DNA from: Raja brachyura
Lineage: Eukaryota
Length of the DNA stretch: 64,000 bases
Direction of reading: 5' to 3'
Assembly (NCBI GenBank): GCA_963514005.1
Contig: OY740812.1
Location: 12,772,001 to 12,836,000 of the forward strand
Part shown: piece after piece, positions 1-64,000 of the stretch
How positions within the stretch are numbered: the first letter of the stretch is position 1
Layout: every line of letters begins with the position of its first letter
Notes under the pieces: generated by a model
The model's database searches: none
What the model was told of the DNA's origin: nothing
The model's input: only the letters and a program-made list of their open reading frames with translations
Program-made: the position numbers and the translations under genes

Positions 1-389
1 TGGAGGTGGCGAAAATGACGGTGGACTATTTGTTGTATGTGACAGCTAGTGGGGTGAAAGGTGTGGACTAGGGGGACTCTGCCCTTGTTACGAGTGGGGG
101 GATGGGGAGAGAGAGCAGTGTTATGGGGTATTGAAGAGACCCTGGTGCGAGCCTCATCTATAGTAGGGGAGGGGAACCCCCGTTCCCTGAAGAATGAGGA
201 CCTTTCCGATGCCCTGGTGTGGAACACCTCATCCTGGGAGCAGATGCGGCATAGACGGAGGAATTGGGAGTAGGGGATGGAGTCCTTACAGGAAGCAGGG
301 TGGGAAGAAGTGTAGTCTAGATGGCCATGGGAGTCAGTGGGTTTATAGTGGATGTCGGTCAGAAGTCTATCACCTGCAATGGAGATAGA
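1..389 (-). mobile_element. Penelope-like RT fragment
   Basis: Reverse complement closely matches 20110-20500 (same CSQDEVFHTR coding stretch). Confidence 0.88.
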
Positions 390-1200
390 GATCTTGATTC
401 AAGATGTGGTCCATAGTGTTTCGTTGCTGACGTAGGATTAGAGTTGTGGCAGGTCAGTTCATGGACCTAATGGTTGTTGGAAAGTAGCTGTTCCAGATCG
501 GTGGTGTGGGACTTCAGGCTTCTGTGAGTGACTCCTACCTGTCTTTCCACTGGATCTGGAGGGTTTTGTAGAGCAGGCATTGAAGATGTTTTCACGGTGC
601 CTTGACCTGCCTGCTTTTGATGGTCCAGCTCGCAGGAGCCCAGGGATCACTGCTGTCCAACAGACCACGGGTTTTACATGGGTCTCATGTACTAGAATAA
701 TGGATAGTATCTGGCACGAGAAGGCAACGAAAGCGCATCATTTCATTTTTCGCTCATGTTGTGATAAATGCTCTCCAATCAGTCATAAATCGCTCTAATC
801 TGTTCGACTTTAACAAAAAAGGGTAAACAAAATGTTGGTAAAAGTAATTTAGGTCTGTGCTTAGATATTGAAAAGTGTAAGTTGAGGTGTGCCTTCTGCG
901 GTGTGATTTAGTGAATAACATTGATTCAAACACCAGATTATTTTCAGTTGTGCAACTTGGATCAAGGAAGCAGTACATGCCTGCCCCCTGGAGGGTTGCA
1001 TGAGTAAGTGCTCTAGGAACATTTGCCACACTCAAGCGGAATGTGGTTAGAAGTCAATGCAGATGCCAACTGAAATTACAAGGTGAAGAAAGATACTTGG
1101 GTCACCATAGCCCCATTGGTTCGGGCTAATAATATACATAGAATCTTTTGGGAATCTCCTTTAACTAAGCTGTCAGCACTATCTCATGTCCTGGAATTCT

Positions 1201-1420
1201 CTGGAATTCTCTGCCACAGAAGGAAGTTGAGGCCAGTTCATTGGCTATATATAAGAGGGCGTTAGATGTGGCACTTGTGGCTAAAGGGATCAGGGGGTAT
1301 GGAGAGAAGGCAGGTACGGGATACTGAGTTGGATGATCAGCCATGATCACATTGAATGGCAGTGCAGGTTCGAAGGGCCGAATGGCCTACTCCTGCACCT
1401 ATTTTTCTATGTTTCTATGT
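1201..1420 (+). mobile_element. CR1 LINE 3' end fragment
   Basis: Near-identical to the reverse complement of 24262-24480; (tttctatg)n tail. Confidence 0.85.
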
Positions 1421-1572
1421 CCTATTTATTTCCCTCCCAATCTCCCTCTTTTGAGGTGTTATAAGGTGTCATCAAATATCAATATGGTTCTTAAATGGAT
1501 ATGGTTATCCAACATTTATCTCCAATAAAAGTTTGAGAACCATTAATCATTCAAAATATTAGGTTAACACTC

Positions 1573-1578
1573 TTTATT
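1573..1578 (-). terminator. Candidate polyadenylation signal (AATAAA) of FAM187A
   Basis: tttatt on the + strand, about 770 nt after the FAM187A stop; first such hexamer I noticed downstream of the stop. Confidence 0.45.
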
Positions 1579-2340
1579 AAATCAAATCAATAAGAAAATA
1601 AACCATAAAACCCTCATGTGCTGTAACAGCGACAGAGATACCAAATACACTCACATTTCAGGGACTCCTTCAGGATCAACCCCACAAACTCCATTTAATG
1701 CATCACCAACATGTTTCATTACAATAGATAGATGTGAATCCCACACAGTGCCCTGCTTTATAGAATGCCGTCAGGCTGTGCAATCATCTGGTGATGTACT
1801 CAACTACTACCATTGGTTATCCAGGCCGTGAACATCTTTTGTTTACTGCACTGAGCAATTTTCACAGATGAAATTTCATTAGCTTCTATACTATTAGATT
1901 CCTAAACATTCCCAACGTGTTTGTAAGACAAGTCAATTAATATGACCATCTCCTCCCCTCCACTGCATTCACTGCATTCTTGTGATATTTTGGCTGATGA
2001 AGCCCATCTATATGATAGCACTATATTCCATACAGTCATTACAGCCACCTTGGTGCCAGTCTTTAACATGGGGCAATCTACTTTATATTAATAGAAGGTT
2101 ACTGTAACCAATTTTCCTGTTCCTGTATTCATCGGACAAAACGGCAAATGACATAGGCATCGAACCAAACCCTTCCATTTAAGAATTGAAACCAGAGACC
2201 CACTGATATAAGGGTTAGGTTTCCAGATAAACAGCAAGACTGATAAACATTAACTTACAAACATAATTTGACACAGACACTGACTTTGACCACTTTCTTT
2301 GAACTGGTAAGGGGAGAAATGTCTGCCTCCTGTTCCTGCC

Positions 2341-3588
2341 TTAAAAACAAACAAGGTAATGATTCATACATTTCATACATTTGAGGAAGACAAATATTAT
2401 CGTCAGTATGACGTAGGTACTAAGGATTATTTGCATCGCAAAGATGGACTCGGGATCGGTGAAACTTCTGTGCTTCCTCTTTGCGAGGCCAACCAACAGC
2501 TTAATCCCGGCCACCATTTGGCCTTGACGCCAACAGTAATAAGTCCCAATGTCATTCAACTGAAAGGCACGGATAACCAGATGATTACCATGATCAATGT
2601 ACAACCTCATGCTGCTGTTGACACCCATCATGTACTCCTGCCTGTAGAGCTGTCGGTGCCCCTTGTCCCAGGCTACTGCTTCCTCTGCCCTAGCCCCTGG
2701 ACAGACGAGAATCAAAGGTTGTGCAATGACTTGGAAGTGGATCTGCACTGGGACTTTGGGAGTTTTTTTGTTCTTGTCATTGGTAAAGCCAAATATGTCA
2801 AAGACGAACTTCTGCCCTTCAATGGAGTGGTCGCGTGTTGGGCAAGGCGTGAAACAGCTCCGTACCAAGATCTCCGTTTTCCTCTTCTTCAGGATGTACC
2901 GGTACCTGAGGGGGACTGCAGCAGAGCCACAGGAAACTATGTCAGGCATGGCCTTCTTGTACCTGAAATAGAGGTAAGGGCTGCGGAAGTAACACAAGCC
3001 AACGCGTCGTTGCTCCCCTCTCACCCCACATCGATCGCATTTGGTCCAATCCCAGTACAACGTAAAGATCTTGTAGGTCTTAGTCTCCACGTCCAGTTGA
3101 GGCTTCAGCTTCCCCTCTTGGAAGCTGATGTGTGCTTTTTTATAACTTTGCACGTCAATGTCATAACCATAAAAATAATCACCCTTCACAGAGCCACACA
3201 TATAATGCCCCGAATCCTTGGGTCGGGAATTAAAGACAACCAGGCTGAACATTAAGATACTGAACCGTGAACTAATTGCCGATCCAGAAGGTAATTGGGT
3301 AGTATCCAAGATCTTTGTTCCATTGAAGTCAGTCAGTACTTTTGTGTGTCCTTTGCCCAGTTTCTCCTGATAGTACCAGACAACTGATCTCACGTCCTCC
3401 GGCTTACAGAGGCATGGTAGTTCAAATGTCATATCAGCCAGATAGGCAGCATTCAGGAACATTAAGAAGGCAGGGCAGGACTGTACCTTGAATATATCCT
3501 CTTTCTCTTCAATTACAAACTCACTAGCATGAGCAGACAGAGCCCACAGAATGGGCGTAAATAAAAGGACAAAGTGTTCAGGCAACAT
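2341..3588 (-). CDS. FAM187A: Ig-like V-type domain-containing type I membrane protein FAM187A, single coding exon, 415 aa
   Basis: Long uninterrupted ORF with signal peptide (MLPEHFVLLFTPILWALSAHA), conserved CPAFLMF..AAYLADMTFELPC.CKP start, two Ig domains (C..W..DSGHYMC; C..W..DIGTYYC) and a C-terminal TM helix (IFAMQIILSTYVILTIIFVFL). It lies directly downstream of CCDC103 on the same strand, as in human. Confidence 0.93.
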   Translation of the reverse strand: MLPEHFVLLFTPILWALSAHASEFVIEEKEDIFKVQSCPAFLMFLNAAYLADMTFELPCLCKPEDVRSVVWYYQEKLGKGHTKVLTDFNGTKILDTTQLPSGSAISSRFSILMFSLVVFNSRPKDSGHYMCGSVKGDYFYGYDIDVQSYKKAHISFQEGKLKPQLDVETKTYKIFTLYWDWTKCDRCGVRGEQRRVGLCYFRSPYLYFRYKKAMPDIVSCGSAAVPLRYRYILKKRKTEILVRSCFTPCPTRDHSIEGQKFVFDIFGFTNDKNKKTPKVPVQIHFQVIAQPLILVCPGARAEEAVAWDKGHRQLYRQEYMMGVNSSMRLYIDHGNHLVIRAFQLNDIGTYYCWRQGQMVAGIKLLVGLAKRKHRSFTDPESIFAMQIILSTYVILTIIFVFLKCMKCMNHYLVCF

Positions 3589-4555
3589 TTTCTCAGGGTC
3601 TGATCAAATCTGGCCACGGACTGAAGGGCAAGCTCGTGAAGTCCACAAGAAAAGCTGTTGAGTTCTAGAAGGGACATCTTTTGGTTCTAGAACTCTGCCA
3701 TTGTGAATTAAAGAACATGCTTTGCCAGCAGGAATTCCGGAGGTGGCTCGGTGTTCACATGCCAAGGCTTATTAACACAGATCATGCATGAACAGGGATT
3801 CAGTGAACCACAGAGGTGGAATAGACAGGCATCACTCAGTGGTTATAATTCTCAGCCTAAACGTCACACTCCAGCTTAACACCGATTTCTGCCCATTTCT
3901 AATCAATGTGAGCCAGTTCTCAGATAAAGACGTTGCTCTTTACTATGTAATTCAAATAAACACTTCCACATGGCGTAGGTTGGTGTAGACACTGTGCCAG
4001 GAATGCATGGGAGGAATTATAAATTCCTTCCATGCATTCTGCCAGATTATAAATGGGAATGAAAGGAATGGGTGGAATATATATGGGGAATGGGACGTGT
4101 GGTGTTGGGGAAGGCCCGGGGTTGAGAATAACTACATCAACGCACTTGTGGAAGGCTAAACTCACTGAAGAGGTTTATATACAGATGGAAATAAAGGGAT
4201 AGTTAGGTACAGTTCCGAGTCCATGTAGGCGCGCAGTCCCTCGTCGTCCATGGGCAGTTGAGGAGGCAATGGCAGTCTTTGGCTTGTCCCGGCAGCTCAG
4301 TCTTGCTCTGAGCCTCCAAAGAGAGGTACAGTTAACAGGGAGTCCTCCTTATTTTTCCTTTCTCTCTCTTCCTCCAACTGGAACTGCCTTGGTTTTTAAA
4401 GAGTTGGGTTGACAAGGTGCAGGTGACTTGCTCCAGTCTTGGCTAATTGGACACAGTTGTTTCTTCTTTGGCTGCTGCCTCAGTTCACTGTCCAGAGCAC
4501 TATCCAGGGTGCCGGTGTTTACCAGCAGGAGACGCTGTTCATGGTGCTGGTCGTT

Positions 4556-4792
4556 ATAGACAATAGACAATAGACAATAGGTGCAGGAGTAGGCCATTTG
4601 GCCACTTGGCCCTTCGAGCCTGCACCGCCATTCAATGTGATCATGGCTGATCATCCACAATCAGTACCCCATTCCTGCCTTCTCCCCATATCCCCTGACT
4701 CCGCTATTTTTAAGAGCCCTTTCTAGCTCTCCCTTGAAAGCATCCAGAGAACCTGCCTCCACCGTGCTCTGAGGCAGAGAATTGCACAGACT
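4556..4792 (-). mobile_element. CR1 LINE 3' end fragment
   Basis: (atagaca)n tail then the conserved CR1 3' UTR; near-identical to 6878-7135. Confidence 0.85.
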
Positions 4793-5287
4793 ATCTTCTC
4801 TTCTCTTGGCCTGTCTGCTGGCGTTATCTTCTATTGGACTGTCTGCAGGTGACAGGGATCAGAGTGGTCCTTAGGGAGGATGCATCACAACATAGGTTAC
4901 ACGTGGAATACACATGGAATGTGTAGATTTAGATTTGGAGAGAGAAATTCAGTGACAGGGATAGAGAGACACCAAGGGTGATGTCTCTGGATAGCAAGTG
5001 GGTGATTGGGTGGTGAGTGAGTATTAATTTTTTCCATCTAAACTTTGTAGCGGTTTAAGTCAGGATTAGAAAATTACAATCAAATATGTTAAGTTAACTA
5101 TTTATTTAGATGTACTGTAACTACAAGTAATTATTGAACAAAATGTTTTAACTAATAAAGTGTATAAAATAACACTAGTTTAAATGTGACAGGGAAGTTT
5201 GAGCAGTGGACTGTAGAATGAGGGAGTTTCTAGATCGTAAAATGGTCCCATGTCAACAGATGCTTGCACCTGAGTAAGTAATATAGG

Positions 5288-6215
5288 GTAGAAACAGGCA
5301 ACTTCAGCCCACACCAACCAACATGCCCCTTCTAAACCAGTCCCACCTGCCTGCATTTGGCCCATGTCCCTCCAAACCTATCCAATCCATGCACCTGTCT
5401 AAATGCTTCTTAAACATTGCAATGGTACCTGCCTCAACTACCTCCTCCAGCAGCTCGTTACATATACCCACCACCCTTTGTGTAAAAAAGTCACCTCTCA
5501 AGTTCCTATTAAATCAACCCCCCACCCCTCCTTAAACCTACCGTATATTGTCATTGAGTACAAGCCCATGGGGACAAAAAAAAGGGTTTCTTTAGATCCA
5601 GAATTGGCTCAGTAACCTCTACTTTTATAATGGGGTTCCACGAGGCTGAACACTCAGTCCCTTACTTTCAGCTGCACAAATTAATGATAGGTTTAAATAT
5701 TTGGGCATGATGTAGAAGTTTGCAGATTATACCAAAATTAACCATGTGGATGATAAGGAGGAAAGCTTTGGATGCAAGTAAGATATAGATGATCTGGTCA
5801 GCTGGGTAGAAAAGTGGCAAATAAAATTTAATCCAGAACACCAGGACGGAATGCTTTGAGGAGATGCAATAAGACAATGGTATACATAGCATGTGAGAAA
5901 GGCCAGAGAGGCGTAGAGCAGCAGAAGGATTTTGCAGTATGTGTCCACAAATCCTTAGGTCAGGCAGGTAATAAGGTGGTAAAAAAAAAACATCTTGGAT
6001 GTTTTCTTATATTGGTCAATGGGTACAATAGCAGGGAGGTTATGCTAGAAGCACGCACAATGTTTGTTAAATCGCAGCGTAGCACAATTACACTTCTGAT
6101 CAGCACATTGTAGGAACGATGTGATGACACTGGAGAGGGTACAAATGAAATTTATAAAGTTATTGCCAAGACAGAATCGTTACCTATGAGGAAGGATTGG
6201 ATGGGGTTGGAGTTC
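5288..6215. mobile_element. Two CR1 fragments (5288-5515 minus; about 5640-6215 plus, older RT remnant)
   Basis: FFTQRVVGICNELLEEVVEAGT..FKKHLDR motif on the minus strand; decayed KFAD.TK and W...WQ..FN motifs on the plus strand. Confidence 0.7.
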
Positions 6216-6877
6216 TGTTTCATCATCTACATACTCTTGTATCACTGAAGACTACAGAACCAAGGCTAGAAGGCGGGGTTCGGTTAGTAGGCTCTTTTCC
6301 AACCTTCACAGACAATAGAAAAGCTGATCTACTTCTGTGTCATAATATTTCTAAGATTTTATGAAAATAATTTTTATGTAATCATGAAAAACCTTTGTTT
6401 TCCACTCCATTTCAACAAATTATACTCACACACATCTTTCTGAAGAAGGGTCTTGACCCAAAATGTCACCAATTCCATCTCTGCAGCGATGCTGCCTGTC
6501 CCACTGAGTTACTCCAGCATTTTGTGTCTATCTTCAATTTAAACCAGCGTCTGCACATCTGAACTAGCATCTAAACCAGCAGCTAAACCTTCCTACACCT
6601 TTATTCTTTTTTCATTAATTTTCCCATTTGATCATAGCTAGTAAGGCTAATACTTATTGCCTATCCCTAATTGTCCTTGAGAAGGAGGTTATCTAGCCTT
6701 TTGACACGCTAATGAAGGTGCTTCCATTATTGCTGTAGGGAGGGTGTTCAAGGATTGAGAACCGCAATGGGGAAAGATAGGGTTTAATTTCCAATTCAGT
6801 ACGGTGTGCAACTTCAGAGGAACCTGTAGGGGGTGGTGTTTCCCTGCCGTTGCTGCCCGTCCTTTATTTTTTTTTAC

Positions 6878-7135
6878 AATAGACAATAGATGTAGGGTTA
6901 GGCCATTCGGCCCTTCAAGCCAGCACCGCCATTTAATGTGATCATGGCTGATCATCCACAATCAGTACCCCGTTCCTGCCATCTCCCCATATCCCCTGAC
7001 TCCGCTATCTTCAAGAGCCCTATCTAGCTCTCTCTTAAAGGAATCCAGCGAAACGGCCTCCACCGCCCTCTGAGGCAGGGAATTCCACAGACTCACAACT
7101 CTCTGTGTGAAAAAGTGTTTCCGCATCTCCGTTCT
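6878..7135 (-). mobile_element. CR1 LINE 3' end fragment
   Basis: Same family as 4556-4792. Confidence 0.85.
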
Positions 7136-8699
7136 CTTACCCCTTCTTAGTGGTGAGGTCGTAAAGGGTGCAATGGGAGTAGCTTGAGCAAGTAACAGCA
7201 GTGTATTTTATAGATAATACACACTTTGACCAACCAGGCGATAGTGGTGAAAAAAATGAATGTTTGGGGTTTTTCTAACCATTCCTGGTTGCCAGGATGG
7301 ACTGGTGAAAAACAGTGTTTTTTTCATGTTGGCCTTTGAAGCCATTTCTTCAGTCTTTAATCTGATGAAACTGAAAAGTGCAACTCCTGCTTATAGAATA
7401 TACCTGTAACAATACTACAGTAAATGTAATTGAGTTAGTGGACATCATTTTCTTGGAGGTTTACTTGCACTATAATTCTGTTACTCCTCTCCAATCATCC
7501 TAGCTTTGATCTATGTTCTCAAACCTGACAGAAAATGTATGGGAAATATTTTTTCCACTTCACACTGGAGCAGAATGTACCCATCCATCCCTTATATGCG
7601 CAGCATTCACCAATCTTAGGTGCAATCAAGTCACTGCTAATATCTGTTCCCATTCTGTGGAACAAAGAATCAAAATTCTGAAAGGAATCCTAATTTATGT
7701 TTTGAAAAGTTTCCAAAATAATATTCAGTGTCATATTTAAAAATACAGATAAAGAAAATAATCTTCCAGGAACACAAAAATGCTGAAGGCAACACATGTC
7801 ATTACCTACAAAATTAAAGTTACGCAATTCAATCTGAACAGTTATTAATGGATATTTCAGCATTTGCTCACCAGCATTGGACTTAATTTTCTCAAAGGGA
7901 AGATTTAAAGCAGAATAATTCACTGTGTTTACAGATGCAATCTTCCTCAAACATAGGTCAGGTCAATAGGTGGCATTCAATAGCCGCCTTACAGACACTT
8001 GAGCACATTCATGTACTGAGAGAGTGCAGACAGCCTTTGCATTACATAGAATCATATAGTAATACAGCATGAAAACAGACCCTTCGGCCCAACCTGCTCA
8101 TGCTGACCAAGACTCCCTATTTACACTAGTCCCATCTGCCTGCGTTTGGCCCAGCCACTTCCAAATGTTTCCTATCCATGTAAAACGGGAGAGGAGTTGC
8201 GTTCCTCAAAAAAGCAGTTCCTATCACAATTTTCCGCAATGTGAAACGCCATCCACCCATGTGCCACAAGATGATAGCTGAAAGTAAAATAAAAACAAAC
8301 ACAAATTCCATGAGAGTTAATTTTTTGCAGGATCTCAGATTTTTCGATAATGATTTGTGAATTCTATAAGGATGGATTTCTGTTACCTGAACTGCTATTG
8401 CACAGGTATTACCTGTGTTGAACTGCAAAACACACCATAATTTGTAAGATGAGAAATGGAGATAAGTAGTTACTGTAAAATACCTTGCAATGTTATTCAA
8501 TGAAAAAGTATTGAGTTTCTGAGATGGGGAAAAAACAACTGCAGATGTTAAAAATTGAAACAAAAGCAGGAAAACACCCAAAGTGGAGGAGCATTGGGGA
8601 TGGGGGTCGGGCGAGTGGGGGAGTGTGGGGTGCGTGACAAAAATACAGTAGGTTAAAACAGGTCAGGCAACATAGAGCATTGGAACTGACCATTGGTAG

Positions 8700-9790
8700 G
8701 GTATTTTCAAGAAATGTGACAAGAAAATTACATAAGCATGATAATGGAAAAACAAGGAGAGCAATTTACCTGATGGAAAATTCAGTATTCATTCCAGAAG
8801 ACTCCAAAGTAGCCAGATGCAAGTTAACATATTGTTCCCCTACTTTATGTTGGGTCTCAGTGTGGCAGTGGGGAAAGATGCGGATAGACAGTCAGAATGA
8901 GAATAGGATTGAAAATTAAAGTGTCATGCAACAGGATAGTCAGAATTACCTCTGCACAGTCCAGATGCTCTGCAAAAGGACCACCCAATTTTCATTTGGT
9001 TTGTTCAATGTAGAAGGGACCACATTGGGATGGGCCAAGGAATCATAAAGTGATCAATCCCTGTGAAATGCAAAAACAGGAAGAGCAACGAAGATGTGAC
9101 CTGCAGTGGAATCATTTTATGAATTGGAGGAAATCATAAAGGATAATATGTTGAATGTAAAGGCTGGTGGAATGGAAGGTGAGCATCGGAGGAAATCTAT
9201 TATTGTCCTGTCCTGGGAGAGAGGAGTCTTCTTCCTCGTGTCCGGCCATCTTCTATATCACATCTTTCCGGTCGGTCAGTGACGGTTGACGGTCGGTGAT
9301 TGCAGAATTGGCTACTTCAGTCACTGTGGTACAGTTCCTGTCGTCAGCATTGCCCGGGATGCGCCACGTGGAGGCACCTGCTTGCTTCCCGGAGAGAGGA
9401 GAGCAGACATGTACGAAGTCGAGGAAATGCGCTTGAGAGCTCCAACCACGATGACCAAGGAGGTCCCATGTTTCAGGAAGAGGGACATTTCAGAGGCAAC
9501 AGAGTGGGTGCCTGCCTCATCATCAGAATAAATACAATGGAAATGAAGAATCTGAGTAAAAGGAATGGCATTTTTTACAGGAGGCAGAACAAGAGGATAA
9601 TCAAAGCAGCTGTTGGGATCTGTGGGCTTATAAAAGGTGGTAGTGGCCAGTCCATCTCTTGAGATGGAACCTGAATGAAAAGGGCAGCGTAAGAGATGGA
9701 CTATGTAAATGTGAGAGAAATGTGGAAAATGGCAGCAAAACTAATGGCATTTTCAAGTTCTGTATTGGTATAGGATGTGGCACCAGATAT
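8700..9790 (-). mobile_element. Old degenerate Penelope-like fragment with a younger GC-rich insert at about 9227-9455
   Basis: Patchy reverse-strand similarity to the RT and GIY-YIG region of 19545-21365. Confidence 0.5.
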
Positions 9791-11234
9791 ATACTAATGT
9801 CAATTGGGCACTAGCTCTTTATCCCTGGGGCCTGCCTTCAAATCTAGCTTAAATGTGCAAAAGGCTCCTCTGTGCTGTGAGCAGGCCAAACTTGAAGCAT
9901 TTCCTAATGGCCTGTCGTGGAAATTGCTCAAAAAAATCCTATATTCAGCATCCACTGACAACACAGAAACCACAGAACCTGCAATCAGGAAAAAGCAATT
10001 TAAATATTGTCTTTTGATGTTAACGTTTTTGAACTAACTGTCAACATCAAGGGTATTGTTGAGCCATGTTCCCTTTTAATTGCCTGAAGTTTAAGTAACC
10101 CATTGAGTTCCTGAACAGGGAAAAAAATCTAATTTTCAAGGCAAACGACTGGTGGAAACTTTTCACAAAAAGAATATCATGAAAGTAATCTTTTTATTTG
10201 TTTTTATTATATATTCAAAAGCAGAAAAGTTTGACAACATAAAGATAACAGCATAACATCTGATAGCCATAGAGAGCCTATCAAAGAGGTAGTGTATTCT
10301 GTTGACGAAAACACATTAGCAATACATATATATGTCCTTAATTCAGACACAAACTAGCAAGACATTCAATATCTGACATTCATCCTTCTAACGGCCACTT
10401 TCGCAAAGATAGCAGAATCATACCCCAATCTGCATTTGGATCTTTAGCATAGATTGCTTGGATGAAGGTTGATGCATTTGATCCTCCCTTAGTTTGGATT
10501 ATCTGTTCATATCCCCACCCAAAGAGTTTCAGCTAAATTAGGTCTGGAACAGTGGATGCTATGGCTTGGAGGGGGCCTGAAAGGGATATGAAGGTGGATA
10601 CAAAACCCTGAATAGAGAGGCAAAAACTGGAATTTAACATACAGGGAGGTGTACGTGCGACAGACTGTCCAAAATGTGCACATTATGAGGGATGTTCTGT
10701 AACCAATGACATCAGTAGGTTCTCCAATTGATATGCAAAATGTTCTAGAAACTTAATGGAAGGGAAATAGAAATCCCAATAAACATTTTTCATTCCTTTA
10801 TTTGCATTATTTTGTCCTAGTCCCAGCAGACAGCATTCTAGCCCAGTGACCACGGACTGCTAGTAGCACTGTGAGGAAAGAGTATATATACCTATTACCC
10901 AACCTCAGAAAAAAAGCATCAGCCTGATGTGACGTACCCACCACTTAATGTTACAGTCTATATCTCATAGAGTAAGAATGTTGGTTCAAACACAATTTCC
11001 TGCAAAGTTCAATGGCTGGTCTATGAAGGTAGTAATAAAAATTAAAATCAGTTCATTTACACCTGTCATAGAAAGGTCAGCTACGTATACATTGTAGCTT
11101 GTCATAAGGAACACTGAAACAGCAGCAAAAAACATTTTAAATATACAGCACCTGAAGTTGGGCTAATTCATATTCCAAACTTTTTAAAAACGTCAATGGT
11201 GTTACTAGGTCTGGAATGTTTGATTTATAAGTGG

Positions 11235-11780
11235 AGGCTGGATATGCTGGGTCTTTTTTCCCTCGAGCATAGGCTGCTGTGGGGAAACCTTATAGGAGTT
11301 AATAAAATCATGAGGGGCTTAAATATTTAAGAAGGAACTGCAGATGCTGGAAAATTGAAGGTAGACAAAAATGCTGGAGAAATTCAGCGGGTGAGGCTGC
11401 ATCTATGGAGCGAAGGAAATAGGCGATGTTTCGGGTCGAGACCCTGCTTCAGATTGATGGTGGGCATAAATAAATTATTTTCCCCAGTGTAGGGAAGTCT
11501 AAAACTAGAGGGCATAGGTTTAAAGTGAGATGGGGAAAAAATTAAAGGGGATTTGAGGAGCAACTTTTTTTACAAATGTATTTGGGGCGAGTTGCCAAAG
11601 GAAATGGGAGAAGCAAGTATAATTAATACATTTGAAAGTGTTGGCCAGGTACATGGATAGGAAAGGTTTGGAGGAATATGACTCATGCACAGGCAAGTGT
11701 GACTAACTCGTGTAGGCAAGTTGATCGGCCTAGGCGAGTTGGACTGAATGCCTATTTGTGTGCTGTACAGCTCTATGATG
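11235..11780 (+). mobile_element. CR1 3' fragment interrupted by a minus-strand Penelope pseudo-LTR piece (about 11330-11458)
   Basis: Decayed LFSLE.R.L.G.L motif and CR1 3' UTR; nested gatgtttcgggtcgagaccctgcttcag. Confidence 0.7.
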
Positions 11781-12479
11781 CCATGGGCAATGATTCAAAA
11801 AGTGATTCAATTGATTTAATTAGAGTTAATAAACCAGATGCACAAATTAACTGAAAATAGACAACCTGAAATAAAGAACATTTAGGACACTGTAAATGGC
11901 AACTTGGAAACTGATATTAACACAAATGGATTGTGGTTATTGCAGTTGTTTCGTACAAGCAATTGCCTGTTTCAAATCTGTACATTCCAGACCGACATGC
12001 TAGTTCAGATAGCTGATAAATCCAGGTGCAAGACAGCTCAATGGCTCTGAATGAACCACAGGGGAATTAACAAATCAAAAATAACTTTTTTTTTTAAAGG
12101 GATTTTTTACCTTAGACAGTTGATGCTCAATTTATTCTATTTAAAATCAAGGTCGCAGATTATGGACGCAAAAAATACGAAGGGAGATTAGATTAGATAC
12201 TTTTATTGTCATATGTGACAAGTCACAGTGAGATGCTTTGTCTTAGGGGAAAAGGGTTACAATAAGAAAATAGAGTTGTATTTTAAATTCAGTCATGATC
12301 TTATTGAAAGGTATAACGAGACTGAAGAGTCACATTGCCTACACTTGCTGCTGTTTCATATATGGTCCTTATATTTACATTCCCATTTAGAAAAAAAATC
12401 ATATTTTGTACTGTGAGATGTGCAGGGAAATTCACAATAGCATGAAAAGGGGTAGATTATTTCAGATATAAAGAATGGG

Positions 12480-12938
12480 CTAGGTAAACCTGTATGATTT
12501 CATCAATTGCTGCATTGCTGTTACATTTACTGTCTCCTCGGTAACAAATGCCTCTTGTGCAGTCCCCGCGGGACCCAGTTCTGCCTCACTTCCCTGCTGT
12601 AAAGGTACACCCAGCTTCTGTTCCAGCATCTGAAACAGCGTTTGGCCTTTCTCCCTCTCACTGCTGCTCAGGAAATCCACACTCAGGCCAAACCGTTGAG
12701 TCTGAGAAAGGTGCAGCAGAATCCAATAAATTGTTTGAGCATCTTCTGGTTGGAAATGATTAGAAAGTACGACTAGGAATTCACCAAGGAGTCCAAATCC
12801 TATTTCGGCACAGAAAATGCTTTCTAAGAGCTGGGCACCTAAGGTGACAAGGAAGGCATATTTCTCTGGTCCTGTACAGTAGTATCTTCTCCAGTCACGG
12901 CTAAACTCTGCTGAGGTCCGAGGCCGGGAATCTGTGTG
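12480..12938 (-). CDS. CCDC103: CCDC103 coding exon 3 (RPAP3-C-like domain), ends at stop
   Basis: HTDSRPRTSAEFSRDWRR...EIGFGLLGEFL...RFGLSVDFLSSSERE...LMKSYRFT*. Acceptor ctttcccaatcacag, phase 0. 143+130+459=732 nt gives 243 aa, close to the human length. Confidence 0.95.
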   Translation of the reverse strand, partial: HTDSRPRTSAEFSRDWRRYYCTGPEKYAFLVTLGAQLLESIFCAEIGFGLLGEFLVVLSNHFQPEDAQTIYWILLHLSQTQRFGLSVDFLSSSEREKGQTLFQMLEQKLGVPLQQGSEAELGPAGTAQEAFVTEETVNVTAMQQLMKSYRFT

Positions 12939-14149
12939 CTGTGATTGGGAAAGAATTAGCATGTAACTGTCTTCATTGTACAGCAAAATGAATTAAAAGA
13001 CAATGTTTTCAACCAATGTTGTTTTAATGACAGGGACAGTCAAGCCCAACCACTCAACCCCATTCTGTTGACATGGGTTTGTAACAGAAAACAAAAAGCA
13101 GAACACTCATGGAGGCGACATGCACATCATTTGTTAAATCAACCCAGCTATACTTTTGAGAATGAAGCAGTGCACTAAGGTAGTGTAAATGGAGCTCTAC
13201 CATCTCATTAGCTGAAGTTGTCTTCGGAGTAACGGGAGTGATTAACTTTAACATTGGGTATCTAAAAATCTTGCAATTATGTTAATGGATATATAAACAG
13301 TGATTATCTCAGTCACAGGAATTGAAGGGAGAAATACTCTGAGCCTAGTGATGTAGGGATTGGATGAACATTCAAACAACAACTTGATGTTAAGAAGAAT
13401 TGAGCTCTATTGCACTTGGATTTACCATCTACCTGAACTAGCATGTCCCTTGTGCTGCCCAGTAACTAGCATTTAGCAGGGATTAGAGGATTACTGAACA
13501 CTGTTGGTGGGACCTCCATTCTAGGAGACAACCCTAGCATCCCTCCCATATCAGATTTGGAGGAAGACACCGCATTGGAAACTATGGGTACATAGATTCT
13601 ATACAGGACATAGAAATTATGGGAGACTGGAGGCAGAAGAAAGAAGATTCCCATCCCGAAACGTCACCTATTCCTTTTCTCCAGAGATGCTGCCTGACCG
13701 GCTGAGTTTCTCCAACATTTAGTGTCTATCTTCGGTATAAACCAGCATCTACAGTTCCCTTCTACATAAGCTGTATTAGGAAATACTTAACAGAGAGAGT
13801 GCTCCATTCATAGCTGCTGAGAGAGGCCTAGAAATCAGTTAAGAAGCAGTTATCAGCTTTGAATGTATCACTGCATCTCAGGAATTTTGAATGTTGATGG
13901 GCTGAACAACCTTCCTCATAATTCTCTTGCACCATCTTGTGAGGAAGATCACAATGATCAAGAAATTCATAAAAAGAATATGGCTGTAATGTGATGTATT
14001 ACAGGGAAAACAAAGAGAAAGATTATCAAAAAAGAAATTTAGAAAAGGCAGTAATACTTAAAAGTTATTTATCTATTATCTAAAATGACCGTATAAGTGG
14101 CAGGACAGTTAAAACCATTTCCCATATAACATTTTTATATTGTAACTGC

Positions 14150-15045
14150 AGACTGCAGACCTATTGGGTCTACTCACCCAATGCACCCGTTCCTTACACA
14201 TAGCCCCCATGGGAGGTGTGGACCTCCAACTTAAATTCATTGGAATCTTACTGTTCCCGAACGTAAGATTCCAGCACTTCCCTTGCCTTCCTCAGCAGTG
14301 ATGTTTAAAAAAAATTCCAATTGCACTTGCCCTGCGTGTTGCCCTCCCCCCCTCTAGTTAAGCCATTGTGACATCATAATTTGAAGCTGGTTGGTTTGAA
14401 ATTCAAGGTAATCAATCACTAATAAGTCAAGAAATAAAGCATAAAATGTTCAGTGAAAGTGATATCTGCCTCGAGGGGAAAAATGTGAATCGGAATATGT
14501 AAAAATCTTGTGAAAGTTGGCATTTATAATGCTTTATTCGCAAATAATGTGTCAAACATAGGATGAAATCTTCATTGAGGCTTGATTTTTTAATACTTAA
14601 ATCAGTAATGACGAGAAAGAAGGCATAAAATGTTCAGTGAAAGTGATCTCGGCTCGAGGTGAAAATGTGAATCAGAATATGTAGAAATCTTGTGAAAGTT
14701 GGCATTTTTAAAGCTTTAATCGCAAATAACATGTCAAATATAGGATGAAATCTTCATTGAGGCTGGTTTCTGCTAGCTGAGCCATTGTGACGTCACCATT
14801 TGAAGCGGTTGGTTTTAATTTCAAAGTCTTTTCACTTTTTTAGGCTAATCAGTAATAAGTCGAGAAATAAAGCATGAAATGTTCAGATAAGGTGATCCCG
14901 GCCTCGACGGGAAAAATGTCAACCGGAATATGGAAACATTTTATCGTTACCGCATAGTTTTTTCGCGAAGATGTAAAGACACACACATATACACACACAT
15001 ACAAGATCAGAGTTTTAATAAATATATGATGATGATGATATGATA
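14150..15045 (+). mobile_element. Unclassified non-autonomous element with internal tandem duplications (Helitron/HINE-like ends)
   Basis: Internal block repeated at about 14437, 14622 and 14870; ends in (ac)n-gatcagagttttaataaatatatgat. Confidence 0.4.
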
Positions 15046-15444
15046 TACGGTATTTGTAGAAATAATGATTTGCCCTACATGTACATGCCATTATTAACAT
15101 TCCACATCAGTCTCTCCTCGCATGTGTTAACATGACTACATACTATATTTGGCCCTACTTACAGATGAACATCTAGGCACATACCCTTCATCATTAATAT
15201 TGACCTTAGTCCCAATATTTCCAGATGATCCCAGTCTCAACAGCTTTTTGTGGAAGAGTACTTGAAACTTTCATTACCCTCTACAAGAAGAATTTGTTTT
15301 TACTGTTAGTCTTGAATAATCCAGCATACATTTTAAGTTTTGCTCTCTTGTTTTGGATTTTCCCACCAGATAAATGTTATCGCTAACTTCCCTTCCAAAT
15401 CTCTTAATCATGATAAATATTTAAACTAGATTACTTATTAGATT

Positions 15445-16600
15445 ACTCCCCATGGAAGGTTGGTTAAGAAGGTTCAATCTTTGGGTGTTAATGACGGAGT
15501 AGCAAGATGGATTCAACAGTGGCTGAATGGGAGATGCCAGAGAGTAATGGTGGATGGCTGTTTGTCAGGGTGGAAGCCGGTGACCAGTGGGGTGCCTCAG
15601 GGATCTGTGTTGAGTCCACTGTTGTTTGTCATCAATGATCTAGATGATGGGGTGGAAAATTGGATAAGTAAGTATGCAGATGATACTAAGATAGGTGGTG
15701 CTGTGGATAATGAAGTAGATTTTCAAAGTCTACAGAGAGATTTGGGACATTCGGAAGAGTGGGCTGAAAGATGGCAGATGGAGTTTAATGCTGATATGTG
15801 TGAGCTGCTACATCTTGGCAGGACAAATCAAAATAGGACGTGCATGGTAAATGGTAGGGAATTGAGGAATGCTGTGGAACAGAGGGATCTAGGAATAACT
15901 GTGCATAGTTCCCTGAAGGTGGAATTGCATGTAGATAGGGTGGTAAAGAAAGCTTTTGGTGTGCTGGCCTTTATAAATCATAGCATTGAATGTAGGAGTA
16001 GGGAAGTGATGTTAAAATTGTACAAGGCATTGGTGAGACCAATTATGGAGTATTGTGTACAATTTTGGTCGCCTAATTATTGGAAGGATGTCAACAAAAT
16101 AGAGAGAGTACAGAGGAGATTTACTAGAATGTTGCCTGGGTTCCAGCAACTAAGTTACAGAGAAAGGTTGAACAAGTTAGGTCTTTATTCTTTGGAGCGC
16201 AGAAGGTTAAGGGGGGACTTGATTGAGGTCTTTAAAATGATGAAAGGGATATACAGAGTTGACGTGGATAAGCTTTTCCCATTGAGGGTAGGGAAGATTC
16301 AAACAAGAGGGCATGACATGAGAATTAAGGGATAGAAGTTTAGGGGTAACATGAGGGGGAACTTATTTACTCAGAGAGTGGTGGCTGTGTGGAATGATCT
16401 TCCAGCAGAAGTGGTGGAGGCAGGATCGATTTTAACATTTAAAAGTAAAGTGGATAGGTATATGGATGGGAAGGGAATGAAGGGGTATGGTCTGAGTGCA
16501 GGTAGATGGGACTAGGGGAAAATAAATGGTCAGCACGGACTGGAAGGGCCGAGAAGGCCTGTTTCCGTGCTGTAATTGTTATATGTTATATTATATGGTT
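15445..16600 (+). mobile_element. CR1-clade LINE, 5'-truncated, RT C-terminal half
   Basis: ORF 15460-16335 with SGVPQGSVL, SKYADDTK, ERVQRRFTRM, LYSLERRRLRGD; 3' tail ends in ttatatg repeats. Confidence 0.95.
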
Positions 16601-16680
16601 ATTGCAGGATTCTAAGAATCAGAGAGAATGTCATTGACTCAACACACCAGAATCTCCTTACTCTGGTATTGAATACTGAC

Positions 16681-16810
16681 CTTGGATAATTCCACTGGAA
16701 CACTGGCCTTTGCACTTGTTACCCCGGCACATGAATTCCAGGGTTGATTCCTTGCTCCTAATTTGTCTCGCATTTCCAGGGGCTTCAGATGTGAAGCTAG
16801 CACAATATCC
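16681..16810 (-). CDS. CCDC103: CCDC103 coding exon 2
   Basis: Translation (R)DIVLASHLKPLEMRDKLGARNQPWNSCAGVTSAKASVPVELSK with the conserved IVLASHLKPL and PWN motifs. Acceptor ttctttag, donor AAG|gtcagt; 130 nt, phases fit both neighbouring exons. Confidence 0.95.
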
Positions 16811-16994
16811 CTAAAGAATATAAATAGGATTTACTCACTGCATTTCTTCACATTCCCATCTCTACGAATTACTAAAATGTTCCCATGGCAAACAAAGTTA
16901 AAAGGAAAGACACATAAAATTAAATAGGAATTACACCTTGAAAATCTCTAATACGGCATTCGGTGGACCAGCATGTTTTGCTGTATGTATAAAG

Positions 16995-17612
16995 TCCCGG
17001 CGAGCCGCGCCGCCGACTGGAATGCGCCCCAGTACGCCCAACTTGCCCCACACTCCTCCAAGGTGACTGTGGAGAAGCCGGGTGGCGAGGTTTGTCTGGG
17101 CCGAAGAAGCCTCAGTGGCAGCGGCGATGGAAGCCTCAGGTGTGGTAGGAGCCTCGGCAGCGGGAGTCACGGCGGCGGTGGGCCTCGCGGTCATCCCGCG
17201 ATCAGCAGTCGACGAGCGTGAGGGAGTGGGGGTGGGGGGAAGGGGAAGACAATGGGGACCCGCTGTTGGGGGACCGCCGTGAAGAACAATAGTGGACCCA
17301 GCGTTGCGTGACCACTGTGAAGAACAACACAGGGCCCGGCGTGCGGGGACCGCCGTGAGGGACGGTGGGAGAACAAAAGGGGACCCGGTGTGGGGCACTC
17401 TAGTTTTAGAATCCTCTGCCCAAGGGATAAGCCTGCATTTGTTTGTTTGCTTGTTCACTCCGGTTAAGGCACTGTGCACATGGCAGCCAGCCAACAGTCG
17501 CTTGTCTTTTTTTTCACTTTTAATTTCAAGTTTTCATGTACCTTCTTGTGTGTGTGACTGTTGGCAGACCAATTTCCCTACGGGGATGAATAAAGTTCTT
17601 TCGTATCGTTTA
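16995..17612 (+). mobile_element. GC-rich non-autonomous retroelement with an L2/Rex-type tail
   Basis: CpG-rich body with internal direct repeat gggaccgccgtga; ends aatttccctacggggatgaataaagtt. Confidence 0.45.
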
Positions 17613-18967
17613 TTAATTAATTAATTCTAACCAAGAGCTAACTAAGATCTAAAATTAACTAAAATCTGTATTAGCCTGTGCTACTGAACTTACCAGTTCA
17701 GTTTTTGAAATCTCAGCCAATGGTAAACTCAATTTACGGCATTTTCAAATTACAGAAACTTAGGTGACAGACAGTTCTTGGAACCTTTACATGACCTGGA
17801 GAATGTCTATATTTAAAAATAACAGTTGTCCTGCTCAGAGGAAGATGATCTGGGGCAATTTCTGCAGTCCAGCACCAGGCAAGTCCAAAGTATCCCAGAA
17901 TATAGAATTTCAACCAATCGTACAATTTTCTATGTATCACACGCATTGAATTCTACAGCAAATGTAAAAAGCATTCAGGGGCTTTTAATCAAGCTAAAAA
18001 TTCTATTAACAATTTTTTTTCCAAATTAAAATAATAGAATCTGCCTCGGGTTGTCAGTAATGACGTTAGTGTTGAGTGATTTTTCTGACACAGGACAAAC
18101 ACAAATAATTCTAAAGTGAGGGCGATAATCACTTATTCTATAATCACAATAATAGAAAGCAAAATGTCAAATGTGTGAAGTTATAGACAACATCAAATAC
18201 TGCTTGGATTTGTTAAAATATTGAAAATATCAACTTCTTCAAAAGCCTTGGTGAGAGACTTTGACTGTCCGATGCCAATTCTATCTGCATCCATTGCTAC
18301 TCAATAGAGCTGCACAAAGGAGTTTCAGAACAAGATTTTTCTAATTACTGGGCTGACTCTTTCCTGAAAAGTAATTGCACAATTAATTAATCGGCAAATA
18401 GGCAGAAAGTCTAAGGAAAGAGGGGTCACACCACTAGCTTTATCCCAGAACATGCTGTCTGATTTATGCCATTTTGCTATTTACCGCACAATAACAGCAT
18501 TGTGCATTTAGCCTACTGTTAGTTGTACAAACATGTTAGATTTGCTTGTTAATTTAAACTCATTACGGAAAGCAGATCTCATGCACAACAGTACAAGGAC
18601 TCTAAATAAGATAATGCAAATGTAATCCCAATTAATCTCTTTGCTCCGTGAGAACAATTTAAACTGGGATCACATTACAACAGGTAGTAATTTTTTTCTT
18701 AAAGACTTCTGAAATGTCAAACTTTAAACTTTTACATTTTATTTCACTTCTCTATTTTTTTCCTTACTCTCAACCCAATTTCTATTTTCTGCTTGAGATT
18801 TGACTCCAAATCATCTTGTTTCATTTTCTTTTGCTTCTCAATCCTGCAGTTCATTAAAATCTTCATCTCAAACGCTTAGAGTGCTGCCCTAAACTAATCC
18901 CAAATCCCTGTTTGTTGTGAAATTAATCAGTACTCAGGTAATGGAAGTGAACTAGCTTCTCAAGAAA

Positions 18968-19325
18968 AACTTGCATTTACATAGTGCCTCGCACATCTCT
19001 TTGAAAACATCCAAAAGCGCCTTTTAGCCAAATAAGTGTTTTAATGTACTGTCACCATTGCAATGTAAGAAACACCAAAACTGTTTTTAGCATGTGGAAA
19101 GTAGGGTAAATTTGTAAGAGGACAGTAGTCAGAAGGAAGTAACTTGTGCACAACAGGCTTCCAAAAAGAGGAAAATGTTGATGAGCAAATAAACTGTTTT
19201 AGATAACATTATGTAAGAATAAATATTATGCAGGACACCAGTGTACATCTAGCTACACTTCAAAGCAATGCCAAAGGATCTTTTACCTATAAGTGAAAAA
19301 ATGTAATACATTGGCTCAATGTTTA
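18968..19325 (-). mobile_element. Ancient DeuSINE (SacSINE1/AmnSINE-like) relic
   Basis: acttgcattta.atag.gcc start and aataaatatt..caggacacc, ggatcttttac motifs recalled from the family consensus; related copy at 59590-59900. Confidence 0.55.
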
Positions 19326-19540
19326 ATTTAGTTTAGAGATACAGTGTGAAAACAAGCCTTTCGGCCCACCGAGTCCACACTGCCTAACATATGCCTTGTA
19401 CACTCGTTCTATCCTGCACACTAGGAACAATTATTTACAGAAGTCAATTAACTTACAAATTTGCATGTCTTTGGAATGTGGCGGAATATGGAGCACCCGG
19501 AGAAAACCCAAGCGATCACAGACAACAGACAGACTCTGTA
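19325..19540 (-). mobile_element. HE1-type V-SINE 3' half
   Basis: (tttag)n tail and ggagcacccggagaaaaccca domain. Confidence 0.75.
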
Positions 19541-19544
19541 TAGA

Positions 19545-21365
19545 CTGTATAACTCTGTATTGCCCTCCATCCTATCCCCCTTTGTTAAATCCCTCCCCAC
19601 CTATGTTCAAGACACCTCAGACACTCTCCGTCGGCTCCGCGCATTCCATTCCCCAGGCCCCATCCTCTCATTTTCACCATGGACGTCCAGTCACTCTACA
19701 CCTCCATCCCCCACCAGGATGGTCTCAAAGCCCTCCGGTACTTCCTCGACCAGAGGAGCAACCCATACCCGTCCACTGACACCCTCCTCCGCCTAGCGGA
19801 GTTGGTCCTTACCCTCAATAACTTCTCTTTTGACTCCTCCCATTTCCTCCAAACACAAAGTGTAGCTATGGGCACACACATGGGCCCCAGCTACGCTTGC
19901 CTCTTTGTCGGGCACATCGAACAATCTTTGTTCTCGGTGTATCAGGGCCCCACCCCTGACCTCTACCTCCGTTACATCGACGACTGCTTTGGTGTCACCT
20001 CCTACACCCACACACAACTGACTGACTTCATCCATTTCACCACCAACTTCCATCAGGCACTCAAATGCACTTGGACCATTTCCGACATTTCCCTACCGTT
20101 CCTTGACCTCACCATCTCTATTGCAGGTGATACACTCCTGACCGACATCCACTACAAACCAACTGACTCCCACAGCTACCTGGACTACTCTTCCTCCCAC
20201 CCTGCTTCCTATAAGGACTCCATCCCCTATTCCCAATTCCTCCGTCTATGTCGCATCTGCTCCCAGGATGAGGTGTTCCACACCAGGTCATCACAAATGT
20301 GCTCATTCTTCAGAGAACGGGGATTCCCCTCCCCCACTATAGATGAGGCTCGCACCAGGGTCTCCTCCATACCCCGCAACACTGCCCTCTCTCCCCATTC
20401 CCCCACTCACAAAAAGGGCAGAGTCCCCCTGGTCCTCACCTTTCACCCCACCAGCCGGCACATACAACACATAGTCCTCCACCAGTTTCGCCACTTCCAA
20501 CGTGACCCCTCCACTCGCCACATCTTCCCATCTCCCCCCCGTCTGCCTTCTGCAAAGACCGCTCCCTCCGCAACTCCCATGTCAATTCTTCCCTTCCCTC
20601 CCGCTCCACCCCTTCCCCGGGCACTTTCCCTTGCAACCAAAAGAGATGCTGCACTTGTCCCTTCACCTCCCCCATCCACTCCTTTCAGGGACCCAAGCAG
20701 TCCTTCCAGGTCCGACAGAGGTTCACCTACACCTCCTCCAACCTCATCTACTGCATCCGTTGCTCCAGATGCCAGCTGATCTATATCGGTGAGACCAAGC
20801 GGAGGCTTGGCGATCGTTTCGCCGAACGCCTCCGCTCAGTCCGCAATAACCCACCCGACCTCCCGGTGGCTCAGCACTTCAACTCCCCCTCCCATTCCAT
20901 ATCCGACCTCTCAGTCCTGGGCCTCCTCCACGGCCAGAGTGAGCAACACCGCAAGTTGGATGAACAGCACCTCATATTCCGCTAGGGGAGTCTGCATCCT
21001 CTGGGCTTAAACATTGAATTTTCTCAATTCTGTTAACCCTGGCTGTCTCCTCCCCTTCCCACCTCTCCCTCAGCCCTCGGACCCTGGCATTCCTTCTCTC
21101 TCTATCTCTCCCCCACCCAAGTCGCACTAGCTTCTCATTTTCACACTACAAACAGCTTACAATGGCCTGTTTCCTTTATCATCGATACTTTTTTGCATAT
21201 CTTTCATTCATTGTTCTTTATCTCTCCATATCACCATCTATATCTCTCGTTTCCCTGATCCCTAACCAGTCTGAAGAAGGGTCTCGACCCGAAACGTCGC
21301 CTATCTCCTTCGCTCCTTAGATGCTGCTGCACCCACTGAGTTTCTCCAGCCTTTTGTGTACCCTG
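19545..21365 (+). mobile_element. Penelope-like retroelement, 5'-truncated: RT, GIY-YIG endonuclease and 3' pseudo-LTR, with frameshifts
   Basis: RT motifs DVQSLYTSIP, MGTHMGPSYACLF, YLRYIDD (ORF 19679-20779). In a shifted frame CNQKRCCTC...NLIYCIRCSRCQLIYIGET...HFN (GIY-YIG) ends at 21036 with a premature TAG at 20983. Lies antisense in a CCDC103 intron. Confidence 0.92.
21271..21298 (+). ncRNA. Minimal hammerhead ribozyme core in the Penelope pseudo-LTR
   Basis: CTGAAGA-A-GGGTC-TC-GACCC-GAAAC-GTC: CUGANGA box, hairpin stem II, GAAA box, loopless stem III and a GUC cleavage triplet. Stem I pairing is weak (2 bp visible). Confidence 0.6.
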
Positions 21366-21606
21366 CTGTTAATTCTTACCTGTCTATGATCTCCAGAGAT
21401 GATGCCTGACCCACTGAGTTACTCCATCACTTTGTGTCTCTTTTCTGTTAACAAGCATCTGCAATTCTTCATGTCCCCACAGGAGGCATATTACGTGTAA
21501 GGGAGTGACAGAGGTACCAAATGTCCTTCACAAAAGATGTAAACTTCACAAAATATGTGCACCTACAACATCTGAATGCAAATTTCGTTGATAGATTTAT
21601 CATTAC

Positions 21607-21749
21607 CTAAATTCTTCATATGATCCAACTTTCTGATGAATAGCCCTAAACTTGGCATCATTTTCTCGTTTATGTTTCTCATCGAGTGTCAAGGCGATTT
21701 GTAACTCCCGTTCCAGAGCCTGAAAATCAAGGGTCTCGCTTTCTTCCAT
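21607..21749 (-). CDS. CCDC103: CCDC103 (dynein axonemal assembly factor 19) coding exon 1
   Basis: Hand translation [47 protein letters not shown](R) matches the dynein-attachment N-terminal domain. Acceptor tgttttccag 11 nt before the ATG (exon starts 21760), donor AG|gtaatg; 143 nt, phase 2. Confidence 0.95.
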
Positions 21750-22304
21750 TTTTGTACCGACTGGAAAACAGAAAGATAATTAATCGTTAACGTATAGATT
21801 GCGGAGGGGATACAGATGGGAGGTGGTACAGATCAAAGATTATAGAGGAACTATAGAGGATTATAGAGGAACTATAATATTTGGTACAGATGGGAGAGTA
21901 CAGATGGGGGCAGTACAGATGTGGGGGTTGACGGTTGGACAGTTGGGTAGGCATTTCCATGGACAAGGCACAGGGACACACGGAGTTAATGCGGGCCAAT
22001 AGGGTGACTATAGATCATGGGCAACAAGGTCGGCATGGGCCGGATGGGCTGAAGTGCCCGTTTCTATGAGTACAACTGTGCGATCTAGCCTGAGGCAGTC
22101 TCTGGTTACTAGGATCCCCTCCTCTCGGCCCCATGACCCGTGCCCTCCCCCCTCACATCGGCCCGGTCAGCCAAGGTCCCTCTGTGCCCTCCGCTGGTGG
22201 TCCCGGCCCGATCAAACCGGGCTCGGCTCCACTCGGCCGACAGCAACACGGCGGGGCGGTTGGCGTTGCTGGGGCAGGGCCCCGGGCTCGGCTCGGCCGA
22301 CAGT

Positions 22305-22683
22305 AAGTAGTAACGCTGGGGGTAGTAACTCAGCATCACTGGAGATAAATCAATGGGTGACCTTCCTCTAGCTAACAATGTTGCCTTCAATGGCCCGGGT
22401 GACGTTTCGGGTCGAGACCCTTCTTCAGACTGAGTCAGGGGAGAGGGAGATACCGAGATAAGGAAGGGGAAGATGTGAAAATGAGACAAAGGCGGGGATG
22501 CGGCTCAAGGAAAATGAAAAAATAGATCATTGTTAGCTAGAAGAAGGTAACAACAAAGCACACAGATATATAAAATATAAACGAGGAGAGTCAGACTGGT
22601 CGGAGAACTGGGGAGGGATGTAGAGAGAGGGAAAGCAAGTTACTTAAAGTTGGAGAAGCCAATATTCATACCGCTGGGTGTAA
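22305..22683 (-). mobile_element. Penelope-like 3' end / pseudo-LTR fragment inserted in the promoter minisatellite
   Basis: Minus strand encodes the end of the GIY-YIG ORF (LHPAV..IGFSNFK-like), then a pyrimidine-rich UTR and the hammerhead core. Minisatellite units lie on both sides. Confidence 0.75.
22401..22428 (-). ncRNA. Second, identical minimal hammerhead core, sense to CCDC103
   Basis: The reverse complement of gacgtttcgggtcgagacccttcttcag is identical to 21271-21298. Confidence 0.6.
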
Positions 22684-23190
22684 GCGGTTGGCGTTGCTAG
22701 GGTCCGGGTTCGGCTCCACTTGGCCGGCAGTAGCTCGGGGCGGTTGGCGTTGCTGGGGTTCGGGTCCGGGTTCGGGTCCACTTGGCCGGCAGTAGCTCGG
22801 GGCGGTTGGCGTTGCTGGGGTTCGGGTTCGGGTTCGGGTTCGGGTTTGGGTTCGGCTTCACTCGGTCGGCAGTAGCTCGGGGCGGTTGGCGTTGCTGGGG
22901 TTCGGGTTCGGGTTTGGGTTCGGCTTCACTCGGTCGGCAGTAGCTCGGGGCGGTTGGCGTTGCTGGGGTTGGGGTTCGGGTTCGGGTTTGGGTTCGGCTT
23001 CACTCGGTCGGCAGTAGCTCGGGGCGGTTGGCGTTGCTGGGGTTGGGGTTCGGGTTCGGGTTTGGGTTCGGCTTCACTCGGTCGGCAGTAGCTCGGGGCG
23101 GTTGGCGTTGCTGGGGTTGGGGTTCGGGTTCGGGTTTGGGTTCGGCTTCACTCGGCCGGCAGTAGCTCGGGGCGGTTGGCGTTGCTAAGG
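22684..23190. repeat. GC-rich compound minisatellite, 7 full units plus a partial one
   Basis: gcggttggcgttgct recurs at 22684, 22740, 22802, 22882, 22950, 23024, 23098, 23172 (periods 56, 62, 80, 68, 74, 74, 74). Lengths differ by the number of GGGTT(C/T/G) hexamers. A diverged copy sits at 22256. Confidence 0.97.
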
Positions 23191-23225
23191 GCCGGGCCCC
23201 GCCCCCTTGCCAGGCCGCGCGCGTC

Positions 23226-23239
23226 GTTGCCTTGACAAT
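23226..23239. promoter_or_regulatory. RFX X-box-like element
   Basis: GTTGCCTTGACAAT matches GTTGCCATGGCAAC at 11 of 14 positions, upstream of a motile-cilia gene. Confidence 0.55.
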
Positions 23240-23559
23240 GGGCCTGCTGCCACGTGACACAGCCCGGCGGCGGCCTACGCTGAGCATGCCAGAGAGGAGG
23301 GGCTTGATAGGCCGCGGCCCGTGGCCTGGGCTCCGGCTGCGGAGTGGGCACCGAGCCCCTTGTTTGCCTGTAGATAGCCTGGCGTGTGAGTGGAGTGGTC
23401 TGCCGCCGCTGACGCGACTCAGGCACCAGAGGCAAGTAAGGCTGCATCTCTCCGTTGTTAGCTGCCCTATGGCGGTCGCAGTCGGTCCCTGCCGCTGGGC
23501 CTGCCCTTGCCTCCTCCACCACTCTCTGTGGATCAGATCCTGGCAACCTCTTTGTAAAT

Positions 23560-25345
23560 CCTCTCTCCACTCTTTCCAGCTTAACAAAATCTGTCCTATA
23601 ACAGGGCTATAACTGAAAACAATGCCAAATGTGGCCACACTGATGTCTTGTACAGCTGCAACAAAACATCCTAACTTCTGCACTCAATATCCTGACTGAT
23701 GAAGGCCATTGTGCCAAAGGCTTTCTTGACCACTGTGATACCACCTTCAAGGAACTATGTACCTGCACTCACAGATCTCTGGTGAACAACACTTTCCAAA
23801 GCCCTGTCATTTACTATGAAATTCTTGCCATGGTTTGACCTCCCAAAATACACCACCTCGTACGTATCTGTATTAAACTCCATTAACCACTCTTGCTCAA
23901 CTGATCAAAATCCTGTTGTAACTTTTTGATGAACATCTTTTCTTTTTGCGATACCACCCACTTTAGTGTCATCTGCAAACTTACTAATCATGCCTTCTAT
24001 ATTCTCGTCCAAATCGCTGATATAAAGCACAACAGCAGTGGGCCCAGCACCGATCCCTGAGGCATACCTCTTAGTCAAAGGCCAAAAAATATTTTTTGAG
24101 CAATACTCACTAATTCCATCCATGAAGCCAATTTTTTATCCAGTCAACTAGCTCTCCCTGGATCCCATGCGAGTGGCTTGAGGTTGGCCACTAGATTTTA
24201 CAGCATGGAAGCAGGGCCATGCTCACAGTACAAAGTGCTGCAGTTTCTCAGTTGGTTGGACATAGAAACATAGAAAATAGGTGCAGGAGTAGGCCATTCG
24301 GCCCTTCGAGACTGCACCGCCATTCAATATGATCATGGCTGATCATCCAACTCAGTATCCTGTACCTGCCTTCTCTCCATACCCCCTGATCCCTTTAGCC
24401 ACAAGGGCCACATCTAATTCCCTCTTAAATATAGCCAATGAACTGGCCTCAACTACCTTCCGTGTCAGAGAATTCCAGAGACTCACCATTCTCTGTGTGA
24501 AAAATGTTTTCCTCATCTCGGTCCTAAAGGAATTCCCCCTTATCCTTAGACTGTGACCCCTTGTTCTGGACCTCCCCAACATCGGGAACAATCTTCCTGC
24601 ATCTAGCATATCCAACCCCTTAGGAATTTTGTAAGTTTCTATAAGATCCCCCCCTCAGTCTTTGAAAAATTATCACTAATGCATCCATTATTTCTGTGGC
24701 TACTTCCTTGAGTACTCTGGGATGCAGACTATCTGGCCCTGGGGATTTATCGGCCTTCAATCCATTCAGTTTTACTCAACACCACTTCTCGGCTAACCTA
24801 GATTTCACTCAGTTCCTCCACCTTATTTGACCCCCGGTCCCCTGCTATTTCCGGCAGATTATTTATGTCTTCCTTAGTGAAGACAGAACCAAAGTAGTTA
24901 TTCAATTGGTCTGCCATGTCCTTGTTCCCCATGATCAATTCACCTGTTTCTCAAGGAACCTACATTTGTTTTAACTAATCTCTTTCTCTTCACATATCTA
25001 TAAAAATGTTTGCAGTCAGTTTTTATGTTCCCTGCCAGTTTTCTTTCATAATCTATTTTCCTTTTCCTAATTAAGCCCTTTGTCCTCCTCTGCTGGACTC
25101 TGAATTTCTCCCAGTCCTCTGGTTGGCTGCTTTTTCTGGCTAATTTGTATGCTTCATCTTTTGTTTTTATACTATCCCTGAATTCCCTTGTTATCCATGG
25201 ATGCACTACCTTCCCTGATTTATTCTTTTGCCAAACTGGGATGAACAATTGTTGTAGTTCATCCATGCAGTCTTCCATTGCACATCCACTGTCAACCCTT
25301 TAAGAATCACTTGCCAGTCTATCTTGGCCAATTCATGTCTCATTC
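23560..25345 (-). mobile_element. Cluster of CR1 LINE fragments (about 23560-24172 and 24262-25345)
   Basis: ISKFADDTKVGG (ORF 23905-24123), RTRGHSLRIRG..FFTQRMV (24352-24615), PWITRE..IKTK..YVKRKR (24940-25278). Confidence 0.88.
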
Positions 25346-25874
25346 CCTTCACAGACGACATCTGTGAAGGGAATGCATATCCAAAACACCTTCCAATTTA
25401 CAGCACGGAAGCAGGCCTTTCACCCATGCTCAAAGCATAGAGTGCTGCAGTTACTAAATTGGTCAGTCAGCATTTGCGAAGGGAATGGATATCCAAAAGT
25501 CTGTCCATTCCATTCACGGATGCTGCCTGGCCTGCTGAGTCAAACTTCAGCACTTTGTGTATTGTTCAAGATTCCCGCATCTGCAGTTCTGTATGTCTTC
25601 CTTGTGAAGAATGCTAGGACAATCTTTATTTGTTTTTTCTAGATCCAGGCTCTGACTTCTGAAATTTCGCCATTTTGCCTCCAGTTTGTTCAGTGTATGC
25701 ATGTTATGTTTATAAATGGAAAATAGCAATCCGAGTCTCTACAGCATTTTCTATTATCATTCTGTGTAGGGAGACTAGATCCTCAATCATGATCAAACTA
25801 AAATTTTAGATCAACTTGGTATAACCCAATGCACTTAACATTAAAACTGATTGTGTGCACTTGACACTTGACAA

Positions 25875-26200
25875 GGATGGCATGGTGGCGCAGTGGTAGA
25901 TTTGATGCTTTACAGCGCCAAAGACCCAGGTTTTATCAGATTCTATTCTGACTACAGGTGCTGTCTGTATGAAATTTGTATGGTCTCACCGTGACCTGTG
26001 TGGGTTTTCTCTGGGTGCTCCGGTTTCCTCCCACACCCCAAAGGCGTACAGGTTTGTCTGTTGATTGGCTTGGTATAAATGTAAAATTATCTCTAGTGTG
26101 TGTAGGATGGTGTTAGTTTGTGGGATCGCTGGTTGGTGCAGATTCGGTGGGCCGAAGGACCAGTTTTCGCGCTGTATCTCCAAACTAAACTAAATTAAAC
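25875..26200 (+). mobile_element. HE1-type tRNA-derived V-SINE
   Basis: A-box tggcgcagtgg, central gggtgctccggtttcctcccaca domain, (ctaaa)n tail. Confidence 0.85.
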
Positions 26201-26586
26201 TTGGTTTAATGTTTATGTAGTTCCCTGTCTTTTGCAATTCTATATATATCAAATTCATTCAATTAACCTCTATAGATATATATAAAAAAAGAGAGCAGTC
26301 GATGTTTCAGGTCGGTGTTTTCATCTGGACTGGTGACTTACTGAAGCTGTCTGAGTTCCTCCAGCAGCTCCCCTTTTTTTGCTCCAGATCTGCAGTCTGT
26401 TGATAATAATCCTTCAATTATTAAGTGTATTCTTTGTCTACTTTGATTACTTGGTATAGTTAACCAGGCTTGACCTTATCTTTTGAAAGCAATTCTGATT
26501 AATCTTAATAATATTCTTGGTTTCCAGATGTCTTTCTGTTACATCCATATAAGTAAAGATTCCAATATCTTTCCAACCTGTAAGAT

Positions 26587-27201
26587 ATGTTGATGCTTTG
26601 CAAAGCCTTTCAAAATTTTTGCTGTGGAAATTGCATGGAAGGTAATACAGAAGGTACAAAACAGAGGAAAAAGAGGCAGAATGATAGTAACAAAGAAATC
26701 CACTTCAGAAAAAGATCCTCAGAGCGGATCGGTGAGAACTTAAGAAAAAGAACAGATAAAGCAAAAGATGCAAGACACCAAAAGGGGAATTCTTCTCCAA
26801 CACTAGGAAGGAGATCAAACAGACAGCACAGCAAAGAAAATATGAATGTTAAAGGCATTATGTCACGTGGAGGCAGAGTAAGCAGACAGCAGAGCAGGGA
26901 GAGTATAAATATTAGAAATAGTCATCGATCACGTTGGGGCCGAGGAAGCCGATCCCGCAGCAGAGAGTATGTTGGGGACAAAAGATATTCTAAAGATAAC
27001 AAAAGAAAAATAAGCAAACAACCCAGTCGAGAGAGCTTGAACGTCAGAAAAAAATCTGCAGGTAAAAGAGGTAGAGTAAGCAGACAGTCCAGCAGAGAAT
27101 CGTTATATGACGGAAGATACACTGGAGCACACAAAAGAAGTAGAACCAGCCTGCCTGGCAGAGAGAAACCGAGGGGTCCAAGAAAACACATTAACAGCTA
27201 G
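26587..27201 (+). CDS. Uncharacterised intronless basic Arg/Lys/Ser-rich repeat protein, 204 aa (putative)
   Basis: ORF in non-transposon sequence with an in-frame stop just upstream of the ATG, candidate acceptor ttcttggtttccag at 26527, six about 22-aa repeats (GRVSRQxSRES-like), and AATAAA signals at 27739-27748. Confidence 0.6.
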   Translation: MLMLCKAFQNFCCGNCMEGNTEGTKQRKKRQNDSNKEIHFRKRSSERIGENLRKRTDKAKDARHQKGNSSPTLGRRSNRQHSKENMNVKGIMSRGGRVSRQQSRESINIRNSHRSRWGRGSRSRSREYVGDKRYSKDNKRKISKQPSRESLNVRKKSAGKRGRVSRQSSRESLYDGRYTGAHKRSRTSLPGREKPRGPRKHINS

Positions 27202-27738
27202 AAAGAATACAAGCATGCAATTCAGCAAAGAAAAGATTAATGCTAAGAAAATGACTTGCACAGGGGATGCAAGCAGACAGCACAGTGTAAAGTGAGTAAG
27301 AAGAAAGTCATTACAGTGGACTGCGTGTTTGAGCAGGTGGCATGGCAGCGAGACTTAGAAAGAAGGAGATGTCTCGGCAGCCACAGAGGGCAAACTACAG
27401 AGGAAACTGAAATTATGGAGAAAAGGCACCGCACCAAGAGGAAAAGAGAGGCAAACAGCCCCACAAAGAGAGATTGAGCAGGAGCCCAGTTCAGGTGAAC
27501 TGGAGGAGAGGAAACTAATGTAACGCAAGGATAGGATCATCATTTTGCGCACTTAGAATTAAACTACTGGAACCTGGAATCCACAAGAGAAACACCTGCA
27601 GAAAGAAAAAAATTAAAATGACAATGTGTGCAAGTTAAAATGTTAAATTAATAACCATGGTTTGTTTTGTGTTGCTATCAGAATTTTTTAACATTTGGGT
27701 TGAGGTGTTCGCTCATGCTTGTTCACCTTACACCTGTA

Positions 27739-27748
27739 AATAAATAAA
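27739..27748 (+). terminator. Overlapping AATAAA polyadenylation signals for the 204-aa ORF transcript
   Basis: aataaataaa about 540 nt after the stop at 27201. Confidence 0.45.
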
Positions 27749-28609
27749 GTCTGAGAAAAAAATATGCTTCTTTAATCACGTAAGTTCAACAAATGGCAAC
27801 AGTATGGTGGTAACTGGCAGGACCATCTGGACACCTGTACAAGTGATGACAACCACCTACAAAATGGGCATTGACACTCAATCTTATGACTATATATTTT
27901 GATTGTAGATAAATGATGTAAATACACCACCAAAATTAAAAATAATTAAGATGGAGGTAAATTAAACAGCAATACATAAAAAGTTCCAGAGTTTGACTTT
28001 TAAATGTGTAAGTAATCATGCCATCACGATTGAACAATGCGTAACAGAACTTTCATTGTAAAGTTAGGTAAGAAATGGCCTTATCTGGGCATTTTGGAGA
28101 ATGAAAGTAGACCTGTAGTTAACAGAATGGTTAAATTTTAGTTAAAGAAGAGTTTTGAACTGATTAGGAATCTCAAAAAAGATTACGCTGCAACAGAGGG
28201 CATGGCTGAGGAGCAAATTAAGGACTTTGCATCTCTCTGTATAAAGGAAGATGATGCTGTCAATGTCACCATTGGAGAAAAGCTAGTTGAGACACTAGAG
28301 AGCCTACAAATTGTTCAGAAGATGATATTAGAAGGACTCTTGTTGCTCTTACTCTACTGATTTGCCAGGATGGATGGAATGCATCAAAGATTACTGAGGT
28401 AAGTAATAGTGGAATTTGCAGAGCTGCTGATTATATAATCTCGACTTGAAAAAAAGGGACAGTGCGTGTGTCTAGAGAACTACAAATGTTACACCTTATT
28501 CTGAAAAGATGATAAGAATAAATGTGTCAACTCTGCACTGATCAACTAAATGTTGATGGTGGGAAACCTGGAAATTATATACCAAACCATAATTAATCAT
28601 AACCATAAT

Positions 28610-29070
28610 ATACCATAACCTTCGCTCAGTCCGCCTGGACCTACCTGATCTCCCAGTTGCCAAACACTTTAATTCCCATTCCCACACTGACTTATTTGTC
28701 CTAGGCCTTCTCTAGAGTGAGGCTAAACGCAATATTCATATTTTGCTTGGGCAGTTTACAACCCAATGGTATGAATCTTGATTTCTCTAACTTCAGGTAA
28801 CCTCTGCATTCCCTCTCTCTCCATCCCTCCCCCACCCGTCGCACCAGTTTCTCGTTTTCACATAGCAAATGGCTGTTTCCTTTATCATTGTTACTTTTCT
28901 GTACATTTTTCACTAATTTGTTCTATATCTCTCTACATCATCATCTATATATCTTGTTTCCCTTTACCCTCAGTCTAAAGAAGGGTCTCGACTCGAAACA
29001 TGACCCATTCCTTCTCTCCAGAAATGCTGTCTGTCCCGCAGAGTTACTCCAGCATTTTGTGTCTATCTTC
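28610..29070 (+). mobile_element. Penelope-like 3' end with pseudo-LTR and a degenerate hammerhead core
   Basis: Similar to 20830-21360; ctaaagaagggtctcgactcgaaacatg at about 28975. Confidence 0.8.
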
Positions 29071-29169
29071 ATAATTAATGATTGTTTGACCATAAAGGAA
29101 AGCTAACCCCATTATTTTAACAAATTTGACAGAGTTCTTTGGTGACTTTGGAGAGGATTGATGAGGTGT

Positions 29170-29485
29170 TTTAGTTTAAAGATACAGCATGGAAACATGC
29201 CCTTAGATCCACAAAGTAGACGCCGACCATCAATCACCCGTCCACATTAGTTCTATGTTATCCCTCTTTCTCACCCACTCCCTATACACTAGGAGCAATA
29301 TACAGAGGTCAACTAAATAAAACTGCACATCTTTGGGATGCAAGAGGAAACCAGAATACCCAGAGGAAACCCACACTGTCACAGGGAGAACATGCAAATT
29401 CCACACAGACTGCACCCAAAGTCAGGATTGAACTCGGGTCTCTGGTGCTGTGAGGCAGCACCTATACCAGCTGCACCACTGTGTT
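29170..29485 (-). mobile_element. HE1-type V-SINE
   Basis: Reverse-complement copy of the 25875-26200 family. Confidence 0.82.
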
Positions 29486-32400
29486 ACTCATGAGATTGAC
29501 CCGAATACATTCGATAATATGTACATGATATATTTATCAGCAGCATTGGAGAACATGGAATAAAAGAGGCAATTGTAGCATGGATGCAAAACTGGCTTAG
29601 CAACAGAGCATGGTTATGAGATTGTTTTTCTCTCAATAAATTGCACTCCCCAGAGGATGGTGCTGGAGACAAATGTTTTTTGACATATACATTAATAACT
29701 CGAATTCTGTACAGTGTTTTATTTTAGGAATGTGACAGACCTCACATGAATTTAGAATGGCTGTCACAGGCAAATGAAATATAATATAGGGATATACAAC
29801 ATGATAAAGTGTTAGTACAAATGATAGTAGAGGAAATAATACAAAGGGTACATTTCTAAACACAGTATACAGATCTTTGAAAATACCTGGAAAGATTAAA
29901 GAAATGGCACATTGGATCTCAAGATCAAGATTGATATGTAGAACCAGAGGGAGAGATAGTGGTTGGAAGGGAACATGGTTGATGGAGGAAAGTCGGGGAT
30001 ACGGAGTCTGAAGGGTGTGAAAGATAGAGGAGGGAAAAGGAACTGTGTGACGGGCAGTGGAAGTGGATCGATGTGCATGGGTTTCTGCTTCTGCAATCAT
30101 TTAAGTGAGTTTCAAACTCCTGTCACTGGTGGGTTATTTCTTGGTCTCCTCTAATCCTACATTATGCTTCTGCTATTTTACCTCTCTGGCAATGAAAATA
30201 GGTCTTTCCATTTGCTTTGCCTATCATGATTTTATAAACGTCAATTAACTTTACCCTTAGCCTCCAATGTTGCAAAGGAAACAATCCCCATCTATGCAAT
30301 CCTTTTTTTCAGTCCTGGACACATTTACATAAATGTTTGCACCTGCTCCAGTGCACTCACTTATTTCCTGTATTGTGACCAGAATTTTACTGAGAACCAA
30401 ACTACTCTGGCATAACCAACTTGCTCTTCCATTGCATGGCCCATATGACAAAAGCACACGGTATTCTTTTTTAACCACTTATTGACTGTCTTGCCACCAT
30501 TAAGGTCATATAGTCATACATCACAGAAGTAGACTATTGCCTCACCCATGAATGGATGTTTGGGTCACCCACTGTGTACAGTTTTATTTTCCTTATTTAA
30601 GAAATAATATAACACCCATATTGGAGCATTCCAGAAGCAATTCATTGGACTAATTTCCCAGTTGGAAGGGTTAAAATAATTTTGATTGCATTCTTTAGAA
30701 TATAGAAGAATGAGGGGTGATCTTATTGAAACATAAGGGCACAATGGCATGGTATATGTCAAGATATTTTCACTGGTGGGTAGGTTTTGCATGAGCACAC
30801 ATAATACAAGATAAATGGACGGTCATTTACAGATCGAATGTTGAAATTCTCTACTTCAGAATGTTGTGGAGGCTACAATAGTAGTCACTCTACAGAAAAT
30901 GCAAAGGAATTTCATACAGCTGCTGGTTCTTGGACACACAATTGTTATAATAAGGTTTTGATTCTTGAGAGAACATCCACAGGCTACACACTGCGCCGCT
31001 CTACATGGGCTTAGATAAAGGCACATTGAGCACCCAGAGGGTCAGGAGCAAGCAACCTGATTCAAGGGCAGAGCCCTCATTCATCGTGAAGATCACCACA
31101 GGAGGCAAACCATTATGTGAGATGGATTGGAAGGTCTTCCAGTACAATAGCTGTGCACACCTGGTAATCGGTTGTAGCAGAAATAGAAGAGAAAGGGAAT
31201 AGTGCAGAGAATTATTCTGCACATCAGCAGATACATGGAGCTGAAATCTCCAGTTGGCAAATTTAAAAATGGTGTAGGTGTGTCGGGCTACACAGTCATG
31301 GACATAGAGAAAATAAAATGAGATTTAAGCGCACAACCTTGAAAGCTCCAGCGATGATGGTCAGCGAGCTGGAAGTATAGTTGTCAATACATTCTGACTA
31401 AGGTCTGCTGATAGGAAGTCGAAGACTAGATGCACAGGGACAAACAGTTCCATGAGTTTGACGATAAGATTAGAAGAGATGAATGCTGAGCTGTGCTTGT
31501 TGAACACCAACCTGTCGTATGTGTTCCTGTTGTACAAGTGGTGCAACACAGAGAATGGAGACAACCTGCTGTTGATCTGTTTTGGCACATACATCTCAAC
31601 CATGCTGTCATTGGGCATGGAGATCATAGAACAATGGGTCCTTCAACCGATTACCAGATGTGCAGTCCTATTGTACCGCCAAACATGATATCAAGTTAAA
31701 CTGATTTAATCTACCCATACAAGATCAATATCCCTCTATTCCTTGCACTTCCAAGTGCCTATCTAGAGGCCTCTTGCCTCCTACACCACCACTGGCAATG
31801 GGTTCCAGGCCCGTACTACTCTGTATAAAATTCATGCCCTGCATATCTCTATTAAACTTTCCCCTTCTCACCTTATAGTTAGAAACTCTAGTGTTAGATA
31901 TTTTAACCCTGGATAAAAAGATTCTTAATGTCTATCTTATCTATGCTTCTCATATATTTTTTACTTCTATCGAGTCTCCCCTCAGCTTTGACTGGAGACT
32001 TCGTAGAGAATAGTCAGGCATTCAGATGCCAGTGCATTCATACCCTCAATCAAGTAATCTCCTTTAAGAATATAGATTAGTTCATTGTAATGCTTTCATT
32101 TCTTTTGCCTAACTTGGAGCACAAATCTCTGCCGTTAACTCTCAGATAAAAAGCAGGCGAACTGCAATTCTGAAAAGGAAGCCTGATATTGCACCGAGTC
32201 TAGCAAACTGAAATCACCAAGTTGTTGAGGATAAATTATGTGATTCTGATAGCATCAGTATTTTTCTATTATGCTTCAGTAGGACATTTAATCTAATACA
32301 GTAACATTATAACTTATCCAATGTCTGCACATTTTGTTCATGAAAATAATCCTGGTTATGTGGCTATTGAGTCAGATGAATGAAATATGCAGATATTCTC

Positions 32401-35400
32401 AATGGAAGGAGCTTTTAGCCAATACAGAATTGATCTAATATAATGAAACATTGTGCCCAGGCTGAGTAAATTTAGCCTAACATTTTCAGCAGTATCATAG
32501 AGGAATCACCGTGCATTTTTACGTAATCTAGAGTTAAATAAACCTCTGTGTATTTCACTCAAAGCTAAGCACAATTATTCGACTCCACTGACAAGAGTCT
32601 ACAGAGGGCAAAGTAAATGATGAGTTCAGGAAATGAGCACTTTTTGTAGTTGTATGAATGTCTTTCAATAGCCACTGCTTACGTAGTCAACGAGAGAGTA
32701 ATAGATTCTTTGAAATTTGGCCTCATATGGTACTGAAAAATAACTGCGGACATAAGAATGAGTGAAGAAGCGTGTCGACCTGATACATCACCGATTCATT
32801 CCCTCCATGGTTGCTGCCTCACCCTCTGAATTCCTCCATCACTTTCGGTTTTGCTGTCAAAAAAAAATTGTCATGTTTGAGGGAAATTACTGCATCATTT
32901 GAAGAAGTATTTGAGTGTGCTAGAAACCAAGTAATTCCTGACAGCGTATCCAGAAGCCCCTTCTGCACAGCATGCTATTCTGATATTCCATTGTTCAGGT
33001 CCCTTCTTCTTACTCCTCAATTTCCCCCTTCATCTTGTGATTCTTGTTGCTGCACCATTTGCTGGAGGTTCCTGGTTTAGTTTATTGTCACATGTACTGA
33101 GGTGCAGTAAAAAGTTGCTAACCACAGGCTCAGCAAAAACAACTGCCAGGTCTGATAGAATTGTAGACCTCTGAGGCAAATGTTGGTGCTGAGATCCACA
33201 CAGTAAAGCCCAGGCCTTTGTATGATGTGGAGAGAAGGGATGGAGAGAGAGCTGGGAACAAATAGTGAAGGTTAACCAGCAATGATGCAGATACTTGCAG
33301 GATTGATCAGGGTTTGGTAGAGAAATGATTGGTGGGGAGAAATGGCTTGGTGGTTATTGACAGAAGTTGGGGATTGGGTGCAGTCACAAAAAAAAATAAT
33401 TGAAAGGAGAACTTATGCAAAACATTTCTCAATGGCAGGTGTGATTGATAAATGGTGAGAGCCTTGCATGCTGCTGCAAGCAGGTCTCAGTCCACTGATG
33501 AAGGCCTGCATCAGAATGCAAGACTCTCACCGTTCACCATTCACATCTGCCATAGAGTCATACAGTTATGCAGCTTGGCAAAAGGCCTGTCAGCCTAACT
33601 CGTACATCCATTCCTGAGCTAGTCCCATTTGCCTGTGCATGGCTCATATCCCTCCAATTCTTTTCTATCCTTGTACCTGACCAAATGTTTTTTTAAACGT
33701 TGTAATTGTTGCCGACTGATTTTCTGAAATGAGAACATAACATGGTGGCACATCATTTGGTGGTGCCAACATCCTACACACAAGAAATCCCAACACAAAA
33801 CAATTATGTTGGGAAACACTGCCGAAGTAACCACATAGTTCATGATGATTCACTTAAGTATAACAAAAATGGTGCAAGCAAGAACAGATACCATCTGCAT
33901 ACAAAACTGGACAGAAGACAGCAAAGCAGATTATTGGCAGTCAAGCAAGTTAAAAAAGAAGTCCAAGAGTATTAGGACTGATGGGAGGTGTGATCTTTTA
34001 CCATTTATGGAGGCTGATTGTGTTATGAGATTAACTTGATTGGGAAAGAGGTTCATTTAAAGAGTTGAGGATTGGTTGAAAAAAATGCATTCAGACTATC
34101 AGGACATTGAATGAGCTTCTGCACTAATATAGGGATTTACTTAGACATTTCGTGGCATGAAGTTCATAAATAAGCAGATAGAAGAGCTAGGTAAAAGTGA
34201 TGTAGGATATTGGTAAAAGTGGCACAGCGAATAGGAAACAGCCATTAAAATGGTTTCCAAAACCATCCAGCTGGACAATGAAGATGAACAATAGCTTCTA
34301 CCCAAATTGCAACATTTGTATAAAGTTGTCGAAGACATAGTTTTTGCAAAGTCCTCTTTCAGGTTCACGCCTGGATGAAAGTAGGGAAGGAAAGCTAGCA
34401 ATTCATGATAATTAATGTGTAGAAGACATTCCAGTTATGTGCTAAACTATCGAATGAGGCACCAACAATATTCCAGGCAATCATGCTAAGATGCTGTAGG
34501 TGGAACTGCAGATGCTGGTTTACACCGAAGATAAAACACAAAATGCTGGAGTAAATCAGCATCTATGGAGAAAAAGAATAGGTGACATTTGGGGTTGAGA
34601 CCCTTCTTCAGATCTTGAGGCGAAACATCAACTACTCCTTTTCTCCATGGTGAGATGCTGCATGGGATCCAACATTGTCTGAATTGTTTGAATGATTGTG
34701 TCAGCATATTGTCAAAATTAATCAATCCATAAAGTGGTAATTACATGCTCTGAAGGCATTAGATAATGAATTTCCTGTCACAGCAGTGGATATGGCAGTT
34801 ACATAAAGAAACCCAATTTAAAGCATACTTCATGGGCAGATTAATTCGGACACAAATTTGTCTGATGAGGTGACGCTGTTTCATTGTGGACAATGTGAAT
34901 TACCCATTAACAAGAACTGTATAAAACATGGAAGCAAGAAGAGAGTGACAGAAGTATATATTATAAGTGAACTTCACATTTGGCTACAGTAAATAAGAGG
35001 TACTAACCAGTAGATTTGTCTATTGATCTGGGATGAATGAAGATGTAGATATAGTCACTGGATGTACATTGTTTCAGGACAATTTAACACAACCACAAAA
35101 GTACTATTATAATTATGGAAGTGATCAGTTGGACTATTCCAATGGGTCCAATTCAACAAATGTAGTAAACTTTCAAAATTATGCTAAGGTCTTGCAACGG
35201 TTATGGAGAAAATTAATTTGAATGGCAATTGAAACAAAGGATTTTTTTTTTTAAAGGAGAAAATATTGTTAACAAATAATTTAATAGTAGTTCTGAAATA
35301 AGGTTCTGAAATCTTCAGCTTGTTTCTTAACTGCAAATTGGGTAACAGGCATTGCATCTTTTAAAAACATTTGCAAAGCATTTCAAATTACCTCTTCCTC

Positions 35401-35879
35401 TTTCGCCCCACGGGTTCCAAAAACTGCAAGCTATTTCCTAATACTGAGCCATCAAACAGAATTTTAGTAGCACCACAGTCAACAAATGTGTTCCTTAGTA
35501 AAACTCCATGCCAATTCAGCTGCATTGGGTGAGAACCTAAATGGCTGAGTGGACAAGATGTTCTTAGTGGTTGACGGTTTGAAGAAGGATACCCTTTATA
35601 AGCAAAATACAACGTTTTGAAGGAACTCAGCTAGTCAGACAACATTCATGGAGGGAATGGACAGACAACATTTTAAAATGGGGCCCTTTTCGAAAATTGT
35701 CTGTCCATTCCCCCCACGGATGCTGCCTGACAAGCTGAATTCCTCCAGCATTTTGTGTTTTGCTCAAGATTCCAACATATGTAGTTCCTTGTGCACCATA
35801 CCTTCCATGTGGCAATTGTCAGCCTGCATCTGCCCCTCCCCTTGCACCTACCAATTCACCATCACATAACGTCTTCCCC

Positions 35880-37560
35880 TTATTGCTTTCTATAATTAAG
35901 AAATTTGCTTAGAAAATAATAATAATAAGCAAGTCAATCCAGATTTATGAAAGGGAAACATTTTTGACAAACCTTTTTTGATGTTGTAACTAGCAGAATG
36001 AATAAGGGTAAACTTGATGAAGTGGTATATTTAGAATTTCAAGTCTTCAATTAGGTTTCATACAAGACATTATAAATATTTAAAAAATGACATCCTGCTC
36101 TGGATTGAGGATTAGTTAACAGATTGAAACAAAGAGTAAGAATAAATGGGTCATTTGGGGTCTGGAGTGTTCAATGGAGAGCGTTTTGACTGGTTGCATC
36201 GCGGCCTTGAATGCCCAGGAGCAAAGAAGACTGTAAAGGCTGTGATTATATCCCAGTCCATCACGGGTTTTGACCTTCTCACCATCGAAGGGATCTACCG
36301 GAATCACTGCCTCAAAAGGCAGCCAACATCATCAGAGATCCACACCAACCTGGCCATAAACTCATTTCACCCCTGCCATCAGGAAGAAGGTACAGGAGCC
36401 TGAAAACTGTAATGTTCAGGAGCAGAGTCTTCCCTACAGCCATTGGGCTATTAAATACCACAACCTTAAATATATTACACTATTATTTTTCAATTTTTAA
36501 TGTATGTATATAATATATTTGTATGTGTATGTGTGTGTGCATATGTACATATACACACACTGAACATTGTTTTCTCATTACATTGTTTAAAGTGTACTAT
36601 GTTTACATATTCTGTTGTGCTGCTGCACGTAAGAATTGAATTGATCTATCTGGGACATATAACAATAAAACACTCTTGCTTGACTCTTGGATCTTTGGCG
36701 GATGCGGGGAACAATGTTGCAATTTAAGCTGTTCACAATCTATATTAATAATATATGAGGGGATCATGTGCAACATGTCCACGTTTGCTGATGATGAAAA
36801 GCTGGATGGCTGTGTTGGCTGTGAGGATACAGGGGGGTTTTAGCGAGAAGCTAGGTTAAAAGAATGAGCAAGGACATGGCAGGTCAAATATAATCTGGAA
36901 GAGTGTGGGGTCACCTACCTTGATAGGGAAAATGGAAAGACATGTTATTTTTTAAATTATGGCATTATGAAAAATGTAGGAGGTCAGAGGGTGCTGTGTT
37001 AACATGTAGATGCAAATGGGTTTAATTGTAAGAGGACTTGGCAACATCACAAATGAAAGTTATCCAGCTCCAACTGTACAGAAACTTGGCGATATTAAAT
37101 CTGAAATACTGTTTGTGATTGAAGGAGTGCAACAATGTTTCATCAGATTGATTCGTGGGGCCCCAGGCTTGTTGTCAGAGGAGATATTAAACACACCCAG
37201 TCTATATGGTTTTGAATTTAAGAGAAAGAGAGGTAGTTTAAGTGTAACTTGCAAATTTCTTACAGGGCTTGAATCATAAGATAATGTTTCTACTGGTTGG
37301 AATGATGATAGCCACTGGGATCAGTCATTCTGGACTGGGATAAGAAGTCCTTCTAAAAGTTTAACTGCTAGGAAATGAGGCAGGCAGTTAGTGAATCTTT
37401 GGAACTCTCCGCCAAAGACGGTTCTCGAGGCTCAGGCACTCAGTGCATTCAAAACAGTGATACAGAGGGCTTTTTAAAAATAATTAAAGGAATCAAGGGA
37501 TATTGGGATAGGAAAGTAGCGTTGGGGTGAAAGATGAGCCATGATCTTATTGAATATCAG
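35880..37560 (+). mobile_element. Degenerate CR1 RT remnant with a nested Rex/Babar-like 3' end (about 36160-36690)
   Basis: Decayed VYL.FQ and STFADD.K motifs; nested segment resembles 60890-61381. Confidence 0.6.
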
Positions 37561-39086
37561 TGTCAGTAACAGGGATTGAATGAACTACTGTCATCACAGA
37601 GTATGTTCTCACATGTTTCCACCAACATCACTGTACACTCTCCCTCTTCACAACATCCTGCCGATTATCTACCTTACTCCTTCTTCACAGCCCACCAGAC
37701 AAATCTCATCACCCATCCTACTTATTACTTTAGCACCTTTCCCTCAACATATTGGCATTGGGTTTGAGACCTACTATCCCACCCTATGTTCCTTATGTAA
37801 CAATCAGCGGGCTTTCTCATTTATGTGCACTCCTTAAAGATGCAACACTGCTGGGAGCTTTGAATATTTAGCAGGCAAATGGTAACACCACCCCCCCCCC
37901 ACTCCTCTCCCCTAAAACCAGTAAAGAAGTAAGCATTAGAGCTGTGGATACAAGGAACTGCAATGTTGGTTTACAATGCAAAGTGGAGTTAGTCATGGGT
38001 CAGGTAGCATGTCTGAAGAACATTGATAGGTAATGTTTTGGGTTAGGACCCTTCTTCAGAAACATTAGAGCTTGTGGGAAGGCTTGGGGGAAGGCGATAA
38101 TAACCTTGATGCAAAAACACCAAGTCTTTCTTAAAGCATAACTGTTGGGAAATGAGGCCACAAGTTATAAGGGGAACACAGCATTTAATGTTGAACACAA
38201 CTCACACTGTAGCCAAGGTAGTGTGAAGGAAAAGGAACACAAAATGGAGTGAAAAGGTTTCCGTCAGTTGACAAAGGTATGGAAATTCTGCACTTCGGAG
38301 ATTACTAATTAATCTACATTTCTCATATTAGAGAACCAAGGGAAAAGCAAGAATGAGAAACTGAAGGAGGTCAGTACTGGTCAAAAATTGCACCAGGGAA
38401 GTTGGTGAGATTGAAAGATGATATATTTTAGGATTGACATAAGGAGAAGTTTCCCCACCCAGAGGAAGGTGATTCTTTAAAATTCTTTACCTAAGAAGCT
38501 GTGCAGACTCGATCATGGACCATTCAAAACAGAGAACAAAAAACATTCTGGATATTGAAGGAATCAAAGGATATGAGGATCGGACAGGAAAATGGAGGTT
38601 CCCATCTTTTCACCGTAGATGACAACCCAGAAGGGAAAAAGACGTCTGTTTTGATCTCGCCTGTGGATGTTAACCCAGCTGTTGATGAGAACCATGTTGG
38701 CTCTAGAAACATCAGGACACAAGACATTTGTAGGGTTGGTCAACAAGCTCAATAGAGGCATCCCAGCCCAAGCGCCATTGTTCAAGATCATAGCAAACTC
38801 AACCAACCAGTAATATAATGAAGTATAATGGGCAACAGCAGTAATCAGTATCCAGTCACAAATTTGAGTGGAATGACTGACCACATGTTGAATACAGGTT
38901 TAGAGGCAATATTGCAGAATGGTGTGGTTTGTGGAATCTACTATTTGTGTGTGAGAAGAAACTGAATTTCATGCAGCCATTATAGTAATGCCTAAGGAAA
39001 AGAATAAGCAGGCAAGCAAGCACAGGATACACCACATCATGTAGCAACAGAAGGGTGTGTTCGCAAGCTGAGGCCAGGTTATACAC

Positions 39087-39357
39087 GTTTTTTGTTTTTT
39101 TTGATGAAAAAACTTATTCAATTATTAAAAAATAATATATACAGTACAATAAAACAAGCCAGAACCCACCACCATAATATAATACAAACATATATCCATA
39201 ATGAACTATTATACAGCTATGATACAATCCTTATTGAGGATGCATTTAACACCCTGGGGTGCCCAGAGGTCGCGGAACTTCCTCAGGGTGCCCGTGAACA
39301 GGGCGTATTCCCTCTCTAACCACACCCGGGCACGGACGTATCCCCGAAAAAGGGGCA
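39087..39357 (-). mobile_element. Tx1/L1-clade LINE 3' end with A-rich tail
   Basis: Minus strand reads LPLFRGYVRARVWLEREY..FRDLWAP..*, followed by an AT-rich UTR and poly(A). Flanked by aggtt(a/g)tacac at 39076 and 39358. Confidence 0.65.
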
Positions 39358-39694
39358 AGGTTGTACACTCTTGGCAGGAAAGGGAAGAAGTGCCTGAGGG
39401 GACGGGATTATCATTGTGGGGGCAGTGATATCAGGCTGTAGAGTGCAAACTGTTCACCATAAATGCCTGCCTGTCGGGATGACATCATGATCATATTGAC
39501 AGCCTTTGGGACAGCCATCATGATCACCTCCAATGTCTACAGAGGTGTGGCAGCTCCATTCTGCATATTAAGTGATGGAAATTTCACATCTGCAGCATAT
39601 TTTTTACAGTTCCGGGTCCATTATCATAGTCATTTGTCAGTTGTCCTGAATCCATATGCCCACAGCTTTTGCAAACTGCTACACTATTTTCAGG

Positions 39695-39895
39695 GTTACA
39701 CAAAAAGCTGGAGAAACTCAGCGGGTGCAGCAGCATCTAAGGAGTGAAGGAGATAGGCGACGTTTCGGGTCGAGACCCTTCTTCGACCCGAAACGTCGCC
39801 TATCTCCTTCACTCCTTAGATGCTGCTGCACCCGCTGAGTTTCTCCAGCTTTTTGTGTAACCCTCGATTCTCCAGCATCTGCAGTTCCTTCTTTA
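39695..39895. mobile_element. Short Penelope pseudo-LTR insertion forming a perfect inverted repeat, with 14-bp target site duplication
   Basis: Arms 39692-39773 and 39783-39864 are exact reverse complements; acactattttcagg occurs at 39681-39694 and 39896-39909. Confidence 0.9.
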
Positions 39896-41839
39896 ACACT
39901 ATTTTCAGGCTTGGGTTCAGGCACTGATTTCTCCTAGGGGATGGGTTCCTTGTGGTGAAGCCGGTGCTGTTGCTGAGGGGAGATCGTACTGTATTCCAAT
40001 TATTTTTGTCTCCTGCTGTTTCTGGTCAGGGTTACTAATAACCCCATTCCCCAAAATCTTCACCCACTCAAGGGTTCTCAAGTACTTTCAAAGTGTGGTT
40101 GCTGTTGCAGTATCAGAATGCATCAGCCAGTTTGCCTTGAGCTGCAACATGAAAGAGAACAGATAATCTTTAACTACAAGTAATTATACAGATCAAGGTA
40201 GGGGGCATTCTAGGAGGAGAGGAACCACCTGATTGATGAATTCCGGTTCCAGCCATACCTCTCCAATGGACGAGGGAGGAAGGGAAGGAGAGTGAGGTTC
40301 ACCTCGTTCATGCTGCCGTACATGCAAGAACTGAATTCCCCAGCAACACTTGGCTTTACCCCATGGATAATAATCCAGCCTGAACCATCACCAGTGAAGA
40401 TCCATTGCACAAAGCAATTATTAAAACATGGAAACAAACTGATCAAATAAGTTACGTAAAAGTAGCTGCGTGTGCAACAGGTTAGAGCTTGAAGTCATAA
40501 GGCACGGTAATTGGGGAGGAAAAGGTGAACTGAAACTGGGTCAAAACACATCTGTGGCTGAGGTTTCCTTTAGCACTTCAGCTCAACCTTCAATTTCTTG
40601 ACAAAGAGTCTCCATCCTAAAACATTAACTTTCTCTTTCTACAATTAGTGCCCGACGTGCTCACTTTTTTCAGCATTTTCAGTTTTTATTTCAGATTTCC
40701 AGTATCTGTGGATTCTTTTGGATTGGCTTGTTAGATGGCCTTCAGTACCCCATTGCACTAACACAGGAGAAATGCAGAAAATGATACTTCCTCACCCACG
40801 GCCCAGAAAAGGTCACCAGAGGGAAGTGGTTGTGTGCTTTGTCTATATGAACATATTTTTCAATTGATTCATTTCAAATGCATGGGTATTTCTGGCAAGG
40901 TAGCATTTATTTGTCCTTCTCGAACTACCTCAGGGGCACCAAAAATTGCTTTGATCCAAAGTCACTAACAGGTCAGATTAAATAAGGATCACAGAATTCC
41001 TTTATTTGCCGGAAGGCCTGAGTAAACCAAGTGGGATTTTAAAACATTCCTGACTTTTTGTAGTCCGAATGCAGCCAAATGAAATTAATGCTGATGGGTT
41101 AAAAGGTTCATGGTGGGCCAAAGGCTCCATTTCAATGCTGTACATTCAAGGTTCTACATTCTTTGCTGATACCAGCTCTTTATTCCATATTTGACTACAT
41201 GAAATTTGAATTTCCTATGCTGCCTTGGTAAATTTAAGCCACCTCTCCAGATCACTGGTTATGAATCCAGTAACTTAGCAATTAAAAGCAAAAGAGAAAC
41301 CCCACAGGACTGGAGGTAGACTGGGAACAGATCTGCAACTGGTTGGTTGTGAGGAGAAGCTCAGATGAATGAAGTTCTCACTGACTGGAGAAACATACCA
41401 AGTACTACTTGGCAACAGTTTCAGTTGGGTCCTTAGCTCTTCATCATACCTAGTAATAATTTGGATGTGGAAGTGGGGAAGTCTTCATACCAATTAACAG
41501 GTAACATTCAGTTACCAGACTTGGTTAGTAGTTTAGATGTGAGACAGATTTACAAAGGAGTATAAACTAAGGGACAGGCTGAGAGAGTAAAATGTAGACA
41601 CAGGAGGGCACAAACCATAGCCCATCTCCAACATTCATTTAGATCCTGTACCCAACTCCACCTTTCCAAGATCGCTTCATATCCTTTGCTTCCTGACAGG
41701 CTTCTCTATTGGATTCATATGATAGTTGTTGTATTTGATGTTGTTGTATTTGATTCTCAGCATTAGAATTTCTTTCCTCAAGGGATTGGTGTATTCATAC
41801 ACCATGTTGAACAGGATACTGGGAAGAATTATAGAGTCA

Positions 41840-42160
41840 CGATCTATGCCGGACAGAAACAGCCTCTTCAGCCCACTGAGTCTATGTTGATCATCAACCA
41901 CCCATTTACACCAATCCTACATTATTCCCTTTATATTCTCCCCACACTCTCACTCTCCCCAAGATTCTACCCCTCACCTACACACCAGAGGCATATTGCA
42001 TGGCAATTTAACCTACAAGCTTGCATGCCTTTGAGACGTGGAAGGAAGCCAGAGCAACCAGTGGATGGTCACACAACACACAAACTCCACACAGACAGCA
42101 TCAGAGGTTAGGAAGGATCTGTGAGGCAGCAGTTCAAGTAACTGCACAGCCGTACCGTCT
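41840..42160 (-). mobile_element. Diverged HE1-type V-SINE
   Basis: caaactccacacagacagc..gtgaggcagc 5' region on the reverse strand. Confidence 0.6.
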
Positions 42161-44609
42161 CCTCAAGGAGCAAACTTCTCGTGAATAAAGTGTGAGGGGG
42201 CAGTTGGCACTAGAGTTTTCCACGCAATGGTGATGGTTTCCGATCTTGCTCACAGAATACCCGTCTCAAGGCCATCAACTCTAGGCAGGGCACCAGCAAG
42301 TGAGAGGAACTGGAACCAGTGTATCCGGAACAGTTAGGCTGCTGGCCCGAGGAATGGAGTTAATACAGATAAATGCGAAGAGTTGCATTTTAGAAAAATA
42401 AAATTAGGGTAGGACCCTGGAGAGTGTTGTAAAACAGAGGGACCTAGGGGTGTAAGTACATTGTTCCACGAATGTGGTGAAGAAGACATTTGACAGGCTT
42501 TCCTTCATTGGTCAGTGTATTGAGTACAGGAGCTGGGACATCATGTTATAGCTGTATGAGACATTGGTAAGGCCACATTTTGAATACTGTGTACAGATCT
42601 GCTCACCCTGCTGTAGGAATAATGTCATTAAACTGGAAAGAGTGCAAAAAGAGATCCACAAAGATGTTACTGAATCTGAAGGATTGTGTTATATGGACAG
42701 GTTGGGTCTTCTTTCGCTGGAGAATGGGAGGGTAACCTTATAGAGATCTATAATATCATCAGGAACATAGATTACGTGAACAGCTACAGTTGGAATTGAT
42801 CATTGCCTGCCGTTGCTGTGGCACGTGTTACAAGACATTTATCATCTCCAGCAGATGGTTTGGAGAATTTATTTGTGTGGGAATAGTTGCCAAGGAAACA
42901 GCGGTTTACAATCTGGAATTGAAATAGGCCACAGATCCTCAGTTTTATAAACATCGTCAGGATCTTGCCATAAACAATGAATGCCATCACATTGCAGCAA
43001 TGTCTTTGTTAAAGTCTATCCAGACTTGTTAAGGAACATAATGTAGTTTAAACGTTTAGGACGTATAGCTGCAGAGGGAGGAGGCCTCGGCCTCCTCTGG
43101 CATTCACAAAAATTGTCTCTGTGGCTCAACTTCACTCTCTTGCCCTTCCTACACATTGCATGCTACCCGTACATACTAATCTCGGCCTGAAACCTTCAAT
43201 TCATGCCCAGCATTACAGCCTTTTGGGGGAGAGACTTCCAAATAACTGTTATCCTCTGATTGAAGGGGTGCTTCCCAATCTCACTCGGAAATTGTTTAAA
43301 AGGAGTACACAAGTTTAAACAAGCATTCACTAAATGTTTAATTGTAGATAGGTAAGTAGGAGGTAATTTAATAGAAAAGTTTTTTTTTAAGTTTATACTT
43401 TGTTAGTTGCATTAATGCAACAAGTGGAAGCAATGTAACGCGTCTCAGCCTGTGGAATGTGCATCATGTGCTAAGTTTGGACTCCAATGTCATGAACAAA
43501 CAGGAGCAGGAATTGTTGTGAGTTGAGGGTGAATACTTTGGGCATCTAGGACCCTTTGACTGAGTAAGGCAGCAGAGGGTCCTGGTAAAACTGAACGCAC
43601 AGGACAATGAGGGGAAACACTCCAGTGGTTGGAGTCATAGGTCACACAAAGGAAGATGGTAGAAACAAGGAACTGCATTTACTAGTTTACAGAAAAAAAA
43701 CACAAAGTGCTGGAGTAACTCCTGGAGGGCTAGGTTAGGCAGCATCTCTGGAGAGCATGTATAGAAGAGAGCTTTGGATCGGGACTGTTCTTCAGACTCC
43801 ACCAGGAAGGTGGCTATGGTTGTTGGAGGACAGTCATCTCAGCCTCAGCATATCAAAGTAGTGGTTCCTCAGGGCATTATCAGGAGTCAAGATAGTTTAC
43901 TTTGTCACTGGCAATGAAACAATGAAATTCTTATTTGTTTCAGCTTTACATTAATGCAATATCGCTCAAATAGATATACAATAATCAATAATACAATAAA
44001 TTAATAACTAGGGCCCAACCAGCTTTAGCTGCATCATCAATAACATTCCTTCCACCATAAGGTCAGAAGGAGAGTGTTCACTGGTGATTGAACTTATGAA
44101 TCTAGGGAGATGGATCACGATGGGAATTTGGGTTTCACTCTGTTGTGGTTGTGAGAGGTCACAGCACGGTGATGTTTATTGCTCATTCCTAACTGCTGCT
44201 GGGCAGATTGAGAAGCCATTTCCTGACTCATTGCAGGGCTTGTGTTGAAGGAACTTGGACAATGTTGTTATGGGCTCAGCTTCAACAAGGGGAGAAGTAA
44301 GCTTGCAGGAAATATGTTTCCTAATAAGGATGCTTTGGGGTTTGAGTTTAATTTGTATTAGATACAGTAACTAAGCAACGGCTGGCCTTATCTTTTTGGT
44401 GGTGCATGTCAAAGCTTCTGCTTGTGATGAACAGGAAGCATTGGTGAATTATTACTATTCCAATGGTACTTTGTGCATAATGAGGGCATTATGGCAATGC
44501 TCGATTACAGTGGGTCTGCTCATGGGGTGGCAATGCCGTGGGGCTGCTTTGTGCATCGTTCTTTGGCGTGCAGATCAGCCACACCCTAATCTGGTCCCTT
44601 CACACTGAT

Positions 44610-45230
44610 GTTGTGATCGAGGAAGCATATCAGTATATTTAATCTAAGATAATTCAGCATGTCCTCAAAGATTCTGTTGAACTTCTGCAAATGTGCTTTG
44701 GAAAGTATTCTGACAGGGTGCATCTTCGCCTGGTATGGCAACCGCTCTGTTCTTAATCACTTGAAATTGCAGAGAGTGGTGAACAATGCCCAGAACCACT
44801 GTCTATCTTCACAGTGCATTGCATCAGGAAGGCTGGAGGTATTGTCAAGGATGCCTGCCATCCTGGCAATTCCACTTTCTCTCTTCGATCCTCTGAGAGA
44901 AGATGCAGGAGCTCGAAAGCCCAGACATCCAGACTTAAGGACGACTTCTTTCCCATGGCTATCAGACTCCTGAATCGATCATTTCTTTCATACCCACTTC
45001 ATGGAAGTGCTGCCACAGACTCTTACTCTTAACTCTACCTCATTTGGTTATTCTGATAATGTACTTCAATATTTTCTTGCACTACAATCTTTGTCCAATT
45101 CTGCTGTTTTGCACTTGTCATTATATTTATTGTTGTATTTATCGTTACTGTAAATTTACTGTTGACATTTGGAGTACCAAAGAATTTCATAGCACTGGTG
45201 TATATGACAATAAAGTAATCTGAATCTGAA
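44610..45230 (+). mobile_element. Rex1/Babar-like LINE 3' end
   Basis: ESILTGCIFAWYGN..LQRVV motif (ORF 44659-44973) and caataaagt(aatctg)n tail. Confidence 0.75.
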
Positions 45231-47589
45231 AAGGTAAAGGTTTCCTGATGTGTGATATTGGCCATCAAGGTGTTTTTTGAGTCACCACCTATTGCAGCTT
45301 TCCTGGTCTTCCATCCCTTCTTCCACCTTGCAGTTACGTAGCCTCCAACAGTCTAGTCCAGTGCCTGAGGAGGCATGGGTGGAAATCGCGGGTGGGATGG
45401 GTGGGACACATCCCTCCCATGCTTTGAGATGTGGGGGACAATCCCCCCCTCCCCCTCACATGTTTTGTAATCCGGATTTTGAAATTTGGTGAAAATAAAA
45501 TCTATTAAATTCTCCACTTTCTGCAAGACAGTGGGGGTGTTACTGTTAAGCGCTTGTTAAATGTCTCTATTAACATCGTATTAACACGATGTGTCACCAA
45601 TTGTGTTTTAACCTTCAAATATTACTGAAGGTATTCACAGAGAATTTCTTAAAGCTGTCTGGTGTGGGTACAATTTCACATTTCTCTCTGGAATGTGAGC
45701 AGTCCAGGCAATAGGATCACAACTTGAGCAGTGCAGAGTCACTGGCAAATGCTTAGTGGTCCTGCTGTAGATCTGACTCCAGCATAATCAAATAGCCTGT
45801 GCTGGAGTGAGTTACCTCAGAGAGATGAGGTAACGTTCTCTGCGATCTGGTAGTGATGGCTGCCATACAACAGGGACATCGGACTTGGAATAAACACATC
45901 ACGTGAGCTTCCCACCAATGTGGCACTGACAGACCAAATGGGTTCTTAATGACTCCACATTATCTGCAAGGTCAGAGGGCACTGGGTTAACATGTGAAAC
46001 CTTGAGTTCATTAAAGATGCAGATGATCACTCCCCATGGAAAGCCCACAGCTTGAGTAATCTCTGCAAGATGCCCTGTTTTTCCCACTCCTCAAGGCCAG
46101 AGCTCACAGCAAATTGTGGCACTTGGTGAATTTTATCCACCACTGCCAGGAATAATTTGGAGTCCAAGAGATTCGGGGGAGTCGTGACTTGTAACTTCAT
46201 AGGCAGTGCAGTGCAGATTGGTTGCATAAGAACATATAGAACAGGAATGGGAGTAAGCCTTTCTAGCAGCTTGGTTGTTCATTTGGACCACGGCTGATCT
46301 AGCACAGTACACCTTTCCTCTATTATTCCCATATCTCTTGATTCCCTCAATGTCCAGGAATCTAGTGATCCCTACAGATAGCTCTGACATAACACAATAA
46401 TTGTGTTTCTAAAAACCTGTGATAGAAAATCTAGTTATAAATACAATGGTATCATGGGGAAAGGGGGTTCTGGACTGGAGAGTTTCAGACTCTCAATACC
46501 AATTTTTTTCTCTTCAAGGATTTTCGAAAATAAATATATTTTTATTTAGCTACAAATTATTTTTGTTACTGCAAGCTAAAAATACCAAAGGCTCTATGTT
46601 ACATTGTTTGACAGAGTTTCATTGCACAAGTGTCAATGGAAGCAATTATTATCAATTTCAATGGCCACTGGCAGTGAATTATGTTCTTACAAGACAATTC
46701 ACTGCCAGCGTTCTGATTACTGTTGGGAGGTTGCATGTAAACAGTTTCCTTTCCTTCGATTGTTTTTTTTTCCAAAGCAGCTTTTTGTCTGCTTGCCAAT
46801 TTCCAAAGTTACTTTTAAGTGGTTCTCCAGTTCCTTCTTCTTCTTCTTGCAAATGAAATATAAACCAAAGGAATAGTTAGATCTCAAGCTGGGTGTTGAG
46901 CAGCCAGGTTGTTGTCTCTGCGTCAATGTTCCTGATACAGGTTGTGTAATAATTAATTTGGCTTGCGTAATACAGATAGTTTTCCTCACTTCATCTATCA
47001 CATTGTATCCAATTTACATTATGCAAACACCCATTATAGCAGACCTGCCTGTGTTTTGATTGAACTTCCCCAGCCACCAGGGTTAGAGAATTCCAAAGAT
47101 TCATCATCTACTGCATGAGAAATTCTACACTTCTTGCTCCTAAGTGACCAAACTGATATTTTGCTTGGTGCTAGCCAGGAGAAACATTCTCCCCTGCCCA
47201 AGTTGCCTCTTGGCCATCCACTCTTCAGCCATGGGAAACATCCTCCCTGCATCCCCTTTGCAGAGGCTGAAGCTCTGGCTTCAAAGGGAATAATTATTGG
47301 TCATATTGGCCAGATGAAATGCCCTTTAGACAATTGAGCTAGAAACCTGTTGAAAGCCCATATTTTTTGTTCTTTAACATTGTCTGTAAGGGTGGCCCTG
47401 CCCTTGGCTTCTCTCTGGCTGCAAGTACAATGGGATTAGAACTACAACACCCACAATAAAACAAGAAGGAATGGTGTATATATGTGGGACCTGTAGATTC
47501 ACATGGTCAGCTGCAGCCCCAAAGTTCACTGCACCAGACTCCAACAGACTCTGTGCCATTGACTCCCCAACATATCTGCTGGCTGAGTG

Positions 47590-47915
47590 GTGTAGTTGGT
47601 AGTGTCCCTGCCTCACAGCTCCATCTGCCAAGGTTCAATACTGACCTCTGGGGCTGTGTGTGTGGAGTTTGCATACCTCCATGTGATAGTATGGTGGTCC
47701 CTTGGGTGCTCTAGCTTCTTGCCACATCACAAAGATATGCAGGTTGGGATGTTAATTAGCCACTGTAAGTTCTGTCTTGTGTGTGGGGGAGTGGTAGGAT
47801 CTGGGGAGAGTTGATGGGAACATGGGGAGAATAAAATTGGATGATTGTAAATGGATGCTTGATAGTCAGCATGAACTCAATGGGCAGAAAGTCCTGTTTG
47901 GTGTTGTAAGACTGT
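47590..47915 (+). mobile_element. Diverged HE1-type V-SINE
   Basis: gcctcacagctcca..ggttcaatactgacc (B-box), gtggagtttgca, cacatcacaaaga. Confidence 0.65.
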
Positions 47916-48599
47916 AACTCCAATTGTTGATCTCTTAAAATCATGCAGTGACTGGGCTGACTTGTTATTCGTAACTTACATGAGCCTCACTGTGATAAGC
48001 ACTTGCACGTGAATCCACTTTGCAGGTGAGGAATCATTTGTGCATTGATCAATACCGCGCTTACTTGAGTGATGAAGCATGAGGCTTGCCAAATGCAGCT
48101 ATTCATGTTTCACAAGCTATTTCCATTGTGCATCAACCCTGTACAACAAAAACATGTATTACTTGATTGAACAATATTTTCTTTGTGTCAGTTTGTTGTT
48201 TCCCAAAATATATCAAACTCATGGGATCATCAGTGGCTTGGCATATGTCAAATACACTTTCTTTAGCTTTCTATTCATATTACCTCGTTATTTGATATTA
48301 TACGTGGGACTTCTGAACCTCAATGCTACAAATTAGTCTTTAATTGAACAGTTTTTCAAACACATCTGTGCAGATTTAATTTTTCACAGTTTTACATTTT
48401 CAGCTTTCCTTTATAAAAAATCGGTTTCACTTGAATTCAAAGCCACCATTTCAAAGTGAGTTAGACTGTTATAGTATCATACAGCACAGATGTTTGGCCC
48501 ACCAGGTCTATGTGGAAATCTATAGTACAATCCCGATGATAAGCTATTTCTCAGCTCCACCCATGTAGCCTTGCTGAACACTCTCAGTAATGTCATCTT

Positions 48600-50030
48600 G
48601 GTTATCCGCCAATCTTACCCATTGATCAGTATTATTATTCGATGAAGGTTACCTGCCCCACTATCAAGAACACCAGCAATCTTCATAACATCAGCAGCAT
48701 TCCAACATCCACATCCAGATTGTTAATGAATATCATAAACGGGAACGAGTGCAGCACTGGTCCCTGTGGTACTTCACTGATCACAGGCTTCCAGTCACAA
48801 AAACAAACCTTGACAATCACCCTCTGAATGCCATTGCCAAAGCAATTCTGGTGCAGTTTGCCAAAATTCTTAATTCCCATGGGCTCTAACCATGTCAAAG
48901 GTCCACATGGATAACATCATCGACTTACATTAAATTAAATTAGTCATACACGATCTCCCATTAACAAAGCCATGCTGATCATTCTTGATTAATCTGCCTT
49001 TCCAAGTGCAAATTAATCCTATCCTCGAAAATGTTTTACAATCATTTCCATACAACATATGTTAGATTCACCAGTCTATAATTACCAGCCTTATCCCTGC
49101 TGCTCTTCTTGAATACAGTTTCCACATTTCCTGTCATCCAGTCATCTGGCATTTCATCTGTAGCCAAAGAGGACTTAAATATCCCTTCATGACTTCGATG
49201 ATCTCCTCCCTCCCCACCACCCCCCTCTCACACCCACCCCCAGACCAAGTTGGGAGCAATCATATCAAATCCCTGGGGATTTATTCTTCTTGAGACCGCA
49301 AAGATATCTACTTCTGGAATTCTCCTATCCCCCTCCCAGAACGCTTTAACTAGAAAATACTTATCCTTGGTAAATATGGATGAGAGGTATCCATCCAAGA
49401 TCTCATGTATACCCTCAGGTTCCATGCACGGATTGCCCTTTTGGTCCCCTAAGGGCCCTACTCTTTCCCCGGTTACCCTCTTGCTCTTAAACGCTTGGTA
49501 ATTTTCTTTAATTTTGCCCATCAGTGCTATTTTATACATCCTCTTTGCCCTCCTAATTATATTTGTAAGAACCCTGTGCACTTTCGTACTCGGTTTTCAC
49601 TTCTCCATACCAGCCATAAGCTACATGTTTCCTTTTAGGCAATCCTCATTATCTGCAAGGTTCCAGATGTCCAATTTACCTTTCACTCTCATGGAAACAC
49701 ATTGGCTCATTTCTCAATCTCACAATTTCATTTTTAAATAAATCCCACTGGTCTGTTGTAGATTTAATTGCAAATACCTGCTGTCAGGCCGGTTTTATAC
49801 CATTGGAATCAGCATCTCCAATTCGGGACCTTAGTTTTTGGTAATCTTTTTCCTTTGGAAAATGTACATGAATCTTGATTATTTTATGCTTATTGCAAGA
49901 TGTTCCCTTACAGTCAGATTATTAATAAATTCTGGCTCATTACTCATTACTAAATCTAGTATGATCTGCTCCCTTGACAGTTCAATTTCAGAAAATTGTC
50001 CCCGATACACTAGAAATGTATTGTCCTTAT
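48600..50030 (-). mobile_element. Degenerate CR1 LINE
   Basis: WKPVISEVPQGPVL..F.IFINNLD (ORF 48683-48898) and IRRAKR.Y..KIKEN (49228-49581). Confidence 0.8.
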
Positions 50031-50684
50031 GACTTGAACCAAGTTACCTCGTCGTTCACTCCTGATTTACTTCATGCCCTCTGCAATTCCTTTGCTTTCT
50101 TTTCTTTCAGATTTCTCTCCTTTTCCTATTGGTGTTGAATGCACACCAAGATCAAATTGAAAACATCCTGGCCTTTTCCATCCAGGCATTCTTCGCATCA
50201 AAGCCTAAATTAGCCTTGACATGGTGATCACTGAGAGCCTGTAAAATGGCCGGAGACATACCTAACACAAAGTAATATTGTTGAGGTTGCCGGCATCTTA
50301 TCTTCTCAGCCTTGGGCAGCAGTACAGGAATTCCTATGGGCAATCCTCCAGAAACTGCTGAAGGATTTTCAACCTGAGACCTCTTTCCACAGAGCCTACT
50401 TGACTGGCTGAGGTCTTCCAGCATTTCTCTGTTCGGTTCAGATTCCAATATCTGTGGTTTTATTTGTTTACCTCCGGAACTAAAGTCTGTGAACTACTTT
50501 ATCACTGACTCTTTATAAGATGTTTACCAAAGACAGAAAACTGTTCAGTTCCATTCCCAACTCCTCAAAAAACCAAAGCAGATCATGTTTGCAACCTGAT
50601 AACACTCAGGGTTGGATTGATAAACACAAAGTAACATTTGTGTCAAGTGACATTCAATGGTCACCTCCAGCAAATCGGCGGCAC

Positions 50685-51700
50685 ATTGGCACAACAGGTA
50701 CAACAGCAACCTCCCAGTTTTGGTGATGCAATTTTGACCCTGACCTCAAGTTGCTGTTGATGTAGCACTTGCATGTTCTCCCTGTGACCATGTGGGTTTC
50801 CCTCAGCTGTGGTTTCCTCCCACATCCCAAAGACATGAGGTTTGGTAGGTAACTTAGTTGCTGTTGGTTATATGTAAATGAGTGGTAGAATCTACGGTGG
50901 GGGGTGGTGGCAGTTGTTGATGGCGATGTGGGGAAAATTACTGTAAGTGGGTGTTTGATGCTCAGCATGCACTTTGTGCACTCGGCAGGCAATGGGCCTG
51001 TTTCCATGCTGTACAACTCTATGTACAGAGAGTTTAACCACCTTCTTTTGGCATCCAACAGCATTACTATTATTGATACCATCAGGATTATTTAGTTTAG
51101 TTTAAAGATACAGCATGGAAACTGTCCCTTCGGACCAACAATCACACATACACTAGTTATGTTACACTACACAAACTCTAGAGGCAATTTACAGAATTCA
51201 ATTAACCTACAGACCTGCATGTCTTTAGAATGTGGAATGAGACCAGAGCACCCGGAGAAAACCCTCATGGTCGCAGGGAAAATGTACAAACTCCATACAG
51301 ACAGCTCCCGTAGTCAAGTTTGAACCCGGGTCTCTGGTGGACCAGACTGAACCGGGTTTTCAACCAGATCAGACACAAGGAAATGGAGAAGGAGCTCTTT
51401 GTGAGTGTACGAAATATCAGAGGAAGTGTCTCAACGCGAAACGTTGAGCATCAATTTCCCTCTACAGGCCTGTTGAGTTCCCCGAGCAGTTTGTTATTTG
51501 CTACAATTTGGCACGGCTGCCTCACGGCTCCGGTGACGCAGGTTCGATCCTGACCTCAGGATCCTGCACATTCTCCCTGTGAACGCGTGACTTTCCAGCA
51601 GATGGTCCACTTTCACATCCCAAAGTCATGCTAGTATGTTTGTTAGCACCAGTTGCAGGTGGGTGGAAAACCTGGTGTGTGAGGGAGAATGGGTTGCAGT
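50685..51700. mobile_element. Cluster of three HE1-type V-SINE copies (about 50685-51025 +, 51090-51340 -, 51510-51700 +)
   Basis: Repeated ttctccctgtgacc..ggtttcctcccacatcccaaagac domain; B-box ggttcgatcc at 51541. Confidence 0.7.
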
Positions 51701-52019
51701 GAAACATGTGGGTGAATGAGGCTAATGGGGTCACTGAGCCTTGGACTCCAGGGCACATCCTGTGCCAAGAAAATATAAGGTTGCATTTTATCCGGCAGTT
51801 GGAGGGTCCCTGGAGATCCAATGACATTCCTGGAGAAATTGGTAATCCTGGCCCTAATCACCAGGTAAACCCACTTGCAGAAAGGGCCATCAAAATCAAT
51901 GGGGGTGAGCAGTGCTTTAAAAAGGTAGGGTATCTAAGGAGCACATCCGTAACCCGCGTCTAAGAAAGGGAACTGGTTCTTTCTCAGGGGCGATGAAGAT
52001 AGAGTTGACAGCAGGCAGC

Positions 52020-53060
52020 GACTGAAAGGAATTGGATGGGTTTGAGCCAATCAACAGCCACATCCTGCTGACAGGCGCTTGTTTGTGCCGGGGGCTGACA
52101 CACGGGTAGAGAGGCTGCAACTCGGCGACTGAGGAGCTACTCGGCTATAAGCTCAAGCTAGCGGCCGCCTGCAACCCGAGGACACTCATGGTGAGTGCAT
52201 GCCCCCCACAGCCCGCGGCAGCGCCCGATGCACAGGGCGGGGGAAGAAGGGTCCGGGCACACATTGCATTTGCATTCCCCAAGTGCAATGAATCGGAGCC
52301 GGCTGGAGAGGGAGAGGGCGAGGGACCGCCCGGCGCCTGGGTGCATGCACACAGCACAGCCGCACAATGAGGCTCGGGTCCATTGTTCAGCCCGGCTCCC
52401 TCAAACACTCGCCGACATGTCTGCGGCGCATTCCCCCTCGCATCGCCCGGCCCTCGCTCTGGAGGAGACGGTCCCTCAGCCTTGCCACTGATGCTGGGAG
52501 CCGGCACTCTGCCAGCGGGCAGCTGCACACTCGCTCTCCCTCCCTGCTCCCTCCCTACCGGCGCAGTGACCGGCTCCACGGCGGGGAAGCGGAGCGACCT
52601 CCCATCGGCGGCGGCGGCAGCCCACGCTTCCCTCGCCCGGCTACACTGCACTCGCCCGGCCGCCGGCACCCAATCCGCTGATGTTGCGGTTCCCCGGTGT
52701 GGGAGTCAGTGACCGCCCCAGCCCCAGCCCCAGCCCCAGTAACTGGGTGGGTGGCAGCGCCCGGTACCAACGTGGGAGAATGTCCCTCCAGCATCACTCA
52801 CACCGAGCGGCAGAGGGGGACGCCCAGCATCGCCGGGGGCTGTGTTGCTGGTGTGAGCATGGGGCTCTCCCCCTGATCACTCAGTGGATCTTTGTGAGTG
52901 TACACAGTACGTAAACGTACTGCCCGTTCTTCACTCGGCGCTTCTCCTCTCGGGCTGTTGCTGCGGCTGTTTCTCAACCATTGCTAAAGCGGCTGTGTGG
53001 GCAGCAGTCAGTCGTAAAGGGGACCCACATGCGGTGGTGTTCTCCGCCATCACTGTGTGC
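52020..53060 (+). promoter_or_regulatory. CpG island: promoter and first exon(s) of an unidentified + strand gene
   Basis: High GC and CpG. ATTGG 52031, CCAAT 52047-52051, TATAA 52146-52150, then ATG|gtgagt at 52188-52196 (consensus donor). Confidence 0.7.
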
Positions 53061-56000
53061 TGCCTGGCGGCCTACTGTTGCCCTGTAATGTGACGACTCC
53101 CTCATCCACTGTCCCCACAACTGGACACATATGGCTTAATCCCCGCCGCAAATCCGATGTATGGCGTCGTGATCTCCCGCCACGCCGAGCTTGGACAGGA
53201 ATGTGTTTGCATGTGGGTGTATGTTTGTAGCAGCGTGGCGTGCATGTATGTGCATGCATCCATGTGGTTGTGCACAGTGCACAAGTGAGTAGAGTGTACA
53301 GGTGAATATGCAAAGTTTGTTGATAGCATACGCATGCATGTACGCGATCACATCTTAAACATTGTGCTGATACATGCCACATGCCTGTGCTTGTACTTGG
53401 CGTGTGTTGGCAATGTAGGCATAATAATCACATTTCTCATGTATCCGAAAGTGATTTGTAGCCAAATTGTTGCAGAAACGGGGCAATTAATTTGCACATC
53501 ACGTCCATAACAGCATGTGAACATGACCAGTCTTTTACTTCATTTGAGGGAAGTGGGTATTACTGGCGAGGGCAGTATGTATGCATGTATTACCCATTGA
53601 TGATTACCCTGAGAAGGTGCTGGTGAGCTGCCTTGACCTGAGGTAATCCGCATGATGCAGTTACATAATAATGTGTTTGGATAGTGAGTCCCAGGAATTA
53701 TATGCAATGATGATAAAATACTGTGATCCTGAAGGGGAACTGCAGATGAGGGTGTTCCTCCCTATTTGATTTTAGAGGGTGAGTCCCTCAAGCAGTTTTA
53801 GAGGGTGCTGTTAAATACATTTTGATGAGTAAATGCAGTGCATGTTATAGAAAGTACGCATTTCCGCTACGGTATACCGGGGGCGAGGAGGTGAAAGTGT
53901 ACAGGGGTGAATAGAATGACAATCAAGCTGGATGCCTTGACTTTGAATGCCTTATTTTGTTGATAGTCGTCCAGACATGTGGAAAGTATTCCATCATACT
54001 CCTTGTGCTTTGTAGATGATGGAATATGTGTCTGGAGTAGTTGAGTCTATGGTCAGTGAAGACCTCCAGGATGTTGAGAGTGGGATATTCTGCAATGATA
54101 ACGACATTCATTGTTGGGGTTAGATTCACCCTTGCTGGAGATGGTCAATGTCTGGAACTGTTTGTAGCACAAAGATTCCTTGCCACCTATCAGCCCATTG
54201 CTGAATATGTCTAAGCCTTGAGACATGCTGGTGTGAACTGCTTCATTTGCTGAGTAGTTGTTAATGAAATTGACGTCCTTCAAACTTTTTCTGACTTTGT
54301 GATGGAATGAACGTCAATGATAAAGCTGATGCTGACCACTCTCTTGTTCAAGAGGGTGCCTGAGATGTTTTATATCTGTTTAGAAAAACAGACAAGGCTT
54401 TGGGTTGCATGTAGATTTTTGTGTTCAATAATCTGCTGTAAGCAGCAAATGTTGACTCCAGGCTTGGATGCTACAATCTGAGCTATGACCAGCACAGCAT
54501 GTGTAAATAAAATGGAGACACAAGAGACTGTAGATGCTGGAATCAGGAGCCAAAAAACAGGCTGCTGGAGGAACCCAGTGAGTTGAGCAGCATCTGTGGA
54601 GGATGGGTAGGAAGAATTGTTGACTGCATCTTGACAGAGAGTGTGAAGGTAAAGATGGCCGGTCTAAAGAGATAGGTGGAGTTGTGAGACGGGCCTGTGG
54701 GCGATAGATGGACTGGGGGGGGGGGGAGGGGTGAAGGATGATGGGCAGAAGGAGCTACATGATGGAGGCAAATACTTGACAGGTCAGGCAGCATCTGTGC
54801 AAAGGGAAACTGAATACATGTTTCAGATTGATGACCTTTCAAAAGAACAAGGTCTTTCATTAAAACTGTGTCTCAACACAAATTAATCTCTTTCAAAATG
54901 GTCTGCCTTTTTAAGTGTGCAGAACTCATCTTAAAAGCCATTGCACAATGCAGAAAGCATATGAAACAAGTATATTTTTGCACTGTATGTACTGAATTTT
55001 GTCCATTGGTGAGGCAATACTTCCTTAGTATTGTTATATTAGAAAGTATAAAACAGAAACGAGTTGCAAGTGGTGGATTATCCTGCAGAGATGAGTGTGA
55101 TTTTTCGGAGATTCTGCTGCCATGAAGAACATTATATCATTACTATACTACAGAGGGGAGTGTGGTTTGTATGGTGGGCGATGTGGCATGGTGTAGAAGC
55201 ACATTGTACGGTGAGCAGAATCATTTTTATGTGTCACAATCATCACAGTCTATGTGCTCTCAATTCACTGATTGTATATCAGCAAGGCGCACTCTGTTAC
55301 TATTTGTTTTTTATCAGCTATTGCTAGTGTAGGTGGGTGGGGGATGAACTGGGGTGGGGGGGGAGACGTTGATGGGTATGCAAGAGATAATAAGGTGCTT
55401 GGGAATGTAAATACAGGACTGTAACTCCAGGTGGGCTCCAAGAACCAGCATAGACTTGATGGGTTGAATGGTCTCCTTCTGTATTGTGTGAAAATGTGAG
55501 AATGAGAATTGATACTGTTCTGACTAATCCAGTAACTGAAGGTGACGTAGGAGAGAGATGTTCTCTCTGCCCCTGGTTTCAGTTTGGGGTTTTGAACGTA
55601 TTGTACATAATACAGTTGAACAACCATTGAAGTAACCTCCAATCCCATTGCATCTTCTTTATTGTGACCATTTTAGGGCAATGTAGGATTCTAGATCCTT
55701 GAGCAGCTGCCAGTCATTGTGTCCCAGAGCAGAGACTCACGAGGGGTGCAGGGTTTAAGTTATTATGAAGTTCTCTCCTGAGACAGTTGTTATCAAACAG
55801 CCCGCTCTCTCATGATGTCCATGTCACAGTGTAAGTGGAAATAGCATGCACCACATACTCAACACTCACGGCAGATGGTGGCTCTTGTAAAGGATGTGTA
55901 ACCAACCACCTATATGCCTGGATCTCAGAGCAATGTGCCGCAAGCTTGAGATAAAAAAAAGCAGTGCCTTTAGGGAAATGGTGCAAGCCGTTGGTGTGCG

Positions 56001-57339
56001 TTACATTGGCAGAGAAGAATCTTCCTGTGGCTCTATATTTCTGGTATAAGTATCACAAAGCCAGAGGTGATCCAAACATGTCACTGAAATACCTCGAGTT
56101 GTCTCGCTCAGTATATCCTTGCTGGCAGACACAGACATTTCCTGTGAAAGTCCATTCCCCCCAGTTTTGTACAGCTGGGGATAGAGCCTGGCTCTGCAGC
56201 CAAACCCAACTGAACATGACTGTAAAAAAAGGACACAGAGTGCTGAAGTAACTCAGCGGGCCAGTCAGCCGGAGAACATGGATAGGTGATATTTCGGGTG
56301 GGGACCATTGTGTCTGCCGTGGGGGGGTGGGCGGGGCAGGGCGGGGGGGGGGGGGGAGGGTTGGGTCTGTTTTATTGTCTCTAATATAACCAATACTAAG
56401 GAAGGTTGCCTCTAATGGATAAAATGTAGTACATACAATGCAGAGTCTACTGGTATCATGCTTTCTGATGAATATTGAGTTTAGGTTGTGCTCTGCTTTA
56501 TCTAGGCCACTATGGTGTTCTTAATATTACAAAAGGTGTCCTCTGCATTGCAAGTCTTCAGCAAAGGTCTCCAAATCGGGTTGGGTTGAATATATTACAT
56601 TTTACAATTACTTGGACTTGAGTCAAATTCCAGTTGGATATAGATCGGGTTTGGATTGGGTTTTGATCTCGGTTTTTGAGGAGCACTGATGATTTTAAGA
56701 ATCGGGACGAATGTTATTTATTGATACATGCTCACCTCTTCTGACCATGTGGAGGGCAGAAAAATCAGTTGGCCATTCCTTGGCGGGACTTGCTGCAACG
56801 TGAATTAGATAAGGCAAATAGCAAGTACTTAGTTGAAAGCTGGATAAACGCATGTTGGGGAAGGACGTTGGGGAGGTTAACAGTGTGGAGCATAAATATT
56901 GCCTTGAATGAGCATAGCCCAAAGTTTAATCAAGTTTCATGCCTAGCTCTTGAATTGCATCATTATTTCCGTGCCCATTCCGTGCCCATTCCGTGCCCGA
57001 GTACAATGGATGTGCCAACTTGCAATTTCCACATGTTTGAGCGAGAACTGTCACAGCTAATGTGTGGCCCTGGTACTGAGGCTCCACATCCTTTGATCAA
57101 TTTCCTTGAGGGTTGGCTGGCTGTTTGGCAACCGAGAACATTTACAACCTTGTCAGATCTTGCCCTTCAACAGTGTGCTGCCCGTATTTAGCGACTGATC
57201 AGCTTTGAATCTAATGCCTTTTCTGGGTCACAATGGTGATATTAATATTACAAAAGATGTCCTAGAATACGAGCACAGTGTCCAGTCTGGCACATCAGAT
57301 CCGCACCGAGACTATGCTGGTGCATTGGATGAGAAATAA

Positions 57340-57838
57340 TGGGGCTGTCCCACTTGGGCGACCTAATTGGCGAGTTTAGAAGAGTTTGATGAAATGACAT
57401 GTTGAAGACCTCCTTCGTCTATGTTGAAGACCAGCTTTGACGAGCTATGACTAGCTACGACTAACTTCGGGAAAATTGGACACTGAATAGTGGAGAGTGA
57501 AGACGATCACCTTCAACTATGATGAAGACTATCTATGACTACCTTTGACTACCCTCGTTTACCTACGACTAACATGCCAACTTACTACGACTAAACCTAC
57601 GAGTAAAAAAAGTATCGATTTTTTACATGGCGACCTTTTTTTACTCGAGGGCATTTTTTAACATATTGAAAAAACCGCCGCGACCTAGCTGAAGCCTCGA
57701 GTATGCGGAGAATATTCTCAAGCATGAAGGAGATTAACAAATACCTCCTACGACCTTGTGTCGACCATGCTGCGAGTATGAGTTGAGGGCAAACTCGCCA
57801 GAACTCGCGGATTAGGTCGCCCAAGTGGGACAGGCCCT
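57340..57838. mobile_element. Non-autonomous DNA transposon (MITE), PIF/Harbinger-like
   Basis: 27-bp terminal inverted repeats ggggctgtcccacttgggcgacctaat / attaggtcgcccaagtgggacaggccc (one mismatch), TAA/TTA flanks, internal acgact-rich repeats. Confidence 0.82.
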
Positions 57839-59589
57839 TTAGAATGAAGTCCTGTTCCCATCAGGTGGATGTAAGAGATCCAATGGAATGACTTGGAAAA
57901 AGATCAGGGACGTTCTCTCTGTGTCCACAGCCTCACATCACTAGAGTATAGTGGAAATTTGAAAAATGATAATGCACGTTTGTGGTTGAGGCAACAACTT
58001 TCCGAAGTCTGGTCCAAAGGGAGAAGCTAGAGGATTTTGTCTGCAGGCAGGCAGCCCAGTCATTCCTTTATTTGCTGTTGAGAGAGTAAATTTCCGTTGA
58101 GCTAGTAAATAATTGCTGATGCCTAATTCCGTAGTGCGTGTTTTCCCTTGCAGGAAACCAAGTGCAGAAATGTCTTTACTTACTCTCTTATTATGCCACA
58201 GAAGGAGGACATTCGGCCTGTAGAGTTTATGTCAGGTCTCAGCAGATCATCCTGTTATTATTGCAGTAAATATAAACAATCCATTTTTTTAGACATTGCT
58301 GTTGTCCCATTCCAATATTAGTTGCCTCTTAAACCTTGAAGAAATGCATTTGGTTGCTAATGTTAGTTTTCCTCAAACCCCATGACTGTAATAATTAATT
58401 ATGGCATATTAAGTTTCATTCTGTACTGGTGTGTGCTTTTCCTTAATTCGCGGCTCTCTGGCTAGAGCTATGAGGTAAGGAAAGCATTTTCCAGTACAGA
58501 AGGAAACTTGATTCCAATACAAACTAAGAAACACAAATGATAAACATCCACCAAGAACTCTAGTGTCAGCTCAATTGTTCCTTGTCATGTGAACATATAA
58601 AGTATTGGTGAGGGTTCAAAATCTTCAAGTAAAAGGAAATCAAAATCTTTAATAAGAATTGGTTAAACCAGATCCTTACCCTCTGCAAGGACTCTTGCAG
58701 CCTCTCACGATATATTATAACTAGGTGGGATCGGCATTCCCAGAACAAGATACTTCTATCTCTGGGCTGAGCATCCTTGGTGCTGTTGTAGGGAATTGTT
58801 GTGGAAGAAAGACAATTACAGATGTAAATAAAGGCCATTCAGCCTACTTGAGCAGAATTAGGCCATTCGGCCCATCAAGCCTACGCTATTCAATCATGGC
58901 TGATCTATCATGCAAATGAGTATGAAGATGTTTCCCGACCTGTCACCTGCCACGTCCTCTAGAGATGGTGCCTGACCCGCTGAGTTACTCAAGTGCTTTG
59001 TGTTCTATGCACGTCGTTCATTGGTGACGTACCTCAGTGTAAGGAGGCAGATGCGTGACCAATTGTGAACTCTGCCCAGTGGCCGCCTAAGGTGATTGAA
59101 AACTCGGGAAAGGTTTGATTTGGCCACTGAATACTACCTGATAGACAGCTCCCCCATTCCCCCGACCAGGACCGCACAGCCTGAGGCCTGTGGTTTTGCT
59201 GAGATCCCTCCTAGGCATAACCCATCGTCCTTGGGCTTTGGGGTCCAGAGCCCAAGCACTGCGAAGGATCTTCTCAGCCTCCTTGGAATCATTCTGGCTG
59301 TCTGCACAGCATTGCCAGAAGGTTTGGTGTGGGGTCTTCTGCTGGGTTGTGGCTAGGTCTGCTCTGGTCGATGGGGATGTATCATCCGCTGTCACCCTTC
59401 TCCATGTGGCTGAATGTATCTGAGCTGGACCTTGCGGAAGAAGGCTCCGTGACTGGAACACACACTCCCAGCAAGGATTAGGGATTGAAGTGGAATTTGG
59501 TGTCTACGCCTGAGACACAAACTGCTGGCCATCACTGCTGGATTAGGAGATAGCTGTGACAAGTTAATGGCAGCTAAAGAGAAAAAAGA

Positions 59590-59900
59590 GAGACTTGCAT
59601 TTATATGGTCACATTGGATCTTTCCAAATCTCTTTGCAGCAAATGGAGGATTATTTGTTGTGTGGTCACTGTCTGAAGAGAAGTGAGGATGGTCAGATAA
59701 TGTGCTTCTCCGGTGACTGCGTTACATCTGCGTTCCTCAGAAGGAACACAAAATAATCTTTGAGGTTCACCTAAGAGGCAATGAGTCCAACTGTTCAGCA
59801 GCCCCTCGATGCTTCATGAAGTATCAACCTGGGTATTAGTGGTCGGGTCACTGAACTAGGGCATGAACTTTTTGCATAAGAGGCAGGAGTGTGCGTAGCT
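59590..59900 (-). mobile_element. Ancient DeuSINE relic
   Basis: gacttgcatttatat...tttgcagc.aatg.ag...gtcactgt...cagataat; parallels 18968-19325. Confidence 0.45.
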
Positions 59901-60889
59901 GTGCCAAGGTTGATTTAAAAAAGACACAAGTCAGTAATGCAGACTTGGTAAAATGATCCCTTCTTTGTACCATGTGAGTAGCAGCATTTTGTGCTAAATT
60001 TGCCCATTTGCTGAACAGCTCGTGTTGCTGCGTGCTGTGTCAGGTTGTGGTCGGCCTTCTATGTCAAGCTGGGAGCCGCCTGACTGACATAGATGCTCCG
60101 TCCCCTCACTACCCTATCCTCTCTGTAAACCAAAGTGTTCTGGGAATTATAGCATAAACAAAGGCAAGGAGTCAGCTCAATTTAAACAAAGCCAGAAGGG
60201 ATTACAGCAGCAGTGTTTCATCTCAATTGTTTTGGTGTTATCCTGGAACTTTTGGGATCGGGTATAAAGTTTAATCTTGTATTTCCCCCTTATGTGCAGT
60301 TGCATACTGGCCTGACACCTTGTAGGGTCAGGGAACGTTTGTTAATCTGTTCCTCTTGGGAAGGTTGGTTTAAAGTCCAAACTTTGGCGTCTGATTCTGA
60401 CTTAACATTCGGCCTGCAATCAAAAGTCCAAACTCCAATAAGGCCACGACATCCAAAATTGGTTTGCAGGCTCCCAAAATACAAACGAGAACAAATATTG
60501 GTTTAATTTGAACCAAATTTCTTCCAATGCGGGTTGGATTAAATGCGGAAGAGGGTAAAGAGGACAAGGAAGAGGCAGAAGCGCAAGAGGCTCCATGCCC
60601 AGGTTGAGTGTGAGCCGCTGTGTAATGAAGTGGGACTATTGAGATTTGATGTTTCCAAGACAGAACATCAGGTGGAGCTGGGACTGAAGAGGTGATTGTG
60701 TGGTTAGAAGTCTTACACAGAATCCTGGATTAACTGAGGGTTGTGAAGAGTAAAGTCTACTGAGAAGAATACTTGAGAAACTTGAGATCCTCATTTGGAC
60801 ATATATCTATATCTATATGAAAAGAAAGTGTCTAGTGAGCTATGAGCTAAATGCAGGCAAATGGGACTAGACAAGTATGCCAACATCTG

Positions 60890-61381
60890 GTACGGAAATA
60901 TTACAATCTGGTTTGGGAATTGCTCTGCCCAGGGCAAGAAGGCTCTGCAGAGAGTAGTGCGTTCGACCGAATGCACTATGGGAACTTCACTCGCCCCTCT
61001 GCAGGAACTATACATCAGGAGGCGCAACTCCAGAGCCAATAAGATAATGGGAGACCCCTTCCACCCTTGCAACGGACTGTTCCAGCTGCTACGGTCAGGC
61101 AAACGCCTCCGTTGCCATGCTGTGAGAACGGAGAGGTTGAGAAGGAGTTTCTTCTCAGAGGCCATTAGGACTGGAAACTCCTATCTCACCAGGGACTAAC
61201 TTTACTGAACCACAATACCGCCCACAATATTTAATATGTGAAAGAACATGTGATTCTGTTCCATTCTGTTTGGAGGTTTGTTTGTTTGTTTGTTTTTTTG
61301 CACAATGTCCGCGAGCACTGCCACTTTTCATTTCACTGCACATCCTGTTTGTGTATGTGACGAATAAACTTGACTTGACTT
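60890..61381 (+). mobile_element. Rex1/Babar-like LINE 3' end nested in a CR1 tail
   Basis: ITIWFGNCS..KKALQRVVR..DPFHP..LFQLL.SG.R.R..RT.R.RRSFF motif; aataaa(cttga)n tail; CR1 UTR halves on both sides. Confidence 0.8.
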
Positions 61382-63772
61382 GGTTGGCATGGACAAAGTG
61401 GGTCGAAGGGCCTGTTTCTGTGCTGTATAGCTCTATGACCCAACGGCTTAAGGCAATGAGATCAGCAGCTCAAGGGATGTAGAGAGGTAGAATGTTGATA
61501 ATTGGTGTCCGGGTTATGGGGAGAAGGCAGGAGAATGGGGTTAGGAGGGAGAGATAGATCAGCCGTGATTGGCTTGATGGGCCAAATAGCCTAATTCTGC
61601 TCCTATCACTTATGACCTTATGGGAATGTGAGGTACTTGTTGGGGAGACCAAACAAATTTAAATGGAACCCAGAAACAAATTCTGTACTGAGTAGTGCTG
61701 GCACATTTAAATAGAGGCTATTTAAATATCAACTGCTCACTCGGTAATGCTCTTATCTCCTCTGCCACATGCTGTGAGTTCAAGTTCCATCAGAGAAAAA
61801 TTACAGAGAAAGGAATGGAAATATATGCTGCAGGATAGCTGAAGATGCGAAGAGGAATCAAGTGTCAACCAGTTGGCACTGTTTGTTTGTTGTGAAGCCA
61901 ATGCAACATTTAAAAATAGGAAGAGGTCCCGCAATGGAATGCAAAGGGTTAATTATGCAGGATGCAGTCGTCTTCTAATTCTCAGCTTGAGAAAGATGTT
62001 TTGGCACATTTCCACAATCTTCACGCACCATGAGTTGACATTCAGATAACACTGACCATTAATGCCAGTGGACTGTGGAAGTCTGTGCACGAAAGATATG
62101 TCATTATGAGTCTGTTTATAGAGGCAGATGGTGGATTTAGTCTCTAGTTACTTTTAACCCCTTATGGTACTGCAGCTTGGTTTACCCATTGGGGTCTTGC
62201 CACCAATTTTAACTCGTCTGGCCAAACTCAAGAGAGCAAAGTCCAGAGCAGGTGAGTCTTTCAATTTGGAAGAAGAAGTGGGGCAAACACTTAAGCATGA
62301 CCTCCTGGAGAGATTGTTGCAAAGTAGCAAAGATATATTGTGAGCTCTTTCATCAAATCAATGGAGACAAGTATGAAACAGCTTGGGTCATCAAGAATGA
62401 GACTCTGGTCATAAACATCAGGCACTCCAGCCTTGATATCGTGCCAAGCTCCGGAATTCCCACCTGAACCTCTCTTCTCACCAAACCTAATATTGTCTTA
62501 TGTGGTTTGATGAGATTTTGGGACACCAACGATTCTGTGAAGCACTGGGTTCATGTCCTGTGTTAAGCCACTGTAAAGACTGCTGAATAAACACTGAGGA
62601 CATAGACATGCTTTCCCTTTCTATCTCAAAGGTATAGAAGGCACTACAGCTGCTATCCACAAACAAGATCAGTGAATTGGCACTGACAGGAATGAAAAAC
62701 AAGTCATCCACTGTGCAGTCATCCACTAACAGGTTCACAATTTCCCCCTCTCATGTTCACTAGGTTTATGGTTTATCTATCGTACATTGAAAATAGATAA
62801 ATGATTAGCAAAACCTCAGGAACTGAGTAGATGCAAGGCTTTGTTCAAAATCTCCAGCATCGCAAGGGAACCTACTGAAGTATGTTCAATGTTCCAACCA
62901 CCTCATTCAAATTTACTTGACAAATGTTTATCGCTGATGAATAACACACACGTATATGCACACCCACATGCATGTAGGCACACATGCACTGAAAACACAT
63001 GTACACATAGACACAAACACATATACACATACACACACCACAACATCAAAGTAAACAGCAACAGAGTATTAGAAAATAAATCCACAGCTTTTTGGGACCA
63101 GTGCCAACAGATCAATTAGCTTTAACATGGGGGTAGGTTCTAAAATGGAGCACGGCTAACTTGCATGGGAATCCAAAAGCTGATTCGAGTTGGTTGTTAA
63201 CGGGAAAAGGGACGTACAGAAAATGGCTTGCCTTTAAATGCAAGATAAGGAGAGTTCAAGGTATGTGTGTATTTGGTAGAGTGAAGGGCAAGGCAGGTAG
63301 GAATAAGGACACTGGATGACGAGAAAAATCGTGGTTCTGTTCTGGAAATAAAAGGACAAATGGGTTGGGTATAAGCACCTGAGATCAAGTGTTTCTCTGG
63401 AGGAGTAAAAGGTTTGAGGAGCATACTTAAGAAGGAAATCAGGAGAGCAAATGCGGGGCTCGAGATATCCATAATAGAAATTATTAAAGAGAATCCAAAG
63501 GGGTTTTATGTATATTATTAAGGGGAAGTTGCTACCTGTGCATTTTATGTTATACCGAAGTAGAGTGATAAAGGAGCTGGGATTGCAGGGTGCATTCAGT
63601 AGAAAGGGATGGGATCGCAAACTGGCTGGACTGGTGCATTGTTGTCTTTACACAAGCAGCCAATGATGCTGGCTTTGTTACTTGGGACGGGGGAGGCAAG
63701 AGTTTGTTATTGTTTGTGCTCATGACATTCTAGTCAGAATGTGAGCCACAGATGTAACACCCAGCTGCACAG

Positions 63773-64000
63773 TGGTCACAGTGGCGCAGCAGTAGAGTTG
63801 CTGCCTTACAGCGGATGCAGCGCCGGAAACCCGGGTTCAATCTCGACTACAGGTGCTGTCTGTACGGAGTTTGTAAGTTCTCCCCGTGACCTGCTTGGGT
63901 TTTCTCCGAGATCTTCGGTTTCCTCCCACACGTCAAAGACGTACAAGTTTGTAGGTTAATCGGCTTGGTAAATGTAAAAATTGTCCCTAGTGGGTGTAGG
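63773..64000 (+). mobile_element. HE1-type V-SINE, cut by the window end
   Basis: A-box tggcgcagcag, B-box ggttcaatc, central conserved domain. Confidence 0.85.

Follow-up and report, generated by a model that had tools for sequence, protein, structure and literature searches.

A spliced, apparently unannotated gene with a basic repeat ORF lies head-to-head with CCDC103 in the skate Raja brachyura

The window, that is, the whole stretch of 64,000 nucleotides of Raja brachyura DNA analysed here, carries CCDC103 and FAM187A on the minus strand and, on the plus strand, a transcribed and spliced gene of two exons whose second exon holds an open reading frame (ORF) of 204 codons (Table 1). The basic-repeat gene and CCDC103 are arranged head-to-head on opposite strands, as judged from the CCDC103 coding exons, which bears out the divergent orientation proposed in an earlier sequence-only reading of this DNA. 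A CpG island at about 22250-23500 separates the two genes, with CpG o/e of 0.83-1.12 in windows starting at 22251-23001. The island is filled between both genes by a GC-rich tandem array of units of about 60-75 bases (22610-23201), which may lie within the 5' UTR or promoter of CCDC103, and a partial copy of the array is found at 22217-22305. Co-regulation by RFX had also been proposed, but the one X-box-like site in question is at chance level, being one of six sites in the window with no more than three mismatches to the consensus. Retroelement fragments abound in the window, and reverse-transcriptase-like long frames were recognised by eye in a CCDC103 intron (15442-16335 and 19589-20985, both on the plus strand). 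For a right-hand neighbour, 136 minus-strand frames from 27775 to 52983 gave one sub-cutoff Pfam match (PLATZ, E 0.007). A second GC-rich island is located at 52000-53300, with no Pfam match in its minus-strand frames.

The gene order around CCDC103 departs in several ways from the human order. In humans the divergent partner of CCDC103 is EFTUD2. Here the two genes are 14.3 Mb apart, although their orientation is still divergent, and EFTUD2 has a CpG-rich exon of its own. An NMT gene is present on the promoter side of CCDC103, and no HIG1-family match was found on the contig bearing CCDC103. An origin of the basic-repeat gene on a promoter abandoned by EFTUD2 was considered and rejected, EFTUD2 being that far away and having only repeats in common with the region. 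A second NMT-family gene, seen as two closely spaced exon matches, is located at G000:C2:29718739-29719056. In two turtle entries (P0020 and P0021), a FAM187A domain and a Dynein_attach_N domain are joined in a read-through form.

Table 1. Positions of the features discussed in the text, numbered from the first letter of the window except for the two loci in the last row.
Feature	Position	Strand	Remarks
FAM187A	2344-3603	-	Intact single exon, downstream of CCDC103
CCDC103 coding exon (RPAP3_C)	12483-12992	-	Domain match
CCDC103 first coding exon (Dynein_attach_N)	21606-21749	-	Domain match
X-box-like site	23226-23239	.	3 mismatches to consensus; not above chance
Non-coding exon 1 in CpG island	23330-23431	+	Putative 5' end, from 100-letter loose end; 23400-23429 matched
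GC-AG intron in 5' UTR	23432-26527	+	3096 bases; junction in one X7 contig
Upstream ORF	26528-26593	+	21 codons; first ATG of putative spliced contig; stop overlaps Met3 codon
Main ORF	26587-27201	+	204 aa, 23.7 kDa, pI 11.6, net charge about +42, predicted disordered
N-terminal 16 residues	26587-26634	+	Hydrophobic, weakly amphipathic, four Cys; in-frame Met17 next
Six in-frame repeat units	26800-27192	+	63-66 bases each, core type S-R-Q-x-S-R-E-S
Decayed continuation of repeat array in 3' UTR	27194-27523	+	Stops in all three frames
Two overlapping AATAAA, candidate signals	27739-27748 (at 27739, 27743)	+	X7 contig ends before, at 27679
EFTUD2 and NMT loci	G000:C34:27069864-27072207 and 13134953-13138807		

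The evidence for splicing comes from one contig of one sequencing run, X7, and such contigs carry no information on expression level. This contig of 1254 letters corresponds to 26526-27679 with one difference and has a loose 5' end of 100 letters, the last 30 of which are identical to 23400-23429. Its sole canonical reading is that exon 1 ends at 23431 and exon 2 starts at 26528; the junction rests on the loose end because no contig alignment spans exons 1 and 2 together. The intron has a good GC donor (GAG/GCAAGT) and an acceptor formed by a pyrimidine tract ending in CAG. The two-exon gene and the acceptor at 26527 of the sequence-only reading are thus those of the X7 contig, which joins the CpG-island exon to 26528, whereas the GT donors that it had named at 23386 and 23436 are replaced by the GC donor at 23432. 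The exon 1 stretch contains no ATG. The short upstream ORF overlapping the main start was found as described, and Met17, with G at +4, is another possible start. AATAAA is indeed present at 27739, and again at 27743, but the contig stops short of a transcript end there. Among the matching sequencing runs listed for the region, none is catalogued as RNA. The X7 contig is in all likelihood RNA, because X7 covers no flanking DNA in the stretch examined, save a short match on a 40-base repeat, and the genome has no intronless copy. Runs X1, X2 and X4 seem to be DNA from a relative, sequenced at low depth, because X1 and X4 extend beyond AATAAA and none of the three is spliced.

The encoded protein contains 17.6% Arg, 11.3% Lys and 13.7% Ser; Arg and Lys together reach 28.9%, and the earlier counts of about 29% Arg+Lys and 14% Ser in a 204-aa ORF were reproduced. 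Acidic residues make up 8.3%, no Arg run exceeds two, and several basic clusters are present. The AlphaFold model showed a mean pLDDT of 45.5 and a pTM of 0.10, with no folded domain and no N-terminal helix (pLDDT below 50 there), and the protein is predicted to be disordered. The Cys-clustered N-terminus that had been pointed out consists of Cys 5, 12, 13 and 16, all four of which are kept in the orthologue described below, and a basic cluster follows C-terminal to this hydrophobic segment. Residues 3-13 are weakly amphipathic in the skate protein and in the orthologue alike, a weak and window-dependent signal (hydrophobic moment p 0.01-0.02 against shuffles for residues 3-13, p 0.05-0.23 for other windows). 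The exon was also simulated with Markov models, 1000 times at first order and 1000 times at second order, and none of these simulations produced an ORF of 204 aa. Searches of the 2.7 Gb assembly found one copy by protein and one by exon DNA, as expected of the unique sequence described earlier.

The six repeats of 21-22 residues announced by the sequence-only reading were recovered as six cores beginning at residues 78, 99, 121, 143, 165 and 187, spaced by 21, 22, 22, 22 and 22 residues, each containing Glu. Self-similarity reached z 5.4 at lag 22 and z 7.2 at lag 44, whereas the best lag in 300 shuffles had a 99th-percentile z of 3.8 and a maximum of 5.5. A basic residue stands three places before Ser in five of the six cores (Ser 82, 103, 125, 147 and 169), and several cores have an additional Ser at +3 or -4, giving S-x-x-S and S-x-x-x-S spacings, a layout that would suit primed multi-site phosphorylation. 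The whole protein has 17 RS or SR dipeptides, nine R-x-x-S/T sites, one short RS run and one Ser-Pro.

The homology search yielded an orthologue cluster of nine proteins (P0001-P0009), assembled from 42 Logan contigs, which are 79-81% identical to the skate protein, colinear with it and share its stop; full-length members also share the start of the 204-aa ORF, and the orthologue is equal in length. P0001 was the sole match of a profile search against 1.84 billion representatives. A near-length protein search gave one match among 623 candidates, and a search of longer proteins gave none among 7965 scored, which is weak evidence. Pfam returned 0 families at E up to 10 and PDB sequences 0 matches; the ESM Atlas gave no usable match for the query or P0001 (recognition 991 and 1032), which indicates neither absence nor novelty. 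No family had been recognised from the letters either, and this view stands, the only match among the representatives being an unassigned orthologue. The neighbour FAM187A has annotated proteins in three skates, in several rays and sharks and in a chimaera. Skate protein annotations probably lack the basic-repeat gene, because no cluster member has an NCBI or UniRef entry while FAM187A has entries in the three skates; a similar annotation gap or fast divergence, and not true absence, may explain why no ray or shark protein matches. In the literature searched, which has few of the older subscription papers on elasmobranch sperm proteins, no published description of it was found. As far as these sequence searches go, the gene is so far restricted to skates, apparently unannotated and of no recognisable family. 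The longest contigs of five of the nine cluster members measure 1344-1475 bases, where the predicted mRNA has 1339 or more, and those of three measure 2273-2276 bases, where the distance between the flanking repeats is 2366. We infer from these lengths that both RNA and DNA runs feed the cluster, and the mRNA-sized contigs may point to wide rather than testis-only expression.

The repeat array does not end at the stop codon. A profile of the six units detected extra units in frame +1 at 27194 and 27254, with scores of 11.1 and 0.9, both above the best score of 200 shuffles (-1.3), and weaker repeat-like units were seen at 27314 and 27432 (E 0.21). The base make-up is repeat-like over 27202-27523 (purine 0.69, T 0.14) and changes further 3' to 0.55 and 0.30. 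This part of the 3' UTR contains four, three and six stops per frame in about 107 codons, as compared to none in the 204 codons of the main ORF; it serves as an internal control, in which like sequence decayed after the stop and stayed open before it. These decayed units had been missed by the sequence-only reading and add to its account. Because the array continues, decayed and out of frame, past the stop, the ancestral protein was likely longer, with an ORF of perhaps about 310 codons, and the shortening likely took place before the lineages of Raja brachyura and P0001 split. The decayed extension with its repeat units therefore points to an older coding gene and makes it less likely that the gene arose de novo very recently.

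Conservation of the frame was assessed with P0004, which differs from the skate protein at 40 of 204 residues with no indel and with the same start and stop, whereas 95% of 600 neutral simulations to the same distance met a stop codon. The changes were milder than neutral (P 0.018) and fell on 5 of 48 core positions against 19 of 69 linker positions (Fisher P 0.019; simulation P 0.045). Net charge (P 0.61), basic residues (P 0.16) and serines (P 0.12) were not conserved above neutral, and two of the five simulated conservation statistics were below 0.05. In the N-terminal 16 residues two positions differ in the orthologue, not clearly fewer than elsewhere. In organism A, a second relative whose DNA is about 94% identical, most of the ORF is represented by three contigs, none of which shows a gap. 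Among the 40 differences listed for it (19 more lie beyond these), 27 fall within the ORF, 21 of them non-synonymous and six synonymous, and on these differences the pN/pS of about 0.88 is indistinguishable from neutrality (binomial P 0.81). Divergence of the ORF and the UTR in organism A, 18/326 against 19/570, was not significantly different (P 0.12). The 612 open bases, with no stop or indel, are found both in Raja brachyura and in the P0001 species; if breaks were as dense as they are in the 3' part, the chance of such an open run would be roughly 0.02 to 0.0004. P0001, for its part, owes its detection to being an open ORF, which is an ascertainment effect. FAM187A is 95.2% identical to that of Amblyraja radiata, 94.9% to Leucoraja erinacea and 88.7% to Rhinoraja longicauda; in the alignments with two rays and one shark the identity is 75-78%, and with the chimaera it is 63%. 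As compared to the 89-95% for the three named skates, the orthologue identity of 80% suggests that the basic-repeat gene evolves fast, the comparison being indirect since the species pairs may differ. The frame appears to be kept while the residues change fast, a pattern of many reproductive proteins, and slow decay would also be compatible with these data. On the whole, we regard the ORF as quite probably a protein-coding gene that is being maintained.

Our tentative first choice for its function, put forward at less than even confidence, is a fast-evolving basic nuclear protein of spermatids. The gene would be expressed in germ cells and the ORF translated, the protein would be nuclear and would bind DNA through its net charge in the manner of transition proteins or protamines, phosphorylation of the repeated R-x-x-S cores would tune this binding, and the protein would help package the DNA of developing sperm. 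The reading is supported by the pI of 11.6, the basic clusters, the protamine-like mass and Arg/Lys richness, and the fast evolution; basic proteins that evolve fast and are confined to one lineage often turn out to be sperm proteins. It is weakened because Arg at 17.6%, Arg runs of at most two, 8.3% acidic residues and a Glu in each core are unlike protamines. It is also weakened by the mRNA-sized contigs, by a charge not better kept than neutral and by the CpG-island promoter and the upstream ORF, both atypical of protamine genes.

The comparison with known families limits this reading to an analogy. P-type protamines are described as highly Arg-rich proteins of 3-10 kDa and protamine-like (PL) proteins as Arg/Lys-rich proteins of a broad range, 6-40 kDa (PMC11607694). 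At 23.7 kDa, with 17.6% Arg and a longest Arg run of two, the skate protein is not of the P type. It does share with PL sperm nuclear basic proteins the combination of Arg and Lys, a mass within their range and a variable structure (PMC11607694), a loose resemblance in size and composition, but it is 8% acidic and has no histone H1 winged-helix domain, as no Pfam family, PDB match or folded domain was found. Nor did Pfam or the 1.84 billion representatives give a sequence match to TP1 or TP2. TNP2 has a Cys-bearing N-terminus ahead of a basic body. Like the skate protein, the mammalian TNP1 and TNP2 are basic and rich in Arg, Lys and Ser, and TNP2 is described as poorly conserved across species; they are small, with about 19% Lys and 21% Arg (PMC9258737), as compared to 11% and 18% in the skate protein, which has 204 residues, regular 22-residue repeats and no Pfam match. 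The term transition/protamine-like used in the sequence-only reading therefore holds only as an analogy, because the tests of membership in the protamines and in TP1/TP2 failed, and by that analogy the protein may work like a transition protein. Among basic proteins of cartilaginous fish, some with Cys, the dogfish spermatid intermediate proteins S1/S2 and the keratinous protamines have fewer than 100 residues and are far richer in Arg than the longer skate protein, and nothing of either name was among the homology-search matches. The high-molecular-weight basic nuclear proteins of winter flounder and mammalian SRRM5 are likewise repeat-built, Arg/Ser-rich testis proteins controlled by phosphorylation. 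Their repeats are rich in Ser-Pro, however, whereas the skate protein has a single Ser-Pro and no sequence match to them.

Not far behind comes a second possibility, itself rather doubtful, in which the protein would serve cilia or the sperm tail as a polybasic scaffold anchored to a membrane. In such a protein the N-terminal Cys would be S-acylated, the basic repeats would attach to acidic lipids or to the tails of tubulin until phosphorylation released them, and starts at Met1/Met3 or at Met17 would give anchored or soluble forms. The retention of the four Cys and the hydrophobic N-terminus in the orthologue, the shared amphipathic stretch with a basic cluster next to it, the G at +4 of Met17, and the position opposite CCDC103, which is described as carrying a dynein attachment domain (PMC5974087), are all consistent with it. 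The arrangement known from S-acylated polybasic proteins, Cys in a hydrophobic or amphipathic N-terminus ahead of a basic stretch, is accordingly found here, but the amphipathic signal is weak and depends on the window (p 0.01-0.23), AlphaFold gives no helix there, two changes in the 16 residues are not clearly below the rest, and the X-box is at chance level.

It is somewhat less likely that the CCDC103 promoter gives rise to a non-coding RNA in the divergent direction, bearing decaying remains of an older and longer repeat-protein gene, in which case the 204 codons would be what is preserved up to the first break in the frame and would have lost their importance. The pN/pS of about 0.9 among the organism A differences listed, the decay of the 3' third of the array, the upstream ORF ahead of the main start and the lack of a protein entry in NCBI/UniRef would fit this, as would the GC-AG intron, a type described as enriched among first introns and long non-coding genes (PMC7242645). 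Lineage-specific divergent transcripts are reported to be common (PMC3583895), and the skate gene resembles those of that report in being lineage-restricted and in having its start in a CpG island that lies upstream of an old gene read from the opposite strand; theirs have low coding potential, whereas the skate gene has a long kept ORF and traces of a longer ancestor. Against decay are the 612 open bases in two species and the gap-free organism A contigs beside several breaks in the 3' part, the improbability of that run at the 3' break density, and the slower change of the cores relative to the linkers.

A widely expressed, disordered Arg/Ser-rich protein of the nucleus or nucleolus is unlikely. 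It would act in RNA binding or condensates under the control of kinases, like RS-region proteins that have no RNA recognition motif, and the RS/SR dipeptides, R-x-x-S/T sites and core serine spacings, the CpG-island promoter and the many mRNA-sized orthologue contigs would accord with it. The protein is not an SR splicing protein, as Pfam found no RNA recognition motif or other domain and there is one short RS run, and the lack of matches outside one cluster is unlike housekeeping RS proteins, which are usually conserved across vertebrates. More speculative still, and in our view improbable, the gene could represent an undescribed spermatid class of cartilaginous fish, in which the upstream ORF would select either a long form anchored through its Cys or a short, soluble form of a phospho-switched basic repeat array, so that a single gene would both tether chromatin to a membrane and condense it. 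The gene would occupy the promoter slot opposite CCDC103 that EFTUD2 holds in humans, and would have been cut in skates from at least nine units to six. A transposon ORF1 or chance ORF is very improbable despite the retroelement fragments in the window, since protein and exon DNA each match one place in 2.7 Gb, which, barring copies missing from the assembly, rules out a multicopy transposon ORF, the gene is spliced, and 0 of 2000 simulations yielded such an ORF. The sequence-only reading had itself listed the lack of any transcript, an ORF not preserved in relatives and a match to a multicopy transposon ORF1 as grounds for giving it up; instead, a spliced contig, an orthologue 80% identical with its frame intact and a single genomic copy were found.

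By itself the gene opens no long-standing question. Either way it is a real spliced gene, kept in relatives, for which the annotated skate proteins searched contain no entry, and it offers a clear case of C-terminal truncation in which the lost repeats can still be read in the 3' UTR. If it does encode a spermatid chromatin protein, it would add an independent case of a basic protein that is built from repeats and carries phosphosites at regular intervals, and would provide a molecular handle on the little-studied replacement of histones in skates.
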